DNA of 63,928 bases, counting the filler, from Acidimicrobiia bacterium (GTDB taxonomy: Bacteria; Actinomycetota; Acidimicrobiia; Spongiisociales; JAENVV01), in assembly GCA_041577335.1 (NCBI GenBank). It is 3 parts of 3 records of this genome, joined end to end, with 100 filler letters (N's around TTAATTAATTAA, not from the genome) between each part and the next. Parts side by side here need not be neighbours in the genome. Positions count along the whole stretch, not along the records: positions 25,790 to 51,124 come from JBFGJH010000048.1; 2 more parts are not named here. One strand, written 5' to 3'. This document shows, piece after piece, positions 1-63,928 of the stretch (the first letter of the stretch is position 1; the number at the start of each line of letters is the position of its first letter). The position numbers were made by a program, and so were the translations under genes. Below the pieces are notes generated by a model. That model worked only from the letters and a program-made list of their open reading frames with translations. It was not told the DNA's origin and ran no database searches.

Positions 1-222
1 CGAAACGGCCTCGATGATCCCTTCGATCATCGTGGGGTCACTCATTCGAGCGACTCCGCCTTGCACCCTGATTTCGGCCGGAACTCGCTCGAGTGCCATG
101 ACGGCGACCGCTCCGGCTTCCTCGGCGATCTTGGCCTGCCCGGCATCGACGACATCCATGATGACGCCACCTTTGAGCATTTCGGCCAGGCCACGCTTTA
201 CCCGGTCGGTGCCGCGTTCCAC
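1..222 (-). CDS. pdxS: Pyridoxal 5'-phosphate synthase lyase subunit, N-terminal part (truncated by window edge)
   Basis: Manual translation from GTG at 222: [61 protein letters not shown], the PdxS N-terminus; GGAG RBS upstream; absent from the ORF track. Confidence 0.95.
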
Positions 223-252
223 TATTGGTACTCCTTCAACGTTGAGAGAAGT

Positions 253-1395
253 CTACTGCCATTCAACCGAACGGCCATTCGGCGTGAGTTCGATCCAGGT
301 GGTGCCGGGCGCCAGCGAAATCTCGTCACCGTCCAGCTCGAAGAACCGGAAGAACTGGTCTTCGGAGCCTCTCTCCCATGTGCCGGAGACTCCTACCCCA
401 TCCCGAAAGACCACTGTGTCACCGCTCCCGGTGACGTTGTAGTCGGGAACAGGCGATCCTGAGGAGTCGGTGCGTCCGGTCGAGAGCACCGGGACATAGA
501 TGATGACAACGTTGTTGGCGACGACCTGCTGAGTCGCTGGTGTTCCGGCTTGCTCCGTTTCGTGAGCGACGTCCCGATGAAAACGCAGATATCCCCCGTC
601 GGCGGCGGAGTAACGATATTCGACTTGGTTGAGAGAGGACTGCGAAACGTTGATGGTGAGGGCTTGGCCGCCCGCCGGGGGGTCCCCGAAGACGAGCCAC
701 TCGTCGAGCTCTGCCCGTCTCGAACCGGCGGTGTCGGTTGCTTCCGTAGTCTCGGGGTCTTCCTTGTCTGCATACGCGCTGTCGGAATCCGAATCGGAAC
801 CGGTTGCGGAGATCGCCAACTGCGGCACATCGGCCGTTCTCAGGATCACGTCGTAGAGAGATGGCCGTCCGGGGTCTCGGTAGTAGGCCTCCGATCCCAG
901 CACATGGAATCCGATATCGGTCGCTACGGCGCGCACGGCTGAGAGAACAAAGTTCTGCCCGCCTGAGCTGGCAAAGAGCGAGCTGAATGGGGCGAGCAGT
1001 TTGGGATCAACCTCGCGGGTCGAGCGAATCGGGCCAATCTCATCAGGGATCGATGACTGGAAAAAGGCCAAGAGTCGAGGGATACCGCCCTCGACGGGGA
1101 CTTCGATCACCATATCCGCCTCGCCAAGCCCCAATTGCGGACGGCTGTTGGACGTGTTGTCGATCTTGGCAACCAGCACCGGCGCGTCGGCTGGATCACT
1201 CTCCGCCGGCAAACCGGTCAGCGGCCAGACATGCTGGTGCTCCGGCACTGTTGTCGTCGACGACGTCGTGGTCGTCGTTGCCGGCGGCGGTGGAATCGTT
1301 GTGGGAATCGTCGTCGTCTCGCCAGCCTCGTCGCCCCCGCAGGCGCCGACGAACAGGAGTGTGACGAGGAAGGTGGTGAGCAATCGAGTCTTCAT
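253..1395 (-). CDS. DUF3048-family (YerB-like) lipoprotein
   Basis: Lipobox LFVGAC, Thr/Pro linker, motifs WPLTG, VAKIDN..SRPQ.GL..AD, GPIRS.R; start reset to ATG 1395 (ATGA overlap with pimA stop). Confidence 0.8.
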   Translation of the reverse strand: MKTRLLTTFLVTLLFVGACGGDEAGETTTIPTTIPPPPATTTTTSSTTTVPEHQHVWPLTGLPAESDPADAPVLVAKIDNTSNSRPQLGLGEADMVIEVPVEGGIPRLLAFFQSSIPDEIGPIRSTREVDPKLLAPFSSLFASSGGQNFVLSAVRAVATDIGFHVLGSEAYYRDPGRPSLYDVILRTADVPQLAISATGSDSDSDSAYADKEDPETTEATDTAGSRRAELDEWLVFGDPPAGGQALTINVSQSSLNQVEYRYSAADGGYLRFHRDVAHETEQAGTPATQQVVANNVVIIYVPVLSTGRTDSSGSPVPDYNVTGSGDTVVFRDGVGVSGTWERGSEDQFFRFFELDGDEISLAPGTTWIELTPNGRSVEWQ

Positions 1396-2435
1396 GAGTG
1401 CACGGCATTGTGGTACATCTCCAGATATACATCGCCGACTGCGTGCCAGTCGTATTTCTGCGCCGTGCTCGAGGCGTTTTGCGCCAGCGCGAGCCGCCTC
1501 GGCTCGTCGTTGAGAAGTTGAGAAACAGCTTCGGCGAGAGCGACGGGATCGCCCGCCGGAACGTACGTCAGGGCCTCTCCCCCAACATGGCGAAAAGCCG
1601 GCAGGTCGGATGCAACGATTGCGCAACCCTGCGCCATCGCTTCGGCGACCGTGATGCCGAAGCTCTCACCACGGCGGTTGGGAGCAACGAACACCGCCGA
1701 GCCCGCCAGCATCTCATCACGCTGATCGTCGGTGAGATTCGAGTGGAACGTGATGCCTGGGCCGGCCGCTCCCTCACTGTGCGAGATCACATGCAGATGG
1801 GCGCCGGGAACGGCCCGCACGACTTCGGGCCATGCTGCCAGAAGTACATCGAGCCCCTTGCGCGGCTCGATGCGGCCAACAAATGACACGGTCGGCCCCC
1901 GCCCGGAGAGGTCGGGAACATCTGCCGGCAGCCGGATGGCGTTGGGAACCACGACTGGCTCGACGCCGAGTCGACGCACCGGTGCCGCGGCGACCGGCGA
2001 TACGGCGGTCACAGCTCGGGCACGTTGCGCGATCCTTCCCAACGCGAAGCGACCCAACGTGTACCCGGTGGCAGCCCACCGCGGTGGATCGGCATGAAAT
2101 GTCAGCACCTGGGCAGACTTCGACCGGAGGGCCGCCCACGAAACAATCGGCATGAACGGCTCGTGAATGTGTACGACGTCGGCATCGGTGATCGCCTCGA
2201 GGACACGACCAGACACGCGGGGATCCAACGCCAGCCGGGCTACCGAATCATTCGCTCGAACCGAAGTAGTCGTCCCGACCGATCGCACTGGCAGCAGGTT
2301 GTCCCCAAGAGCGCCAGGGGCGACCACCCACGCTTGTGCTCCCGATCCACGAAGGTACCTGGTGAGCCCGAGCACCTGAGCCTGAACGCCGCCGGCCGCG
2401 CCGATGTCATAGGGACACACCACCGCAACGTTCAT
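1392..2435 (-). CDS. pimA: GT4 glycosyltransferase, phosphatidyl-myo-inositol mannosyltransferase
   Basis: VCPY...GGVQ, HIHEP, GRIEPRKG, GESFGI...EAMA motifs; position in pgsA-patA-pimA cluster. Confidence 0.85.
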   Translation of the reverse strand: MNVAVVCPYDIGAAGGVQAQVLGLTRYLRGSGAQAWVVAPGALGDNLLPVRSVGTTTSVRANDSVARLALDPRVSGRVLEAITDADVVHIHEPFMPIVSWAALRSKSAQVLTFHADPPRWAATGYTLGRFALGRIAQRARAVTAVSPVAAAPVRRLGVEPVVVPNAIRLPADVPDLSGRGPTVSFVGRIEPRKGLDVLLAAWPEVVRAVPGAHLHVISHSEGAAGPGITFHSNLTDDQRDEMLAGSAVFVAPNRRGESFGITVAEAMAQGCAIVASDLPAFRHVGGEALTYVPAGDPVALAEAVSQLLNDEPRRLALAQNASSTAQKYDWHAVGDVYLEMYHNAVHS

Positions 2436-3313
2436 CGAGGCGGCACCCGGTCAGATGGCCAGTTGGGAGATACCATGTGCCACTGTGTCGGAGCCTCCCG
2501 GATGAGTTCCTCCAGGGCATAGGCCAGTGCCTGCACGCCGTCGCCGATTTTTCGCGTTGGCAGCTCCAGCGGGGGTTTGACCACGACACGGTGACCACGT
2601 TTCCGGTTGGCGTAGGCAGCGGCGGGGAGCAGTGGAGCGCCCGTCCGCAGGGACAACGCCACCGCGCCTGTTGGCAGCCGAGTTCGCTCTCCAAAGAACT
2701 CCACCTCTGCCCCTCTACCCGAGATGTCGCGGTCGCTGAGGAGGGCAATCGCGCCATTCGCTGCCAGGGCCTCTGCCAGCTTGCTGACCACGGCTGAGCT
2801 CCCATCGGCCAGCACGATATCGATGCCCATCTGCGCCCTGACATCGACAAACCATTCCTCGAGCTCTTCATCGCCCAGGTTCTCGGCGACCGCCAGCAGC
2901 GGGGTACCTTCGAGGGCGGCCAGCCGAGCGCCGATCTCCCAATTCCCGAGATGAGGCACGGCGGTGATCACGCCCTTACCGGCTTCCACTGCCCGGCGGT
3001 AATGCTCGATACCTTCGATCTCCATGTGCCGTTCGATGGCTGGGATCCTCTCGCGCCGGATCCAAAATGTCTCGGCCCAATAGCGTCCGTACTCAGCGAA
3101 GAGCACCTTCGCCATCGCTCGACTTGCGTCGCTGGGGGCGTCCGGCGATTCCCCTTGCACTCGAGCCATGGCCCGGATCGCCAAACGCTTTCTCTCGTCA
3201 GCCCACAGCCAGGCCAGGCGTCCCGCCAAGAGCCCACCGTGGCGGGCGATCGGCTCAGGTGTGACCTTCATGATTGCTGCGCCCAGTTTGTATGCCTTGG
3301 CCGTCCGGCTCAC
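2432..3313 (-). CDS. patA: Phosphatidylinositol mannoside acyltransferase (PatA-like)
   Basis: YGRYWAETF, PHLGNWE, LLSDRD, VEFFGE motifs; GTG start at 3313 overlaps pgsA stop. Confidence 0.85.
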   Translation of the reverse strand: MSRTAKAYKLGAAIMKVTPEPIARHGGLLAGRLAWLWADERKRLAIRAMARVQGESPDAPSDASRAMAKVLFAEYGRYWAETFWIRRERIPAIERHMEIEGIEHYRRAVEAGKGVITAVPHLGNWEIGARLAALEGTPLLAVAENLGDEELEEWFVDVRAQMGIDIVLADGSSAVVSKLAEALAANGAIALLSDRDISGRGAEVEFFGERTRLPTGAVALSLRTGAPLLPAAAYANRKRGHRVVVKPPLELPTRKIGDGVQALAYALEELIREAPTQWHMVSPNWPSDRVPPR

Positions 3314-3894
3314 TCGACGGTCGCCTCGAGATTGCGCCACGCTCTTGCGAAGCGTTGCAGGACGGTCAGCCACGTGAGGACGGCCATGATCCACAGCACC
3401 CATTCGAGAACCGACACGAACAACAGGCCCACCGTGAGGAGGATCACCCGCTCGGCACGACCCATCAGACCGCCCCGGCCGTCGGCACCCATGGTTTCGG
3501 CTTTGGCACGAACGTACGACACCATGAGCGCTGCTCCGAGGCTCACCACGCACAGGATCGTAAGTCGGGGCGTATCTGCCACGGCAAAGGCCAAACCTGC
3601 CCACATCGCCGTCTCTCCGAGCCGGTCTGCCACCGAGTCGAGGAGCGCCCCCGAGGCGGATGCCGAGCCCCTGGCCCTGGCTACGGACCCGTCGAGACCG
3701 TCGAGCGCCGAGCCGCCCAGGGCAACCAGGGCGCCGGTGACCCAAGCCTGGTTCGCAACCAGAAATGCCCCGGTGAACGTGATTCCCAACCCGATCAGAG
3801 TGAGCCACGTCGGCGTTGCACCCATTCGCGCCAGAAAAGCCCCGATAGGGTCAATGATCCGCTCGACGTGGCCGCGAACTCTCAATTCGATCAA
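3310..3894 (-). CDS. pgsA: CDP-alcohol phosphatidyltransferase (phosphatidylinositol phosphate synthase)
   Basis: DGLDGSVAR...GALLDSVADR signature; SYVRAKAE; cluster context. Confidence 0.9.
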   Translation of the reverse strand: MIELRVRGHVERIIDPIGAFLARMGATPTWLTLIGLGITFTGAFLVANQAWVTGALVALGGSALDGLDGSVARARGSASASGALLDSVADRLGETAMWAGLAFAVADTPRLTILCVVSLGAALMVSYVRAKAETMGADGRGGLMGRAERVILLTVGLLFVSVLEWVLWIMAVLTWLTVLQRFARAWRNLEATVE

Positions 3895-4022
3895 GTTGGC
3901 TCCTTGGGGGCCGTGTCAACGTAGCACAGGCCATCTCGGTCCTGCCATGCGACGACTCAACCGGATGCAGGGCGTCCGACGGTGACTATCCTGACCTTTC
4001 ATACTTCGGCCTGGAGAAAGCC

Positions 4023-5294
4023 ATGAACGACGTGACATTGGGGTTCGGCGACGGCGAGTTGAAGTTGCCAACTGTGGCGGGCTCAGAGGGCGAAGTCGCC
4101 ATCGATATCTCGACACTGCGCAAGGAGACCGGCTACACCACGTTCGACCGAGGATTCGGGAACACAGCAGAGACCAAGAGCTCCATCACCTTCATCAACG
4201 GCGAGGAGGGCATTCTGCGGTATCGCGGTTACCCGATCGAACAACTCGCCGAACGATCCACTTTTCTCGAGGTTGCCTGGCTGCTCTCGCATGGCGAACT
4301 GCCGTCGCCCGAGGAACTCACGTCGTACACCCACGAGATCACCACCCACTCGTTGATCCGCGAGGATATGAAACACCTCTTCGAGGCTTTCCCGCATGGT
4401 GCTCACCCGATGCAGATCCTTGCGTCGCAGATCTCCGCTGCGGCGAGCTACTACCCCGATGCGTTGGATCCCCTCGACACCGAAGCCGTCAAGATCTCCT
4501 CCACCCGGCTCATCTCGAAGGTCATCACGATGGTGGCGTGGGCGTACAAATACCGGGTCGGTCAGCCGTATGTGTACCCGAGCAACGATCTCGACTATCC
4601 GAGCCGGTTCTTGCACATGATGTTTTCGGTCCCCACCGAGGAATACGTCCCCGATCCAGTGATTTCGGAAGCGCTTCGCAAACTCTTCATTCTGCACGCC
4701 GATCACGAGCAGAATTGCTCGGCATCAACCGTGCGCATGATCGGCTCAGGGCATGCCAGCCTCTTTGCATCGGTCGCCGGCGGCGTGCTGGCTTTGTCTG
4801 GGCCCCTTCACGGCGGAGCCAACCAAGCCGTCGTCGAGATGCTCGACCGGATGGTCTCTGAAGGCGGCAACGTCGATAAGTGGGTAAGTCGCGCCAAAGA
4901 CAAGACGGACACCTTCCGACTCATGGGATTCGGACATCGTGTGTACCGGAACTTCGATCCCCGAGCTCAGATCATCAAGAGCGTCGCCCAGGATGTTCTG
5001 GGCAAGCTGGGCGTCCACGATCCAACTCTGGAAATGGCGATGCAGCTCGAAGAGATCGCTCTGTCCGACGAATACTTCGTCGAGCGGAACCTCTATCCGA
5101 ACGTCGACTTCTACTCGGGCATCATCTATCGGGCAATGGGTTTCCCCGCCGATTTGTTCACCGTCCTCTTCGCCATCGGGCGCATGCCTGGTTGGATTGC
5201 TCAGTGGCAGGAAATGCACGCCGATCCCACAACACGGATCAATCGACCCCGACAGGTGTATACCGGCCCCACCACCAGGGACTATCCGGGCTGA
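4023..5294 (+). CDS. gltA: Citrate synthase
   Basis: LRYRGYPIEQLAE, LHADHEQNCS, GPLHGGAN, LMGFGHRVY, YPNVDFYSG. Confidence 0.97.
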   Translation: MNDVTLGFGDGELKLPTVAGSEGEVAIDISTLRKETGYTTFDRGFGNTAETKSSITFINGEEGILRYRGYPIEQLAERSTFLEVAWLLSHGELPSPEELTSYTHEITTHSLIREDMKHLFEAFPHGAHPMQILASQISAAASYYPDALDPLDTEAVKISSTRLISKVITMVAWAYKYRVGQPYVYPSNDLDYPSRFLHMMFSVPTEEYVPDPVISEALRKLFILHADHEQNCSASTVRMIGSGHASLFASVAGGVLALSGPLHGGANQAVVEMLDRMVSEGGNVDKWVSRAKDKTDTFRLMGFGHRVYRNFDPRAQIIKSVAQDVLGKLGVHDPTLEMAMQLEEIALSDEYFVERNLYPNVDFYSGIIYRAMGFPADLFTVLFAIGRMPGWIAQWQEMHADPTTRINRPRQVYTGPTTRDYPG

Positions 5295-5300
5295 GCCCGG

Positions 5301-5909
5301 TCACACTGCGGTGGCGTCGTAGTTGCGCACCACGAGGCGATGCGGTTCCAGGATCACTGAACCGTTGGCGCAGGTAATCGTGCCGACGGACTTCTCGATG
5401 TCGGAAAACAGCGCGGCAGCCGTTGCCCAGTCGTCGGCATGTTTGGTGGCGTCGATCCACGACTCCAGCGTGGCCTGGTTCTCGAAAAGCACGAGGTTGA
5501 CCCAGGCCAGGTTGGGATCCTGGAGTGAGAAATAGCCGATGATCGGCGACGCGGCCGGCGACCTCCCGATGAGGGCACGGTCGATGGCCTCGATGGCCTC
5601 GTCCATGCCGTGCCTCTGCATCCCGACGAAACTGACGTAGCTGAGGCTGGGTCCTCGCCCGGCGGTGAAGTCGGCGATCGCGGCGACGTCCCCTGCGAAG
5701 ATTCGAATCCCCCAGTATTCGGCCTTGGGAACCAGTGCGTAATGCCGGACCTCCCCCTGGCGCAGCTGTCCCAGTCGGAACGCCACGGCCTCCATCATCA
5801 GGTCGAATGGGTGCTCGAGCTTCTGTCGGATCTGCTGCTGGACCTCGGAGGGCAAGGCGGGGCCGATCATCGGCTCGCTCCCCGATCGCTCGGCTGCTCT
5901 TGCGGACAT
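5301..5909 (-). CDS. Hypothetical protein (possible dimeric alpha+beta barrel C-terminal part)
   Basis: 202-aa ORF with normal composition filling the gap between gltA and the thrS-linked gene; start uncertain (5909 or 5870). Confidence 0.55.
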   Translation of the reverse strand: MSARAAERSGSEPMIGPALPSEVQQQIRQKLEHPFDLMMEAVAFRLGQLRQGEVRHYALVPKAEYWGIRIFAGDVAAIADFTAGRGPSLSYVSFVGMQRHGMDEAIEAIDRALIGRSPAASPIIGYFSLQDPNLAWVNLVLFENQATLESWIDATKHADDWATAAALFSDIEKSVGTITCANGSVILEPHRLVVRNYDATAV

Positions 5910-6037
5910 CTACGAGATTCCGCGGCTTGGGCCCGGCCATGCATGCTCTTCCTCCCCGTGGTTCGAGCACTGTCCTTCGTCGACGCGTGTGACGCTGCGT
6001 CGACGACATACTACCCAGGGTGATGGGCAGTCGTCAC

Positions 6038-6517
6038 CTACCCGACAGAAGGATCGAGCGTGTCGAGGTACGGGGATCTCCGCTCAGATCCGGTGATGGC
6101 ATCGATGAACACCAGCGCCCGCTGGGTGGGCGGGTCGTCGGCGTCGTACACGAGCACGTTCCAGACCGGATACGCACGGACACCCTCGAATCGCAACGCC
6201 GCCGAGGCATGGCCGATGGCGAAGGGAACTTGGCGTCCGGCTATTGCCAAAGCATCCTCCTCATTGACCTTGGTCGGAAATGCGGATGCGACGTGATACG
6301 CCGCCAATGCTGCGAATGCGGCGCCGACCCACACCATGCCTGTTGGGAGAACGGTGAGGCCCGAAATCACTGCCACCGCCCCGGCTACCAAGTACACCAA
6401 GCCCGCAGTCCGGCGACGTCGAGAAGACGGGAAGCGGAACATCCCGACCACGTTCGAATCGAGATCCTCGGGCACACCTTCGGCGTCGGCGATCTCTCGA
6501 GGGATTTCGAAGCCCAT
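6038..6517 (-). CDS. Hypothetical membrane protein
   Basis: Two hydrophobic segments; starts 3 nt after thrS stop. Confidence 0.7.
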   Translation of the reverse strand: MGFEIPREIADAEGVPEDLDSNVVGMFRFPSSRRRRTAGLVYLVAGAVAVISGLTVLPTGMVWVGAAFAALAAYHVASAFPTKVNEEDALAIAGRQVPFAIGHASAALRFEGVRAYPVWNVLVYDADDPPTQRALVFIDAITGSERRSPYLDTLDPSVG

Positions 6518-6520
6518 CGG

Positions 6521-8458
6521 CTACCCTGCGCGCGGCAGTTTGGCCGCCTCGACAATTTGCGCCACAGCATCGTCCACAGCCACGCCTCGTTCTTCGTCGT
6601 CGGCTCCCCACCAGCGAAGACCGACCGTCCGGCCGTCCACATCCGAGTCGCCTACGACGAGCACCGCAGGGTGTTTGGCGGTGAGAGCTCTGCGGATCTT
6701 CTCGCCGACGGTGGCGTCGGAGACGTCGACCTCGACCCGGATCCTCCCGGCCGCCAGCGCCGCCCCGACCTCTTCGGCGTAGTGACGGTGCCGGTCGGCC
6801 ACTGCGACGACGGTGGCCTGAACGGGAGCCAGCCACATAGGAAAAGCTCCCGCGTAGTGCTCGAGGAGGACGCCGAAGAACCGTTCGATCGACCCCGCCT
6901 TGGCACTGTGGATCATGACGGGGCGTTGCCGCGTGTTCTCGGCATCGACGTATTCGATCTCGAACTTGGCGGGCAGCGAGAAATCCACCTGAATCGTCGA
7001 CATCTGCCACCGGCGTCCGATGGCGTCGCGGATGTGAACGTCGATTTTCGGGCCATAGAAGGCACCCTCTCCCTCTGCGATCTGATACGGGATGCCGGCC
7101 TCCAGGAGCACTGCCTCGAGTTGACCCTCCGCTACATCCCAGAGCTCCTTTTCACCAACCCATTTCTCGGGCTGGGTGGAGAGGTCGGCTTCGAAGTCCT
7201 CGAATCCGAAATCCTTGAGCCAGGTCAAGACGAAGTCGAGATGCATCGCCAGCTCATCGGCGAGCTGGTCGCGCCTGCAAAAAGTGTGACTATCGTCTTG
7301 CGTGAAGCCGCGGGCGCGCATGAGGCCGTGAATCACCCCAGATCGCTCGTTGCGATAGACGGCGGCGAGCTCAGCAAGCCGGACAGGTAGCTCGCGATAC
7401 GACCGACTCCTGCTCCGGTAGATCAGCACGTGGAACGGACAGCTCATCGGCTTGACTCGGTATTCCTGGCCGTGGTCCATTTCCATGCCGGGATACATGC
7501 TTTCGGCGTAGTAGTCGAGATGTCCCGAGGTCTCCCATAGCTCCGATTTGGCGAGATGAGGCGAGAACACGAACTCGAAACCGAAGTCTTCATGAAGGCG
7601 CCGGCTGTGGTCCTCCATGATCTTCCGGACGGCTCCGCCCTTTGGGTGCCACACGATGAGGCCCGACCCGAGCTCCTTGGGAAAGGAGAACAGGTCGAGC
7701 TCCGGGCCGACCTTGCGGTGATCGCGCCGTTCTGCCTCCTCGAGCCGATGGAGGTAGGCATCGAGCTCCTTCTTCGATTCCCAGGCGGTGCCGTAGATGC
7801 GTTGCAACTGCGCCTTGGTCTCGTCGCCTCGCCAATACGCTCCAGCAGAGCGGAGCAGCTTCACGGCCTTGAGGCGCCCGGTCGACGGAACATGGGGCCC
7901 GCGACACAGGTCGATGAACTCGAGGTTCCGATACGCCGTGACTGCATCGGCGCCGGCCCCTTCAGCGGGATCGACCCCTTCGATGATCTCGACCTTGAAG
8001 GGATGCTCGGCAAAGACCTCAACTGCCTCGGCGGCCGACATCTCGACCCGTTCGAACGGCTGATCCGCTTGGATGATTTCGGCCATGCGCACTTCGATCG
8101 CTTCGACGTCCTCAGGGGTGAATGGCCGCCCGACATCAAAGTCGTAGTAGAAGCCGTCGGCAATCGGCGGACCGATCGCGAAAGTGGCTCCTTCGTGGAT
8201 TGACAAAACGGCTTGGGCGAGGACGTGGGCCGCCGAGTGGCGGAGTATGTGACGCCCGGGCTCGGAGCCCTCAGTGATCACCTCGAAGACGCCACCGCGC
8301 TCGAGCGGCAGATGGAGGTCTCGCTCGCGGCCATCGATCGCCACAGCAACGGCCGCCTTCGCCAATCTCTCCCCGATGGAGAAGGCGACGTCATAGCCTG
8401 TCGTTCCCTCGTCAAACGAGTGCACGGACCCGTCGGGATATGTGAGTTCTATCGACAA
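6521..8458 (-). CDS. thrS: Threonine--tRNA ligase
   Basis: TGS N-terminus, RHSAAHVLAQAV, DLCRGPHV, RDHRK, KPMSCP, RGFTQDDSH, GEGAFYGPKID. Confidence 0.98.
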   Translation of the reverse strand: MSIELTYPDGSVHSFDEGTTGYDVAFSIGERLAKAAVAVAIDGRERDLHLPLERGGVFEVITEGSEPGRHILRHSAAHVLAQAVLSIHEGATFAIGPPIADGFYYDFDVGRPFTPEDVEAIEVRMAEIIQADQPFERVEMSAAEAVEVFAEHPFKVEIIEGVDPAEGAGADAVTAYRNLEFIDLCRGPHVPSTGRLKAVKLLRSAGAYWRGDETKAQLQRIYGTAWESKKELDAYLHRLEEAERRDHRKVGPELDLFSFPKELGSGLIVWHPKGGAVRKIMEDHSRRLHEDFGFEFVFSPHLAKSELWETSGHLDYYAESMYPGMEMDHGQEYRVKPMSCPFHVLIYRSRSRSYRELPVRLAELAAVYRNERSGVIHGLMRARGFTQDDSHTFCRRDQLADELAMHLDFVLTWLKDFGFEDFEADLSTQPEKWVGEKELWDVAEGQLEAVLLEAGIPYQIAEGEGAFYGPKIDVHIRDAIGRRWQMSTIQVDFSLPAKFEIEYVDAENTRQRPVMIHSAKAGSIERFFGVLLEHYAGAFPMWLAPVQATVVAVADRHRHYAEEVGAALAAGRIRVEVDVSDATVGEKIRRALTAKHPAVLVVGDSDVDGRTVGLRWWGADDEERGVAVDDAVAQIVEAAKLPRAG

Positions 8459-8574
8459 CAGAACAACCTCTGGTAGTTTTGGGTCACAGGCTAACGGTGA
8501 GAAGCAGCGCTCCCGCCGTTATTACCGCCCACTGCGGTTGAGGGAGGCCGGAACCGAGCTCTTCGAGGGAAGCC

Positions 8575-9402
8575 ATGGAAGCGGCAGAACTAGTCCGGCA
8601 GCTCGCAAGAGGCGGACGCATAATGGAACTCAATGGCGTGGGCCAACGTGTCTTTCGCGTCTGGCATGAGCATGACACCACGCTCGTCAAGGTCTATGCG
8701 AGCGCGGGCAGCGCCCGCCGAGAACAACGGGCGTTCGAGGTGTTGCGGGGCGTCATGAACATGCCGACCATCGCCGAGTCCGGCTCGGTCGATGACGTGC
8801 ATTGGGTGCGCTTCGTCGACCCAGGACACTGGACCGCAGCGACGCTGCCCCACAACTACGCCGCCGCCGAACAGGCCGGTGCCATCGTCCGGTCACTCCA
8901 GAAGCTCGATCCAAGTCGTCTCTCCAATCTCAGCACGGGGATTGTCGCCGCCCAAGTGGCCAGCGATTTCGTCTCGGTGTTCGAACGAATCGAACGCTAT
9001 CGAGGCCGGCTCGACCTACCCCGCAGGGCCATCGACGCGGCGCTGGCGACACGGCCACCCCCTGCTTCGGACCCCGTACCTGCGCACACGACACCCCGTC
9101 CCCAGAAATTCTTCATCGCCGATGACGGAACGGTGACGCTCTTCGATTGGGTCTGGGCGACACCCGCTCCTCCCGAGTGGGACGCCTCGCTCGCCTGGTG
9201 GACGTTCCTCCGATCCGGAGGTGAGCCAGCAGCTGCTGCATTCGAGCGAGGCTTTGCCGCCCCCATCACCCACGAGTCCACCCGTCCGTGGATCATCTAC
9301 CACTTGGGGAGCCACCTGCTTCGGACAGCTGAGAATCAGAGCGGGCGGCTCGAGTCGGTGGCGGCCGACGTCCAGGAGCTGTGCGATCTCGTCGGCGTGT
9401 AG
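8575..9402 (+). CDS. Aminoglycoside phosphotransferase/kinase-fold protein with degenerate catalytic loop
   Basis: VKVY lysine motif, RE helix, TLFDW and PPEWD motifs; Brenner motif reads HTTPRPQK. Confidence 0.7.
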   Translation: MEAAELVRQLARGGRIMELNGVGQRVFRVWHEHDTTLVKVYASAGSARREQRAFEVLRGVMNMPTIAESGSVDDVHWVRFVDPGHWTAATLPHNYAAAEQAGAIVRSLQKLDPSRLSNLSTGIVAAQVASDFVSVFERIERYRGRLDLPRRAIDAALATRPPPASDPVPAHTTPRPQKFFIADDGTVTLFDWVWATPAPPEWDASLAWWTFLRSGGEPAAAAFERGFAAPITHESTRPWIIYHLGSHLLRTAENQSGRLESVAADVQELCDLVGV

Positions 9403-9556
9403 CGGGCGATTCTCGCCAGTACGCGAAATCCACCAATCTGGCGTATCCCCCGTTTAACCTGGCCTGGCATACGGCAAGGAGGAGAAGTTGTTCGCCAGGT
9501 TCCGCTCGAGGACGCGTCCGCCCGTCCGCGGTGAGGTCCCCCGTCGGCTTGCCATC

Positions 9557-9688
9557 GTGGATCCGTTTGAATTCGACGACTCGGCCGACGACCTTCCCTG
9601 CCCCTGGTGCCGAGCGCACACCTCCGAAACCGACGCAGAGTGCCCGACCTGCGGCCGGGCGTTCGGCGGGATGGAACTGCAACTCTGA
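9557..9688 (+). CDS. Small zinc-ribbon protein (two CxxC motifs)
   Basis: GTG 9557: VDPFEFDDSADDLPCPWCRAHTSETDAECPTCGRAFGGMELQL; stop abuts the convergent mshD stop. Confidence 0.65.
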   Translation: MDPFEFDDSADDLPCPWCRAHTSETDAECPTCGRAFGGMELQL

Positions 9689-9689
9689 C

Positions 9690-10571
9690 TCACATCGCGG
9701 CCACGAAGCTGCGATCCACGTGATCCATCCAGAAATCCAGCGTCTCGTACAAGGCAAGCGCGCCGGTATTGGCAGCGTCGACATAGAGCATGCCGGTCGC
9801 GCAGTTGCGACGGCGATGAAGGTGATCGAGACCGGCCAGAACCAGATATCGCCCGAGCCCTCGGCCCTGCTCACCCGGATCCACCGCCACCACGTAGATC
9901 TCGCCAATGCTCTCTTCATGGACTTTCGTCCAGCAGAAACCAGCGAGGTGTGAGCCACGCCAGGCCATCAGGAAGCCTTCGACATCAAACCAGTCCTGGC
10001 GTTGCCGATCGGCGAGGATCTCGGCATCCCACGCACCGTTTTCGGGATGCCCGGCAAAAGCGCGATTGTTGACTGTCAGCCAGGCTTCCTCGTCCCGTCC
10101 CGGCTCGAAGGGCCGCAATGAAATACCGTCGGGTTGGGCGGGCACGGCCATTGCAGGAAGGTCACATCGCAACTGGCGCAGCTCCCGCTCGAGCTCGAAA
10201 CCGTGCCGATGCAAGATGCCCGCCAGGGCTGGTTGAAACACCCAGAACTGCAGCCGGCTCGCTCCTGCCCTTCGCGACTCTTCCATCGCGTCCTCCAGGA
10301 GAAGCGCAACGAGCTCATCGGATCGATGAAGCGGATCTACGGCCAATCCCAATCGGTGCTCACCGCCGGCAGCGGGCGTTATGTGGGCATATCCAACGAT
10401 CTCGTGTTCGAGCTCGAACACGAGCCCGATCGACTGACCAGACGCTCCTTGCACCAGGTCCAGGTATTCATGCTCTCCGAGGGGCCAGTGACTGTCGGCT
10501 GCCCGACATCGGCGAAACAGACGATCGAGGCCGTCGAGGTCGGCGGGTCTCTGGACGTAGCGACATTCCAT
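9690..10571 (-). CDS. mshD: Mycothiol synthase (tandem GNAT)
   Basis: NNRAFAGHPENGAW, GFCWTKVH, GEIYVVAVDP..QGRGLG, LYVDA.N..A..LY. Confidence 0.92.
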   Translation of the reverse strand: MECRYVQRPADLDGLDRLFRRCRAADSHWPLGEHEYLDLVQGASGQSIGLVFELEHEIVGYAHITPAAGGEHRLGLAVDPLHRSDELVALLLEDAMEESRRAGASRLQFWVFQPALAGILHRHGFELERELRQLRCDLPAMAVPAQPDGISLRPFEPGRDEEAWLTVNNRAFAGHPENGAWDAEILADRQRQDWFDVEGFLMAWRGSHLAGFCWTKVHEESIGEIYVVAVDPGEQGRGLGRYLVLAGLDHLHRRRNCATGMLYVDAANTGALALYETLDFWMDHVDRSFVAAM

Positions 10572-10635
10572 GAGCCGAGAGGTTAGAGGCGGATGCTCCA
10601 CGGCGAAGCGCGGCGTCCCTCCTACACTACTGCGC

Positions 10636-11595
10636 GTGAGCAGAGTCGGATTGGTGTTGGGCGGCGGAGGAATCACCGGCGCCGCATACGAGACCGCGGC
10701 CTTGATGGCCCTCGAGATGGCAACGGGGTGGGACCCCAACGACGCCGAGGTGATCATCGGCACGTCAGCGGGCTCGTACGTCGCCGGGTTGGTGCGATCA
10801 GGCCAGCTTTCCCTCGATGTTGTGGCCGCGGCCGGCGAAGACCGAACCGCAGTGACCGAAAAGATCTCCAGCTACGTGTTCAAGCCCACTCGCGCTTCGG
10901 GAATCAGCCGCTGGGTTCGCTACGGACTCGCACCGGGGCTCATCCGGCCTGGTGTTCGCTTGATTTTGGGCTCGCCGGGACGGTACTCCGCCGAGGGGAT
11001 CGCCGAATGGGCCGAACACCAGATCGGCGCCATGGCGCAGACGTGGCCCGATCGGCCGACGCTCATCACGAGTTATGGAATCAAGGCACAGAAGCGCGTT
11101 GTGTTCGGGTCGGTAGAAGCACCGGATGTCGCGTTGCGCGATGCCGTCGCCGCTTCTTCGGCGGTTCCCCTGATCTTCTCGCCGCACCCGATCGGCAAGG
11201 AGCTGTATGTAGACGGTGGCGTGATGTCGGGCACTCACGCCGATCTCATTCTCGGCAATCCCGAACCACTCGACCTCGTGCTCATCCTCGCCCCGATGGC
11301 GGCCGACGCCGAACGCGAGGGCTTCAACTACGACGCCCTTTTCGATCGGGTGGGAAAGGCCGCCCTCGACGCCGAGATGGCCCTCATCAAAGACAGCTGG
11401 CCTGATACCGACGTGATCGTTCTTCGTCCCGAGCCCGAGGTACTCGAGGAGATGCGGCCCAATCCCATGAAGGCTCATGCGGCAGTTCCCACGTTTATTC
11501 GAACGATGACGTCCATGCGTACCAAACTGGCTCGGGCGACGATGTGGTCGGTCCTCGAACGGCATCTCGAGTTCCCCGCTCAGCCTGGTCGCTGA
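10636..11595 (+). CDS. Patatin-like phospholipase
   Basis: LVLGGGG, GTSAG, DGG motifs; leaderless GTG start after TACACT. Confidence 0.9.
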   Translation: MSRVGLVLGGGGITGAAYETAALMALEMATGWDPNDAEVIIGTSAGSYVAGLVRSGQLSLDVVAAAGEDRTAVTEKISSYVFKPTRASGISRWVRYGLAPGLIRPGVRLILGSPGRYSAEGIAEWAEHQIGAMAQTWPDRPTLITSYGIKAQKRVVFGSVEAPDVALRDAVAASSAVPLIFSPHPIGKELYVDGGVMSGTHADLILGNPEPLDLVLILAPMAADAEREGFNYDALFDRVGKAALDAEMALIKDSWPDTDVIVLRPEPEVLEEMRPNPMKAHAAVPTFIRTMTSMRTKLARATMWSVLERHLEFPAQPGR

Positions 11596-13271
11596 GCCTC
11601 TTTGAACCGGCGGTACATCTCCAGAAGCGCGGCTGTCGAACCGTCGGCAGGTGCCCCGGCGCCTCCTTCCACCATAGGCAGAAGGTCATTTGCCATCTGC
11701 TTGCCCAACTCCACACCCCATTGATCGAACGAGTTGATGCCCCACACGATTCCCTGGACGAAGATCTTGTGCTCGTAGAGCGCCACCAACTGACCGAGGG
11801 TGAAGGGATCAAACGTTCTCACCAAGAAGCTCGATGTCGGCTGGTTGCCGGGATAGCTGCGATGAGCGGCGAGCAGCTCGAGCCTCTCGCCGTCGATGCC
11901 TGCGTCGGCAAGGAGAGCTCGTGCTTCGTCGGCAGATCTCCCCCGCATGAGGGCCGCGGTCTGGGCGAGGTAGTTGGCCATCAGCATCGATTGGTGGCGA
12001 CCCACCGGATTGTGGCTCTCAGCGGCGATGAGGAAGTCGGCCGGCACCAACCGGGTCCCCTGATGAAGAAGCTGGAAGAACGCATGTTGACCATTGGTGC
12101 CAGGCTCTCCCCATATGACGGGACCAGTGGCGTAGCCGACCTGCGTGCCGTCCAATGTGACTCGCTTGCCGTTGCTTTCCATGTCGCCTTGCTGGAAGTA
12201 GGCCGGGAAGCGATGCAGGTACTGGTCGTACGGGATGATTGCGTGGGTCTCGGCTCCCCAGAAATTGGAGTACCAGATTCCCAGCATCGCCATGATGACC
12301 GGAATATTCGCATCGAGCGCCACGCTCTGGAAATGGTTGTCGGCTGCATGGCCTCCTGCCAGGAAGTCCTCGAAGGCGTCCATGCCGATCGCCAGCGCCA
12401 CCGGTAGGCCTATCGCCGACCACACCGAGTAACGACCGCCGACCCAGTCCCAGAATCCGAACATGTTGTCCCGGTCGATGCCGAATCGGGATACGCCGTC
12501 GGCGTTGGTTGACACCGCCACGAAGTGCCGGGACACGGCAGCTTCGTCGCCAAGCCGCTCTACGAGCCACGATCGTGCGGTGGCGGCGTTGGTCATGGTT
12601 TCTTGAGTGGTGAATGTCTTGGACGCAACGACGAAGAGAACCGTTTCGGGATCAACACGATCGAGCACGGACATGATGTCGGTGGCATCGACGTTGGAGA
12701 CGAAATAGCTCTCGAGGTCCGGCCGTTTCAACCACGCCAGCGCCTCTGTGACCATCACCGGCCCCAAATCCGATCCGCCAATCCCGATGTTGACAATGGC
12801 GCGGATCTGCTTGCCGGTATGGCCCTTCCACGATCCGTCGCGCACCTTTGTCGTGAAAGCTCGCATGCGGGCTAGCACGTCTCTCACTCCCGGCATCACG
12901 TCATGGCCGTCGACGATGACCGGGGTGGCGGATCGATTGCGAAGTGCGACGTGTAACACAGCCCGATCCTCGGTGATGTTGATGTGCTCGCCACCGAACA
13001 TCGCCGCCCTCCACCGTTCCACGCCTGCCTGACGCGCCAGGTCCACGAGCAGCTCCATCGTGCGGTCGGTAACTCTGTGCTTGGAGTAGTCGAAGTAGAG
13101 GTCGTTCAACGAGATTGCCATGCGGGTGGCGCGAACGGGATCAGCGTCGAACAGGTCTCGTACGTGTACGGCTGCCATCTGTCGCTGGTGTTCGGCAAGT
13201 GCCGCCCACGCCTCTGTTTCGTCAATCACCACGGGCTTGCTATCGGTCCGGGATGGCGATGCGCCGCTCAT
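11580..13271 (-). CDS. pgi: Glucose-6-phosphate isomerase
   Basis: GIGGSDLGP, SKTFTTQET, DWVGGRYS, GEPGTNGQH, FDQWGVELGK. Confidence 0.98.
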   Translation of the reverse strand: MSGASPSRTDSKPVVIDETEAWAALAEHQRQMAAVHVRDLFDADPVRATRMAISLNDLYFDYSKHRVTDRTMELLVDLARQAGVERWRAAMFGGEHINITEDRAVLHVALRNRSATPVIVDGHDVMPGVRDVLARMRAFTTKVRDGSWKGHTGKQIRAIVNIGIGGSDLGPVMVTEALAWLKRPDLESYFVSNVDATDIMSVLDRVDPETVLFVVASKTFTTQETMTNAATARSWLVERLGDEAAVSRHFVAVSTNADGVSRFGIDRDNMFGFWDWVGGRYSVWSAIGLPVALAIGMDAFEDFLAGGHAADNHFQSVALDANIPVIMAMLGIWYSNFWGAETHAIIPYDQYLHRFPAYFQQGDMESNGKRVTLDGTQVGYATGPVIWGEPGTNGQHAFFQLLHQGTRLVPADFLIAAESHNPVGRHQSMLMANYLAQTAALMRGRSADEARALLADAGIDGERLELLAAHRSYPGNQPTSSFLVRTFDPFTLGQLVALYEHKIFVQGIVWGINSFDQWGVELGKQMANDLLPMVEGGAGAPADGSTAALLEMYRRFKEAQRPG

Positions 13272-14193
13272 ACCAACGGAGTATCAGGCTGAGAATCAGT
13301 GTCAGTGTCACGTAGAGCACCACCAACACGAAGAAGCCCTCCCTGAACCGAAACGACGAACCGGTGTAGAGGCGCGCCATCTGCGTCACCTCCCTCACCG
13401 CCAGAACGGAGATCAAGGACGTGTCCTTCATCAGCGAGATGAGGTCATTGCCCAGAGCGGGCAGCATGTTGCGAACCGCCTGCGGCAGGACAATCGACCG
13501 CATGATCTGGCCTTCTCGCAGCCCAACCGCCCTGCCGGCCTCGACTTGGCCGGTGGGTACCGACTGGATACCCGCCCTGAACACCTCAGCGATGAATGCC
13601 GCATAGAAGAGCGACAGCGCGGCCGCGCCGCGCCATGCGTTCGATATCGCCCGTTGCTCGAGCTGCAGGAGGTTTGCGAAATCCGGCGCCAGCACGAGGG
13701 CGACCGCAAAGATGAACACAATCATCGGGATACCGCGGACCAGCTCGATGTAGAGGGTGCTGAGGTTCCTCGCTGCTCCTTGCATGAAGCGCACGAATAG
13801 GTTTCGGCCGGGCACCCTGCCGCTGATTCGGCCCAAACCCAGCAGCAACCCGAGAGCTAGCGAGGCCACGAACGCCCCCGCGGTGATTATCAATGTGAGC
13901 CCAATCCCTCGGAACAGAACCAACCGGCGCTCGGTCTGCGGCTCACCGGTAGCCAGATCGATGGGGGGCGTTGTTTGTCCTTCGAGAGGCGGCACCTCGA
14001 CCTCCTCGATCAACGGCCATGGCAAGACGTTGTCGAATGCCTCTCGATAATCCTCGTTCACGACGACCAGGTAGCCCATGTAGCCGATGATCAGGATGAT
14101 CATGACGAACCACCAGGGAAAACCAGCGGCATCGAATTTGATGATGCTGCTGGGCGGGGAGGTCGCGGCCTCGTCTTTGATCAGCTCGTCCAT
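13240..14193 (-). CDS. Polar amino-acid ABC transporter permease
   Basis: YIELVRGIP, AEVFRAGIQSV..GQ.EA, LPQA.RNMLPALGN..ISL.KDTSL. Confidence 0.92.
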   Translation of the reverse strand: MDELIKDEAATSPPSSIIKFDAAGFPWWFVMIILIIGYMGYLVVVNEDYREAFDNVLPWPLIEEVEVPPLEGQTTPPIDLATGEPQTERRLVLFRGIGLTLIITAGAFVASLALGLLLGLGRISGRVPGRNLFVRFMQGAARNLSTLYIELVRGIPMIVFIFAVALVLAPDFANLLQLEQRAISNAWRGAAALSLFYAAFIAEVFRAGIQSVPTGQVEAGRAVGLREGQIMRSIVLPQAVRNMLPALGNDLISLMKDTSLISVLAVREVTQMARLYTGSSFRFREGFFVLVVLYVTLTLILSLILRWYERRIAIPDR

Positions 14194-14212
14194 ATGTGGT
14201 TCCTAACGGAAA

Positions 14213-14234
14213 CGCCGGGCCCGAAGGCCCGGCG
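14213..14234 (-). terminator. Intergenic stem-loop between SBP and permease genes
   Basis: cgccgggcc-cgaa-ggcccggcg; UUCG loop on minus strand. Confidence 0.6.
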
Positions 14235-14288
14235 CATCCTAACGCTCGAAGCAAGAGCCTCGCTGAGCGTCAACTCGTCGTTGGCTGC

Positions 14289-15923
14289 TTATCCTTCTCC
14301 ACCCACGTCGGCGATGTCGTCGTAGGTGACGGTGAAGGAGTCGGTGAAGTACTTCCGCCCCAGCTCTTCGAGCGTGCCATTCTCCTTGAGAACCGCCAAC
14401 GCTTGATTGACAGGGTCGACGAGCGCGGACCCGAGCGGGAAGATGAACCCGAGCGGATCGGACTGCAACGCCCCATCGAGGGTCACGATCTGGTCGGCGT
14501 TCTCACCGACATAACCGAGACCGGCGGCATCGTCGATGATCACCGCATCGACATCGCCACTGATGAGCGCCTGAATCGCCAGACCGAACTGATCGAACGC
14601 ATCCACCCGGCCCTCCGGCACCAAAGTGATAGCCAGCTCGTAGTTGGTGGTTCCCACCTGGGTCCCGATCCGGGCATCCGGATCGGCCAAGACATCGTCG
14701 GCGCTGGTGTACCGGTCGTCGTCGAGTCGAGCGACCAGCTTCTGCTCAACCGCCATATACGAATCGGAGAAGTCAACGATCTCAGCACGCTCGGCCGTGA
14801 TGGAAATGCCGTCGGCGGCCGTATCGAGCAATCCCTGCGCCACCTCCTCGATCACCGCCGGCCAACCGGCCTCGGTCATCACCGGTATGCAATTCAACAA
14901 CTCGCAAATCGCGTCCCAGGCTTCGTAGTCCCACCCGGTGCCTTCCGTTTCACCAATCGGGATGTAATTGAATGGCAAATAGGCGTTCTCGACGCCGACG
15001 GTCACCTCGATGCCGCCAAGATCGGGCAGTGCAGAGGCTTCGTCCTCTTCCTCCCCGACCGGAGCGATGTCGTCGTAGGTAACCGTGAACGCGTCGGTGA
15101 AGTACTTCCGACCCAGCTCCTCCAGCGTGCCGTTGGCGGCCATCTCAGCCAGGGCCAGGTTGACTGGCTCGACCAAATCCGATCCGAGCGGGAAGATGAA
15201 TCCAAGCGGATCGGACTGCAACGCCCCATCGAGAGTTTCGATCTGGTCGGCGTTCTCACCCACGTAGCCGAGACCGGCGGCATCGTCGATGATCACGGCA
15301 TCGACATCGCCACTGATGAGCGCCTGAATCGCCAGACCGAACTGATCGAACGCATCCACCCGGCTCTCCGGCACCAGCGAGATTGCCAACTCGTAGTTGG
15401 TGGTTCCCACCTGGGTCCCGATCCGGGCATCCGGATCGGCCAAGACATCGTCGGCGGTGGTGTACCGGTCGTCATCGAGTTGAGCAACCAGCTTCTGCTC
15501 CACAACCATGTAGGGATCGGAATAGTCGACGATCTCGGCACGCTCGGCCGTGATCGAGATACCGTCGGCGGCCGTATCGAGCAAGCCCTGCGCCACCTCT
15601 TCGATCACCGCCGGCCAACCGGCCTCGGTCATCACCGGCACGCAATTCAACAACTCGCAAATCGCGTCCCAGGCGTCGTAGTCCCAGCCCGTGCCTTCGG
15701 TCTCGCCGACCGGGATGTAGTTGAACGGCAAATAGGCGTTCTCGACGCCAACCGTCACTTCTCGACCGCCGAGGTCAGGCAAGCCCGATTCGGGCGGAGC
15801 GGCCGTTGTCGCAGGCGCGTCGGTGGCCGCTGGTGCTTCTGTGGTATCCGCCGTATCAGTTCCGCAGGCGGCGAACACCATCGCCAAAGCAGCCATCAAC
15901 GCCAGTAGTTTCCTTGGGTTCAT
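14289..15923 (-). CDS. Polar amino-acid ABC substrate-binding lipoprotein with two tandem SBP_bac_3 domains
   Basis: Lipobox FAAC; two near-identical ENAYLPFNY...DPLGFIFPLGS domains; RBS GGAGG before ATG 15923. Confidence 0.92.
   Translation of the reverse strand: MNPRKLLALMAALAMVFAACGTDTADTTEAPAATDAPATTAAPPESGLPDLGGREVTVGVENAYLPFNYIPVGETEGTGWDYDAWDAICELLNCVPVMTEAGWPAVIEEVAQGLLDTAADGISITAERAEIVDYSDPYMVVEQKLVAQLDDDRYTTADDVLADPDARIGTQVGTTNYELAISLVPESRVDAFDQFGLAIQALISGDVDAVIIDDAAGLGYVGENADQIETLDGALQSDPLGFIFPLGSDLVEPVNLALAEMAANGTLEELGRKYFTDAFTVTYDDIAPVGEEEDEASALPDLGGIEVTVGVENAYLPFNYIPIGETEGTGWDYEAWDAICELLNCIPVMTEAGWPAVIEEVAQGLLDTAADGISITAERAEIVDFSDSYMAVEQKLVARLDDDRYTSADDVLADPDARIGTQVGTTNYELAITLVPEGRVDAFDQFGLAIQALISGDVDAVIIDDAAGLGYVGENADQIVTLDGALQSDPLGFIFPLGSALVDPVNQALAVLKENGTLEELGRKYFTDSFTVTYDDIADVGGEG
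14311..15783. repeat. Intragenic direct repeat, 753-bp period (about 14311-15030 and 15064-15783)
   Basis: Identical blocks recur at offset 753, e.g. tcgacatcgccactgatgagcgcctgaatcgcc at 14548 and 15301. Confidence 0.95.
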
Positions 15924-16010
15924 TGGATTCCTCCGCAACTAGTGCCCGGAAGGGCGATTGGCAGGTTACCCGGGGAACCTGCGAAAGGCGATCGCTCCTA
16001 GATTGGAGCC

Positions 16011-17483
16011 ATGCAGACCGTGTGGGTGTTCGGCGATCAACTCAACCGGAACATCGGAGCGATGGCCAATGCCGAGCCGGCCAATAGTCGAATATTGATG
16101 ATCGAAAGTGCTGCAACCAACGGCAGAGCTTTCCACCGACAACGCCTTCATCTCGTCCTCACTGCGATGCGTCGCTTCGCTACGGAACTCCGCGAGGAGG
16201 GATTCGATGTCGACTATCGACGTGCCCCATCTTTTCGTCGTGGTTTCGAGGAACACCACCGGGAGTATGAACCAGATGCGGTGACCAGCACCGAGCCCAA
16301 CAGCCGAAAACATCGTGCGCTGGCGGCCGCCTTGGGCGTCCACACCACGAAGTCCAATCAATTTCTCACCCACCCCGAGGTCTTCGCCGAGTGGGCCGGC
16401 CCACGCCAACGTCTCCGGCTCGAAGATTTCTATCGATGGCAGCGAAAGCGCCTCGGCTATTTGCTCGACGCCGACGGCGAGCCGGCCGGAGGCAGTTGGA
16501 ACTACGACCATGACAACCGGGAGCCGCCTCCCGCCGATGGGGAATGGCAGACGCCATTGTCGTCTCCACTGGACGCGGTCGACCGAGAGGTTCTCGACAG
16601 CGTGGGCGGCGTGGGCCGAGATCCGGTCGGGTGGTGGCCCACCTCGCGCGCTGCGGCGCTGGCTCGCCTTGAGCACTTTGTGGATTCCGGGCTTTCGGGT
16701 TTTGGCCGGCACGAAGACGCAATGACATCGCAGAGCTGGCATCTCGCCCATTCGCTCCTCAGCCCCGCGCTCAACCTGGGGCTCCTGTTGCCGGACGAGG
16801 TGTGCGACGCAGTCGAGACCGCCTACCGGGCTGGGGACGTGCCCATCAGCTCAGCCGAAGGGTTCATCAGACAGGTCATTGGTTGGCGGGAGTTCGTGTG
16901 GGGCATCTACTGGCTTTGGCCGGATCAGCGCGACGAGAATGTCTTCGCTCACCACCGACCACTACCACCGTCATGGGATGGCGCACCCACCGACATGCTG
17001 TGCGTGGCCGAGGCAATCGACGGGCTCGAGAAACGGGCGTGGATCCATCACATCCAGCGCCTCATGGTCCTCTCGAACTTCGCCAACCTCTACGGAATGG
17101 AACCCCACCTCGTCCACGACTGGATGCGCGAGCGGTACATAGACGGAGCAGATTGGGTGATGGGTCCCAACGTCTACGGGATGGGGCTCTGGTCGGATGG
17201 GGGGCGCATGGCCACCAAGCCATACGTATCAGGAGGCGCCTACATCAACCGAATGAGCGACTACTGCGGCGAGTGCCGCTTCAACCCGAGGAAACGAATA
17301 GGGCACGACGCCTGCCCGTTCACGACCCTGTATTGGGACTTCCTGGCGCGGCATGAGGAAACCCTTCGCTCCAACCATCGACTGGCTCGGCAGTACGCAG
17401 CGATGAAACGTCTCGAGGACCTTCCCCAGGTTCGCCAACGCGCCGCCGAGGTCGTCGCCGGTATCGAAGAGGGAACCTTGTGA
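16011..17483 (+). CDS. Cryptochrome/photolyase family protein, Fe-S bacterial (PhrB/CryB-like) class
   Basis: GDQL, H.Q.L, GGSWNYDHDNR, EGFIRQVIGWRE, HHIQRLM, TKPYVSGGAYINRMSDYC..C, ACPF. Confidence 0.92.
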   Translation: MQTVWVFGDQLNRNIGAMANAEPANSRILMIESAATNGRAFHRQRLHLVLTAMRRFATELREEGFDVDYRRAPSFRRGFEEHHREYEPDAVTSTEPNSRKHRALAAALGVHTTKSNQFLTHPEVFAEWAGPRQRLRLEDFYRWQRKRLGYLLDADGEPAGGSWNYDHDNREPPPADGEWQTPLSSPLDAVDREVLDSVGGVGRDPVGWWPTSRAAALARLEHFVDSGLSGFGRHEDAMTSQSWHLAHSLLSPALNLGLLLPDEVCDAVETAYRAGDVPISSAEGFIRQVIGWREFVWGIYWLWPDQRDENVFAHHRPLPPSWDGAPTDMLCVAEAIDGLEKRAWIHHIQRLMVLSNFANLYGMEPHLVHDWMRERYIDGADWVMGPNVYGMGLWSDGGRMATKPYVSGGAYINRMSDYCGECRFNPRKRIGHDACPFTTLYWDFLARHEETLRSNHRLARQYAAMKRLEDLPQVRQRAAEVVAGIEEGTL

Positions 17484-18169
17484 GGACCATCGGCTTGTTG
17501 GGCGGCATGAGTTGGGAGTCGTCGATCGAATACGAGCGAATCATCAATCAAGAGGTGCGCCGGCGGCTCGGTGGAGCCCACTCGGCCAGCTTGCTGATCC
17601 GGTCGTACGACTTCGCAGAGATCGAAGCAATGCAGGAGGCCGGTGACTGGGAGGGCGCCGGCGCCCTCCTAGCCCATGATGCCGCTTCGCTCGTGACAGC
17701 GGGGGCCGACCTGATCGTCCTGTGCACGAACACCATGCATCTCGTCGCCGACGCGATCGAAGCCGCCATCGATGTGCCCTTTCTCCACTTGGCAGACACC
17801 ACGGCGGCGGCCATCTCGCGAGCAGGACTCTCCACCGTGGGCTTGCTGGGAACGAGATTCACCATGGAAAAGGGGTTCTACCGCGACCGCATCGAGCGAA
17901 CTGGCGTCACGGTGATTGTCCCCGACGCCACAGACCGCCAGAAGGTCGACTCGGTGATCTTTTCCGAGCTCGTCCAGGGAATCGTCGACCCTGACTCTCG
18001 GGCAGCGCTCGTGGCGATCGTCGGCCGGTTGGCGAGTGCCGGCGCCGAAGGGATCATTGCCGGTTGCACCGAGATCGAACTCCTCGTGAGCCCCAAAGAC
18101 GTTGCCCTGCCCTACTTCCCCACCACCCGACTCCATGCGTTGGCGGCCGTCGAGGAGGCACTTCGCTGA
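17480..18169 (+). CDS. Aspartate/glutamate racemase family protein
   Basis: IGLLGGMSWES, CTNTMH, GCTEI. Confidence 0.93.
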   Translation: MRTIGLLGGMSWESSIEYERIINQEVRRRLGGAHSASLLIRSYDFAEIEAMQEAGDWEGAGALLAHDAASLVTAGADLIVLCTNTMHLVADAIEAAIDVPFLHLADTTAAAISRAGLSTVGLLGTRFTMEKGFYRDRIERTGVTVIVPDATDRQKVDSVIFSELVQGIVDPDSRAALVAIVGRLASAGAEGIIAGCTEIELLVSPKDVALPYFPTTRLHALAAVEEALR

Positions 18170-18258
18170 ACCAACGGGCCCGGACCGTCGATCGATGGAC
18201 GACCCGACTGAGCGTGAAGAAGCGCAGCACCGACCCTTGGTTCGGGGAACGAACTCGC

Positions 18259-18984
18259 CTAGGTCTCACCGAGGTAGGCCGACCGCATCTCTGGGTTGTT
18301 GAGCAGGCCCTCGGCGGTGTCGGCGAGCACGATCTCGCCGGTCTGGAGGACGTATCCGCGATCGGCGATCGAGAGAGCCATGGAGGCGTTCTGCTCGACG
18401 ACGAAGACCGCCATGCCGGCGTCGTTGATCTGTTCGATGAGCTCGAAGTTCTGTATCACCAGCGCCGGCGCCAGCCCCATCGAGGGCTCGTCCATGAGTA
18501 GGAGCTTCGGATCTGACAGCAACGCCCTCCCCACCGCCACCATCTGTTGCTCTCCCCCCGACAAGGTTCCGGCTTTCTGGCTCAGCCGCTCCTTGACACG
18601 TGGGAACATCTCGAACACGCGATCCATATCGGCATCTATGGCGGCTCGGTCGGTGCGAAGGTAGGCGCCCATCTCGAGGTTCTCCTTCACGGACATCCGA
18701 GCAAACAGCCGCCGGTTTTCGGGCACCATCGAGATACCCTTTTTGACAATGTCACGTGTGGCCCGACCGGTCATTTCGTCTCCATCGACGTGGAGACTCC
18801 CCGTGGTCGGCTCCACGTTGCCGAGGATCGTCTTCAATGTCGTGGTCTTGCCGCTGGCGTTCCCGCCCAAGAGGCACACCAGTTCTCCGGGATTGATGTG
18901 GATGTCGACATCTTTCAGCACGTGAACCGGGCCGTAGTGTGTGTTCACTCCCTTGAGTTCGAGGATGGGGTGCTCGCCCGTCAC
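18259..18984 (-). CDS. livF: Branched-chain amino-acid ABC ATPase (LivF-like)
   Basis: GGNASGKTT, LSGGEQQM, DEPSMGLAP, VEQN. Confidence 0.9.
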   Translation of the reverse strand: MTGEHPILELKGVNTHYGPVHVLKDVDIHINPGELVCLLGGNASGKTTTLKTILGNVEPTTGSLHVDGDEMTGRATRDIVKKGISMVPENRRLFARMSVKENLEMGAYLRTDRAAIDADMDRVFEMFPRVKERLSQKAGTLSGGEQQMVAVGRALLSDPKLLLMDEPSMGLAPALVIQNFELIEQINDAGMAVFVVEQNASMALSIADRGYVLQTGEIVLADTAEGLLNNPEMRSAYLGET

Positions 18985-19763
18985 GTGTCCTCCGGCGGTC
19001 TGCCCAGATACGCCTCGATGACCCGCGGGTCGTGGGACACCGTTTCGTAGTCGCCTTCGGTCAACTTCTCGCCATGGTCGAGCACCACCACCCTGTCTGA
19101 GACGGTTCCCACGACCTTCATGTCATGCTCGATCATGACGATGGCGTATCCCCATTCATCCCGAAGTTTCCCGATCAGCTGCGTGAGTTCCTTGGTCTCG
19201 CGAGGATTCATGCCGGCGGTGGGCTCGTCGAGCATCAGCAGTGTCGGCATCGTCGCCATGGCTCGGGCGATCTCGAGTCTCCGGCGATTGGCATATGAGA
19301 GAACGAAGGCGGGCTGCTCGCGGCGGTACCCGGCAAGCCGCGTCCCGAAGAAGTCGAGCACGGTGTTGGCTCTCTCTCGAATCTCCTTCTCCTCTTTCTT
19401 GAACCCACGGGTCTGGAAGAGTGCGCCCCATACTCCCTGTTCGGTGCGACAGTGCTGGGCCACCATGATGTTTTCGAGAATCGTCATGTTGGGAAACAAC
19501 CGAACATTCTGGAACGTTCGGCCGATGCCGAGGGTTGTGACCTGGTTGGGGTCCATTCCAATCAACTCGGTGCCTTGGAACCTTATGCTGCCCGAATCAG
19601 GTTTCACCATGCCTGTGATGCAATTGAAGAAGGTCGTCTTACCGGCGCCATTGGGCCCGATGATCGAAACGATCTCTCCCTCGTTGACAGTGAGAGCCAC
19701 CTCGTTGACAGCCCGCAAGCCGCCAAAGGACACAGAAACGTTGGAGATCTCGAGGAGGCTCAT
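18981..19763 (-). CDS. livG: Branched-chain amino-acid ABC ATPase (LivG-like)
   Basis: GPNGAGKTT, RTFQNVRLF, DEPTAGMN, IEHDM. Confidence 0.9.
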   Translation of the reverse strand: MSLLEISNVSVSFGGLRAVNEVALTVNEGEIVSIIGPNGAGKTTFFNCITGMVKPDSGSIRFQGTELIGMDPNQVTTLGIGRTFQNVRLFPNMTILENIMVAQHCRTEQGVWGALFQTRGFKKEEKEIRERANTVLDFFGTRLAGYRREQPAFVLSYANRRRLEIARAMATMPTLLMLDEPTAGMNPRETKELTQLIGKLRDEWGYAIVMIEHDMKVVGTVSDRVVVLDHGEKLTEGDYETVSHDPRVIEAYLGRPPEDT

Positions 19764-21517
19764 GTCGCCAGCTCTTCTTCGTCTATGCCCGCTCCGACGC
19801 CGGCCTTGAGCCAGGCATCCTGATCCATCTCTTCATGGTGCAGCTCACGAGATCGGTAGGTGCTTGGCAGCAAGCCCTCGGGCCTCACCAGCATCACCAC
19901 GACCAGCAGCGCTCCGTAGATGAGCAGCTTGTACTCCTGGAATTCCTGGAGCAAGCCCGGTTGGGTCGGGCCGCCGAGAACACCGATCAGTAAAGCGGCG
20001 CCGAGGATGACTCCGGGAATGTTGCCCATACCCCCGACGATCACGACCACCAACACGATGATCGAGACCAGCAATTCGAAACTGTTGGGAAAGACCGAAC
20101 CGACCTTGGCGGCGAAGATTGCCCCACCCCACGACGCCAATATGGCGCCGATGATGAAGGCCAGGAGTTTGGCAGTCACCGTGTTTATTCCCATGGCCTC
20201 TGCAACGGTCTCGTCCTCGCGCATGGCCATCCATGATCTGCCGATCCGGGAATACTGGAGTCGCCACGATACGTAGACGGCCACGAGCACGAAGATCGCA
20301 ACCATGTAGAAGATGCGCTCCGGGTCGACGCCCTTGATCTCACCGGTGAACCATTCGATACCGGGGATCTGACGTATCCCCTGCGATCCACCGAAAGAGC
20401 TGGACAGCCAGTCGGACAGGAACAGGATCCGAACGATCTCACCGAAACCGAGCGTAACGATGGCCAGATAGTCGCCTCGCATACGTATGACAGGCGTTCC
20501 GACCACCAGGCCCGCCAACGTCGCCAAGATGATGACAATCGGCAGGGCCACCCACCACGACAGTTCGGGACTGAACGCCGGCGAGCCAGGAGACGTGAGC
20601 ACCGCGGTCCCGTACGCGCCGACTGCGAAGAAGGCCACGTAGCCGAGATCGAGGATGCCGGCGAGGCCGATAACGACGTTGAGCCCCAGTGCCATGAGGA
20701 CGAACAGCCCGATGTTGGCAAGTAACTCATTCATGATGCCGCCCAGGAATCTCGGCAATATCCCGAACAGAGCGACAGAGATGATGACTCCGGCGATGGT
20801 GACCCGCCGCTGAACATCCAGATCCATGCGTCCGTACCTCGTCCGGATCGAGGGTGCATCGCGGTGGGTCGTCCATGCGGTGATAGCTCCGGTCAGCAAG
20901 AAGATGACGGCGGCCGCGGATGGTTTGAGGCCTCCGGTCCGGGCATACAGCGCATCGGCGTTGTCTTCGAGGATGTCGGTCACGACAGGTTCGAGCAGTG
21001 AGAAGGCAAGCACGTACAGCAGTCCGAACTCGATGCCTCTCCGGACGGGGCGTGACAGCAGGTGAAGGGCAGCTCCAGCGGTGGCGAGCACGACGCACCC
21101 AACGAAGAGGATCGTGAGCCCGGCGCCGAGCCCGCGGCCAAAGGTGACGATTTCGATCATCGCCGGGCTCAGCCGTGGGAACACGTCACGTATCGCCACC
21201 CCTGCCTCGAGGAGGGCATCGACCCCCCACACAAAGACCACCAAGATGAGCCCGCTGATAGCTCCGACGAGGGCGCCGGCGCCGAGATCCTGGGCTCCAG
21301 CCGGCTCGGCTTCGAAACCCTCCAGCGCCTTGCGCCGGGTAGCGAGATAAGCCAGGAGCGGCGGCACCCAGATCAGCGCCACGATTCCCAGAGTGAGACC
21401 AGGGTTGATGACAGATCGGCTGTCGAACGCTTCGACCATGCCGATTGCACAGATGAAGGCAAGCGTGATGCCGGCGTTGATGCCGTAGAACCGTGCTCGG
21501 GACCAGTCGACGCTCAT
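19760..21517 (-). CDS. livM: Branched-chain amino-acid ABC permease (LivM-like, extended N-terminus)
   Basis: GLNVVIGLAGILDLGYVAFFAVGAY, RGDYLAIVTLGFGEI. Confidence 0.9.
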   Translation of the reverse strand: MSVDWSRARFYGINAGITLAFICAIGMVEAFDSRSVINPGLTLGIVALIWVPPLLAYLATRRKALEGFEAEPAGAQDLGAGALVGAISGLILVVFVWGVDALLEAGVAIRDVFPRLSPAMIEIVTFGRGLGAGLTILFVGCVVLATAGAALHLLSRPVRRGIEFGLLYVLAFSLLEPVVTDILEDNADALYARTGGLKPSAAAVIFLLTGAITAWTTHRDAPSIRTRYGRMDLDVQRRVTIAGVIISVALFGILPRFLGGIMNELLANIGLFVLMALGLNVVIGLAGILDLGYVAFFAVGAYGTAVLTSPGSPAFSPELSWWVALPIVIILATLAGLVVGTPVIRMRGDYLAIVTLGFGEIVRILFLSDWLSSSFGGSQGIRQIPGIEWFTGEIKGVDPERIFYMVAIFVLVAVYVSWRLQYSRIGRSWMAMREDETVAEAMGINTVTAKLLAFIIGAILASWGGAIFAAKVGSVFPNSFELLVSIIVLVVVIVGGMGNIPGVILGAALLIGVLGGPTQPGLLQEFQEYKLLIYGALLVVVMLVRPEGLLPSTYRSRELHHEEMDQDAWLKAGVGAGIDEEELAT

Positions 21518-22623
21518 ACTCGGTCCCGGGCGGAGAGGCGCTCACCGAACAGACCGGTGGGCCGGAAGATGAGCACGAGAACAAGAACTGCGAACGCAAC
21601 GGCGTCTTTGAGCTGACTCACCCCGGTGACACCGAGGGGCTCCAGTATCACCAACGGAGCCACCGACTCAGCCAGACCCAGGAAAACTCCTCCACCCATG
21701 GCCCCGGCCAGATTGCCGATCCCACCAACCACGGCGGCGGTAAACGCCTTGATCCCCGGAATGAATCCGGTGATGAACGAGACGCCACGGAACAGGATCG
21801 CCCACGAAAGTCCGGCGACGCCTGCCATTGCGCCGCCGACTGCGAAGGTGGTGACGATTGTGCGGTCGACGTTGATCCCCATGAGAGCAGCGATTTCTTT
21901 GTCTTCGGCAACCGCCCGCATTGCCTTGCCGGTCTTGGTGCGGGTGATGAACAGGTAGAGGCCGATCGATGCCACGATGGCGATCACAATGACCAGCAGC
22001 TTGGTGCCTTCGATCTCGAAGCCAAGGATGGTTCGCCGGCTGGTGAGCCACTCGGGCGGGCGGGGATAGCTCTTCACCGCCGGCCCGAACAGGCCAAAAA
22101 AGGCGTTCTGGAGGAAGAATGACACGCCGATCGAGGTGATGAGCGGGATGAGTCGAGGGGCGTTTCGGAGAGGGCGGTAGGCAACCCGTTCGATGATGAC
22201 TGCGGTCAGGGTCGAGATGATCATCGACGACAGCAGCACGATGAGGAGTGAGAGAAGAAAGGCTTCTTCCCACCAGCCCGCGTTGAAGAGCGCGTTGGAG
22301 ATGAAAAAGCTGATGACGGTCCCGGCCATGAATACTTCGCCGTGGGCGAAGTTGATGAAGCCGAGCACGCCGTAGACCATCGAATATCCGAGCGCCAGGA
22401 GGCCATACATGGCCCCTTGGGCGAGTCCGGCGACGAGAAGGTCACGAAACGCCGGGCCGGTGAGCCCGCCCGTGCCGCTCGCCGACTGCACAATGAACTG
22501 AACGAGGCCCCAGGTGATGATGACGACAGCGACGATGCGGATGAGCATCACGAACCCGTCGACCCACTGGCCGGCGAAGCGGCCGCGAGATCGGCTTATC
22601 TGGGGCTGGTCGAGGGTCGCCAT
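21514..22623 (-). CDS. livH: Branched-chain amino-acid ABC permease (LivH-like)
   Basis: YGLLALGYSMVYG..FINFAHGE, GKAMRAVAED, KAFTAAVVGGIG. Confidence 0.9.
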   Translation of the reverse strand: MATLDQPQISRSRGRFAGQWVDGFVMLIRIVAVVIITWGLVQFIVQSASGTGGLTGPAFRDLLVAGLAQGAMYGLLALGYSMVYGVLGFINFAHGEVFMAGTVISFFISNALFNAGWWEEAFLLSLLIVLLSSMIISTLTAVIIERVAYRPLRNAPRLIPLITSIGVSFFLQNAFFGLFGPAVKSYPRPPEWLTSRRTILGFEIEGTKLLVIVIAIVASIGLYLFITRTKTGKAMRAVAEDKEIAALMGINVDRTIVTTFAVGGAMAGVAGLSWAILFRGVSFITGFIPGIKAFTAAVVGGIGNLAGAMGGGVFLGLAESVAPLVILEPLGVTGVSQLKDAVAFAVLVLVLIFRPTGLFGERLSARDRV

Positions 22624-22635
22624 GAATCAGAGTTG

Positions 22636-22665
22636 GTGAGGGGGCGGGCTTCCCCGCCCCCTCAC
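22636..22665 (-). terminator. Stem-loop after SBP gene
   Basis: gtgagggggcggg-cttc-cccgccccctcac, 13-bp stem. Confidence 0.6.
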
Positions 22666-22679
22666 GCCTTCCCTATTGG

Positions 22680-24047
22680 TTAGTTCGGGAATGTGAAGAT
22701 GACGTTCTGTCCGACCTCCGCGGCGGTCGTTTCACCTTCCAAGTGATCAACGATGCTGATGCGCTGCGAGCCACAGTCACCGAAGTCGTCACAGGTGAGC
22801 GATCCGGTTATGCCATCGAAGTCCGCCAGGCTGTTCAGTGCGTCACGGACGGCTTGACGATCGATGTACATCGTGTCGCCTTCCACCACCGCGACCTCGG
22901 AGATCGCCGTCAGCAGCATCACGGTGGCGTCATACGAATGGGCCCAGAAGGGCGCGCTCGGCGCTTCACCGTACGCAGCTTCATAGGCCGCCAGGAAGTC
23001 CTCAGCACTCGTGCCCAGGGCACTCTTGTTCTCGCCGAACTGGAGATCCGGGCCCGAGTGAATCACACCGACCGATTCGGGCAGCACGAGGAAATTGTCG
23101 GCGAGGGTGCCGTCGGCACTCACCAGCAATGTGTCTTCGAGACCCTGCACTCCTCCGACCTGCTGGACGATGAAGCCACCCTCCGGCATGAAGATCGGGA
23201 AGAAGATCGCTTCCGGTTCACCGGCGGCAACCTCGGTCAGGACTGGCACCATGTCGGTGTCGCCCTTGTTCACAGCAGTGAAGACCGAGATTTCTCCGCC
23301 GAACTCTTCGAATGCGTCGGCAAAGGCCTGCGCCAAACCGTTCGTGTACGGATCACCATCATGGATGGCGGCCGCGTTGCGAAGGCCCAATTCCTCGTAC
23401 AGGTAGGTCGCAACCGCTCGGCCTTGGAACAGGTCGTTGTGTGCGGTTCGGTAGTAGCCAGGGTTGTAGTCGGGATTGGCGTTTCCGGCCAAGTCGGACG
23501 TCAACGCCGGAGACGTGTTCGACGGCGAGATCATCACCATGCCTGCCGCCGAGATCAGCGGCGAGGCAGCGGTCGCTGCGCCTGAGCAGGACGTTCCGAT
23601 CACACCAACGACGTCCTCGTCGGCGACGATTGTCTGAGCGGCAGCTTGACCACCATCTGCGCTGCAGAGGTCGTCAAGAGGAGTCCCAATGCTGACGTTG
23701 CGGCCCTCAATCGCACCAAAGTCGGCAATGGCCAGTTCGGTACCGCGCTGGTTGGGAATTCCGAGCGTGGCAACGTCGCCAGAGATAGCCTGCAATGAGC
23801 GAATCTGAATGTCCTCGCCCGGGCCGACCTCTACTGCGCCAAGTGGCCCTGGCTCGAACATGGCCTCCGGCTCGGTTTCTGGCGGAGCCTCCGTGGTCGC
23901 GGGAGCTTCCGTCGTAGGAGCTTCCGTGGCCGCGGTGGTCTCGTCAGGAGCGTCCGTTGTTTCTGTTGAATCTGACCCACATGCGGCCAAGATCAACGCA
24001 AATGCGCTGATGATGGCTATCAGGTGGAGTGTCTTCCGTCTCGGCAA
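22680..24047 (-). CDS. livK: Branched-chain amino-acid ABC substrate-binding lipoprotein
   Basis: Lipobox LAAC, GTSCSGA, SPSNTSP.LT, YRTAHND..QG; AAGGAGG RBS before TTG. Confidence 0.88.
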   Translation of the reverse strand: MPRRKTLHLIAIISAFALILAACGSDSTETTDAPDETTAATEAPTTEAPATTEAPPETEPEAMFEPGPLGAVEVGPGEDIQIRSLQAISGDVATLGIPNQRGTELAIADFGAIEGRNVSIGTPLDDLCSADGGQAAAQTIVADEDVVGVIGTSCSGAATAASPLISAAGMVMISPSNTSPALTSDLAGNANPDYNPGYYRTAHNDLFQGRAVATYLYEELGLRNAAAIHDGDPYTNGLAQAFADAFEEFGGEISVFTAVNKGDTDMVPVLTEVAAGEPEAIFFPIFMPEGGFIVQQVGGVQGLEDTLLVSADGTLADNFLVLPESVGVIHSGPDLQFGENKSALGTSAEDFLAAYEAAYGEAPSAPFWAHSYDATVMLLTAISEVAVVEGDTMYIDRQAVRDALNSLADFDGITGSLTCDDFGDCGSQRISIVDHLEGETTAAEVGQNVIFTFPN

Positions 24048-24181
24048 TTTCAGCCTCCTTGCGTGGACGGTTGGTTACTCATTTCGGACGGCACACCGGG
24101 TGTGCCGTCGGGACACTCTACTCATGGGTATCCGGTCGCCGCTGCCAAGAGTGCAGCAAAGGTTTCCAACGAAAGAGGCGA

Positions 24182-24931
24182 TCAGGCGACGAGATGGGCC
24201 GAATTGGCGAGGCCGAGGTGTCCCGCTTCGATGGCGGCGAGCCTGTTGGCTTGTTCATCGGAGACGATATCGCATACCCAGTCCCAGTGGACGGTGACGC
24301 GATCACCGGGACGGCACGACCCGGGCAGGCAGCGGAATGGCTGCGTCACCGTCATGCCGCGTGTGAGGTTCCCACCTTCATACGAGAGTTGTTCGGTCTC
24401 CACGACTGCGGTCTCACCATGCATCGATATCACGGTCCCGGTCCGGATGCGGCATCGGTCGAGCACATCGAGCGCAATCCCGACGTGTCCCTGTCGGAGC
24501 AGCCCAACCCAGGGGTAGACGCAGAGCACGTGGAAGGAGTGATGCGGGAACGCGCTCACCGCCAGATGATCGGCCAGATTCGACCAACCTGACGGATTCC
24601 GATCTCGAAACCGGTCCCGCAACGAGTTGCCGAAGTCGAGCAAGGGAACCGAGCGCAGGAGATCGGTTCCCAGCCAGTACGCCTCGACAACTCGCCGATC
24701 CAGGGGGTCACCTATTCCGGACACCGATGCGATCAGGGACAAATACGGCCAGGCCCCGTCGAAATGGGTTGCCCATTGTCGGAGGTCGCCTCCGGCGTCG
24801 GGAGCTGCGATCATCGCCAGGACCGTTGTCGCATCCTCCGGCCCGCAGTAGCCCTTCGCATTGGGCGGAAACGCGTACCGGGCGAAGAGCTGCGGGCCAG
24901 ACGTGGGCCTCGGCGCCGGATGCCACTTCAT
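24182..24931 (-). CDS. DUF6390-like protein
   Basis: LFARYAFPPN..GYCGP, F.GAWPYL, VVEAYWLG, PHHSFHV, LDRCRI, GD.V.VHWDWVC; ATGA overlap with the upstream gene. Confidence 0.75.
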   Translation of the reverse strand: MKWHPAPRPTSGPQLFARYAFPPNAKGYCGPEDATTVLAMIAAPDAGGDLRQWATHFDGAWPYLSLIASVSGIGDPLDRRVVEAYWLGTDLLRSVPLLDFGNSLRDRFRDRNPSGWSNLADHLAVSAFPHHSFHVLCVYPWVGLLRQGHVGIALDVLDRCRIRTGTVISMHGETAVVETEQLSYEGGNLTRGMTVTQPFRCLPGSCRPGDRVTVHWDWVCDIVSDEQANRLAAIEAGHLGLANSAHLVA

Positions 24932-25689
24932 CTGAGAGAGGTTGATCGAGTTGCCTGGCGCAGACTCCCAACCATGACGATGGCGACTCCGGCAGCGATG
25001 AGGGCGAGACCGACTGCGGGCACGGTCGCTCCCTGAAATCCGGTTTGTATCAGCGCCGTGATCAACGCTCCGCCTACCAAGATCGCCATCACATCGGTGG
25101 CCGGGGCTCGCGAGAGTGCGGAATACCAGCCTGCCACGAACAGGCTGAGGACCCCACCGGTCACCAACACCCACGACACCTGGGTGGCACCGATCGACCC
25201 CAACGCGGCGAACGCACCCGAGGTCAGCCCGTAGCCGACCAGCACGACGCTGCCGAGGGCCATTCGAGCCACTGCCACGGTCATCGGCGACAGTTCGACC
25301 AGGAGGTTCTTGGCGATGATGACCTCGATTGACCACAAGATCGTCGCTGCCAGAATCATCAACTCGCCGCTACCGGCCGCCCATCCGTCAACGCCTCCAC
25401 CCAGCGTTGCCTGGCCCCACAACAGAACTCCGATCGCCAGGTAGTGCCACCCCCTGAGCCGCTCACCCAGTAGCGGGACAGCAAGCAAGGCAACAAAAAC
25501 AACCAAGCCCTTGTGGATGAATGCAGCATTCGTGGAGGTCGCTCGCGCCAGGCCTTCAAAAAACAGGAGAAACGGCACGCTTCCGCCGACCACCGCCACC
25601 GCCGCCAGACCCGTCCACTGGGAACGGCTCGTCGGCCACGTGAATGCCTCTTTGCTCCGGCGCGCCGACACGCCCGCCAGGATCACGAG
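24928..25689 (-). CDS. EamA/DMT family transporter (5' truncated by contig end)
   Basis: Multiple TM helices, PFLLFFEGL, AFIHK, LLGERL. Confidence 0.85.
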   Translation of the reverse strand, partial: LVILAGVSARRSKEAFTWPTSRSQWTGLAAVAVVGGSVPFLLFFEGLARATSTNAAFIHKGLVVFVALLAVPLLGERLRGWHYLAIGVLLWGQATLGGGVDGWAAGSGELMILAATILWSIEVIIAKNLLVELSPMTVAVARMALGSVVLVGYGLTSGAFAALGSIGATQVSWVLVTGGVLSLFVAGWYSALSRAPATDVMAILVGGALITALIQTGFQGATVPAVGLALIAAGVAIVMVGSLRQATRSTSLR

Positions 25690-25789
25690 NNNNNNNNNNN
25701 NNNNNNNNNNNNNNNNNNNNNNNNNNNNNNNNNTTAATTAATTAANNNNNNNNNNNNNNNNNNNNNNNNNNNNNNNNNNNNNNNNNNNN
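25690..25789. other. Artificial contig linker
   Basis: 44 N + TTAATTAATTAA (stops in all six frames) + 44 N. Confidence 0.97.
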
Positions 25790-25790
25790 C

Positions 25791-28412
25791 ACCCTCGCCT
25801 CAGTCGTCGCCTTCGTCTACGAACGCGCCCCCGGCCTCGAACAACCCAGCCAAACACCCGCCGCCGAGAGCCTCCCCAGCGACACCGCGCCGGCGGAAGC
25901 CGTGAGCGCTGGGCTCATGGAGGGCGACGACGAGGCGGCCGCCGCCGTGATACGGCGCATCCCCACCCCCGTCCTCCGGCCTGCTCTCGAAGCCTGCGTG
26001 CCCACCGGAGTTGACATTGGCAGCGGATCCCGAATCGTCGTGATGATGGATCGGGGTGGCGTCGGCGCGGCGCTGGTGAAGCGCCTCGGGAAGCTCGGCG
26101 CCGATGTGCTGGCGGTCGTTGACGCTCCCGAAGCCGACGAGCTACTCGACCGCATCGCCGGGTTCGGGCCCATCCACGGCGTGTTCTGGCTGCCCGCCCT
26201 GGACACCGAGGATTTCGCCGCTATGGACATCGATGACTGGAGGGAGGCGACGCGTGTTCGTGTGAAGCTCCTCTATACAGCCATGCGCCACCTGTACGAC
26301 TCAGGGGCGTTCCTGGTGACCGGTACGCGCCTCGGAGGCCGCCATGGGTATGACCAGGCCGGTGCACATGCCCCCTTGGGCGGCGCCGTGACCGGCTTCG
26401 CCAAGGCCTACAAGCGAGAGCGCCCCGACGTACTGGTGAAGGCTGTGGACTTCCCAGCCGGCCGCAAAACGGCCGCCCCGGCGGAAGCCCTGATCAAAGA
26501 GGCGCAAAGTGATCCGGGTGTCGTCGAGGTCGGCCACGTCGGCGCTGCCCGTTGGACGATCGCCACCGTCCCGGGAGTCGCCGACGGCGACGAAGCGGGC
26601 GTCGAACTCGGTCCCGACTCGGTCTTCGTGATCACCGGCGCGGCCGGCAGTATCGTGTCGGCAATCACGGCGGACCTCGCCCGGGCCGCGGGAGGCGGCA
26701 CGTTCCACCTGTTGGACCTGGCGCCTGCCGCCGACGCTGCCGACCCCGACGTGGCGATGTTCGCCGCCGACCGGGACGGCCTCAAGCGCACCCTCTTCGA
26801 GCGCATCAAGGAGTCCGAAGGCAGGGCGACGCCTGCGCAGGTCGAGAAGGAGCTTGCCGGGATCGAGCGGCGCCATGCTTCGGCCGCAGCGATGCAGGCC
26901 ATCGAGAACGCCGGCGGCGTCGTGCACTACCACCAGGTCGACCTGCGCGACGATGCAGGCATGGCCGGCGCCATGGAATCCGTCAAGGCGGACGGGCAGG
27001 TCGACGTCCTCCTCCATGCGGGAGGACTGGAGATCAGCCGGCTGCTCCCCGACAAGGAACCCGCCGAGTTCGATCTGGTTTTCGACGTCAAGGCCGACGG
27101 CTGGTTCAACCTGGTGAAAGGGCTCGAGGGCGTGCCGATCATCTCGGCCGTTGCCTTCTCCTCCATCGCAGGCCGGTACGGCAACGGCGGGCAGGCCGAC
27201 TACAGCGCCGCCAACGACATGCTGTGCAAGGCGATCTCCCACCTGCGATCGGCTCGTCCCGACACCCGCGGGATCGCCGTCGACTGGACGGCGTGGGGAG
27301 ACATCGGCATGGCCACCAGAGGATCGATTCCGACGGTCATGAAAGCGGCCGGCATCGACATGCTCCCCGCTGCGGCCGGAATTCCCATTGTTCGCCAAGA
27401 GCTCACCCGCCCGGCCCCGACGCGCGAGATCGTGATCGCCGGGGGGCTCGGAGTCCTCGATGAGGAACTAGATCCCGGCGGAGGCGTCGACACAGAGTCG
27501 ATGCTGGACGCTCAGAATCAGCCGGGTGTCATGGTGGGCACGTTGCGCGGCGGCGCAGCGGGGCTCACCATGTCCGTGGAGCTCGACCCCCGAGAGCAGC
27601 CGTTCCTGCACGACCACCAGATCGACGGCACACCTGTGCTGCCGGGGGTCATGGGCTTGGAGGCATTCGCGGAGGTCGCCGCGCTTGCCTATCCCGACTT
27701 GCATGTAGCCGCCATCGAGGATGTCGACTTTCACGCGCCCTTCAAGTTCTACCGCCACGAGCCCCGTCAGGTCACCGTCGAGGCTTCGTTCACGAGGGAC
27801 GGCGAAGACGTCCTCGCACACTGCCGTCTCACCGGCTCCCGAGTCCTCGCCGGACAGGACGAGCCGCAGCGCACCGTGCATTTCACCGGCACCGTGCGGC
27901 TCGCCGCCGAGCCGCCGCACCCGGCGGGCGGATCCATCCCGGACCGGAAGGGCGCCGAGGTGACGGCCGAATCGGTCTACTCCATCTATTTCCACGGCCC
28001 CGCCTACCAGGTTGTGGCGAACGCCTGGCGGAATGGTGACACCGTGGCCGGTGCCATGCCGGAGACGCTTGCAGCGAATCACTTCCCCGATTCGGCGGTC
28101 ACGATCGTCGGACCGCGCTCCCTCGAGCTTTGCTTTCAGACGGCCGGTGTGCACGAGATAGGGACAACTGGCGTTATGGGGCTCCCGCTGCATGTCGACC
28201 GCTACATCCCAGCTCCGGCCGATGGCAAGCCGCAAGGACGACTGACGGCGCTCGTCGAGGCACACGACGACGGCAGCTTCTCCGCCAGCGTCGTCGACGA
28301 GGCAGGCACCGGTTTCGGCGCCTTGTCCGGCTATCGCACCGTGCGACTCCCCGGCGCGATCGACGACGACCTGCTGGCGCCTCTGCGCAAAGCAATGACC
28401 GGCGAGGCCTGA
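25791..28412 (+). CDS. Type I PKS/FAS C-terminal fragment: ACP end - KR - DH (5' truncated)
   Basis: Open from contig start (TLASVVAFVYER, ACP-like last helix); KR ITGAAGSI...GQADYSAAND; DH PFLHDHQIDGTPVLPG and YFHGPAYQ. Confidence 0.88.
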   Translation, partial: TLASVVAFVYERAPGLEQPSQTPAAESLPSDTAPAEAVSAGLMEGDDEAAAAVIRRIPTPVLRPALEACVPTGVDIGSGSRIVVMMDRGGVGAALVKRLGKLGADVLAVVDAPEADELLDRIAGFGPIHGVFWLPALDTEDFAAMDIDDWREATRVRVKLLYTAMRHLYDSGAFLVTGTRLGGRHGYDQAGAHAPLGGAVTGFAKAYKRERPDVLVKAVDFPAGRKTAAPAEALIKEAQSDPGVVEVGHVGAARWTIATVPGVADGDEAGVELGPDSVFVITGAAGSIVSAITADLARAAGGGTFHLLDLAPAADAADPDVAMFAADRDGLKRTLFERIKESEGRATPAQVEKELAGIERRHASAAAMQAIENAGGVVHYHQVDLRDDAGMAGAMESVKADGQVDVLLHAGGLEISRLLPDKEPAEFDLVFDVKADGWFNLVKGLEGVPIISAVAFSSIAGRYGNGGQADYSAANDMLCKAISHLRSARPDTRGIAVDWTAWGDIGMATRGSIPTVMKAAGIDMLPAAAGIPIVRQELTRPAPTREIVIAGGLGVLDEELDPGGGVDTESMLDAQNQPGVMVGTLRGGAAGLTMSVELDPREQPFLHDHQIDGTPVLPGVMGLEAFAEVAALAYPDLHVAAIEDVDFHAPFKFYRHEPRQVTVEASFTRDGEDVLAHCRLTGSRVLAGQDEPQRTVHFTGTVRLAAEPPHPAGGSIPDRKGAEVTAESVYSIYFHGPAYQVVANAWRNGDTVAGAMPETLAANHFPDSAVTIVGPRSLELCFQTAGVHEIGTTGVMGLPLHVDRYIPAPADGKPQGRLTALVEAHDDGSFSASVVDEAGTGFGALSGYRTVRLPGAIDDDLLAPLRKAMTGEA

Positions 28413-28416
28413 TCAC

Positions 28417-29160
28417 GTGGCGGCGCCGGCCGCGTCGTGGCTCGCCGTGTGCGAAACGGCGGTCCCGACCGACGACGAATGGCTCACCGGGCCGGAAGCG
28501 GCTCGGCTCGCTGCAATGCGGTTCACCAAGCGCCGCCTGGAATCGCGCTTGGGACGCTGGACTGCCAAACAAGCTGTGGCAGGGGCACTGCGACTCCAGA
28601 CGGGCGCACCGGACACCGGCCAGGTGAGCATCGTCAACGCCCCCGACGGAGCACCGGAGGCCTTCGTCGACGGTGAACCGATCGGGATCGCAATCTCGAT
28701 GACGGACCGGGCGGGGTGGGCGGTATGCATAACGCTGCCCGGCGCGGCCTCGGTGGGCTGCGATCTGGAGCTCGTCGAGCCGCGTTCGGCCGCCTTCGTA
28801 GCCGACTACTTCACACCGCCGGAGCAGGCGGCTGTTGCGGCCGCCGACAACCACGATCTCATGGCCAACGCCATCTGGTCGGCCAAGGAAAGCGCTCTCA
28901 AAGTCCTTCGCACCGGGCTACGACGCGCCACCCGGTCGGTGGAGGTCACACTGGATGGCGACGGCAACGGCTGGCACCCACTGGAGGTCGTCGCTGCGGA
29001 GGGCGACCGATTCCCGGGTTGGTGGATCAGGTTCGGCGAGTTCGTCCTGACGGTGGCGGCATCGGTGCCCACAGCCTCACCGGTGAGCCAGGTCGAGCCG
29101 CCCCCACTGGCGGAAGCCGAGCCGCTCCATTCGTGGATGGATGCCCCGCTGATCGGCTAG
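28417..29160 (+). CDS. Sfp-type 4'-phosphopantetheinyl transferase
   Basis: GRWTAK, DGAPE, VGCDLE, WSAKESALK. Confidence 0.9.
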   Translation: MAAPAASWLAVCETAVPTDDEWLTGPEAARLAAMRFTKRRLESRLGRWTAKQAVAGALRLQTGAPDTGQVSIVNAPDGAPEAFVDGEPIGIAISMTDRAGWAVCITLPGAASVGCDLELVEPRSAAFVADYFTPPEQAAVAAADNHDLMANAIWSAKESALKVLRTGLRRATRSVEVTLDGDGNGWHPLEVVAAEGDRFPGWWIRFGEFVLTVAASVPTASPVSQVEPPPLAEAEPLHSWMDAPLIG

Positions 29161-29294
29161 CTCTCTCCCCTCGTTCCCATCGGGCGGCTCTGCAAGGGGG
29201 GTCTCCGGCCCGTCGACCCCAAGGCGTTGGCACGCTGGCCTGGGCCCGCCCAGCTCGTCGGCCCTACAATCTGCTCGCCAAGGGAAGGAGATCA

Positions 29295-31724
29295 ATGGTC
29301 GAGGTCGCACGAGGCGAGTGGTTCTTGGGGGGAGAGGTCGACAGCGCTGGTGAGCGCATCGCCGAATCTCCCATCGTCTACGAGTCACATCATCTCACCA
29401 CCCACGGCGTCATCGTGGGTATGACCGGATCGGGAAAGACCGGCCTCGGAGTGATCGCACTCGAAGAGGCCCTGCTCAATGGGGTGCCGGCGATCATCAT
29501 CGACCCCAAAGGGGACATGGGCAACCTGCTCCTCAACTTCCCGGCGTTCGAGCCGTCCGACTTCCGGCCGTGGATCGATGAGGGTGAAGCTCAGCGCAAC
29601 GAGAAGACGCCGGACGAGATGGCCGCCGACACGGCCGAGCTCTGGAAGAACGGGCTGGCCGGGTGGGAGATCGGCTCGGATCGGATGCGCCGGCTCGGCA
29701 TGGGAGCCGGTTTTTCGATCTACACGCCAGGCTCGGCTGCCGGCATCCCGGTCAACATCGTCGGCTCGCTCGCCGCTCCCAAACTGGACTGGGCGACCGA
29801 GGCCGAGACCATCCGCGCCGAGATCGAAGGATTCGTGTCCTCCCTCTTGGTTCTGGCGGGAATCACCGCTGACCCTATCTCCTCGCCTGAGCACATCCTG
29901 CTCGCGACCATCATCGAAAAGGCGTGGTCGGAGGGCCACGATCTCGATTTGGCGTCGCTCATCTCTCAGGTGCAGACACCACCCATCCGCAAGCTCGGCG
30001 TCTTCGAGCTCGACACGTTCTTCCCGCCCAAAGACCGCACCAAGCTGGCGATGAAACTCAACGGTCTGGTGGCCTCCCCAACGTTCGCCAGCTGGATGGA
30101 AGGATCGCCGCTCGACGTACAGAAGCTCCTGTATACCGATGACGGCAAACCCAAGGCGTCGGTCATGTATTTGTCGCACCTGTCTGATACCGAACGCCAG
30201 TTCATCGTCACGCTTCTCATGTCGAAAGTTGTGACCTGGATGCGAACCCAGCAGGGCACGTCGGATCTTCGCGCGGTGATCTACATGGACGAGGTGTTTG
30301 GCTTTGCCCCGCCTACGGCGAATCCGCCGTCGAAGAAGCCGATCTTGACGCTTCTCAAGCAGGCCCGCGCCTTCGGTGTCGGCTTGTTGCTCTCGACCCA
30401 AAACCCCGTGGATCTCGACTACAAGGCAATGTCGAACGCAGGGACCTGGATGATCGGTCGCCTGCAGACGGAAAGGGACAAGGCCCGTATTCTGGAGGGC
30501 CTGAAGTCGGCCTCGGGCGACGTGGATGTGAGCGCGTTCGATCAGCTGATCTCGGACCTCGGGAAACGCCAGTTCGTGTTGCACTCAACGCGGGAGAAGC
30601 AGCCGAAGGTATTCACCACACGCTGGGCGATGTCATATCTAGCCGGACCGTTGAGTCGCGAGCAGGTGACGACCCTCATGGAGGAGACTCCCGAGAGAGC
30701 TGCAGCAGCCGCCGCGCCACCGTCTGTCCCCGGTCCGGCCGATGCGCCTTCAGCTACCGCGGCGGCGACGGTCGGATCCCCTTCCCCGACAGGCCTGGCA
30801 GACAACGAGAGTCCCGTGGCGCCAGTGATACCCGACACCGTTCGGGTCTACTACCTGGACCCGGCGGCACCGTGGGCCGGCGAGATCGGAGCCAACCCGA
30901 CCTCGACTCGCCATCAAGCAGGACTGGTGGCGCGCGTAGACCTGGTGTTCGACGATCAATATGCCGACGTCGATCATGACGAGGAATGGGAGGCGGTCTT
31001 CTTCCCGATCGGGGATCGCTTCGACCCCGAAACCGCCACCACTGTCGACTACGACGAGCGGGACTTGAAGACAGCCGTCCCCGACGGCGCGACGTACGTG
31101 CTTCCTGAGGCCAAGGTCGACACGAAATCCTTCTACACGTCTGCGACCACTGATTTGAAGAACTGGCTGTATCAACACCGGTCCGTGGAAGTGTTGAAGA
31201 ACCCCGCATTGAAACTGTATTCGCGAGTCGGAGAGGGCGAAGAGGAGTTCAGGGCGCGGTGCGCAGAGGCTGCCGAAGATGCCGCCGACGCCGAGGTGGC
31301 CAAGCTCAAGGACAAGTACGCCAAGCGGATCGACACTGTTCGGGATCAGCTGGCCAGCGCCGAGCGGAGGGTTCGGGAGCTCGAAACCGACGTGGCAAGT
31401 CGCCGCCAGAGCGAGATCGTGTCAGGAGCAGGGGACCTGCTGTCGGTCTTCGTCGGTGGTCGTCGCCGATCGCGGGGGTTGTCGTCGGCCGCCAACCGGC
31501 GCTCGCAGACACGCCGAACTCAGGAGCGCCTTGCCAGTGCCCACGAGAAGATGACCGACAAGGAGATTGCACTCGATGAGCTCGAAGACGACCTCGCCGA
31601 TGACCTTCAGGAGATCGTCTCCCGGTGGAATGAGGCTGCCGCCGAAATCGAGACCGTCGAAATCGGGCTCGAGAAGACCGATATTCGAGTGGAGGAGATC
31701 GCCCTCGTCTGGGTGCCGGTGTAA
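29295..31724 (+). CDS. HerA/FtsK-like (DUF87/DUF853) ATPase with C-terminal coiled coil
   Basis: Walker A GMTGSGKT, IIDPKGD, Walker B YMDEVFG, KQARAFGVG, STQNP; RBS AAGGAG before ATG 29295. Confidence 0.85.
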   Translation: MVEVARGEWFLGGEVDSAGERIAESPIVYESHHLTTHGVIVGMTGSGKTGLGVIALEEALLNGVPAIIIDPKGDMGNLLLNFPAFEPSDFRPWIDEGEAQRNEKTPDEMAADTAELWKNGLAGWEIGSDRMRRLGMGAGFSIYTPGSAAGIPVNIVGSLAAPKLDWATEAETIRAEIEGFVSSLLVLAGITADPISSPEHILLATIIEKAWSEGHDLDLASLISQVQTPPIRKLGVFELDTFFPPKDRTKLAMKLNGLVASPTFASWMEGSPLDVQKLLYTDDGKPKASVMYLSHLSDTERQFIVTLLMSKVVTWMRTQQGTSDLRAVIYMDEVFGFAPPTANPPSKKPILTLLKQARAFGVGLLLSTQNPVDLDYKAMSNAGTWMIGRLQTERDKARILEGLKSASGDVDVSAFDQLISDLGKRQFVLHSTREKQPKVFTTRWAMSYLAGPLSREQVTTLMEETPERAAAAAAPPSVPGPADAPSATAAATVGSPSPTGLADNESPVAPVIPDTVRVYYLDPAAPWAGEIGANPTSTRHQAGLVARVDLVFDDQYADVDHDEEWEAVFFPIGDRFDPETATTVDYDERDLKTAVPDGATYVLPEAKVDTKSFYTSATTDLKNWLYQHRSVEVLKNPALKLYSRVGEGEEEFRARCAEAAEDAADAEVAKLKDKYAKRIDTVRDQLASAERRVRELETDVASRRQSEIVSGAGDLLSVFVGGRRRSRGLSSAANRRSQTRRTQERLASAHEKMTDKEIALDELEDDLADDLQEIVSRWNEAAAEIETVEIGLEKTDIRVEEIALVWVPV

Positions 31725-31752
31725 TCGGGCCGCATGAGAGACGACCCAACCA

Positions 31753-31780
31753 GAACACCCGCCACGAAGGGCGGGTGTTC
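31753..31780. terminator. Hairpin between convergent genes
   Basis: gaacacccgcc-acgaag-ggcgggtgttc. Confidence 0.65.
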
Positions 31781-31804
31781 GGTCGTATCGTGGGAACGAG
31801 TGGA

Positions 31805-32575
31805 TCAAGGGACAGTGATATTCACCGTTCCGGCCAGCGTCTCGAGACCCTGACCCGCGTCGTACGTGACCTGAATGCCAACCGGGTACACGCCCGGGTC
31901 CGCCGAGGAGGCGTCGACGTAGAAGTCCGCCGAGTCGCTCTCACCGGCCGACAACGTTGCGTCGTTGTAGAGGCTGGTCGAAGAGTCATACCTCGGGTAG
32001 ATGATCGTCAACCCGGCAGGGTCGGTCACGGTGAGGTCGAATCCGTTGGAGGACGGAGCGAGACCCGCATAGGAGACTGACACCCAATCGGCACCGGCGA
32101 CCGTTGCCGAGTCGGAGGTCTGACTCACGGCCACGCCGCCCTCGAACTGAACGACGGGGACCTTGAACTTGAAAGTCCCGGACTGGGTCTTCCCTTCGAA
32201 CTGGTAACTCACCTCGACCTTGATCGAGGCGTCCTTATTGGTGTAGTCAGCCGGCACCGAGACCTTCAGCGCCGAGAAGTCCACTTCATCGGTATCGAGG
32301 AAGTGACCACCGGCGAGTCCGGTCCACGTACCGAGGTTCGTGGGGTAGGAAACCGTCACATCGCCGGGATCGTCGACAACGACTCGGAAATCGGAAATGT
32401 CTTCGTCGGAAGTCCAGTTGAGGACCACCCACGAATCGGAGCCTGCCATCACGGCAGCGGTTTTGCCGGTCAGCAGGTCCACTTCTTTGGCCTTGGCGGA
32501 TGCTGCCGGCGAGAGAGTTGCGGTGACTACTGCCAGCAATGAAGTAACAATGAGAATTCTGGCTGTACGTTTCAT
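31805..32575 (-). CDS. Secreted hypothetical protein, two related beta-rich domains
   Basis: Signal peptide ending ASA; repeated WV.....DP..T..YP.....L.....D...F pattern. Confidence 0.7.
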   Translation of the reverse strand: MKRTARILIVTSLLAVVTATLSPAASAKAKEVDLLTGKTAAVMAGSDSWVVLNWTSDEDISDFRVVVDDPGDVTVSYPTNLGTWTGLAGGHFLDTDEVDFSALKVSVPADYTNKDASIKVEVSYQFEGKTQSGTFKFKVPVVQFEGGVAVSQTSDSATVAGADWVSVSYAGLAPSSNGFDLTVTDPAGLTIIYPRYDSSTSLYNDATLSAGESDSADFYVDASSADPGVYPVGIQVTYDAGQGLETLAGTVNITVP

Positions 32576-32616
32576 TGACTAGTTATCGACCCATGTGGTT
32601 GAAATCTTGAACCCGC

Positions 32617-32970
32617 TCAGGAGGCGGGGTCTTCGCCGGTGACCTCGACGGCCGCACATCCTGTGACAAAGCGGTCCTTGACCTCGGCTCGCAAATCAGC
32701 GTCCTCCTCGAGCCGGACCTCAAAATCGGCGTAGTCCGCGCTGCTGAATCCGGCACCCTCGAGAGCCCGGCGCTGCTGCGTCTCGATCTCGGAGATGTCT
32801 GTATAGGCAAACCGTTGCACCTGGCACAGCCACGAGGCCTCGAAGGCGACGAGTGGCTCGCTGGCCGGCGGCAGCGTGGTCGACGGTGGCAGCTCGCCTT
32901 CGGCCAAAGTCGATCCACACGCCCCGAGTACGAGGGCAGCGACAACGAGCACCAGGGTGAATTTGGGCAT
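32617..32970 (-). CDS. Hypothetical lipoprotein
   Basis: MPKFTLVLVVAALVLGAC lipobox. Confidence 0.65.
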   Translation of the reverse strand: MPKFTLVLVVAALVLGACGSTLAEGELPPSTTLPPASEPLVAFEASWLCQVQRFAYTDISEIETQQRRALEGAGFSSADYADFEVRLEEDADLRAEVKDRFVTGCAAVEVTGEDPAS

Positions 32971-33037
32971 GACCGAGATATCGGCATGCCCAACAGCCGC
33001 CTTGAGATGCTCTTGGGAACTCACCTAGGCTGCGCGC

Positions 33038-34024
33038 ATGAAGACGCGCAGGTTTGCAGGGACCGGATGGGACGTGATGCCGATCGGATTCGGCGCATGG
33101 GCGATCGGAGCAGACTGGGGTGAGGTGACCGAGACGGACGCAATGGCCACACTCCATGCGGCAGTCGACTCCGGGGTCAACCTCTTCGACACCGCCGACG
33201 TGTATGGCGATGGCAGGAGCGAGAAACTGCTGGCGCGGCTGCGAAAAGAGCGACCGGGGGCCGAATTCCACATCATCACCAAGGCAGGGCGACGGCTCGA
33301 TCCCCACGTTGCCGAAGGCTATGACGAAGCCAATTTGCGGGGATTCGTCGAGCGCAGTCGCGAGTACCTGGAAACTGAGCGTCTGGACCTGGTTCAGCTT
33401 CACTGCCCACCGACGGCGGTGTACGAACAGAGCTCCACATATGAGGCGATGGACCAGATGGTTGCCGACGGCCTCGTCGGAAGCTGGGGCGTTTCGGTCG
33501 AGAAGATCGAAGAAGCCGAGCAGGCCATTCAATGGCCGACGTTGGCCAGTGTGCAGATCATCTTCAACATGCTCCGCCAGCGTCCGGCCGAGTCGTTCTT
33601 CGCTCGGGCCGTCCAACAGGACGTCGCCGTCATCGTTCGGGTACCGCTCGCATCGGGTCTGCTGACGGGAAAAATGAAAGCTGACACGGCATTCGCCGCC
33701 AACGATCACCGCAGCTACAACCGGCACGGGGAAGCATTTGATGTCGGCGAGACCTTCGCAGGCGTGCCGTACGACGTGGGGCTCGCGGCAGTCGAGGAAC
33801 TACGGTCTCTCGTTCCCGAGCAGGCAACGATGGCTCAGTTCGCGTTGCGGTGGATCCTCATGCATCCCGAGGTGACCGTGGTCATACCAGGAGCCAAGAA
33901 CGTTGATCAGGTCCGTGCAAATGTCGCTGCGACTGCCGTGCCCGAACTCGATTCTGCGACCATGGCAGCCGTCCGTGACGTGTACGACCGGCTGATCCGA
34001 CCCGAGGTCCATCACCGCTGGTGA
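33038..34024 (+). CDS. Aldo/keto reductase
   Basis: GFGAWAIG, FDTADVYGDGRSE, LDLVQLH, RVPLASGLL, IPGAK. Confidence 0.93.
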   Translation: MKTRRFAGTGWDVMPIGFGAWAIGADWGEVTETDAMATLHAAVDSGVNLFDTADVYGDGRSEKLLARLRKERPGAEFHIITKAGRRLDPHVAEGYDEANLRGFVERSREYLETERLDLVQLHCPPTAVYEQSSTYEAMDQMVADGLVGSWGVSVEKIEEAEQAIQWPTLASVQIIFNMLRQRPAESFFARAVQQDVAVIVRVPLASGLLTGKMKADTAFAANDHRSYNRHGEAFDVGETFAGVPYDVGLAAVEELRSLVPEQATMAQFALRWILMHPEVTVVIPGAKNVDQVRANVAATAVPELDSATMAAVRDVYDRLIRPEVHHRW

Positions 34025-34917
34025 CCGATGAATGCGGCGGTCATGAGATCGAGATGCCCGCCGCCTCCATTCTTGAACACGGTGATGGCCCCCGATGAAG
34101 TGCGGCCGGGATGGGCGCCACTGCACAGGTCGAAGAGATCGGCTGCGATGCCGTCGATAACGCCATCCGCAACGGCCTGCTCGATATCGCCGGTATCGGC
34201 CGTATTCCAGCGGGTGTCACCGAACACCAGCGCTTTCGCCATGAGCTCCGAGTCCGACTCGCGCATGTCGGGTGTGAACGACCCGACCAGATCGACGTGG
34301 GTACCCGCCGCCACCATGGCTCCCCTTACGAGTGGGCTCGACGAAGCGGTGGCGCAACTGATGACGTCCGCAGACGCCACGGCTGCGTCGAGGTCGGAAA
34401 CCGCTTCGCCACCCAACCGTTCGGCAAGCTCGGCCGCCCGACTGGCTGTACGGTTCCAAACAAGCACTCGCTCGATCGAGGGTCGCACGGCTCGATGCGC
34501 TTCTGCCAGGTACGCAGCCATGGCTCCCGCGCCGACGATGAGCAGCGTGTGAGCGTCCTCACGAGCGAGAATGTCGGCACCCAACGCCGAATCGGACGCA
34601 GTCTTGCGATGGGTGAGGGCCGTGCCGTCCACTACTGCGACGGGCCGGCCGTCGATCCCATCAAAGAGCAGGTAGACGGCCTGGACCGAAGGTAGTTCTG
34701 ATCCGGCGCGGAGGTTGGCGGGCATCACCGTGCACACCTTGACTCCGAGCTGATCGCCCGGCTGCCAGGCCGGAAGGATCAGGAAACCGTCGTCAGCCAC
34801 GGTCATCAGTACCCGATCCACTTCAGCCGCCGGTTGTCGGTGGGACTCGCGAAGGTGCTCGATCAGCGGCAGCCATTCACAACGCCGATGTACCTCGCCG
34901 GCATCGATCCATTCCAT
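34012..34917 (-). CDS. Ornithine cyclodeaminase/mu-crystallin family protein
   Basis: LT..KTASDSAL, GAGAMA, WNRT, HVDLVGSFTPDMRE, FKNGGG. Confidence 0.9.
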   Translation of the reverse strand: MEWIDAGEVHRRCEWLPLIEHLRESHRQPAAEVDRVLMTVADDGFLILPAWQPGDQLGVKVCTVMPANLRAGSELPSVQAVYLLFDGIDGRPVAVVDGTALTHRKTASDSALGADILAREDAHTLLIVGAGAMAAYLAEAHRAVRPSIERVLVWNRTASRAAELAERLGGEAVSDLDAAVASADVISCATASSSPLVRGAMVAAGTHVDLVGSFTPDMRESDSELMAKALVFGDTRWNTADTGDIEQAVADGVIDGIAADLFDLCSGAHPGRTSSGAITVFKNGGGGHLDLMTAAFIGHQR

Positions 34918-35024
34918 CCCCCGAGCCTATCCGCCCAGAAGACCGCTCGACCAGAAAGAGGAGCCCCAAGCCTGCTTGGGACGGAACCAACCGAAGTTCG
35001 ACCCCATCCTGATTCGAGCGAAAC

Positions 35025-35732
35025 CTAATCGGGGCTTGTTGCGACCGGACCGTCCAGGAACGTGGTGTTCGGGATCTCGAAGATCGTGCCGTCTTCGCCA
35101 ACCACCCGGACCGAAGCAAGATGTATGGAGTCGATCCGTCCCTCGACGCCGCTGAGCTTCACCATCTGCCCCACCGTGAAACGGTCCTCGACATGTCGCC
35201 CCGCCGCGATCTCTTTGGCCAGCGGCTGCGAGCCCAAGCCGACTCCGAGGCCGCCGGCGAGGGCCGCGGTTATGACGATTCCGGCCAGCAAGAGGAGCAG
35301 CACGTCTGTCTCCATACCCATTTGCTTGAGGGCAAGGAGGAGCCCGATCACCAGGATCGCTCCGCTCACAACGCCCTTGGCTCGCGATGCCAGGAGGGCC
35401 GAGTGCTTCCTCATCGACTGTTCGACGAGAATTCCGGCGAGCCGGGAAAGCACGAAAGCGACGATGACGACGATCACGCCAACGATCAGGCGCGGTATGA
35501 ACGCGATCGTGCCTGTCACCAGACTCTCCTGCACTACCTCATTCCGTCCTGACATCACCAGAACTGCCGCGACGGTGAGCGCCAACACGAACATGGAGCG
35601 GGCAATGGTGGACCGCGAATGGTCGTCGAGCGTTGTGGCGAGGGATCCCCGCTTGAGCAAAGACTTGGTGACCCAGCCAACGATCAGTGCCCCGATGAGG
35701 CCGGCACCAATTTCAATACCTAAGCGAACCAT
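35025..35732 (-). CDS. MscS-family mechanosensitive channel
   Basis: TM helices, FIPRL, AAG..V...F.VGQ.V...EG.I, IPN. Confidence 0.8.
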   Translation of the reverse strand: MVRLGIEIGAGLIGALIVGWVTKSLLKRGSLATTLDDHSRSTIARSMFVLALTVAAVLVMSGRNEVVQESLVTGTIAFIPRLIVGVIVVIVAFVLSRLAGILVEQSMRKHSALLASRAKGVVSGAILVIGLLLALKQMGMETDVLLLLLAGIVITAALAGGLGVGLGSQPLAKEIAAGRHVEDRFTVGQMVKLSGVEGRIDSIHLASVRVVGEDGTIFEIPNTTFLDGPVATSPD

Positions 35733-35781
35733 CGGGCGAGTTTAGGCAATGGGAGCATCCGCCTGGGAGACAGCGGAGGTC

Positions 35782-36072
35782 TTACGTTTCCCCTGCGGTG
35801 TCGTCTTCTTCGAGACTGACCGTCATGTAGTGCGGCACGGCCGCACCAAACGACATGCCAAGGTCGAGAACCGCGCCCAGCGTCCGTGATGCCAGTTGTT
35901 CGAACTGGAGAGCACGCACCACGGTGGTGCGCAGGTCGTGGGGAAGCTCTGCGGCCCAGATCTCCTCGAGGGCGTCGAGGTACTCGGGGTCGCCGAGGAT
36001 GGCATCCTCGAGTTCATCGGCCTCGCCGTAGGCAAACCGCAGAAGATCGGATTGTGAAATCGTATCGCTCAC
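35782..36072 (-). CDS. Small acidic protein, candidate anti-sigma factor
   Basis: GTGA overlap with ECF stop; LLRFAYGE resembles the anti-sigma-domain LxxYxxGE helix. Confidence 0.55.
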   Translation of the reverse strand: MSDTISQSDLLRFAYGEADELEDAILGDPEYLDALEEIWAAELPHDLRTTVVRALQFEQLASRTLGAVLDLGMSFGAAVPHYMTVSLEEDDTAGET

Positions 36073-36623
36073 GATTGCTCCTGCAGATTCTCTTCCAGCG
36101 CCTTGCGGGCTCGAAAGATCCGAGTACGCACGGTGTTGATGGGTATTTCCATTTCTTGGGCGATATCTTCGTATGACTTGTCGTGATACTCGCGAAGCAC
36201 CAGCGGCGTCCGCAGGGGCACGGGCAGTTCTTCGATCGCTGCCCGCACCCGGCCTATCTCAGCCATGCGGAGCACCTCCCATTCGGGAGTGGCGTGCAGT
36301 GCCACAGCTTCGATCGTATCGCTCGGCAATTCGCGAGCTCGAGTCACTGCGTTGAGAGCGAGGTTCTGCGCGATGCGGTACAGCCATCCCCGCACCGGGC
36401 CCTCCCCGCGGTACGTGTCCGCAACTCGGAAGGCCTTCAAGAAGGCGTCCTGGGCAATGTCCTCAGCCAACGTTCGGTCCTTGGTAACTCGAAACGCAGC
36501 ACCAAATACGAACGCCTGGTGCCGGGAGACCAGCTCGCCAAAACAGCTCGGATCGTCGGAGGACATCCGAAGTAACTCGGAGTCCTCCATCGAGGCACGA
36601 TCTGTGATTGCTACTGGGCTCAT
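36069..36623 (-). CDS. ECF sigma-70 factor
   Basis: AEDIAQDAFLKA, WLYRIAQN, LVLREY..SYEDIA....INTVRTRIFRAR. Confidence 0.93.
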   Translation of the reverse strand: MSPVAITDRASMEDSELLRMSSDDPSCFGELVSRHQAFVFGAAFRVTKDRTLAEDIAQDAFLKAFRVADTYRGEGPVRGWLYRIAQNLALNAVTRARELPSDTIEAVALHATPEWEVLRMAEIGRVRAAIEELPVPLRTPLVLREYHDKSYEDIAQEMEIPINTVRTRIFRARKALEENLQEQS

Positions 36624-36647
36624 TCATACGACTCAATCGACTGCTGG

Positions 36648-36707
36648 TATGACCCCGCAAGGTGTGGCGAAGTTTCGCGGAACTTTTTCCGGGCGTCTCG
36701 TGTCCCG
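36648..36707. promoter_or_regulatory. Two back-to-back ECF-type promoters
   Basis: Minus: GAAACTT(36676-36670)-N16-GTCATA(36653-36648). Plus: GGAACTT(36679-36685)-N16-GTCCCG(36702-36707). Confidence 0.7.
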
Positions 36708-36711
36708 TAGG

Positions 36712-37063
36712 TGGACGCTATCCAGGAGAGACACCAGCGTGTTGCCATACGCTCTCGACGTTCGGTTCGCCGAACGGGTACCGATACAGCTCGGTACGCG
36801 GCTCTCCAGAGGTTTCCGGTCGTTGAATGTGCGCTCTGCCCCCTTGGGTTCGCGTTTGGCGACCGGATCATTCCGTGGCGGCGAACTCGTTCGCCGTCCG
36901 GCAACCGCAGAATCAGGGACCTGCGGAGGAGAGGGGGCTGCGCCTAGTAGACAGGGACGCTAGGCGCGCCCTTCTCCGAATCGGCTTTCGGGCCGGCGAG
37001 GGACGTCAGATAGCGGCCGGCGGCGGCTTTCCCCCCCTTTGCTGCTGCCGGCCGCTCTTGACG
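36712..37063 (+). ncRNA. Candidate ~350-nt structured ncRNA (no family recognised)
   Basis: Nine consecutive hairpins, two UUCG loops, many G-U pairs that form only on the + strand, upstream ECF promoter. Confidence 0.65.
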
Positions 37064-37065
37064 CC

Positions 37066-38364
37066 TCACTCCAACACCCTGCGTAATCCTGGATCGACTG
37101 GATGAAGGCCGGGTGCCCTGACGACGGCATCGGTATCGCCCATATGAGGCACGACTTCGGCCTCCCTGGTCCGGTCGAAGCGACGGGCCCGCCCCACGAA
37201 GAGCAGCGCCCCGAACGTCACGATGGCTCCAGCCGACATCATCGTTGTCTGGACCCCGAGGACACTCGCCAACCAGGGAGCCATGACGAGGGGAAGCAGC
37301 GTGGCCGATTGGCCGTGCATCTGTGTGGTTGCGGTGATTCGCCCGATCATGTCGTCTGGCGAGTTGAGGTGCACCAGCGTCCGAAAGATGGGAGCGAACC
37401 ATCCGATGACCAAGCCCCAGAAGAACCCACCGATGGTCACTGTGACCAGGTTGGCGAATCCTATGTAGAGGTTGGCACCGAGGCCGTTGAGCATGATCAG
37501 GATGAGTAACCCGGTAGCTCCCCGGATCGAGTGGGGCAGCCTTGTCGCAGTGGCCGTGCCGAGCACGAGGCCGATACCAAAGATGCTGTTGACCCAGCCG
37601 ATTGCCTCGACACCCGTGCCGAGCACATCCCGAAAGAACAACGGTTCGAGTGCGCCAAAGAGACCAAACAACAACCAGATGCTGGTACCGGCCAGTATGT
37701 AGAACCTCAAGCGGGCATTCCTGTAGCTATAGCGCAGGCCTTCGCGAAGCTCGGTCAACCCGCTCCGCCCCCGTGACGATTTCACCTCGCGGCGAAGGTT
37801 CGTCACGAGAACGAGTCCAACGGCCACTACCGAGGTGATCGCGTCGAAAACAAAGATGGCGTCTACGGAAACGAACCGGACCAGCAACGCTCCGATCGAG
37901 GTGCCCGAGATCAGTGCCGCCATGCCGGCGGTTTCCACGCCGGCGTTGATCCTGGCCAGGTGGTCGGGATCGTCGGTGAGGTAGGGCGGCATGGAGGCCA
38001 GCGCCGTGTAGATGGGCGATCCCACCAGGCCCAATAGGAAAGCCGCGACGATGATTTGGGGGATGGTGGTCACCAACAGGAACCCGAGCGCCACGGGGAC
38101 GAAGACCAGTTCGCCGGCGATCAGTACCTTGCGCGGGTCATATCGGTCGATGAGCACTCCGCCCAGCGGCGACCCGATGAGGCCTGAGATGCCCGTGGCC
38201 GCGATCAGCGCAGCGAGTTGGCCCGCAGTGGCGTCGAGCTCGAAGGCCGCCTTTCCCCAGATCCCGACAAAGAACGCGGCTTCGCCACCGGTTCTCGAAA
38301 TGAACCGGGCCAACACCACGTTGACAGCCGCACGGTCTTTCCACATGACCGTGGAGTCTCGCAT
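37066..38364 (-). CDS. MFS transporter
   Basis: About 12 TM helices; GVLIDRYDPRK motif A. Confidence 0.88.
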   Translation of the reverse strand: MRDSTVMWKDRAAVNVVLARFISRTGGEAAFFVGIWGKAAFELDATAGQLAALIAATGISGLIGSPLGGVLIDRYDPRKVLIAGELVFVPVALGFLLVTTIPQIIVAAFLLGLVGSPIYTALASMPPYLTDDPDHLARINAGVETAGMAALISGTSIGALLVRFVSVDAIFVFDAITSVVAVGLVLVTNLRREVKSSRGRSGLTELREGLRYSYRNARLRFYILAGTSIWLLFGLFGALEPLFFRDVLGTGVEAIGWVNSIFGIGLVLGTATATRLPHSIRGATGLLILIMLNGLGANLYIGFANLVTVTIGGFFWGLVIGWFAPIFRTLVHLNSPDDMIGRITATTQMHGQSATLLPLVMAPWLASVLGVQTTMMSAGAIVTFGALLFVGRARRFDRTREAEVVPHMGDTDAVVRAPGLHPVDPGLRRVLE

Positions 38365-38442
38365 CTCGAGCGGTGCCGAGCGCCCGCATTTTGAGTCAAC
38401 GGCGGGAGCCGAACACTCCTCTTCGGTTCGAACGCCCGATGG

Positions 38443-38853
38443 CTATTTCAGCCTGCGCCCAGTCACCATGTCCGGGATGATCTCGACCGCCTGCATGCGA
38501 TGCTCGGTGGAGATCCAGGTCACCAGATCGAGGGCTTCGACCCGCTCCTGCTCAGTCTCCGGAACGACCCTGAGCGTCCCGGTCACCACGACGCTCCAAC
38601 CAGTCTTGGCAGCAGTGTCCCAGCCATCGATCTCGAACGTGACCCCCTTGCGGATCGCGGCCGCATCGAGTTTCGACCCGACTGCCGAGCGAAAGACGAC
38701 CCGCTTGTTGGCGTACGCATAGTTGACCGGGAACAGCTCCGCAGAACCGGCGCGCACAAAGGCAACCCGCCCAATCGTGCTCTCGGCCAAGAGGCGCTCA
38801 CACTCGGCCAGGTCGAGAACCTCGAGGCCCAGGTGATCTCTCGCCACCGTCAC
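38443..38853 (-). CDS. Pyridoxamine 5'-phosphate oxidase-like protein
   Basis: EC..LL....IGRVAF, PVNY, FR...GSKL, FEIDG....GWSV. Confidence 0.85.
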   Translation of the reverse strand: MTVARDHLGLEVLDLAECERLLAESTIGRVAFVRAGSAELFPVNYAYANKRVVFRSAVGSKLDAAAIRKGVTFEIDGWDTAAKTGWSVVVTGTLRVVPETEQERVEALDLVTWISTEHRMQAVEIIPDMVTGRRLK

Positions 38854-39293
38854 GCGACATCGCTTTTCGTGTGAGGCGCAACCACGAGCACGTCGCAGGT
38901 GGCTCCCTGGATGATCTTATGGCTCGTTGAGCCGAGCATCATCGAGCGGAAGTCGCCGAGCCCACGGCTGCCAACCACAATCACCTCGGCGTCCACATCC
39001 GCGGCATAGGCAAGTACGCCGTCGGGGGGGTACCCCTCGAGCTCAACTTTTCGAACGGTCTGGGAGCTTTTTGCAATCACTGGGTCGACAATACTCCACA
39101 CACGGTCGAGTTGGTAACGCCGGATCTTCTCTGCGTCGATCGGGGGAGCTCCGTATGAGACATACAAGCTCCACGGAAGCTGAAACACGTGCAGCGCATG
39201 GAGCTCGGCGCCGCGGCGTTCGGCTTCATGGACCGCGTGATCAGCGACCACGGCGGCGAACTCTGAATCGTCAAAGGCGACCACGACGGTCAT
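38850..39293 (-). CDS. Universal stress protein
   Basis: VVVAFDDS, VVGSRGLG...MLGSTS; RBS GGAG before ATG 39293. Confidence 0.9.
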   Translation of the reverse strand: MTVVVAFDDSEFAAVVADHAVHEAERRGAELHALHVFQLPWSLYVSYGAPPIDAEKIRRYQLDRVWSIVDPVIAKSSQTVRKVELEGYPPDGVLAYAADVDAEVIVVGSRGLGDFRSMMLGSTSHKIIQGATCDVLVVAPHTKSDVA

Positions 39294-39343
39294 GGCGTTC
39301 TCCTCTCCTTGCTCACAGCATGCCGTCGACGGCAAACCGCAGG

Positions 39344-39385
39344 CCAGGGTCGAAAGTCCCCCTGGCCACGGTCACATGCACCTAG
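39344..39385. promoter_or_regulatory. Tandem DosR/DevR-like boxes
   Basis: CCAGGGTCGAAAGTCCCCCT (39344) and weaker CCACGGTCACATGCACCTAG (39366) between divergent USP genes. Confidence 0.65.
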
Positions 39386-39433
39386 CAGCACCGGGAGATG
39401 CAAGGCTACGTTCAAGAAAACGAAGGAGCCAAC

Positions 39434-40237
39434 ATGTACGACCGGATCCTGGTCCCCTTTGACCGGTCCGACTATTCCTGGGGAGCGGTCGGGTTTGCAC
39501 GAAAGCTGGCGGACCACTGGGGAGCCCAACTCGAAGTGCTCCATGTCATCCGTGACGGCCAGCTCGCCGCCCCGAGCTTTGCCGAAATCAAACATCTGGC
39601 GAAGGAAACAGGCTGGTTGTACGACTTTCGAGCTTCCGTGGAGATGGAGACACCCGGCGGAGTCGGCGAGACCATCGCTCGGCGAGCGGCAGAGCAGCCG
39701 AGCACGCTGGTCGTCATGACCACACATGGTCGTGGCCGGTCAGCCGCCTTTGTGGGAAGTGTCGCCGAGGAGGTTCTCCACCAAGTCGGCTACCCCGTGT
39801 TGTTGGTTGGTCCCAGCGCCGACCTGGCCAAGATGACGCTCGACGGACCCATCGTGGCTTGTGTCGACGGTTCGGAGAGGTCCGAGATGTTGCTGCCGGT
39901 CGTGGCAGAGTTCGCGGCGAATTTCAAGGTCGATCCGTGGGTCGTGGTCGTGGCACCGTCCGAGGACGACCGGGCATTCGACACGCTCGCCGCCAACTAC
40001 ACCACGCGGGTGGCCCACCACCTGGAGGAAACCCACAACGTCCGCACCCAGTTCGAGGTTCTGCATGACCCCCACCCGGCGCGTGCCGCCAACAAATTCG
40101 CCACAGACTTGGGTGCCACGATGCTGGCGGCCGTGACACACGGACGAAGCGGCCTCAAGCGTCTCCTGGAAGGCAGCGTCACCATGGACCTGGTGCATGA
40201 AGCCAGCGTTCCTGTCTTGGTGCATCTGGCCGAGTAG
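39434..40237 (+). CDS. Tandem-domain universal stress protein
   Basis: ILVPFDRS...THGRG...GSVAEEV; VDGS...THGRSGL..LLEGSV. Confidence 0.9.
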   Translation: MYDRILVPFDRSDYSWGAVGFARKLADHWGAQLEVLHVIRDGQLAAPSFAEIKHLAKETGWLYDFRASVEMETPGGVGETIARRAAEQPSTLVVMTTHGRGRSAAFVGSVAEEVLHQVGYPVLLVGPSADLAKMTLDGPIVACVDGSERSEMLLPVVAEFAANFKVDPWVVVVAPSEDDRAFDTLAANYTTRVAHHLEETHNVRTQFEVLHDPHPARAANKFATDLGATMLAAVTHGRSGLKRLLEGSVTMDLVHEASVPVLVHLAE

Positions 40238-40257
40238 CCAAACAACAATAGCCGCGA

Positions 40258-40914
40258 CTAGGCGGGCCATTCCTCCGGGTCGCTGAATTCTGGTACCTGG
40301 CGCGCCAGGTAGGTGGCGGCCTCGGTCCGTCGGCTCATGCCCATCTTGGCGAGCAGGTTTGACACATAGTTCTTCACCGTCTTCTCCGCGAGGAACATCT
40401 CCTCGGCGATCTGGCGGTTGGTCTTTCCCTCGGCGATATGGCTCAAGATCGTTCGTTCGCGTTCCGTCAGCCGAGAGAGCAGCGGATCCTCCTGCTTGCC
40501 ATTGCGGAGACGCGAAAACAGCCGTTCGGTCATCTCGCCGTCGAGGAGGGACTCGCCATTGCCGACCCGACGGATTGAGTCAACCAACTCCGTTCCCTGC
40601 ACACGTTTGAGGACATATCCGGAAGCTCCGGCCGTGATGGCGGACAGCAGCGCTTCTTCGTCGGCGAAGCTGGTGAGGATCAGCACTTTCACGTCGGGAA
40701 AACGCGAGCGGATCTCACGGCAAGCCTCGACGCCGGAGCCGTCGGGGAGTCGAACATCGAGCACCACGACGTCCGGCTCGTCATACCCCGTGCGTTTGAT
40801 GGCGTCTGCCACGGTGCCGGCCTCGCCGACGACGCTGAAGTCCTTTTCGGCCTCGATCAGCGCCTTGATTCCTTGGCGGACGATCTCGTGATCGTCAACG
40901 AGCAGTATCTTCAC
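40258..40914 (-). CDS. NarL-family response regulator, DosR/DevR-like
   Basis: VDDHEIVR, LDVRLPDGSG, LILTSF, GKTNRQIAEEMFLAEKTVKNYVSNLLAK. Confidence 0.9.
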   Translation of the reverse strand: MKILLVDDHEIVRQGIKALIEAEKDFSVVGEAGTVADAIKRTGYDEPDVVVLDVRLPDGSGVEACREIRSRFPDVKVLILTSFADEEALLSAITAGASGYVLKRVQGTELVDSIRRVGNGESLLDGEMTERLFSRLRNGKQEDPLLSRLTERERTILSHIAEGKTNRQIAEEMFLAEKTVKNYVSNLLAKMGMSRRTEAATYLARQVPEFSDPEEWPA

Positions 40915-40956
40915 AGGGTTAGGCTACAGCCCATCGCCGGAGATGTAGCATTCTCC

Positions 40957-42063
40957 GTGATGACCTTCCCCTCGTCCGGTGATTTCGCCTCACTCATCCA
41001 AGACGCGGCCGCGGCCGTGGACCAAGAGGATCTGCGCGGGATCCTGCGGCGGGTAGCCGACACTGCCCGACGTGCTACCGGCGCGAAATACGGCGCCCTT
41101 GGGGTGCTCGGGCTCCATGGATCCCTGTCCGATTTCGTCCATGCCGGCATGAGCGACGAGCAGGCCGACCGGATTGGGCGCCTACCCGTGGGCAAGGGCG
41201 TGTTGGGAACGATCATCAGACACCCCGAGCCGATCATGGTCGAGGATGTTTCCGCACACCCCGATTATTCCGGCTTCCCGGAACATCATCCAACAATGCG
41301 CTCCTTTCTCGGGGTGCCGGTTCGGGCCGGGGACGAAATATTCGGGAATCTCTACCTCACCGAGAAAAAGGGGGGCTTCGTCAGCGAAGACATGGAGACA
41401 GCCAATGCCTTGGCCGCCATCGCCGGAGGCGCCGTCTCGTCCACACGCATGCACCAGCGACTCGCTTTGGTGGCCGTGATCGAGGACCGAGAACGGATAG
41501 CCCGTGACCTGCACGACGCGGTTATTCAGGATCTGTTTGCGACCGGCCTGTCGCTACAGGCACTCACCATGGCACGCACGGACGACGCCGTGACGGTGCG
41601 CATTCGCGATGCCGTGGAACGAATCGATGAGTCCATCGAAGCTCTCAGGAACTTCATCTTCAACTTGCGTCGCATGGCCGACGAGACGCCCACCACAGCG
41701 GAGACCTTGGAGAGAGCCATCCGCCGCCTGTGCGGTCGCGTCGAAGAGCTGGAGCTCGATCTCAGAGACCTGGGGGGCCTTCCCCCTCACACTTTCGACG
41801 CCATCACCGGGTTGGTGCGCGAGGCCGTCAGCAATGCGTGTCGGCACAGTGGGTGCACCAAGGTCAGCGTCACCACTCAGCGATCAGGCTCAGCGCTGGA
41901 AGTCGTCGTTTCCGACAACGGAACCGGATTCGAAGGAGATCAGCGTCGCAGGGGCATGGGTCTCGACAACATGCACAAGCGAATCGAATCGGGAAATGGC
42001 TCGATCTCCATCGACAGCATTCAGGGTCGAGGGACGGTGGTCAGGGCGCTGATCCCGGTTTGA
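40957..42063 (+). CDS. GAF-domain sensor histidine kinase, DosS/DosT-like
   Basis: GA.YGALGV, GFPEHHPTMRSFLGVP, GNLYLTEK, RERIARDLHD.VIQ, DNG.G, GMGL.NM. Confidence 0.9.
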   Translation: MMTFPSSGDFASLIQDAAAAVDQEDLRGILRRVADTARRATGAKYGALGVLGLHGSLSDFVHAGMSDEQADRIGRLPVGKGVLGTIIRHPEPIMVEDVSAHPDYSGFPEHHPTMRSFLGVPVRAGDEIFGNLYLTEKKGGFVSEDMETANALAAIAGGAVSSTRMHQRLALVAVIEDRERIARDLHDAVIQDLFATGLSLQALTMARTDDAVTVRIRDAVERIDESIEALRNFIFNLRRMADETPTTAETLERAIRRLCGRVEELELDLRDLGGLPPHTFDAITGLVREAVSNACRHSGCTKVSVTTQRSGSALEVVVSDNGTGFEGDQRRRGMGLDNMHKRIESGNGSISIDSIQGRGTVVRALIPV

Positions 42064-42523
42064 ACATCTGTTCAGCGTCGAGCTCGAGATCGACAGCCCG
42101 CTTGAAGCGAACCATGAGGTTTCGAACTGTGGTCTCGGCAAGGCGATGGAGCCCGGCGGCATCGAGCACTCGCCCGGCAACTCGCATGGGGGGCTCGTAG
42201 CGTCCCCGGAACTGCGCGTGCGTCACCGTCTCGCCGACCGGGTGCAACGCAAGCTCGGCGGTCATCTTGGGAAAGAGAGCGGACGCCGACTTGGCTTCCC
42301 ACTCGATTGGGATGACCAGTGATTCGGTCCCATGGATGGGCTCTCCCACATATAGCTCGACTGGCATGGCGGTCCAGCTTCCGGACGGGCCCACGGCGAG
42401 CTCTTCACCGCGCCGGATCGCCGTCTCGGCCCATATCCTGAGCTCGGGCTCAATCCCCGTCATCAGCCTCGCCACCGACTGAAACGGGGCTTCGATCTCG
42501 ACGAAATCCTGAACAAACATCAC
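42041..42523 (-). CDS. Hypothetical protein (SRPBCC-like)
   Basis: LFP.M.AEL, G.YEPP..G..LD...HR.AE.T; coupled to the upstream gene. Confidence 0.65.
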   Translation of the reverse strand: MMFVQDFVEIEAPFQSVARLMTGIEPELRIWAETAIRRGEELAVGPSGSWTAMPVELYVGEPIHGTESLVIPIEWEAKSASALFPKMTAELALHPVGETVTHAQFRGRYEPPMRVAGRVLDAAGLHRLAETTVRNLMVRFKRAVDLELDAEQMFKPGSAP

Positions 42524-42996
42524 AGCCGCCCAGGCCGGAGACCGGGGCGCAGGCCCTTGCCCGATGCCCGACCTGAGATCGTGTCGATTGTGATGATCAC
42601 CACCTCCGGCTCCGTCAACGAAGGTGCCGGGAGCCGAAACGGGTCCTCTTTGCCGGTGTGGTACTTGCGAAGGAGCGCCGTGATCGTCTCTTGCTCCTCG
42701 AGGGGGGTGACTTCCGGCTGATTATGGCCCCACACCAGGACGCTGATCCACGAGCCCGTGGCGTTATTGACGTCGGAGGCTTCGATACACACCCGACCGC
42801 CCTCTTGCATTGCCTTCATTCGCCGCCCTTGTACCGTCCGGAACCGGACGGTTCCCGGCTTCTCATCACTTGGGGCAAACGCCACAAAGGACACCGGAGT
42901 GATGTACGGCTCGCCGTCGCTCACGATCGCCAGATGCCCGAGCTCAAAGCCGGCAAGCTCCAACCAGCAGCGATCTTCCGGCAACGTTTCCAACAT
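42520..42996 (-). CDS. Pyridoxamine 5'-phosphate oxidase-like protein
   Basis: GHLAI...PYITPVSF, W.SVLVWG; TGATG overlap with the CBS gene. Confidence 0.8.
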   Translation of the reverse strand: MLETLPEDRCWLELAGFELGHLAIVSDGEPYITPVSFVAFAPSDEKPGTVRFRTVQGRRMKAMQEGGRVCIEASDVNNATGSWISVLVWGHNQPEVTPLEEQETITALLRKYHTGKEDPFRLPAPSLTEPEVVIITIDTISGRASGKGLRPGLRPGRL

Positions 42997-43373
42997 CAGC
43001 GCGTCCGCTCGCCTTCGATGGCCCACAGGAGATCCTTGATCGATACGACTCCGAGCAAACGGTCGTCCTCTGTGACGGGCAGGTGTCGGTAGCCGGCCGC
43101 CAGCATCCATTCCGCAGCGTCGTCGACCGAAACGTCCGGGTCGAGCGTATCCGGCCCGACGGTCATGATGTCGCGGATCTTCTTGGTGGGGGGCACACCA
43201 TCGGCGATGGCGCGAACGAAATCCCGCTCAGTGACAATTCCGACCAAGCGACCTTTGTCGATGACACACAGGCTGCCGATGGATTCTTCCATCAGCTCCT
43301 TGGCCGCCTCGACAACCAGTGTTTCAGATCCACACGCAGAGACCGAGCCGCTAATGACCTCTCGCACATCCAT
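42996..43373 (-). CDS. CBS-domain protein
   Basis: GRLVGIVTERD, RHLPV...LLGVVSIKDL. Confidence 0.9.
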   Translation of the reverse strand: MDVREVISGSVSACGSETLVVEAAKELMEESIGSLCVIDKGRLVGIVTERDFVRAIADGVPPTKKIRDIMTVGPDTLDPDVSVDDAAEWMLAAGYRHLPVTEDDRLLGVVSIKDLLWAIEGERTR

Positions 43374-43428
43374 GACCGACTCCCTTCGGGTCTCTGGGCG
43401 CAACTACACCAGACACCCGGGCGAACGA

Positions 43429-43470
43429 GTAGGACCGATGGCCACCTGGAGGAGTGACTAAGGTCCCGAC
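43429..43470. promoter_or_regulatory. Tandem DosR/DevR-like boxes
   Basis: GGAGTGACTAAGGTCCCGAC (43451) and weaker GTAGGACCGATGGCCACCTG (43429) upstream of the CBS operon. Confidence 0.6.
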
Positions 43471-43474
43471 CAGC

Positions 43475-43502
43475 GAAATACCGGCCTTTCGGCCGGTATT
43501 TC
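43475..43502 (-). terminator. Intrinsic terminator after sigma factor gene
   Basis: gaaataccggcc-tttc-ggccggtatttc. Confidence 0.75.
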
Positions 43503-43504
43503 AG

Positions 43505-44494
43505 TCAGATCAGGTCTTGTTCTCGTATCCCGAAGCTCGGGTGGCGGAGCCGGCATAGGGCCAACTTCTCGAGCTGGCGGATCCGCTCGCGGGTGAGGTT
43601 GAATTCCTCACCGATCTCTTCGAGTGTGCGGGGCACGCCGTCATAGAAGCCGTAGCGCAGCGCCAAGATCCGGCCTTCTCGCTCTGGGAGACGCTCGATC
43701 GATACGCGCAGACTGTTGGCGACGTCCATTTCCTCGGTGATGGCCACCGGATCGGCTGCGTCCTCATCCTCGATGAAGTCACCGAGTTGTGCGCCATCCT
43801 CACCGACCGGCTGCTCAAGCGATACGGTGTCAGCAACCGACAGCGCCAACTCGACCTTGTCGACCGTGACTCCGGCTTCTTCAGCGATCTCGTCGGGCTT
43901 CGGGTCGCGACCGAGTTCGGCCTTGAGACTCGCCTGAGCCGCACGAACGGCTGCCAAGGTGTCATGCAGGTGGACAGGAATCCGGACTGTCCGCGACTTG
44001 TCGGCGATAGCCCGGGTGATGGCCTGCCGGATCCACCAGGTGGCGTAGGTGGAGAACTTGAATCCCTTACGCCAGTCGAACTTCTCGACGGCGCGGATCA
44101 GACCGAGGTTGCCTTCTTGGATGAGGTCGAGGAAGTCGATGCCCGAGGTGTTGGCGTATCGGCGGGCGTTGGCGACCACCAGGCGCAAGTTGGCGGTGAG
44201 GAACGCGTCCTTGGCCTCTTTGCCTTTTCGGTTCTTGCGGCGGAGCTCGATTTCTTCTTTCTTGCCCTTGAATTTGCCCTCTTCAAGGGCTATCGCGGCC
44301 TCTTCACCGGTCTCGATGAGCTGCGCCAGTTCGACTTCCTGCTCGGCGGTGAGCAGGTCGTACTCACCGATCGCCGTGAGGTATTGAGAGACGAGGTCCG
44401 TCGTCAGACGGCCGCGCTCGTCAGTCAGTTTCGTGGCACGCGAGGAAGGCCGGCGAGCTTTGGATTCGGCGTTGGCACGCGTGTTATCTGCCAT
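43505..44494 (-). CDS. Group 1/2 sigma-70 factor lacking region 1.1
   Basis: Region 1.2 [52 protein letters not shown]....TRERIRQLE. Confidence 0.93.
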
Positions 44495-44630
44495 TAATAG
44501 TGGTCCTTATCATCGGGGCGCTGCATCGTGGGCGCTGGCTAGCGGATTATCGTGGGGCCTCTCTGGAACCGATTCCAGAGAGTTCGTACCACCAATATGA
44601 CACAGAATGGCGCGTTTGTGAACCCCCCTC

Positions 44631-44704
44631 TTTTCCACAGAGAGTGGGACGAACGAGTCCTGTTTTCCACTGCATGGAACCGGTTCTCCCCAAAGTTATC
44701 CACA
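44631..44704 (+). promoter_or_regulatory. DnaA-box cluster
   Basis: TTATCCACA (44696-44704), TTTTCCACA (44631), TTTTCCACT (44663), TTCTCCCCA (44684), all co-oriented. Confidence 0.7.
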
Positions 44705-44799
44705 GGAGTTCCCCCGAGCGATCCCATCGGTGGGCAGTCCGCCACACTCAGCAGCCATCAAATCTGAAGGAGCGCTCAAAATACCACTCAGGGTGATAT

Positions 44800-47157
44800 T
44801 CATGTACGGAGGGATGCCGTGAGCCTGGAAACGGTCTCTCGCAGACGTTGGCTGTCGGCCACCTCGTCCAGGTAGAAGACATCGGTGGCGATACCGCCGC
44901 GTGTGTCGATCTTGGCAAGTGCGATGTCGTGGCCGGCATCGAAGATCACTTTGGCAATGTCGTGGAGGAGCCCAATCCGGTCGGACGCAATGACCTCGAT
45001 GCTCGGCATCGACCCGGACGGGTTGAAGCTTGCCCGTGGCTCCACGGCAACGTCATAGCGGTGCCGGTAGGTGTGACGGCGCGTGGCGAGCTCGGCTTCC
45101 AGATCCTTGGCTCCAGCCAAGACCTCGCGAAGCGACTGTTCCACCTTGGGCCATTGTCCTGGCGCTACCGGACCGCCCTGGCGCCCGTCCTCTGTGTGGA
45201 ACGTGTCGACGACCACACCCGTCGAGGAGGCCCCGAGTCGGGCGTCAAGCACCTCGATGCCGTGCAAGGCAAGGACTCCCGCAACCGCCACGAGGAACCC
45301 GCGTTGGTCCCTTGCCGCCACGATGCAGCGGGTGATCTCGCCAAGGTCGGCCACGTCGAGTCGCTGCTCGTGCTCACGAGGCGCCGGGTTCAGCATCTCG
45401 ATGTGTCGACCGATTTCTTCTGGGTCGAACCGGCTCACATACCCTGAGCCCATGGACTGTGCGTGGGCAACGATTTGACCGCGGGCGTACCGGCCGGCCA
45501 ATGCCGCTACCACCTCGTCGATTTCTGTCGGTTCCTCTTCACGACCGGTCAGAGCCACCATGACCTTGCTCGTGAGTGTGCGGACCAGGGACGCCTTCCA
45601 GGGACTCCAGGTCGAGGGACCGGTCGCCTGCGAGTCGGCCACGGTCAGCAGAGCCAGGGCCCGCAGCAATTGCGGGTCACCGACCTGGCGAGCCACCTCA
45701 TCGATCACGGCACCGTCGCGCAAGTCGCGTTGCGTCGCCACCTGGGGAAGGAGAAGATGGAGTTCCACGGCCTGCGCAATAACGTCTGTCCCCCCAGGGC
45801 CCCAGCCGATTCGCTCCAGAAATCCCCTGGCCATCCTGGCTCCGGCAATTGAATGATCTTCACCGGTGCCTTTGCCGATATCGTGGAAGAGACAGGCAAT
45901 CACCAACTCATCCAGCGATCCGAGGTCGTCGGCCAGATCGGCACACCAAGGCTCAGGAGACGCAGGACCGGTGAGCCGCACCAGTTCGTCCACCGTTCGC
46001 CACAGGTGGGCGTCAACGGGGTGCGTGTGGAAGGGCGCCGGCTCGCCCAGGCCAACCGTCCGCGCCAGGTCTGGGATCTCTCGCTCCAACCAGCCGGAGT
46101 CCCAGAGCTGCGCAGCGATCTGACGGCCGAGCGCACCGCCTCGCGCCCAGGCAAGCAGTGTGCCTCGATCCGCGTCGTTCCACTGCGAAGACGACTCGAG
46201 GGCGGCCAAATGCATCGGAGTCAAAGCCTGCCGCCGGTCAAGCGCATCCTGGATCGGAGCGAGGGCACCCGCCGGCAAGGGCTTGCGGCGACGACGACGC
46301 GAGCGACCGAATCCCGCGCTCTCGTCGGCGGCGGCTTCGCCATCAAACGCCATCTCCACGGCCCTAACCGACGTCAGGACCTCCTTTTCGAGCTCGGCAA
46401 CCGAAACATCGAGCCACCGCGCTGCTCCCCTGGCGGCGTCGGTGTGGAATCGGTCGTCGGCACGGCCCGCCCACGCATGGACTCCATTGCGGGCGGCCAG
46501 GAGCGCGGATTCAGCATGCGCCGCCTTTGCGGACAGCTCGACGTCGTTGCCCTGTAGTCGGCGGATCCACTCCAGGCGGTGCAGGGTCCTGAGACCGCCG
46601 CGTCCCGTCTTGAGGTCGGGGTCGAGCACGTGATACGGCTGGGCTCTCCGCAGAGCGGCCTCGTCAGCAACGAGCGACGCCACGAGCCGAGATGCGTCCT
46701 TCTTCACCACGCGGTCGAGCGCGGCACGTGCCGCGTGCCACAAACCGACATCTCCTGCGATGAATCGCCCGGTCAACATGGCCGTCAGCGATTCAACAGA
46801 CTCACGCGCCTCCTTCACCACATCTCGCTCGTTCCGGACCGCGTGCCCGACGCTGAGCTTGGCATCCCAGAGCGGGTAGAGGATCTCCTGCGCCAGAGTG
46901 GCGGGTACCGAGCCGTCGTAGACGATGAGCAGATCGACGTCCGAAGCGAGACACAGTTGACCGCGGCCGTATCCCCCGAGCGCGACCAGGGCTACCGAGT
47001 GCCCGGCGCCTGCGCCCGAGAGCAGCACCGTCAAGGCACGGTCCAGAGACGCCGTGAGCAACTGTGCAACGATTTGGCCAGAAGCCAGCCACGGCCCGGC
47101 CGGCCGAACGGCCCGAAGGCCGGTACGAGTGCTCAGGAATTGATTGAGTGGAGTCAT
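44800..47157 (-). CDS. glnD: [Protein-PII] nucleotidyltransferase
   Basis: ALGGYGR..L..SDVDLL, PDLKTGRGGLR, HD motif LFHDIGKG, C-terminal ACT-like D..G.L segments. Confidence 0.88.
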   Translation of the reverse strand: MTPLNQFLSTRTGLRAVRPAGPWLASGQIVAQLLTASLDRALTVLLSGAGAGHSVALVALGGYGRGQLCLASDVDLLIVYDGSVPATLAQEILYPLWDAKLSVGHAVRNERDVVKEARESVESLTAMLTGRFIAGDVGLWHAARAALDRVVKKDASRLVASLVADEAALRRAQPYHVLDPDLKTGRGGLRTLHRLEWIRRLQGNDVELSAKAAHAESALLAARNGVHAWAGRADDRFHTDAARGAARWLDVSVAELEKEVLTSVRAVEMAFDGEAAADESAGFGRSRRRRRKPLPAGALAPIQDALDRRQALTPMHLAALESSSQWNDADRGTLLAWARGGALGRQIAAQLWDSGWLEREIPDLARTVGLGEPAPFHTHPVDAHLWRTVDELVRLTGPASPEPWCADLADDLGSLDELVIACLFHDIGKGTGEDHSIAGARMARGFLERIGWGPGGTDVIAQAVELHLLLPQVATQRDLRDGAVIDEVARQVGDPQLLRALALLTVADSQATGPSTWSPWKASLVRTLTSKVMVALTGREEEPTEIDEVVAALAGRYARGQIVAHAQSMGSGYVSRFDPEEIGRHIEMLNPAPREHEQRLDVADLGEITRCIVAARDQRGFLVAVAGVLALHGIEVLDARLGASSTGVVVDTFHTEDGRQGGPVAPGQWPKVEQSLREVLAGAKDLEAELATRRHTYRHRYDVAVEPRASFNPSGSMPSIEVIASDRIGLLHDIAKVIFDAGHDIALAKIDTRGGIATDVFYLDEVADSQRLRETVSRLTASLRT

Positions 47158-47536
47158 GTCACATCCGCGGGCGGCCAGATCCGGCATCGCACCTAGACAT
47201 CAGCCACATATTCTCGTGCTGAGAGTGCGATACAACGAAACCCACCCGGCTGCCGCATACCGACCCAAGTCCCCGCGTCGGTGCCGGCGATCGTCCGTCA
47301 CCGTCGCAGCAGGGTGTTTCCAGACGGTTTCCCTCCAATGAATAGCGACGATCCGCCGACGGTGCATCCGGCTCGGTTGGTTGACGACAGAATCTAGCCT
47401 CATCGACTTGGCGGAAGGTGAGATCGGATGACGGCCAGTCGATCCGATGGGCTAACGTCTGCCTGTCAGAGGAGGTCACCTGACCCAGCCAGATCCCTAT
47501 GCCCATGACGAAACGGAGGCCCGTTCACGGCGCACT

Positions 47537-48226
47537 GTGCGCGCGGACAGCCAAGAGGTGTGGCGCCGCAGGCTCGAGATCGCAGCGACGGCGATCTTGG
47601 CCTTGGCGACAATCCTCACCGCCTGGTCGGCGTTTCAGTCGGCGAAGTGGAGCGGGCTCCAATCCATCGCATTCGCCGAGGCGGGGGCGGCCCGCACCGA
47701 GTCGGCCCGGGCCGCCAATCTCGCCGGTCAGCAAACCCAGGTTGACATCGGCGTCTTTCTGCGCTGGATCAGCGCAGCCGACGCGGACATCCGATCCGGC
47801 CTCATCGAACGGCCAACCGAGGCGAGCCTCTACGAACCGACCGTCGGGACGGTGTCCGGCTTCCTTTTCGAGCGAATGAGGGACGAGTTCCGTCCCGCGC
47901 TGGACGCTTGGCTCGACACCGACCCGTTTGGCAACCCCGACGCCCCGGCCTCACCATTCGTCATGGATGAGTATCAATTGGAGGCCAGCGCCCGCGCGGA
48001 GGAACTCCAGGTCCTTGCCGAACTGCGAAGCGCAGATGGCATCGACAACAACCAACAAGCGGATGACTACGTCCTCATGGCGGTCATCTTCGCGAGTGTC
48101 CTGTTCTTCGTCGGCCTTTCCAGCAAGCTCGCCAACCCAAAGAGCGGTCTGGCCATTCTGATCGTCGGAATCGTGCTGTTCGTGGGCGGCGCCGTGACGT
48201 TGCTCACCTTCCCGATTCAGATCTAG
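47537..48226 (+). CDS. Hypothetical membrane protein
   Basis: N-terminal TM (LALATILTAWSAFQSAKWSG) and two C-terminal TMs; start uncertain. Confidence 0.7.
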   Translation: MRADSQEVWRRRLEIAATAILALATILTAWSAFQSAKWSGLQSIAFAEAGAARTESARAANLAGQQTQVDIGVFLRWISAADADIRSGLIERPTEASLYEPTVGTVSGFLFERMRDEFRPALDAWLDTDPFGNPDAPASPFVMDEYQLEASARAEELQVLAELRSADGIDNNQQADDYVLMAVIFASVLFFVGLSSKLANPKSGLAILIVGIVLFVGGAVTLLTFPIQI

Positions 48227-48350
48227 ATCGCCGATTCCGCACCCGGCGGAGGCTCACCCGCCGCGGGTGATATCCCCATGTCGGCAGTGAGCTAGGTTGG
48301 GTGGCCAGACCCCTGCCGACAAGCGGCACAAGACACTTGAGGAGTAACCC

Positions 48351-48854
48351 ATGGAGATTGGCCCACTACAACTCGTCGTCGTCGGATTCGAAAGCCCGAC
48401 GCTCGATGGAAGCGTCCTGGATAGTTTGGTGGATGCGAGCGATAGCGGCCTCATTCGCATTGTCGACCTCCTCGGCGTGTACAAGGACGCCGAAGGTAAC
48501 GTCGCCTCTGCAGAGATGAGCGAGCTCACCGAAGATGAGGCCATGACCTACGGGGCCTGGATCGGCGCCCTGATCGGCCTCGGCGCCGGGGGAACAGAAG
48601 GCGCCGAGATGGGTGCCCTCATCGGCGCCATGTCCGCGGCAGACGAATACGAGTACGGCATGGACGATGAGTCTCTGGCCACGATCGCTGCAGACATACC
48701 GGCTGGAGGCGCTGCTCTCATGGTGGTCGTGGAGCACAGATGGGCCATTCCGTTCCGTGATGCCATACGGGGCCAGGGCGGAATCCTGATCGCACAGGAC
48801 TTCCTGAGCCCGGAAGCCATGATCGCTCTCGGCGCGGAGATCGCCACCGAGTAG
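48351..48854 (+). CDS. DUF1269/DUF6325-like protein
   Basis: GPLQLVVVGF, IRIVDLL.V.KD.EG, VEHRWA; GAGGAG RBS. Confidence 0.75.
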   Translation: MEIGPLQLVVVGFESPTLDGSVLDSLVDASDSGLIRIVDLLGVYKDAEGNVASAEMSELTEDEAMTYGAWIGALIGLGAGGTEGAEMGALIGAMSAADEYEYGMDDESLATIAADIPAGGAALMVVVEHRWAIPFRDAIRGQGGILIAQDFLSPEAMIALGAEIATE

Positions 48855-48896
48855 CCGACACGCCATCGCACTTTCGGTGGCCAAGTCAAAGCAACG

Positions 48897-48925
48897 AGAG
48901 AGGGCCCGCCAAGCGGGCCCTCTCT
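48897..48925. terminator. Hairpin between convergent genes
   Basis: agagagggcccgc-caa-gcgggccctctct. Confidence 0.7.
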
Positions 48926-48958
48926 GTGCGTTCGTCGGTTGTGCGTTTGTCGGTTGCG

Positions 48959-49333
48959 CTACGCGAGCAGTTTGGCCTTCTGCGCTGCGAATTCTTGTTC
49001 CGAGATCACTCCCGAGTCCTTCAAACCCGCCAGTTTCTCGAGCTCAGCGGCTGGAGACGTGCCGGCAGCCTCCTGGATATACGCACGAGCCGCCTCCTGC
49101 TGAGCCGCAGCCTCCTTCATGCTGCGCTCTGCCATGCCGTGCCCGTTGGCCAAGAGGTAGATCAGGACGCCCAGCCAGGGAATGATGATCACAAAAAGGA
49201 TCCAGAACGCCTTGGCGCCTCCGCCCATGTCGTGATTGCGGAAAATGTCGGCGAGGACGCTGATGAGCACCCAAATCCAAGCCACAAACAGAAAAAACAC
49301 CATCATCGACCAAAACAGGTCCAGTAAGGGCAT
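48959..49333 (-). CDS. PLDc_N + SHOCT domain membrane protein
   Basis: DIFR..D.GG.AKA.W..F....P.LG.L.YL; ELEKLA.LKDSGVISEQEF...KAKLL. Confidence 0.88.
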   Translation of the reverse strand: MPLLDLFWSMMVFFLFVAWIWVLISVLADIFRNHDMGGGAKAFWILFVIIIPWLGVLIYLLANGHGMAERSMKEAAAQQEAARAYIQEAAGTSPAAELEKLAGLKDSGVISEQEFAAQKAKLLA

Positions 49334-49551
49334 ATCAAGTCCTCCTCAGGTACATAGCCATTCAACCTTAGTAAGGCCAACGGTAGCCGAACCCGCACCA
49401 CCCCCATCGGGTGAATCGGGTGTTCGAGCGAGCCGGGCGCTGCTCCAGCTTGCACCCGCCGACGTGGGCAACTGTCAAGGAGCCGACAAAGCCGGTCCAT
49501 CCACACCAACGACGCGGTTGCCCAAACTGAGACCAGCCACAAGGAGGCACC

Positions 49552-50475
49552 ATGGCACTCACGTCAACTGCAAAGATCAGAGCAGCGGGAAGGGGCGACT
49601 TCACGGCTCCCAGCCAAGAAAGAAAAGCCGGAATCTCTCTCGCCGTAGTTGGGCTCGTTCTGGCCACTGTGGCATTCTTCGCCAATCTCAACGCTTTCGT
49701 TGCGATCAGCGACGGAGGCGAAAGCTCGGTTCTGCCGTGGTCGTTCGGCCTCACCACGCTCGGTTTTGGAACAATCAAGGTTGGGATCGCCATCATCCTG
49801 ATCGGAATCCTCGTGCGGCTCTACATGCGATGGGAGGCAATGGCGACAACCTTGCCTCAGCTGGTGACGGTGGACCATTCACAACCGGTGAAGACGGGCG
49901 ACTACCAGAGCGCACGCGGACCCGCCACCGCAACCGCGGTTCCACCCAAGCAACTCCCCATCCACACCATGGCACAGCGCATGTGGGCGCCCATGCTGGC
50001 AATGGGAGCGATGGCCGTGGCGGTCGGATTCCTGACTTCGTTGGCCTGGGCCAACGGCAACGACGCCACCCGAGCATGGACCCAGGGCCTGCAATTCCTG
50101 GGCGAAGCCCTGCTGCTCAGTGGGATTTCCTTCCTGCTGGCCTCGATCCTCGCCGGAATCCGAAACGGCGGAAGCGCAGTCCAGGCCCAACTGGGTGTGG
50201 CCGTCAAGACGCTGAAGATGCCGAAAAGCGCGAAGGCGTTCGTAGCGCTGATGACGACGGGCCTCATGCTCGGCGTCGTGCAGTTCATCGTCTATCTGAC
50301 GCTGCTCGGCGCGGACGCGGCTGCTTTCGCCCAAACGAATGCGTGGCTTGGCCCGCTGCGTGAACTGAGCATAGGGCTGCTCCTTGCGGGCATCGTGCTG
50401 GCGCTGGCGACCATCGGCACGGCTCTGGGATTCCAAGCCGATCGCGTCACCGAACTCATCAAGACCGGGAGGTAA
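49552..50475 (+). CDS. Hypothetical multi-pass membrane protein
   Basis: AAGGAGG RBS; about 6 TM helices. Confidence 0.75.
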   Translation: MALTSTAKIRAAGRGDFTAPSQERKAGISLAVVGLVLATVAFFANLNAFVAISDGGESSVLPWSFGLTTLGFGTIKVGIAIILIGILVRLYMRWEAMATTLPQLVTVDHSQPVKTGDYQSARGPATATAVPPKQLPIHTMAQRMWAPMLAMGAMAVAVGFLTSLAWANGNDATRAWTQGLQFLGEALLLSGISFLLASILAGIRNGGSAVQAQLGVAVKTLKMPKSAKAFVALMTTGLMLGVVQFIVYLTLLGADAAAFAQTNAWLGPLRELSIGLLLAGIVLALATIGTALGFQADRVTELIKTGR

Positions 50476-50479
50476 GACA

Positions 50480-51097
50480 ATGGCTACAGCAATCAGAAAC
50501 GACTTCGAGGTCGAGGTTTCAGACTCAACCAGGGGGTTCAACATCCCCCAAACCCTGGGCAGCAGGCTGTGGGGACCCATGTTCGTCATGGCGCTCATGG
50601 GATTCGGAACCGGGTTCGTCCTGGCCCTCGTGCGAGCCAATGAGCTCTCCGGGGGCGACGCCGCCACGGCAGAGGCGCTGCGCCACTTTGGCGCAGGCGC
50701 CATGTTCATCGGCTTCGCTGCGGTGTTCGCGGCGATCTCGTTTGCGATTGCTCGAATCTTGGGAGAGTTCCGAGATGGCGGCGGCCGAGTTCAGCAAGCT
50801 GCCAGCGGCAAAGTCCAGACCCTGAAGATGCCGCAAACGGCCAAGGCTTTCATCCTGATGATGGCGATGGCCATGATGGTGATCTTGGTGGCTGCAGTCG
50901 CCCATATCGTCATCGGCGCCCAGATCGCCGGCGGGAGCGCATCAGCCCTCGCCAACAGCGAAGCCCTCTTTGTGCTCTGGGAGGGGGTCCGACGGATCGG
51001 CGTGGCCATCTATCTCGTGGGGATCTCTCTGGGATTGGCGACCATCGTCACTGTCCTCAGATTTCAGACGAAACGAGTTCGCGAGCTCGCCCTCTAG
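50480..51097 (+). CDS. Hypothetical multi-pass membrane protein, paralog of the upstream gene
   Basis: GGAGG RBS; shares R.W.PM..M, GG..VQ, V.TLKMP..AKAF..M and LATI...L.FQ..RV.EL with 49552-50475. Confidence 0.75.
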   Translation: MATAIRNDFEVEVSDSTRGFNIPQTLGSRLWGPMFVMALMGFGTGFVLALVRANELSGGDAATAEALRHFGAGAMFIGFAAVFAAISFAIARILGEFRDGGGRVQQAASGKVQTLKMPQTAKAFILMMAMAMMVILVAAVAHIVIGAQIAGGSASALANSEALFVLWEGVRRIGVAIYLVGISLGLATIVTVLRFQTKRVRELAL

Positions 51098-51124
51098 CGA
51101 ACGGCTCGAGATGGAGAAGCGGGG

Positions 51125-51224
51125 NNNNNNNNNNNNNNNNNNNNNNNNNNNNNNNNNNNNNNNNNNNNTTAATTAATTAANNNNNNNNNNNNNNNNNNNN
51201 NNNNNNNNNNNNNNNNNNNNNNNN
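51125..51224. other. Artificial contig linker
   Basis: 44 N + TTAATTAATTAA + 44 N. Confidence 0.97.
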
Positions 51225-51300
51225 CGCCGGGCCTCCACTGTGTCTGGCTTCCCGGATGCCGGAACCGGCGTCCGACGATCGGATCTTTCGGCTACGGGTC

Positions 51301-53115
51301 TCAGTCCGTCGATTCGATGCGTGCCAGGACGACCGCGCTGTACGGTCCGAGCCCTATCGCTCCCGTAGCCGGCATGCCGTCACGAGGCTCATCCGCAGCT
51401 TCGACCTCTTGGGGTCCGCTGCCCTCGTAGTCGGGGTGGTATACCGGCGCGTCTCCGTCGAATACCACCCGCCATAGTCCTGCCGCGGGCAACCCGATCT
51501 CGTATGCCTCGTGACGTTCGCTCGAGAAGTTGGCGACGACGACCACATCGTCGCCGGCCCCACCGTTGTGCCATCGGTGATAGGCAAGGATCTTGTCGAC
51601 GTCATTCACATGATGTACCTGGACATGCTGGCCCATCAGGCCGCCTGAGGTGCCGTGCAGGTTTCGGCGCAGCTCGATGAGATCGCGGTAGAGCCTCGCC
51701 ACACCGGATTGGGTGTCGAGGCGGTTCCAGTCGATCGGGTCTTCGTCGTGGAACCAGCGGTCCTCCAGCAGCTCTTGGCCCTGGAAGATCATCGGGATCC
51801 CCGGCACGGTGAACACGAGTGCTGCTCCCAGCGCCGAGCGCTTGCGGGCATGCCAGCCGTCGGCTTGGCCCGGCCAGATTTCTTCCGGCAGGCGGGCTTT
51901 GCCGTTGGCGACCTCGTCGTGCGACTCGGTGTAGACAACCCGGCGGAAGGCATCGGAGCCGTATCGGGCGGTGATCGCTGCGGCGACCGCGTTCATGTCG
52001 CGGTGGTCGTCCTCCCGTTCGATCAACGCCGCTCGGATGGGATGAACGAATTGAGCGTCCCATTGGGAGTCGAAGCCGGCCCCGCCCTCCGAGGTCGGTT
52101 CCGTGATCGAGGCATGGCTGCGCAGGTCTTCGGCAATCGACACTTTCCACGGCTGGCGCTCTTTGATCTCGTCGTTGATCCACCGCATGAGGCTCCACCC
52201 GTCTGCGAGGTCGGCGACGGGGTCAGAGCCTCCCGAGACGTTGGCGATGTAGGAGGTGGCGTCCCAGCGGAGGCCGTCCAGGCGGTAGTCCTGGAGCCAC
52301 ATGAGAGCGTTGTCGCGGAGGAAGGTTCGGACCTCCGCCCTGCCGTAGTCCGGCCGGGTGTGCCCCCAGGGGGTCTCGCTGCGCCAATCGTTGTAGAAGT
52401 AGATGCCACCGCCATCTCCCTCGTGCCACCCGTCGAAGCGCCAGAGGTCGAGGTCGCTCGGCCCGAGGTGGTTGTAGACGACGTCCATGATGATGGCGAT
52501 GCCTGCCTCATGGGCCGCCCGGATGAAAGCCTTGAATCCGTCCGGGCCTCCATAACCGGTCTCGATGGCAAAGAGGTGTGCCGGGTTGTATCCCCATGAT
52601 CGGGTCCCCGGGAACTCCATGGGCGGCATCAGCTCGATCACGTTGATTCCCATCTCCTGGAGGTGGCCGAGGCGCTCGATCGCCGACTCGAAGCCGCCCT
52701 GTCCGTCACCGGGAGGATCCGTGAATGTCCCGAGATGAAGCTCGTAGATCACCATCTCATTGAATGGCGGCGTCCGGTAGTCGTCAGGAACGAGCCACTC
52801 GTAGCTGTCCCGGCGATGAATGATGGCGTTGCCGACGCTGTTGGTGACCTGCAATGCATAGGGATCCAACCGAAACAGCTTCTCGTCGGCTTCGATGACG
52901 AACTTGTATTGGTCGCCGGCCGAGGCGCCGGCGACGTATCCGCCCCAATAGCCATCCCCCTCGTGGATCAGCGGGTCGGCTCCCTCGGCCCAATCGTTGA
53001 ACGATCCAACAACGCAGATGGATTTGGCGTGGGGAGCCCATACCCGAAAAGTCGTTCCTTTGTCATCGGGAATCGCTCCCATTCCTGAACTGAGTGTGAC
53101 CACGTCGGTTTTCAT
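51301..53115 (-). CDS. GH13 alpha-amylase family (branching enzyme/TreZ-like) with CBM48
   Basis: FRVWAPHA, IYELHLGTF, WGYNP, DVVYNH, DGLRWDAT, IAED, ESHDEV. Confidence 0.9.
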   Translation of the reverse strand: MKTDVVTLSSGMGAIPDDKGTTFRVWAPHAKSICVVGSFNDWAEGADPLIHEGDGYWGGYVAGASAGDQYKFVIEADEKLFRLDPYALQVTNSVGNAIIHRRDSYEWLVPDDYRTPPFNEMVIYELHLGTFTDPPGDGQGGFESAIERLGHLQEMGINVIELMPPMEFPGTRSWGYNPAHLFAIETGYGGPDGFKAFIRAAHEAGIAIIMDVVYNHLGPSDLDLWRFDGWHEGDGGGIYFYNDWRSETPWGHTRPDYGRAEVRTFLRDNALMWLQDYRLDGLRWDATSYIANVSGGSDPVADLADGWSLMRWINDEIKERQPWKVSIAEDLRSHASITEPTSEGGAGFDSQWDAQFVHPIRAALIEREDDHRDMNAVAAAITARYGSDAFRRVVYTESHDEVANGKARLPEEIWPGQADGWHARKRSALGAALVFTVPGIPMIFQGQELLEDRWFHDEDPIDWNRLDTQSGVARLYRDLIELRRNLHGTSGGLMGQHVQVHHVNDVDKILAYHRWHNGGAGDDVVVVANFSSERHEAYEIGLPAAGLWRVVFDGDAPVYHPDYEGSGPQEVEAADEPRDGMPATGAIGLGPYSAVVLARIESTD

Positions 53116-53386
53116 GTCGGTATCCGTTTCACGGGAAGGGCCGAACTCGTCGGCAGGGATACGAGGCACTGCGGCAGTCCGCGCACCTCGTCGGTAGCGA
53201 GAATTCTAGGCGAATTCGGACACTGAATCGATGACCTCGCCCGGGTGAGGCACCGAGCGACGCCGGATCTGGTGGTGGCGATGGAGGACGACATCGGCGA
53301 GTGGATGACTGACGAACCACCCTTGCCGTGAGGGGTGGTCGGCATCCATATACTCGCCCGATGCACAAGCCCGAGTGGGGAACGAG

Positions 53387-54595
53387 ATGACCGCCGCCAC
53401 TGTCTTTGCCACCCCCCGCAGGCGGGCAGCGTTTGGCTCGCTGCTCTTCATTGCGATGGGTGTCGCCACCTATCCGGCCGCTGTGCTCAGTGTCCTTGCC
53501 ACATTCCTGATCGACGACTTCGGCATAACGCGTGCCGAGGTCGGTTTGATCGCGACCGCCAATGTCGCTGTCTCCGCGGCCCTGTCGCCGATGGCTGGGC
53601 GAATCACCGATCGGGTGGGCGGGAAGCGGGCTTTTGTCTTCATTTTCGTGTTGGGTGCGACAGGATTCCTCGCCCTGGCTGTGTCGCCTGTGTACTGGGT
53701 GCTGTTGGTCGCCGCGATCCCCGCCGGGCTCGCGCAATCTGCAGGGAATCCGGCGACCAACAAGCTGATATCGCTGCACCTTCCCTCCCGACAGCAAGGA
53801 GTCATGATCGGGATCAAACAATCGGGAGTCCAAGGGGTGATCTTTGTCGGCGGTGTGCTGGTCCCATTGGGCGCCGAAACCATCGGGTGGCGTTGGACAC
53901 TGTCGGCAATTGCGTTCATGACGATTGCGCTCGTCCCGGTGGTGCTGCGGGTGGTCCCTTCAGACCGACCCGTGACGGGTGGTGAGGGGCACGACCGGGC
54001 CGGCACCCTCTCTCCAGCTATCAGAGAGATGGCCGTGTACGGCTTCTTGCTCGGGTTCGGTGGATCAGTCACCTTCCTCGTTCCCCTGTTCGTGGAAGAA
54101 GCTCTTGGGGGCACGCCGGCGCTGGGTGGCTTGGCGGCCGGCCTCGTCGGTCTCTCTGCCTTCTTCGGCCGCATCGGGTGGGCTCGCTACGCCGAGTGCC
54201 GTCAGCGATTTGCGCTGCCTTTGGGCGCTATCGCCATCGGGGCGGTTGCCGCATCGTTGACGTTCCTGACAGCGCAAATGGTCGGCTTGTGGGTGGTGTG
54301 GATTGCCGCCGTGCTCACGGGGCTCACCGTTGCGTCTTGGAACTCGGTGGGAATGCTCGGCGTGATCACCGTGGCGGGCACCGGACAGGCGGGGCGGGCA
54401 TCGGGCATCGTGCTGCTTGGCTTTTTGGCAGGTCTCGGGGTGGGGCCGCCGTTGCTGGCCTGGACCGTCGACACGACGGGGGAGTACACCTGGATCTGGC
54501 TGATCTCGATAGCGGCCTACCTGGTGTCCTTGTTCCCGCTTCGTGCGTGGGCGAGACGCGAGTCTGGAGAGCTTCGATCTTCTCCAGCTGGGTAG
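53387..54595 (+). CDS. MFS transporter
   Basis: GRITDRVGGKR motif A; about 12 TM helices. Confidence 0.88.
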   Translation: MTAATVFATPRRRAAFGSLLFIAMGVATYPAAVLSVLATFLIDDFGITRAEVGLIATANVAVSAALSPMAGRITDRVGGKRAFVFIFVLGATGFLALAVSPVYWVLLVAAIPAGLAQSAGNPATNKLISLHLPSRQQGVMIGIKQSGVQGVIFVGGVLVPLGAETIGWRWTLSAIAFMTIALVPVVLRVVPSDRPVTGGEGHDRAGTLSPAIREMAVYGFLLGFGGSVTFLVPLFVEEALGGTPALGGLAAGLVGLSAFFGRIGWARYAECRQRFALPLGAIAIGAVAASLTFLTAQMVGLWVVWIAAVLTGLTVASWNSVGMLGVITVAGTGQAGRASGIVLLGFLAGLGVGPPLLAWTVDTTGEYTWIWLISIAAYLVSLFPLRAWARRESGELRSSPAG

Positions 54596-54707
54596 CGACC
54601 GATGCTTCGTCAGCCGGAGGTCGTCGATCCGGTCTGGTTGGGTGCTGGATGGACTTCATCTTGAGTCGACCGCGATCATGGGAGAATGATGCCGAGGTGA
54701 CATTCGC

Positions 54708-55055
54708 GTGATTGGCAGAAACGTCGAGCCGCAGCAAAACGTGGGCAGTACCGCCAGGGATCATCTGGCGAACGAGCGAACCTTCCTTGCATGGGTTCGC
54801 ACCGCTTTGGCCGTCGTTGGCCTGGGCGTGTTGCTTGGCAAACTCGTGGAAACCGAAGGACTGCTCGCTGAGATCATCGGCCTTGCCATGGTCGGCTTCG
54901 GGGCCGCGATGCTCCTCTACTCAGTTGCGCGTTTCTCGAAGGTGACCGCCTTGCTCGATCAAGGGAAGTTCGCCTCGTCCCGAAGGGGCCCGATTGCCCT
55001 GGCCGGCCTCGGCCTCGTCGTGGCGATCGGATCGGTCATTCTTCTCTTGTCCTAG
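54708..55055 (+). CDS. DUF202/YidH family membrane protein
   Basis: RDHLANERTFLAWVRT. Confidence 0.9.
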   Translation: MIGRNVEPQQNVGSTARDHLANERTFLAWVRTALAVVGLGVLLGKLVETEGLLAEIIGLAMVGFGAAMLLYSVARFSKVTALLDQGKFASSRRGPIALAGLGLVVAIGSVILLLS

Positions 55056-55171
55056 CCCAGGCCGCACCACCCGGCGACGCCCACATCGGTAGCCGCGCAC
55101 AGAGCTCAAGATTGAGCGGACGGCGCGAACCTCGTGAAGGACCCGTATTCGTCCGCGCCCACTGCTGCCCG

Positions 55172-55855
55172 TCACGAATCGGCCGCGCTGTCGCCCGGGT
55201 GGTTGACCGGCTGCTCATGGGCTGGTCGGAGGGAGGCCCATCCCATGGCAAGCGCAAAGAGCACGCTCAGAAAGATCAACACGATCGCGGGATCCTCGAT
55301 GACCTGGGCGGGATCCACTGTCGTTGCAAATGGAGCGAGAGCCATAGTGGTGACGCCCGCGGACGCCGCTACTCGACGGCCGATGATGCGTCGCCGTCTA
55401 GGTGACGCCGCGGCGTCGAGACGCCACAACATGATGATCATCGCCAGCACGAGGTAGAAGGCCGATGGGTTGACCACCCCGGCGAGCATGAATTGGACAT
55501 TCAGAAATGCTCCGGTCAAGAGAGCTCCGAGCGTCCACCGGTTCAGAGCGAGTAATGCGCCGATTGCCAGCTCGACCGTGCATACGAACACCGCCACCAA
55601 GCCAGCATGAGGCTCGACGACGTGGGTGAGGAAACCGTTGTAGATGACGATCGCATGGTCGGTGTCCGTTTCGACGAATCGACGCAGGCTCTCACCGTTC
55701 CACCATTCTCCGGTCATTGCATTGGCGATCCCGGCGCGCATCCAGCCGGCTGCCAAGAAGAGCTGCGGGAGAATCACCCAGGAGGGCATCCTCCCTAGCT
55801 CGCCCAGACTCTCCGGGATCGGCAATCGAGGAACGCGCACTTTGAGGCTTGCCAC
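55172..55855 (-). CDS. DoxX/DoxD-like membrane protein
   Basis: LFL..GWMRAG, ELAIG.LL, LNVQFMLAG.VN; start chosen at GTG after TAGTGT. Confidence 0.65.
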   Translation of the reverse strand: MASLKVRVPRLPIPESLGELGRMPSWVILPQLFLAAGWMRAGIANAMTGEWWNGESLRRFVETDTDHAIVIYNGFLTHVVEPHAGLVAVFVCTVELAIGALLALNRWTLGALLTGAFLNVQFMLAGVVNPSAFYLVLAMIIMLWRLDAAASPRRRRIIGRRVAASAGVTTMALAPFATTVDPAQVIEDPAIVLIFLSVLFALAMGWASLRPAHEQPVNHPGDSAADS

Positions 55856-55996
55856 GTGTGACACTACGCAGCGATTGCTGATCCGGTTCTCGGGGACTCG
55901 GTTCGGCCAGGGCACGGAAATATTCACGAGCGCGAACCGATCGAGTAGTCGGCCACGTATAGTGACCGACATGTTGCGAGGGATGGAGGAGTAGCA

Positions 55997-56419
55997 ATGA
56001 AGAGAGTGCTGTTTGTGGTGATGGCGTGCGCGGTAGCCGTTCTGACGCTGACGGCGGCGACCGGCGGTCGACCGCTCGAAGCGACCCTGACCGGGGCGGC
56101 CGAAGTACCGGGCCCGGGCGATCCGGACGGTTCGGGTTTCGCCGCTGTGACGATCAACCAGGGTCAGAATGAGGTGTGCTTCGAGATAACGGTCGCCGAC
56201 GTCGACCCGATCCTCGCTGCCCACATCCACGCCGCGCCTGCCGGGTCGGCCGGAGGGGTAGTGGTCAACTTCGATGTTGCCAACAACGGACTGTCGGGCT
56301 GTGTCGACGTTGACAAGGATCTCGCGAAAGCGATCCGCCAGAGCCCCGGCGAGTACTACGTGAACGTGCACAACGCAGCGTTCCCGCCCGGAGCGTTGCG
56401 CGGCCAGCTGGAGAAGTAG
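55997..56419 (+). CDS. CHRD-domain secreted protein
   Basis: Signal peptide; L.GA.EVP, AAHIH.A.AG..G, YYVNVHN..FP.G.LRGQL. Confidence 0.9.
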   Translation: MKRVLFVVMACAVAVLTLTAATGGRPLEATLTGAAEVPGPGDPDGSGFAAVTINQGQNEVCFEITVADVDPILAAHIHAAPAGSAGGVVVNFDVANNGLSGCVDVDKDLAKAIRQSPGEYYVNVHNAAFPPGALRGQLEK

Positions 56420-56443
56420 CTCCTAACAAAGCGATTCGATTGA

Positions 56444-56475
56444 AACAGCGGCCCGCCCCGAGGCGGGCCGCTGTT
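56444..56475 (+). terminator. Intrinsic terminator
   Basis: aacagcggcccgcc-ccga-ggcgggccgctgtt followed by a T-rich tail. Confidence 0.75.
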
Positions 56476-56900
56476 CTGTCTTTGGTCGATGTAACGGTCA
56501 CGCCGGCGTCACGCTCGGGTCGCTCGCGTCCCCTTCGAGAGCATGGCGCCTCGTCAGGTTGGCGGACACGTGTGGCGGGCGGCGGAACTCGACGGCGGCT
56601 GGGGATGTGTCGACACGCCGGATTCGCCGAGACATCTCCTCTGACTGTGGCTCTCGGTGCCAGTCGACCGAGAGCTCCTCCTGTGTTTGTCGAGTGGTAT
56701 GGCAGGGCACCGTCGGCGCTCGCCGCGGCGAGCATTGAGGGCATCGACGGGCCATTCTCGCTCTGCTTAACGATCAACGAGAACTTGAAGGTTGGACGCG
56801 GCCGGGCCGGTGAGGGCGGAGGCGATGTTTCCGGCGGTGATCCTCGCGGGATCGCCCGAAGGATTCGGTTAGGTTCGCGGTAGAGGCCGGAGGAGCAAGA

Positions 56901-59312
56901 GTGAAACCCGAGTACCGGGTCGTGATCGTGGGAGGAGGGGTGGTCGGAGCCAGCGTCGCCTATCACCTGGCCAAGCTCGGGTGGACAGACGTGGCCATCG
57001 TCGAGCGGTCCGTGCTCACCGCTGGTTCCAGCTGGCATGCGGCGGGCGGGATTCATGCCCTGAACGCGGACCCGAATATCGCCGCCCTCCAGGCCTACAC
57101 AATCGACCTGCTGTCTGAGATCGCCGACGATTCCGGAGTGGACATCGGTCTGCACATGACGGGTGGCATCTCCGTCGCCTCGGCGCCGGAGCGATGGGAA
57201 TGGTTGCAGGCGACCTATCGGGTGTATCAGACAATGGGTATCGAAGACTGCTGGTTGATGAGCCCCGGCGAGATAGAGGAACGGTGCCCCATCATCAACA
57301 CCGAGGGTGTTCTCGGGGGCCTCTGGGCGGATCGCGAGGGCTACATCGACCCGTCTGCCGTTGTCCACGCCTACGCCAAGTCGGCGCGCAAGCGCGGCGT
57401 CGAGGTGATCGAGCACAACCGGGTGCTCGACCTCAATCAACGGGCGGATGGCTACTGGGACGTGGTCACCGAGAAGGGGACAATCGTGGCCGAGCACGTC
57501 GTCAACGCCGGCGGCTTGTGGGCCAAGCAGGTGGGCCGGATGGCTGGGGTGGAGCATCCGCTTTCGCCGCTCGCTCATCACTATCTCATCACGGAGCAGA
57601 TCCCGGAGCTGGCGGCGCTCGATTCCGAGATCCCGATGATGATCGACCTCGAGGGATTCACCTACATGCGCCAGGAGCTCAACGGGCTGCTGGTAGGCAT
57701 CTACGAGATCGACCATCAGCACTGGAACATCGACGGCGCTCCATGGGACTACGGGATCGAGCTGCTGCAGCCTGACATCGACCGCGTCGCGGATGAGCTA
57801 TCGATGGCCATGACCCGATACCCGGTACTCGAACGCACCGGGATCGCCCGGTGGGTCAACGGAGCGTTCACATTCTCGCCAGACGGCAACCCGTTGGTGG
57901 GGCCGGTCCCGGGTGTGCGCAACTACTGGTCGGCCTGCGCGGTGATGGCCGGATTCCTGCAAGGTGGTGGCGTCGGAAAGTCGCTGGCCGAATGGATGAT
58001 CGATGGCGAGCCTGCCGAAGATATCTTCGGTATGGATGTGGCCCGATTCGGCCCGTACGCCGAGAACCGGGAGTACATCAGGCAGAAGACGGGTCAGTTC
58101 TATTCGCGGCGCTTTGTGATGACCTATCCCAATGAGCAGCTGTGGGAGGGCCGGCCGCTGGGCATGGCGCCGGCGTACGACGCAATGACCGAAGACGGCG
58201 CCTTCTGGGGCGAGATGTACGGGCTGGAGATCCCTCTCTACTTCGCCCAGAAAGGCTTCGAAGAGACCCCAACGCTGCGCCGCTCCAACGCCTTCGACAT
58301 CGTCGCCGAAGAGTGCAAAGAGGTGCGCAACGGTGTGGGGATCATCGACATCACCGGGTTCTCCCGATACGAGGTGACCGGCCCCAACGCCGAACGGTGG
58401 CTCGACCGCCTGTTGGCGGCGAAGTTGCCACAGCCAGGCCGGATCAGGCTCGCTCCCATGCTCGGCGAGGACGGGCGTCTCAAGGGAGACCTGACCGTGA
58501 TGAATTGGGGAGACGGCTCCTGGTGGATCATGGGCAGCTACTACCTGCGGGCCTGGCACATGAGATGGTTCCACGACCACCTCTTTGAGGGAGTCGCCGT
58601 GCGCGATATCTCCGACGCCATGGTCGGCTTCGGGCTGGCCGGGCCCAGGTCTCGCCGGCTGCTCGAGTCGATCACTCACGAGGACCTGTCCAACGAAGCG
58701 TTTGGTTTCATGTCCTGTCGGGAGATCGACGTGGGGATGCTTCGGGCGAGAGTCGGCCGCATTTCGGTGACGGGGGAGTTGGGCTACGAGATCCACTGCC
58801 CGGCTACCGAGCACGTCCTCTTGCGTCGCACGCTTCTCCGCGCCGGCCGAGAGGTCGACGCGGTGGAGTGGGGATTCAACGCCATGGGCTCTCTGCGGAT
58901 GGAGAAGAGCTTCGGCATCTGGTCCAAGGAGTTTCGTCAGGAGTACACCCCTGCCATGACGGGCATGGATCGCTGGATCGACTGGTCCAAGGACTTCATC
59001 GGCGCGGAGGCGTCCGGCAAGGAGCGCCAAGGCAACAGTGCTCCGGCCAGGTTGGTGACACTCGAGATCGACGCGACCGACGCCGACGGCTCCGAGTATG
59101 AGCCGGTGTGGAGCGGTGATGACCGGGTCGGCTACATCACGTCGGGTGAGTTCGGCCACACCGTCGGCAAGAGCCTGGCGATGGCGCTGGTCGCGCCGGA
59201 GGCGGCGGTGCCCGGTCGGGAGCTGACCGCGCACGTCGTTGGCGAGGAACGCCCTGCCAAGGTGATCCCGCCATCGCCGTATGACCCCGACGGCCAGGCG
59301 ATGCGCGGCTAG
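56901..59312 (+). CDS. GcvT-family FAD-dependent oxidoreductase (dimethylglycine dehydrogenase-like)
   Basis: GGGVVG, GSSWHAAG, NGAFTFSPDGNPLVGP, TGELGYEI, SLRMEK, GYITSG. Confidence 0.92.
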   Translation: MKPEYRVVIVGGGVVGASVAYHLAKLGWTDVAIVERSVLTAGSSWHAAGGIHALNADPNIAALQAYTIDLLSEIADDSGVDIGLHMTGGISVASAPERWEWLQATYRVYQTMGIEDCWLMSPGEIEERCPIINTEGVLGGLWADREGYIDPSAVVHAYAKSARKRGVEVIEHNRVLDLNQRADGYWDVVTEKGTIVAEHVVNAGGLWAKQVGRMAGVEHPLSPLAHHYLITEQIPELAALDSEIPMMIDLEGFTYMRQELNGLLVGIYEIDHQHWNIDGAPWDYGIELLQPDIDRVADELSMAMTRYPVLERTGIARWVNGAFTFSPDGNPLVGPVPGVRNYWSACAVMAGFLQGGGVGKSLAEWMIDGEPAEDIFGMDVARFGPYAENREYIRQKTGQFYSRRFVMTYPNEQLWEGRPLGMAPAYDAMTEDGAFWGEMYGLEIPLYFAQKGFEETPTLRRSNAFDIVAEECKEVRNGVGIIDITGFSRYEVTGPNAERWLDRLLAAKLPQPGRIRLAPMLGEDGRLKGDLTVMNWGDGSWWIMGSYYLRAWHMRWFHDHLFEGVAVRDISDAMVGFGLAGPRSRRLLESITHEDLSNEAFGFMSCREIDVGMLRARVGRISVTGELGYEIHCPATEHVLLRRTLLRAGREVDAVEWGFNAMGSLRMEKSFGIWSKEFRQEYTPAMTGMDRWIDWSKDFIGAEASGKERQGNSAPARLVTLEIDATDADGSEYEPVWSGDDRVGYITSGEFGHTVGKSLAMALVAPEAAVPGRELTAHVVGEERPAKVIPPSPYDPDGQAMRG

Positions 59313-59386
59313 CGGTCGGTCGGAAACCCGTCCACATCCGAGATTTCCTCCTGCCGGTCGGGACCATCGTCGATAGGCTCGCGACC

Positions 59387-60700
59387 ATGAGCGACGACCG
59401 AAGCTACGGAGCCATCATCATCGGGGCGGGGATCATCGGAGCCAACCTCGGCTTCGAGATGTCCAAGGCCGGGTACCAGACCCTCAACATCGACAAGCTC
59501 CCTGCCGCCGGATACGGCTCGACCGCCAACTCGTGCGCCATCGTCCGGACCCACTACTCCACGTGGGCCGGAGTGGCCATGGCGTACGAGGGCTTCCACT
59601 ACTGGAAGGACTGGGACAACTACCTCGAGGTCGAAGACGAGCGTGGCAACGCTCGATTCGTTCAATGTGGCGGCGTCTTCGTTGGGGACGACGAGCGATA
59701 CTCGGAGAAGGTCTTGCCCTTGTTCGACGACATCGGGGTTGAGTATGAGGTCTGGGACACCGACGCGTTGAAAAGCCGGTTCCCCGGGATCGACACCGGC
59801 AACCACGCTCCACCCAAGCGCCCCGAGAATGACGACTTCTGGGCGGACCCTGCCACGCAGATCACCAGTGCCGTTCACACTCCGATAGCGGGCTACGTCA
59901 CCGACCCGCAGCTGGCCACCCACAACTTGCAACGGGCTGCCGAAGCTAAGGGCGGCCAGTTTCTTTTCAACGCCGAGGTGGCCGGAATTCGCATCGAGGA
60001 CGGTCGGGTGGCCGGTGTTGATCTGGTGGACGGGCGCTCCTTCGATGCACCGATCGTCGTGAACGTGGCCGGACCGCATTCCTTCGTGATCAACGAGATG
60101 GCCGGAGTTGCCGGCTCGATGAGGATCAAGACGAGGGCGCTGCGCCACGAGGTCCACCACGTGCCGGCGCCGCCCAACCTCGACTTCGAGAAGGACGGCA
60201 TGCTGGTGGGCGATGACGACTTGGGCACCTACTTTCGACCCGAGGTCGGCAATCACATCCTCGTGGGCAGCCAGGATCCCGATTGCGATCCCCAGATCTG
60301 GGTGGAAGATCCGGATGAGTTCGACCGCAGCATCAGCGACGAGCAATGGCGGGCGCAAGTGCTTCGCCTCGCCCGGCGACTGCCAGCCCTCGGGGTGCCG
60401 AGCGACAAAAAAGGTCTTGTCGACCTCTACGACGTGAGCGACGACTGGATCCCGATCTACGACAAGACCGACCTGGCGGGTTTCTACCTGGCTATCGGGA
60501 GCAGTGGGAACCAATTCAAGAATTCCCATATTGCTGCCTACTGCCTCACCGAACTGATTCGAGCCGTCGAGGCGGGTCACGACCACGACCGCGACCCCGT
60601 GAAGGTGACGATGCCGCACACAGGGCTCGAGCTGGACATGTCCGTCTTCAGCCGCAACCGCGCGATCAACGAGGCGTCTTCCTTTAGTGTCCTTGGCTAA
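59387..60700 (+). CDS. FAD-dependent oxidoreductase (DAO/sarcosine oxidase beta-like)
   Basis: IIGAGIIG, GYGST, YDVSDDWIPIYD, GSSGNQFK. Confidence 0.88.
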   Translation: MSDDRSYGAIIIGAGIIGANLGFEMSKAGYQTLNIDKLPAAGYGSTANSCAIVRTHYSTWAGVAMAYEGFHYWKDWDNYLEVEDERGNARFVQCGGVFVGDDERYSEKVLPLFDDIGVEYEVWDTDALKSRFPGIDTGNHAPPKRPENDDFWADPATQITSAVHTPIAGYVTDPQLATHNLQRAAEAKGGQFLFNAEVAGIRIEDGRVAGVDLVDGRSFDAPIVVNVAGPHSFVINEMAGVAGSMRIKTRALRHEVHHVPAPPNLDFEKDGMLVGDDDLGTYFRPEVGNHILVGSQDPDCDPQIWVEDPDEFDRSISDEQWRAQVLRLARRLPALGVPSDKKGLVDLYDVSDDWIPIYDKTDLAGFYLAIGSSGNQFKNSHIAAYCLTELIRAVEAGHDHDRDPVKVTMPHTGLELDMSVFSRNRAINEASSFSVLG

Positions 60701-60840
60701 CGGCGCTTTGCAGTTCGGCTGAGGGGTCGACGAGGACGGTCAACTCGGGTTGGCTCGTGGTTGTTCAGCTGAGCGCCTGAGGTGCCGATGATTGAAGGGT
60801 GGCTGCTTGAGCCGGGCGGACGTCCTGGCGGTCCGCCATA

Positions 60841-61668
60841 ATGAAGCCGGAGACGGACATGACGGTATATCTGGATGTATTGACCGAGCGAGACCTGGCG
60901 ACGCTCGCCGCCATTGACGGATCTGAGCCCGAGAGTCTCGCCAACGAACTGCGTCGCCGTCCGTGGTTCATCCACGATCTCCTCAGCCGTCAAGAAGTGT
61001 TCGACGCGGTGCTCGACCGGCACGCTCACCCGGCCGCCGTCGTGTCGCCGTTCTTGCTTTTTGCGGTTCTGATTCACAAGACAGCCGACGATGTCCGGGG
61101 GGCCAAGTATGTCGACGAATGGATCGGCCCGAAGGCAAGGATGCCTTTGTTCGACATCGAGCCGCTGCAGGAGTTCGTGGAAGACCCGGGTCGGACGTTC
61201 TTCCTCGCTGCGCTGCTCTCTTCGTTTGCTGCGCCTGAGTCGCTGCCGGTGCCGGCCGGCCCGTTCGATTTGCACGGCATCGCACTCTGGCTCGAGCAGG
61301 CGGTCCCCGGCGATCGTGCGATCCTCTTGCGCCGCCTCGGCGACCTGAGCTTGTTCCTCACCGGGGTGTTTCCCGACCACACCGGCACGAACCCTTTGCA
61401 GCCCGCCGAGGCCGTGCGCCTGGGCCGCACCCTGGGCAAGACGTCCGAAGAGATGCTGGCCCTGTGCGACCGCAGCCTTCCTTCGGCAGGGCTGGAGGCT
61501 CTGGAGTCGCTCGGGTCTGATTGGTACAACGCCGCTGCCTCGGAAGGCGCTGCCAAGCCTGTGGTTGGGGATGTGGCCTCCCGCTTTCGAGCGGCCCGCC
61601 GCGTGCTCAACCATCTCGCCGACCACTATCTGTACCGCCTCGATGCTGGCTGGTCGTTCGCCGCCTAG
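60841..61668 (+). CDS. Conserved hypothetical protein
   Basis: Normal composition; LRRLGDLSLFLTGVFPDH motif. Confidence 0.7.
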   Translation: MKPETDMTVYLDVLTERDLATLAAIDGSEPESLANELRRRPWFIHDLLSRQEVFDAVLDRHAHPAAVVSPFLLFAVLIHKTADDVRGAKYVDEWIGPKARMPLFDIEPLQEFVEDPGRTFFLAALLSSFAAPESLPVPAGPFDLHGIALWLEQAVPGDRAILLRRLGDLSLFLTGVFPDHTGTNPLQPAEAVRLGRTLGKTSEEMLALCDRSLPSAGLEALESLGSDWYNAAASEGAAKPVVGDVASRFRAARRVLNHLADHYLYRLDAGWSFAA

Positions 61669-61940
61669 CGGTGGGGACGGTGACCTGGGGGCTGAGAGTG
61701 GGCGCCACTCACTTGCTGTGCTGGAAGTGCCCACGCAATTGGGGTTGATTCACTTGTACTTCGCATGGTGAATATTTGACGTGCCATTAACCATTCGTTT
61801 AGGGTCCCGTCCGGGATTCGCGCGCATCGCGCGATGGGTTGGTGCTCGGAGGAGCCACCCGTGGGAAGCCTGGCCGAGAGGCCGGTCACGGGAGCCTCGC
61901 GAAGCCAACCGCCTGGAGGGACACAGGCTGGGAGGCCACA

Positions 61941-63928
61941 ATGCAAGGTATCGCCGTAGACCGTGGGTTCAACCGCGTCTTCCGTTCTCGCACCGCACGT
62001 CTCGTGCACTCGGTATTCATCACGCTGGCGATGATCGCCGCCTACCTGCCGGCCGCGGCCATGCCCGCGCACGGGGCCGCCGCGGAGTCGTTGACTGCTG
62101 CTGCAGTGTCTACGACACCTTCGCTCTACCTGGCAGAGAACCCGCTGGCGATATCTGCTGTCGATGCCTCGATCGCGGCTGCGACCTCCCACGCAGTTGC
62201 TCCGGCGGCGGCGTTGGCATCGTCCATGCTCTTTGACGGCAGCGGCAACGTCGACACGGTGACCGGTGCCGGCTGCATGTTGGACGTCTACAACGCTTTT
62301 GGTCAGGGCGGCGGCCTCAACTGTACGGCCAACGATGTCAGCCTGGCGACCGCCACCAACATCGCGATTCTCGACGACGGGTGTGCTTTCCCCGGCGATA
62401 CGGTGACGTTTACCGCCGACTTCCAAGTCGACGTCACCGCCGGTTCCCGCAACGACGTCGGCATCTACATTTCCCTCGACGGGGATCCGAATGGCGACGG
62501 CGCCCTCACCGGAGCGTGCACGGTGAGCACCCCGGCCTATGGTGGCTCCAACCCCGCTGCCAGCCAGCCGAATTTTCTCGACCTCGACGGAACCAGCGAC
62601 AACACGACGAACTCGAACAATTTCGGCTACTGCTCGACCGACGGCGGTGTCAGCATCGCGCAGCGGACCACAGACCCCTTAGGACCCGTACCCTGTGACG
62701 GCGGTAGCCCCGCAGCCGGTGACGCCCAATGCGTAGCTGCCCTCGGCGCCGGTGCGACCTGCGAAGAGTTCGGCGACGGTATTGGTGTCACCGGTGATCC
62801 AATCCAGGACACCTGTGGGGACATCTCCAAGCCAGACTTCAACCCGCTATTCCCGACGTTGACCCAGACGGTCACCTGCGTCGATGACGATGGAGACGGC
62901 CAACTCGACCTGCCGTATTGCACGAGCTGGCGCCAGTCCGGTGCGAACGAACTCTGCACGACGCCGCTGGCGGCGTACCCCGGCGCACCATCGAAGTGCA
63001 ACTGCGACGAGGGCTTCAGCATCGCCATCCCCGTCCCCGGTCAGATTGTCGTGGACAAGGTGACGGACCCATCGGGTGATCCAACACTTTTCGACTTCGA
63101 ACTGGCCGACGTTCCTGTTGGCACCATCATTAGCGCCTTCAGCCTCACCGACGCGGCGGCGCCCTTTGAGAGCCCAGGTCTCGATGCCGGCACCTACCAG
63201 GTGACCGAAACGGCGAACCCGAGCTACTCGACCACGGCCACCTGCGACGACGGCAGTGATCCCAGTGCCATCGACTTGCAGCCTGGCGAGATCGTTACCT
63301 GTACCTTCACCAACACGCTGCTCGAGGGACCGCCCTCGATAGCGGTCACCAAGACGGCCAATCCGACGACGCTCGATGAGCCGGGCGGCAACGTGACCTT
63401 CACGGTCTCCATCGAGAACACCAGCGACGCCACCGACCCCGTGACGATCACGTCTCTGACCGACGACATCCACGGCGATCTGAACGGCCAAGGCGACTGC
63501 TCGGTGCCGCAAACGATAGATCCTGGTGACACCTATTCCTGTTCCTTTACAGCGACCGTGTCCGGGAACCCCGGCGATACGGAGACCGACACGGTCACCG
63601 CCTCCGGCACGGACGACGAGGGAACCCCGGTCAGCGACTCCGACAGCGCCACGGTGACCATCGTCGACGTGCCGTCGGCGATTGAGGTTGTGAAGACGGC
63701 GACGCCGGACAATGTTGATGAGCCGGGTGGGTCGGTGACCTACTCGTTTGTGGTGAACAACCTTTCGGCCGTCGACAGCGTGACGATCGATTCGCTGACG
63801 GATTCGATCTATGGGGATCTGAATGGTCAGGGTGACTGCACTGTGCCGCAGACGATCGCGGCTGGTGGCTCGTATAGCTGTTCGATCACCGAAAGCGTGT
63901 CGGGTAACGCGGGTGACACGATCACCAA
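61941..63928 (+). CDS. Large secreted/surface protein: Cys-rich N-terminal domain plus Ig-like (DUF11/SpaA-like) repeats, 3' truncated
   Basis: GGAGG RBS, ATG 61941, signal peptide, open to window end (so missing from the ORF track); repeats I.V.KTA.P...DEPGG.VT...GDLNGQGDC.VPQTI..G..YSCS. Confidence 0.85.
   Translation, partial: MQGIAVDRGFNRVFRSRTARLVHSVFITLAMIAAYLPAAAMPAHGAAAESLTAAAVSTTPSLYLAENPLAISAVDASIAAATSHAVAPAAALASSMLFDGSGNVDTVTGAGCMLDVYNAFGQGGGLNCTANDVSLATATNIAILDDGCAFPGDTVTFTADFQVDVTAGSRNDVGIYISLDGDPNGDGALTGACTVSTPAYGGSNPAASQPNFLDLDGTSDNTTNSNNFGYCSTDGGVSIAQRTTDPLGPVPCDGGSPAAGDAQCVAALGAGATCEEFGDGIGVTGDPIQDTCGDISKPDFNPLFPTLTQTVTCVDDDGDGQLDLPYCTSWRQSGANELCTTPLAAYPGAPSKCNCDEGFSIAIPVPGQIVVDKVTDPSGDPTLFDFELADVPVGTIISAFSLTDAAAPFESPGLDAGTYQVTETANPSYSTTATCDDGSDPSAIDLQPGEIVTCTFTNTLLEGPPSIAVTKTANPTTLDEPGGNVTFTVSIENTSDATDPVTITSLTDDIHGDLNGQGDCSVPQTIDPGDTYSCSFTATVSGNPGDTETDTVTASGTDDEGTPVSDSDSATVTIVDVPSAIEVVKTATPDNVDEPGGSVTYSFVVNNLSAVDSVTIDSLTDSIYGDLNGQGDCTVPQTIAAGGSYSCSITESVSGNAGDTIT

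Follow-up and report, generated by a model that had tools for sequence, protein, structure and literature searches.

MicA, RybB and MicL form the small RNA (sRNA) arm of the enterobacterial SigmaE envelope-stress ECF regulon; they are short, Hfq-dependent, encoded away from rpoE and devoid of C-rich loops. Such sRNA arms of stress sigma regulons are well studied in Proteobacteria and, to our knowledge, hardly at all in organisms like the one considered here, whose lineage is high in GC, uncultivated and drawn from marine and sediment metagenomes. CcsR1 (RF02791, 'Conserved CCUCCUCCC motif stress-induced RNA 1') is induced by stress and carries a loop motif rich in C and U. In Caulobacter, GsrN is ECF-dependent and usually encoded beside sigma regulator genes; its exposed C-rich loop is the best-conserved part of the RNA and pairs with G-rich mRNA leaders, BLASTn recovers homologues within a single family only, and look-alikes in other groups were recognized by their position (PMC5869019). 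The 6C RNA (RF01066) is an sRNA of high-GC Gram-positive bacteria with C-rich apical loops, driven in Corynebacterium by SigA/SigB and not by an ECF sigma (PMC6486639, PMC5014011), and these loops bind G-rich mRNA sites with no need for a chaperone (PMC6486639). None of the papers listed in our searches of the open literature described an ECF-linked sRNA from the lineage of the organism studied.

The locus described here lies in a stretch of DNA of 63,928 nucleotides from an Acidimicrobiia bacterium (GCA_041577335.1), hereafter the window. By analogy with GsrN and 6C, we interpret positions 36711-37063 as encoding an ECF-sigma-dependent sRNA of envelope or osmotic stress that would pair with G-rich mRNA sites as those two RNAs do, an interpretation to which we give an even chance. 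If real, the RNA would add an sRNA arm to the sigma regulon with which an uncultivated high-GC lineage meets membrane/osmotic stress. The genes, promoters and candidate RNA of the locus are as follows:

35025-35732, - strand: MscS-like membrane protein, gene 3 of the sigma operon (Pfam MS_channel_2nd and MS_channel_1st_1)
35782-36072, - strand: acidic ORF of 96 aa, in overlap with the stop codon of the sigma gene
36069-36623, - strand: gene of a 184-aa, RpoE/SigW/SigM-like sigma factor of the ECF type, group 4 (Pfam Sigma70_r2 and Sigma70_r4_2)
36651-36676, - strand: sigma-ward ECF-type promoter GAAACTT-N14-GGGTC, read from the sequence (GAAACTT at 36676-36670, GGGTC at 36655-36651)
36679-36704, + strand: divergent ECF-type promoter GGAACTT-N14-GTGTC, read from the sequence (GGAACTT at 36679-36685, GTC at 36702-36704)
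36711-37063, + strand: candidate non-coding RNA of ~290-350 nt, from its fold, the genome background and the lack of a coding signal and of an Rfam family
37066-38364, - strand: MFS transporter gene, convergent (Pfam MFS_1)

The sigma protein scored 86.5 bits against the NCBIfam model TIGR02937 (sigma70-ECF, cut-off 42.9) and reached no equivalog model of NCBIfam. Searched against collections of genome contigs and of metagenome contigs, it returned solely ECF sigmas at no more than 43% identity, of no use for synteny. The 96-aa ORF is a candidate partner or anti-sigma outside known families, with no match in Pfam or NCBIfam; by tblastn, 10 of 33 orthologous loci have a homologue immediately 3' of the sigma gene. 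A homologue of the MscS-like protein is found downstream of the sigma orthologue, on the same strand, in 30 of the 33. The MFS gene, separated from the sigma gene by a gap of 442 nt, is a neighbour outside the sigma/RNA unit.

The two promoters stand back to back, with their -35 heptamers separated by 2 nt, and transcription would start near 36645 on the sigma side, leaving a leader of ~20 nt, and near 36711 on the divergent side. When the 340 nt upstream of the sigma gene were searched in the 33 orthologous loci, the motif was found pointing toward the gene in 26, away from it in 25 and in both directions in 19, against 7 matches in 99.8 kb of control sequence (0.024 per equivalent stretch). 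The consensus among these loci is GGAACTY-N13/14-G(T/G)GTC, and each of the 51 motifs has a spacer of 13 or 14 nt, both motifs at 36651-36704 having 14. The mirrored motifs that a reading of the sequence alone (the sequence-only reading) had proposed are thus in place and belong to a conserved ECF-type pair, so that the candidate has directly upstream the conserved ECF-type promoter expected of the ECF-sigma-dependent sRNA class. The promoters are arranged back to back in the closest orthologue as well (G359, 65% sigma identity), and a scan of the region for consensus sigma-70 promoters found none. In addition, near-identical promoters occur in the same genome at C24:36905 and C24:37686, ahead of a gene for an MscS-TM-helix protein. 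The loose form of the motif is not enriched genome-wide (45 matches versus 29-42 in simulations), and therefore the motif alone defines no regulon; the consensus taken together with its targets (MscS-type and LapA-domain membrane proteins) does make a testable one. Since a paralogous sigma (44% identity, contig C12) carries a similar motif, the cognate sigma of the divergent promoter is uncertain.

Downstream of the divergent promoter, the + strand of 36700-37065 folds with a minimum free energy (MFE) of -194.7 kcal/mol (z -5.63), a stability reached by none of 100 shuffled sequences, versus a z of -2.89 and 2 of 100 for the - strand. Among 900 windows of 366 nt taken at random from this genome, with a correction for GC, none was as stable as the + strand and 90 were as stable as the - strand, which agrees with the preference for the + strand previously read from G-U pairs and UUCG loops. 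From 36721 on, 16 of the 118 pairs in the + strand fold are G-U, and A-C 1x1 mismatches are absent. The 5' end of the RNA would be set by the position of the promoter; its 3' end is uncertain, at ~37002 or, past the last hairpin, at ~37063. The elements of the MFE fold, all on the + strand, are:

36725-36807, + strand: four-way junction, cloverleaf-shaped, closed by GGAGAG (36725-36730) and CUCUCC (36802-36807), with three 7-bp hairpins whose loops are UGCC, UUCG and UACAGC
36815-36867, + strand: long hairpin of 17+4 bp with 7 G-U pairs and the apical loop UGCCCCCUU (36837-36845)
36873-36901, + strand: hairpin GGCGGCGAA-CUCG-UUCGCCGUC
36905-36977, + strand: two hairpins with 10-nt loops (36911-36920 and 36949-36958) that have CAGGGAC in common, the first with the stem CCGCAG/CUGCGG, the second with the long stem 36928-36977
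36981-36996, + strand: short UUCG hairpin
37004-37063, + strand: terminal hairpin of 6 + 16 bp, with the 16-bp stem at 37012-37056 and the loop UUUCCCCCCCUUU (37028-37040)

All helices named in the sequence-only reading are present in this fold, with two corrections of detail: the second UUCG hairpin is closed by a U-G and not a C-G pair, and the stem given as 16 bp with five G-U pairs at 36816-36866 is slightly longer and richer in G-U pairs when computed, as listed above. In the ensemble, the loop UGCCCCCUU is unpaired with a probability of 0.96 and the loop UUUCCCCCCCUUU with a probability of 1.0, and on this modelling they are the candidate seed loops 1 and 2; the values for the two CAGGGAC loops are 0.93 and 0.96. 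The terminal hairpin, which ends 3 nt from the MFS stop codon, is a possible terminator without a U-tail, the scan of the region for consensus terminators having returned no canonical one.

In comparison with described RNAs, no family of Rfam 15 reached its gathering score anywhere in the window, and ARAGORN found no tRNA or tmRNA gene in 36500-37200; the earlier judgement by eye, that the RNA fits no known family and is neither tRNA- nor tmRNA-like, agrees with both searches. The sub-threshold scores were 22.9 bits for Scr3202 (gathering 52), 22.2 bits for 6C at 36982-37056 (gathering 47) and 18.1 bits for CcsR1 at 37018-37050 (far below its gathering score of 65.3), and these weak matches are located at the terminal-hairpin part. 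The candidate would resemble CcsR1 in being stress-induced and in having a C/U-rich loop motif. It would resemble MicA, RybB and MicL as the sRNA arm of an envelope-stress ECF sigma, with no Rfam match to them. 6C is likewise an sRNA of high-GC Gram-positives with C-rich apical loops, but it is far shorter (75 positions in its Rfam model) and without a four-way junction; where 6C is recognized by loops with six or more C, the two C-rich loops of the candidate have C5 and C7, are separated by ~190 nt and belong to an RNA of far greater size that scores below the gathering score of the model. GsrN and the sigma-EcfG-dependent sRNAs of Alphaproteobacteria share with the candidate the ECF promoter, the position beside a sigma gene and the C-rich loop (PMC5869019); compared by these features alone, GsrN differs in phylum, in sigma group (EcfG with NepR/PhyR) and in being much smaller.

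The sequence-only reading had looked to homologous loci for conservation, and this was not found. BLASTN of the RNA region against 60 relatives, among them the single congeneric genome, detected no homologue, and a covariance model of 36721-36870 (R3) reached 17.9 bits at best in the 33 orthologous loci, with that match not upstream of the sigma gene, and a best E-value per genome of 0.34 in the 60 genomes. By these sequence searches the 36711-37063 RNA is an orphan among the 60 relatives and 33 orthologous loci and, as no homologue was found in them, no covariation backs the fold. The lone BLASTN match was a 22-nt stretch in one relative (G031), by chance. The RNA of the closest orthologue (G359) was considered as a homologue and rejected, having 64% identity with many gaps and only the promoter and short strings (e.g., CGTTCGG) in common.

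At the same promoter position, however, other lineages carry C-rich-loop RNAs that are not alignable with the candidate. Type A RNA follows the divergent promoter in 5 genomes and lies ahead of a lipoprotein gene, with conserved loops CUGCCCCCCUG and GGCCCCCCCAA and compensatory pairs. Type B RNA, found after the divergent promoter in 12 loci, is ~150 nt long, with the apical loop ACCAACCCCCUC and a clear U-tailed terminator. In four orthologous loci (L202, L203, L006 and L007) the divergent promoter is directly followed by a gene for a PF05552 membrane protein. Within the first 350 nt of the divergent-promoter transcripts, C runs of at least five number 34, versus 13 G runs of at least five. 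Types A and B share with the 36711-37063 RNA the sigma orthologue, the divergent ECF promoter and the C-rich apical loops, and type A also shares the order of a long C-loop hairpin, a short tetraloop hairpin and a second C-rich hairpin, its loop CUGCCCCCCUG resembling CUGCCCCCUUG of our candidate. The likeness is one of features only: neither type can be aligned with the candidate, and both are two to three times shorter. The type A model R1, with filters off, gave 11.1 and 10.2 bits at best within the RNA region, and the type A model R2 had none of its 32 weak window matches at the RNA region and no match in the organism's own genome. That other lineages have small RNAs with C-rich loops at this promoter lends indirect support to the proposal of the sequence-only reading that the ECF sigma transcribes both itself and a large non-coding RNA. 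In addition, types A and B themselves make two unannotated RNA families, each with sequences numerous enough for a covariation analysis.

A wider and more tentative interpretation, to which we give somewhat less than an even chance, is that of an order-wide, fixed promoter 'slot' back to back with the promoter of the sigma gene. Its body would have been exchanged repeatedly, being either a membrane-protein gene or one of at least three mutually non-alignable small RNAs, and all that the RNAs have kept would be the promoter and a seed loop rich in C. The 36711-37063 RNA would then be the largest and most elaborate occupant (~300 nt or more), an envelope-stress riboregulator to which the cloverleaf-like domain may give a further role, for instance in binding a protein or in masking the RNA's own seed through the CAGGGAC loops. 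If true, sRNA bodies turn over fast while promoter and seed persist, and one promoter position holding different C-rich-loop RNAs by family would be a clear natural example of such turnover.

As for mechanism, the two promoters would be read by the adjacent ECF sigma or its close paralogue. The sigma-ward one would drive the sigma gene, the 96-aa partner and the MscS-like membrane protein, and the divergent one a non-coding RNA of ~290-350 nt, in which a four-way junction is followed by six hairpins, two of them predicted to display the C-rich apical loops UGCCCCCUU and UUUCCCCCCCUUU. Membrane or osmotic stress presumably frees the sigma, and the RNA would be made along with the other members of the sigma regulon. 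Action in trans is most likely: the C-rich loops may pair with G-rich, Shine-Dalgarno-like stretches of mRNA leaders and thereby alter translation or stability, a long seed being unneeded. A genome-wide scan for complements of the loops identified no target of the RNA; 9-mers complementary to the two C-rich loops occurred 50 and 39 times close to possible start codons, without discrimination given the crude gene starts. Some of these sites serve as target leads only, namely those before a lipoprotein-like gene (C13:19890) and before membrane-protein-like genes (C2:4025 and C111:2108).

It is possible, though unlikely, that the RNA is a by-product without a target of its own. The divergent promoter would then be a relic of an ancestral layout, when it drove the MscS-TM-helix gene that now lies at C24, and would fire into spacer hairpins whose main effect is to end transcription between sigma unit and MFS gene. 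This would fit the PF05552 genes directly behind the divergent promoter in four orthologous loci, the presence of the C24 gene behind the same promoter type, the orphan state of the RNA and a last hairpin that stops 3 nt short of the MFS stop codon. However, a terminator needs one hairpin and not ~340 nt of helices with 16 G-U pairs and one strand favoured, and tblastn with 13 divergent ORFs found no remnant of a membrane-protein gene in the gap (none at E 0.43 or better). Moreover, exposed C-rich loops recur in the same-promoter RNAs of other lineages, and one strain shows higher conservation in the RNA part, with 1 change in 274 nt, than in the flanking genes, with 1.3-1.9%.

An RNA that acts by binding a protein, as a ligand or scaffold for a stress-response regulator or RNA polymerase, with mRNA pairing absent or only part of its function, is improbable. 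Its size, two to four times that of the RNAs at this position in other lineages, the 7-nt motif CAGGGAC repeated in two loops and a four-way junction without counterpart in those RNAs are what such a role would explain. No known family of protein-binding RNAs matches, however, and base pairing accounts better for the C-rich loops, judging from the work on 6C and GsrN (PMC6486639, PMC5869019).

Slightly more doubtful still is that the structure belongs to the MFS gene, either as a structured - strand 3' untranslated region or as a + strand antisense RNA that interferes by convergent transcription. The region does directly follow the MFS stop codon, and a + strand transcript reading past the last hairpin would run antisense to the 3' end of the gene. 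Nevertheless, the - strand fold is an ordinary one for this genome, as seen in the 90 of 900 windows of equal stability, the MFS homologues of relatives do not adjoin sigma orthologues, and the type A and B RNAs of other lineages face unrelated neighbour genes.

The + strand stretch is non-coding. The codon periodicity (maximum minus minimum GC by codon position) is 0.05-0.18 across 36550-36850 and 0.22-0.25 across 36850-37030, against mostly 0.25-0.47 in the flanking genes, and the ORFs of the RNA region have no Pfam match. Six ORFs and the region itself gave nothing significant in the 33 orthologous loci (tblastn and sensitive blastn); the best match had an E-value of 0.005 over 24 aa and fell within a coding region of locus L202. 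Translation into a small basic protein, whether from the leaderless 78-aa ORF 36711-36947 with its GTG at the putative transcription start (leaderless mRNAs being common in high-GC Gram-positives) or from the 92-aa ORF 36827-37105, with whose frame the weak signal at 36850-37030 agrees, is very improbable, given that the 78-aa frame has a GC3 of ~0.55, below its GC1 of 0.70 and the GC3 of ~0.8 in flanking genes, that a search of 5.8 billion protein clusters with this ORF returned no homologue, and that three of the four strain differences inside it change the amino acid. The earlier reading of the stretch as non-coding holds in both respects, periodicity and homology.

No sequencing run on record as RNA contains the stretch. 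Two runs (X12 and X18) bear a metatranscriptomic library label and are yet flagged 'probably DNA'; the contigs of X12, from which the strand cannot be read, cover 36726-37002 alone and nothing of the flanking genes, a weak hint of a + strand transcript from an ambiguously labelled run. Among strains, the 5' half of the RNA differs by 3.5% in X9, where the flanking genes differ by 2.3-3.3%. Five of the six listed strain differences within the RNA fall at unpaired positions, which make up ~33% of the total. The variant 36987 T>C is in the loop of the UUCG hairpin 36981-36996, and 36779 U>G disrupts a predicted pair.

The candidate RNA (about 36711-37063, + strand) lies in an intergenic gap, divergent from an ECF sigma factor gene. 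Its own region is G000:C48:10851-11276 in the coordinates of its genome, and the surrounding locus contains the following features:

35025-35732, - strand, MscS-like membrane protein gene, after the 96-aa ORF
35782-36072, - strand, 96-aa ORF, after the sigma gene
36069-36623, - strand, ECF sigma factor gene
36624-37065, intergenic gap of 442 nt between the sigma and MFS genes
37066-38364, - strand, MFS transporter gene, convergent neighbour of the gap

This gene arrangement is not an assembly artefact, since contigs from other samples bridge it: two from sequencing run X9 lead from the sigma gene into the gap (36386-36693) and from the gap into the RNA (36672-36960), and one from run X6 leads from the RNA into the MFS gene (36792-37206). 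The window joins at least two contigs (C47, then C48) of a 128-contig assembly, and positions above 25689 are not contiguous with the first part. The 96-aa ORF, which overlaps the sigma stop codon, is acidic, free of cysteine and without a Pfam or NCBIfam match; it may encode an anti-sigma factor or partner of an undescribed type.

The mirrored pair of ECF promoters described in the sequence-only reading is present as stated and is kept across orthologous sigma loci. On the + strand, 14 nt separate GGAACTT (36679-36685) from GTGTC (36700-36704); the - strand has GAAACTT (36676-36670) and, 14 nt further on, GGGTC (36655-36651), which lies about 28 nt ahead of the sigma start codon. Sigma orthologues were sought in 400 genomes of the same order, and with the own genome counted, 56 of 401 had a match at E <= 1e-36. 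None of the conclusions depends on the unpublished genome G036. The 33 loci examined (sigma identity 43-65%) were taken as orthologous because of their synteny: 30 have an MscS-like gene downstream on the same strand, and in 10 the sigma gene is followed by a detectable homologue of the 96-aa ORF. In the 340 nt preceding the sigma gene, the pattern [GAC][GA]AAC[CT][TC]-N12-18-G[GT]GT[CT] pointed toward it in 26/33 loci, away from it in 25/33 and both ways in 19/33, against 7 matches in the 99.8 kb making up the rest of the same loci (0.024 per equivalent stretch). The distance from the GGAACTY heptamer to G(T/G)GTC was 13 nt in 40 motifs and 14 nt in 11, and the back-to-back arrangement seen in the window recurs at the closest orthologue (G359, 65% identity). 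Comparison thus strongly supports a putative autoregulated ECF promoter paired with another of its type that points the opposite way. The loose motif is not enriched genome-wide (45 matches versus 29-42 in simulations), and therefore the positional evidence alone counts. As the two promoters are mirrored, their -35 elements form a near-palindrome at 36670-36685 (AAGTTTC-GC-GGAACTT), which a dimeric DNA-binding protein or repressor could also recognise. A consensus scan found neither a sigma-70 promoter nor a U-tailed terminator.

The sites most like the + promoter elsewhere in the own genome are at C24:36905, preceding a gene for a PF05552 'MscS TM helix' protein, and at C24:37686. In the extracted locus L227 (G000:C24:36000-39000) these near-identical copies occupy 906-931 and 1687-1711, the latter preceding a 122-aa ORF. 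For a paralogous ECF sigma factor on contig C12 (44% identity; L228, G000:C12:45800-48800), a similar divergent motif precedes MscS-like (PF00924) and LapA-domain (PF06305) genes. The regulon has the look of a response to membrane or osmotic stress, and these sites suggest that it is shared or split between two sigma factors; either the neighbouring sigma factor or the C12 paralogue may read the + promoter.

The most informative result is what the divergent promoter precedes in other lineages. At four loci (L202, L203, L006 and L007) it stands directly upstream of a membrane protein gene, with the PF05552 domain assigned for L202. In five genomes of one family it precedes a conserved non-coding RNA with a core of about 125 nt (type A), followed by a terminator-like hairpin and a lipoprotein gene. 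It forms, in order, a hairpin with the invariant loop CUGCCCCCCUG, a short tetraloop hairpin and a third hairpin with the invariant GGCCCCCCCAA; compensatory changes occur in 5 of 39 predicted pairs, and a variant (L226) has the loop UUGCCCCCCUGG. Twelve loci from other families have an approximately 150-nt RNA (type B) with a conserved ACCAACCCCCUC in an apical loop and a terminator hairpin after it. Its hairpin GUCUGU-ACCAACCCCCUC-ACGGAU exposes a C-rich loop, and its outer stems show compensatory changes, with 10 of 30 predicted pairs affected in an alignment of 8 of the 12 loci. Neither type has an Rfam match, and type B is absent from the own genome. A PNT/alanine-dehydrogenase-like gene follows the type B RNA in several loci.

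RNAs at the divergent promoter of orthologous sigma loci (positions within each extracted locus)
L004:2175-2296, + strand, type A RNA
L209:1958-2079, + strand, type A RNA
L216:1248-1371, - strand, type A RNA
L223:1218-1342, - strand, type A RNA
L215:1825-1949, + strand, type A RNA
L226:1091-1163, - strand, type A variant
L207:2154-2300, + strand, type B RNA
L204:1075-1214, - strand, type B RNA
L208:2233-2380, + strand, type B RNA
L212:1150-1286, - strand, type B RNA
L214:1135-1278, - strand, type B RNA
L211:1225-1368, - strand, type B RNA
L218:2138-2291, + strand, type B RNA
L224:2115-2269, + strand, type B RNA
L217, L219, L220, L210, further loci with type B RNA

Other non-coding stretches follow the divergent promoter at L199, L005 and L213. 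The fold z-scores are -2.3 and -5.5 for the stretches of genomes G359 and G026, and -4.5 for the type A leader of genome G032 (L004). The RNA of G026 (L005:2089-2330, + strand) is multi-branched, measures about 185 nt (z -5.45) and has a U-tailed terminator; a second promoter of the same type (GGAACTT-N13-GTGTC) comes immediately afterwards, shortly before the contig end. Over the first 350 transcribed nt of the 26 divergent-motif loci (own included), there are 34 runs of at least five C versus 13 of at least five G, and one or more of these C runs occur in 19 of the 25 foreign loci.

Like types A and B, the window RNA lies beside the sigma orthologue, follows this promoter and exposes C-rich apical loops, here UGCCCCCUU and UUUCCCCCCCUUU (unpaired probability 0.96 and 1.0). 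Its first C-loop resembles that of type A, and both RNAs have the same order of a long C-loop hairpin, a tetraloop hairpin and a later C7-loop hairpin. Of the two type A covariance models, R1 gave only 11.1 and 10.2 bits on the window RNA with filters off and R2 did not match the region, neither matching anywhere in the own genome; the RNA was therefore filed as the same kind and not the same family.

All helices listed in the sequence-only reading recur in the + strand minimum-free-energy fold. The 366-nt stretch folds at -194.7 kcal/mol (z -5.63; 0/100 dinucleotide shuffles as stable) on the + strand versus -169.4 kcal/mol (z -2.89; 2/100) on the - strand. As an independent control, 900 random 366-nt windows of the own genome (450 places, both strands) were folded and their energies regressed on GC; none was as negative as the + strand (residual z -3.8), while 90/900 matched or exceeded the - strand. 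From 36721 on, the fold has 118 pairs, 16 of them G-U, with one C-U mismatch and no A-C 1x1 mismatch. By these models the predicted structure is real; it far exceeds what chance would give and, as RNA, is confined to the + strand.

The stretch is non-coding. GC periodicity by codon position is weak across 36550-36850 (max-min 0.05-0.18) and reaches only 0.22-0.25 at 36850-37030, versus mostly 0.25-0.47 in the flanking genes. Conservation at the protein level of the 78-aa ORF (36711-36947), named beforehand as a refutation, was not seen: the ORF has no Pfam match and no homologue among 5.8 billion protein clusters, its third codon position is lowest in GC (about 0.55 versus about 0.8 in real genes here), and three of four strain differences within it alter the amino acid. 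Together with five other gap ORFs it gave no significant tblastn match in 33 orthologous loci, and no remnant is detectable in the gap of the membrane-protein gene found at this position in other lineages.

The by-eye view that the RNA belongs to no known family was borne out by covariance search, no Rfam 15 family reaching its gathering score anywhere in the window. Permissive settings gave weak matches, all on the last hairpins (Scr3202, 22.9 bits versus gathering 52; 6C, 22.2 versus 47; CcsR1, 18.1 versus 65.3), and ARAGORN found nothing at the region. The RNA is single-copy in its genome, and BLASTN found no relative in 60 family and order genomes, among them the one further genome of its genus. 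The covariance model R3, built on 36721-36870, scored 188 bits on the own copy, its sole real match, and 15.8-17.9 bits at best elsewhere, never upstream of a sigma orthologue. The expected conservation in homologous loci thus did not appear, which counts against the claim by the sequence-only reading's own criterion, and covariation, its main proposed test, lends the fold no support.

Six strain differences inside the RNA were listed: 36733, 36779, 36799 and 36811 in X9, 36987 in X6, and an A inserted after 36978 in X12. Five of the six fall at unpaired positions, which make up about one third (binomial p ~0.02, by hand, on the listed differences only, with four further X9 contig differences outside them); 36779 U>G breaks a predicted pair. 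X6 has a single change in the 274 nt of the RNA part (36792-37065), versus 1.3-1.9% in flanking genes; the 5' half in X9 is 3.5% divergent, at least as much as its flanks (1.6-3.3%). No run recorded as RNA contains the stretch. Two 151-nt contigs of run X12, labelled METATRANSCRIPTOMIC yet flagged 'probably DNA', jointly cover exactly 36726-37002 with no mismatch apart from the inserted A, and neither the sigma gene nor the MFS gene is represented. This coverage is a weak hint, strand not given, of an abundant stable RNA with the predicted body, and could arise by chance (roughly 1 in 8 by position alone, by our own estimate).

That a real ECF promoter drives a non-coding + strand transcript is, in our judgement, quite probable. 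In the full mechanism, to which we give an even chance, the active sigma factor would transcribe its own operon and, divergently, the RNA, whose C-rich loops would pair with G-rich, Shine-Dalgarno-like mRNA stretches; scanning the surroundings of start codons for complementary sites did not discriminate. GsrN and 6C are close precedents. According to PMC5869019, the Caulobacter RNA GsrN requires sigmaT, an ECF sigma factor, its homologues usually adjoin sigma regulator genes, and its best-conserved part, a 5' C-rich loop, pairs with a G-tract in the katG leader; its BLASTn matches were confined to one family, look-alikes elsewhere being located by position. PMC6486639 describes chaperone-free binding of the C-rich loops of mycobacterial 6C RNA to G-rich sites near ribosome-binding sites, and PMC6180224 reports Sinorhizobium ECF sigma factors that activate sRNAs, with targets divergent from the sigma gene.

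The RNA might instead be a by-product of a promoter orphaned when the membrane-protein gene moved, its hairpins insulating the convergent MFS gene, which we consider unlikely; it is opposed by the stability on one strand, the bias in G-U pairs and the finding that C-rich-loop RNAs recur behind this promoter. A protein-binding RNA is still less probable. The same three observations argue against a feature of the MFS gene (3' UTR or antisense RNA), which ranks slightly lower again, and an encoded small protein, opposed by the codon statistics, is very improbable.

An ECF-dependent sRNA with C-rich seed loops beside a sigma gene is a kind already known from Alphaproteobacteria; the window RNA is uncatalogued and unusually large, and no relative of it could be detected. 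No paper describing a promoter 'slot' with at least three RNA types was found in the searchable literature (subscription journals outside its scope), and such an order-wide slot with non-alignable RNAs appears undescribed there. The large size, the cloverleaf-shaped junction and two CAGGGAC loops are left unexplained by the pairing model and leave room for a second function. These + strand apical loops, 10 nt each, lie at 36911-36920 (AAUCAGGGAC) and 36949-36958 (AGACAGGGAC) and have CAGGGAC in common; their GGG could make a weak kissing contact with the C-rich loops (computed duplex -6 to -7 kcal/mol) and thereby hide the presumed seeds.
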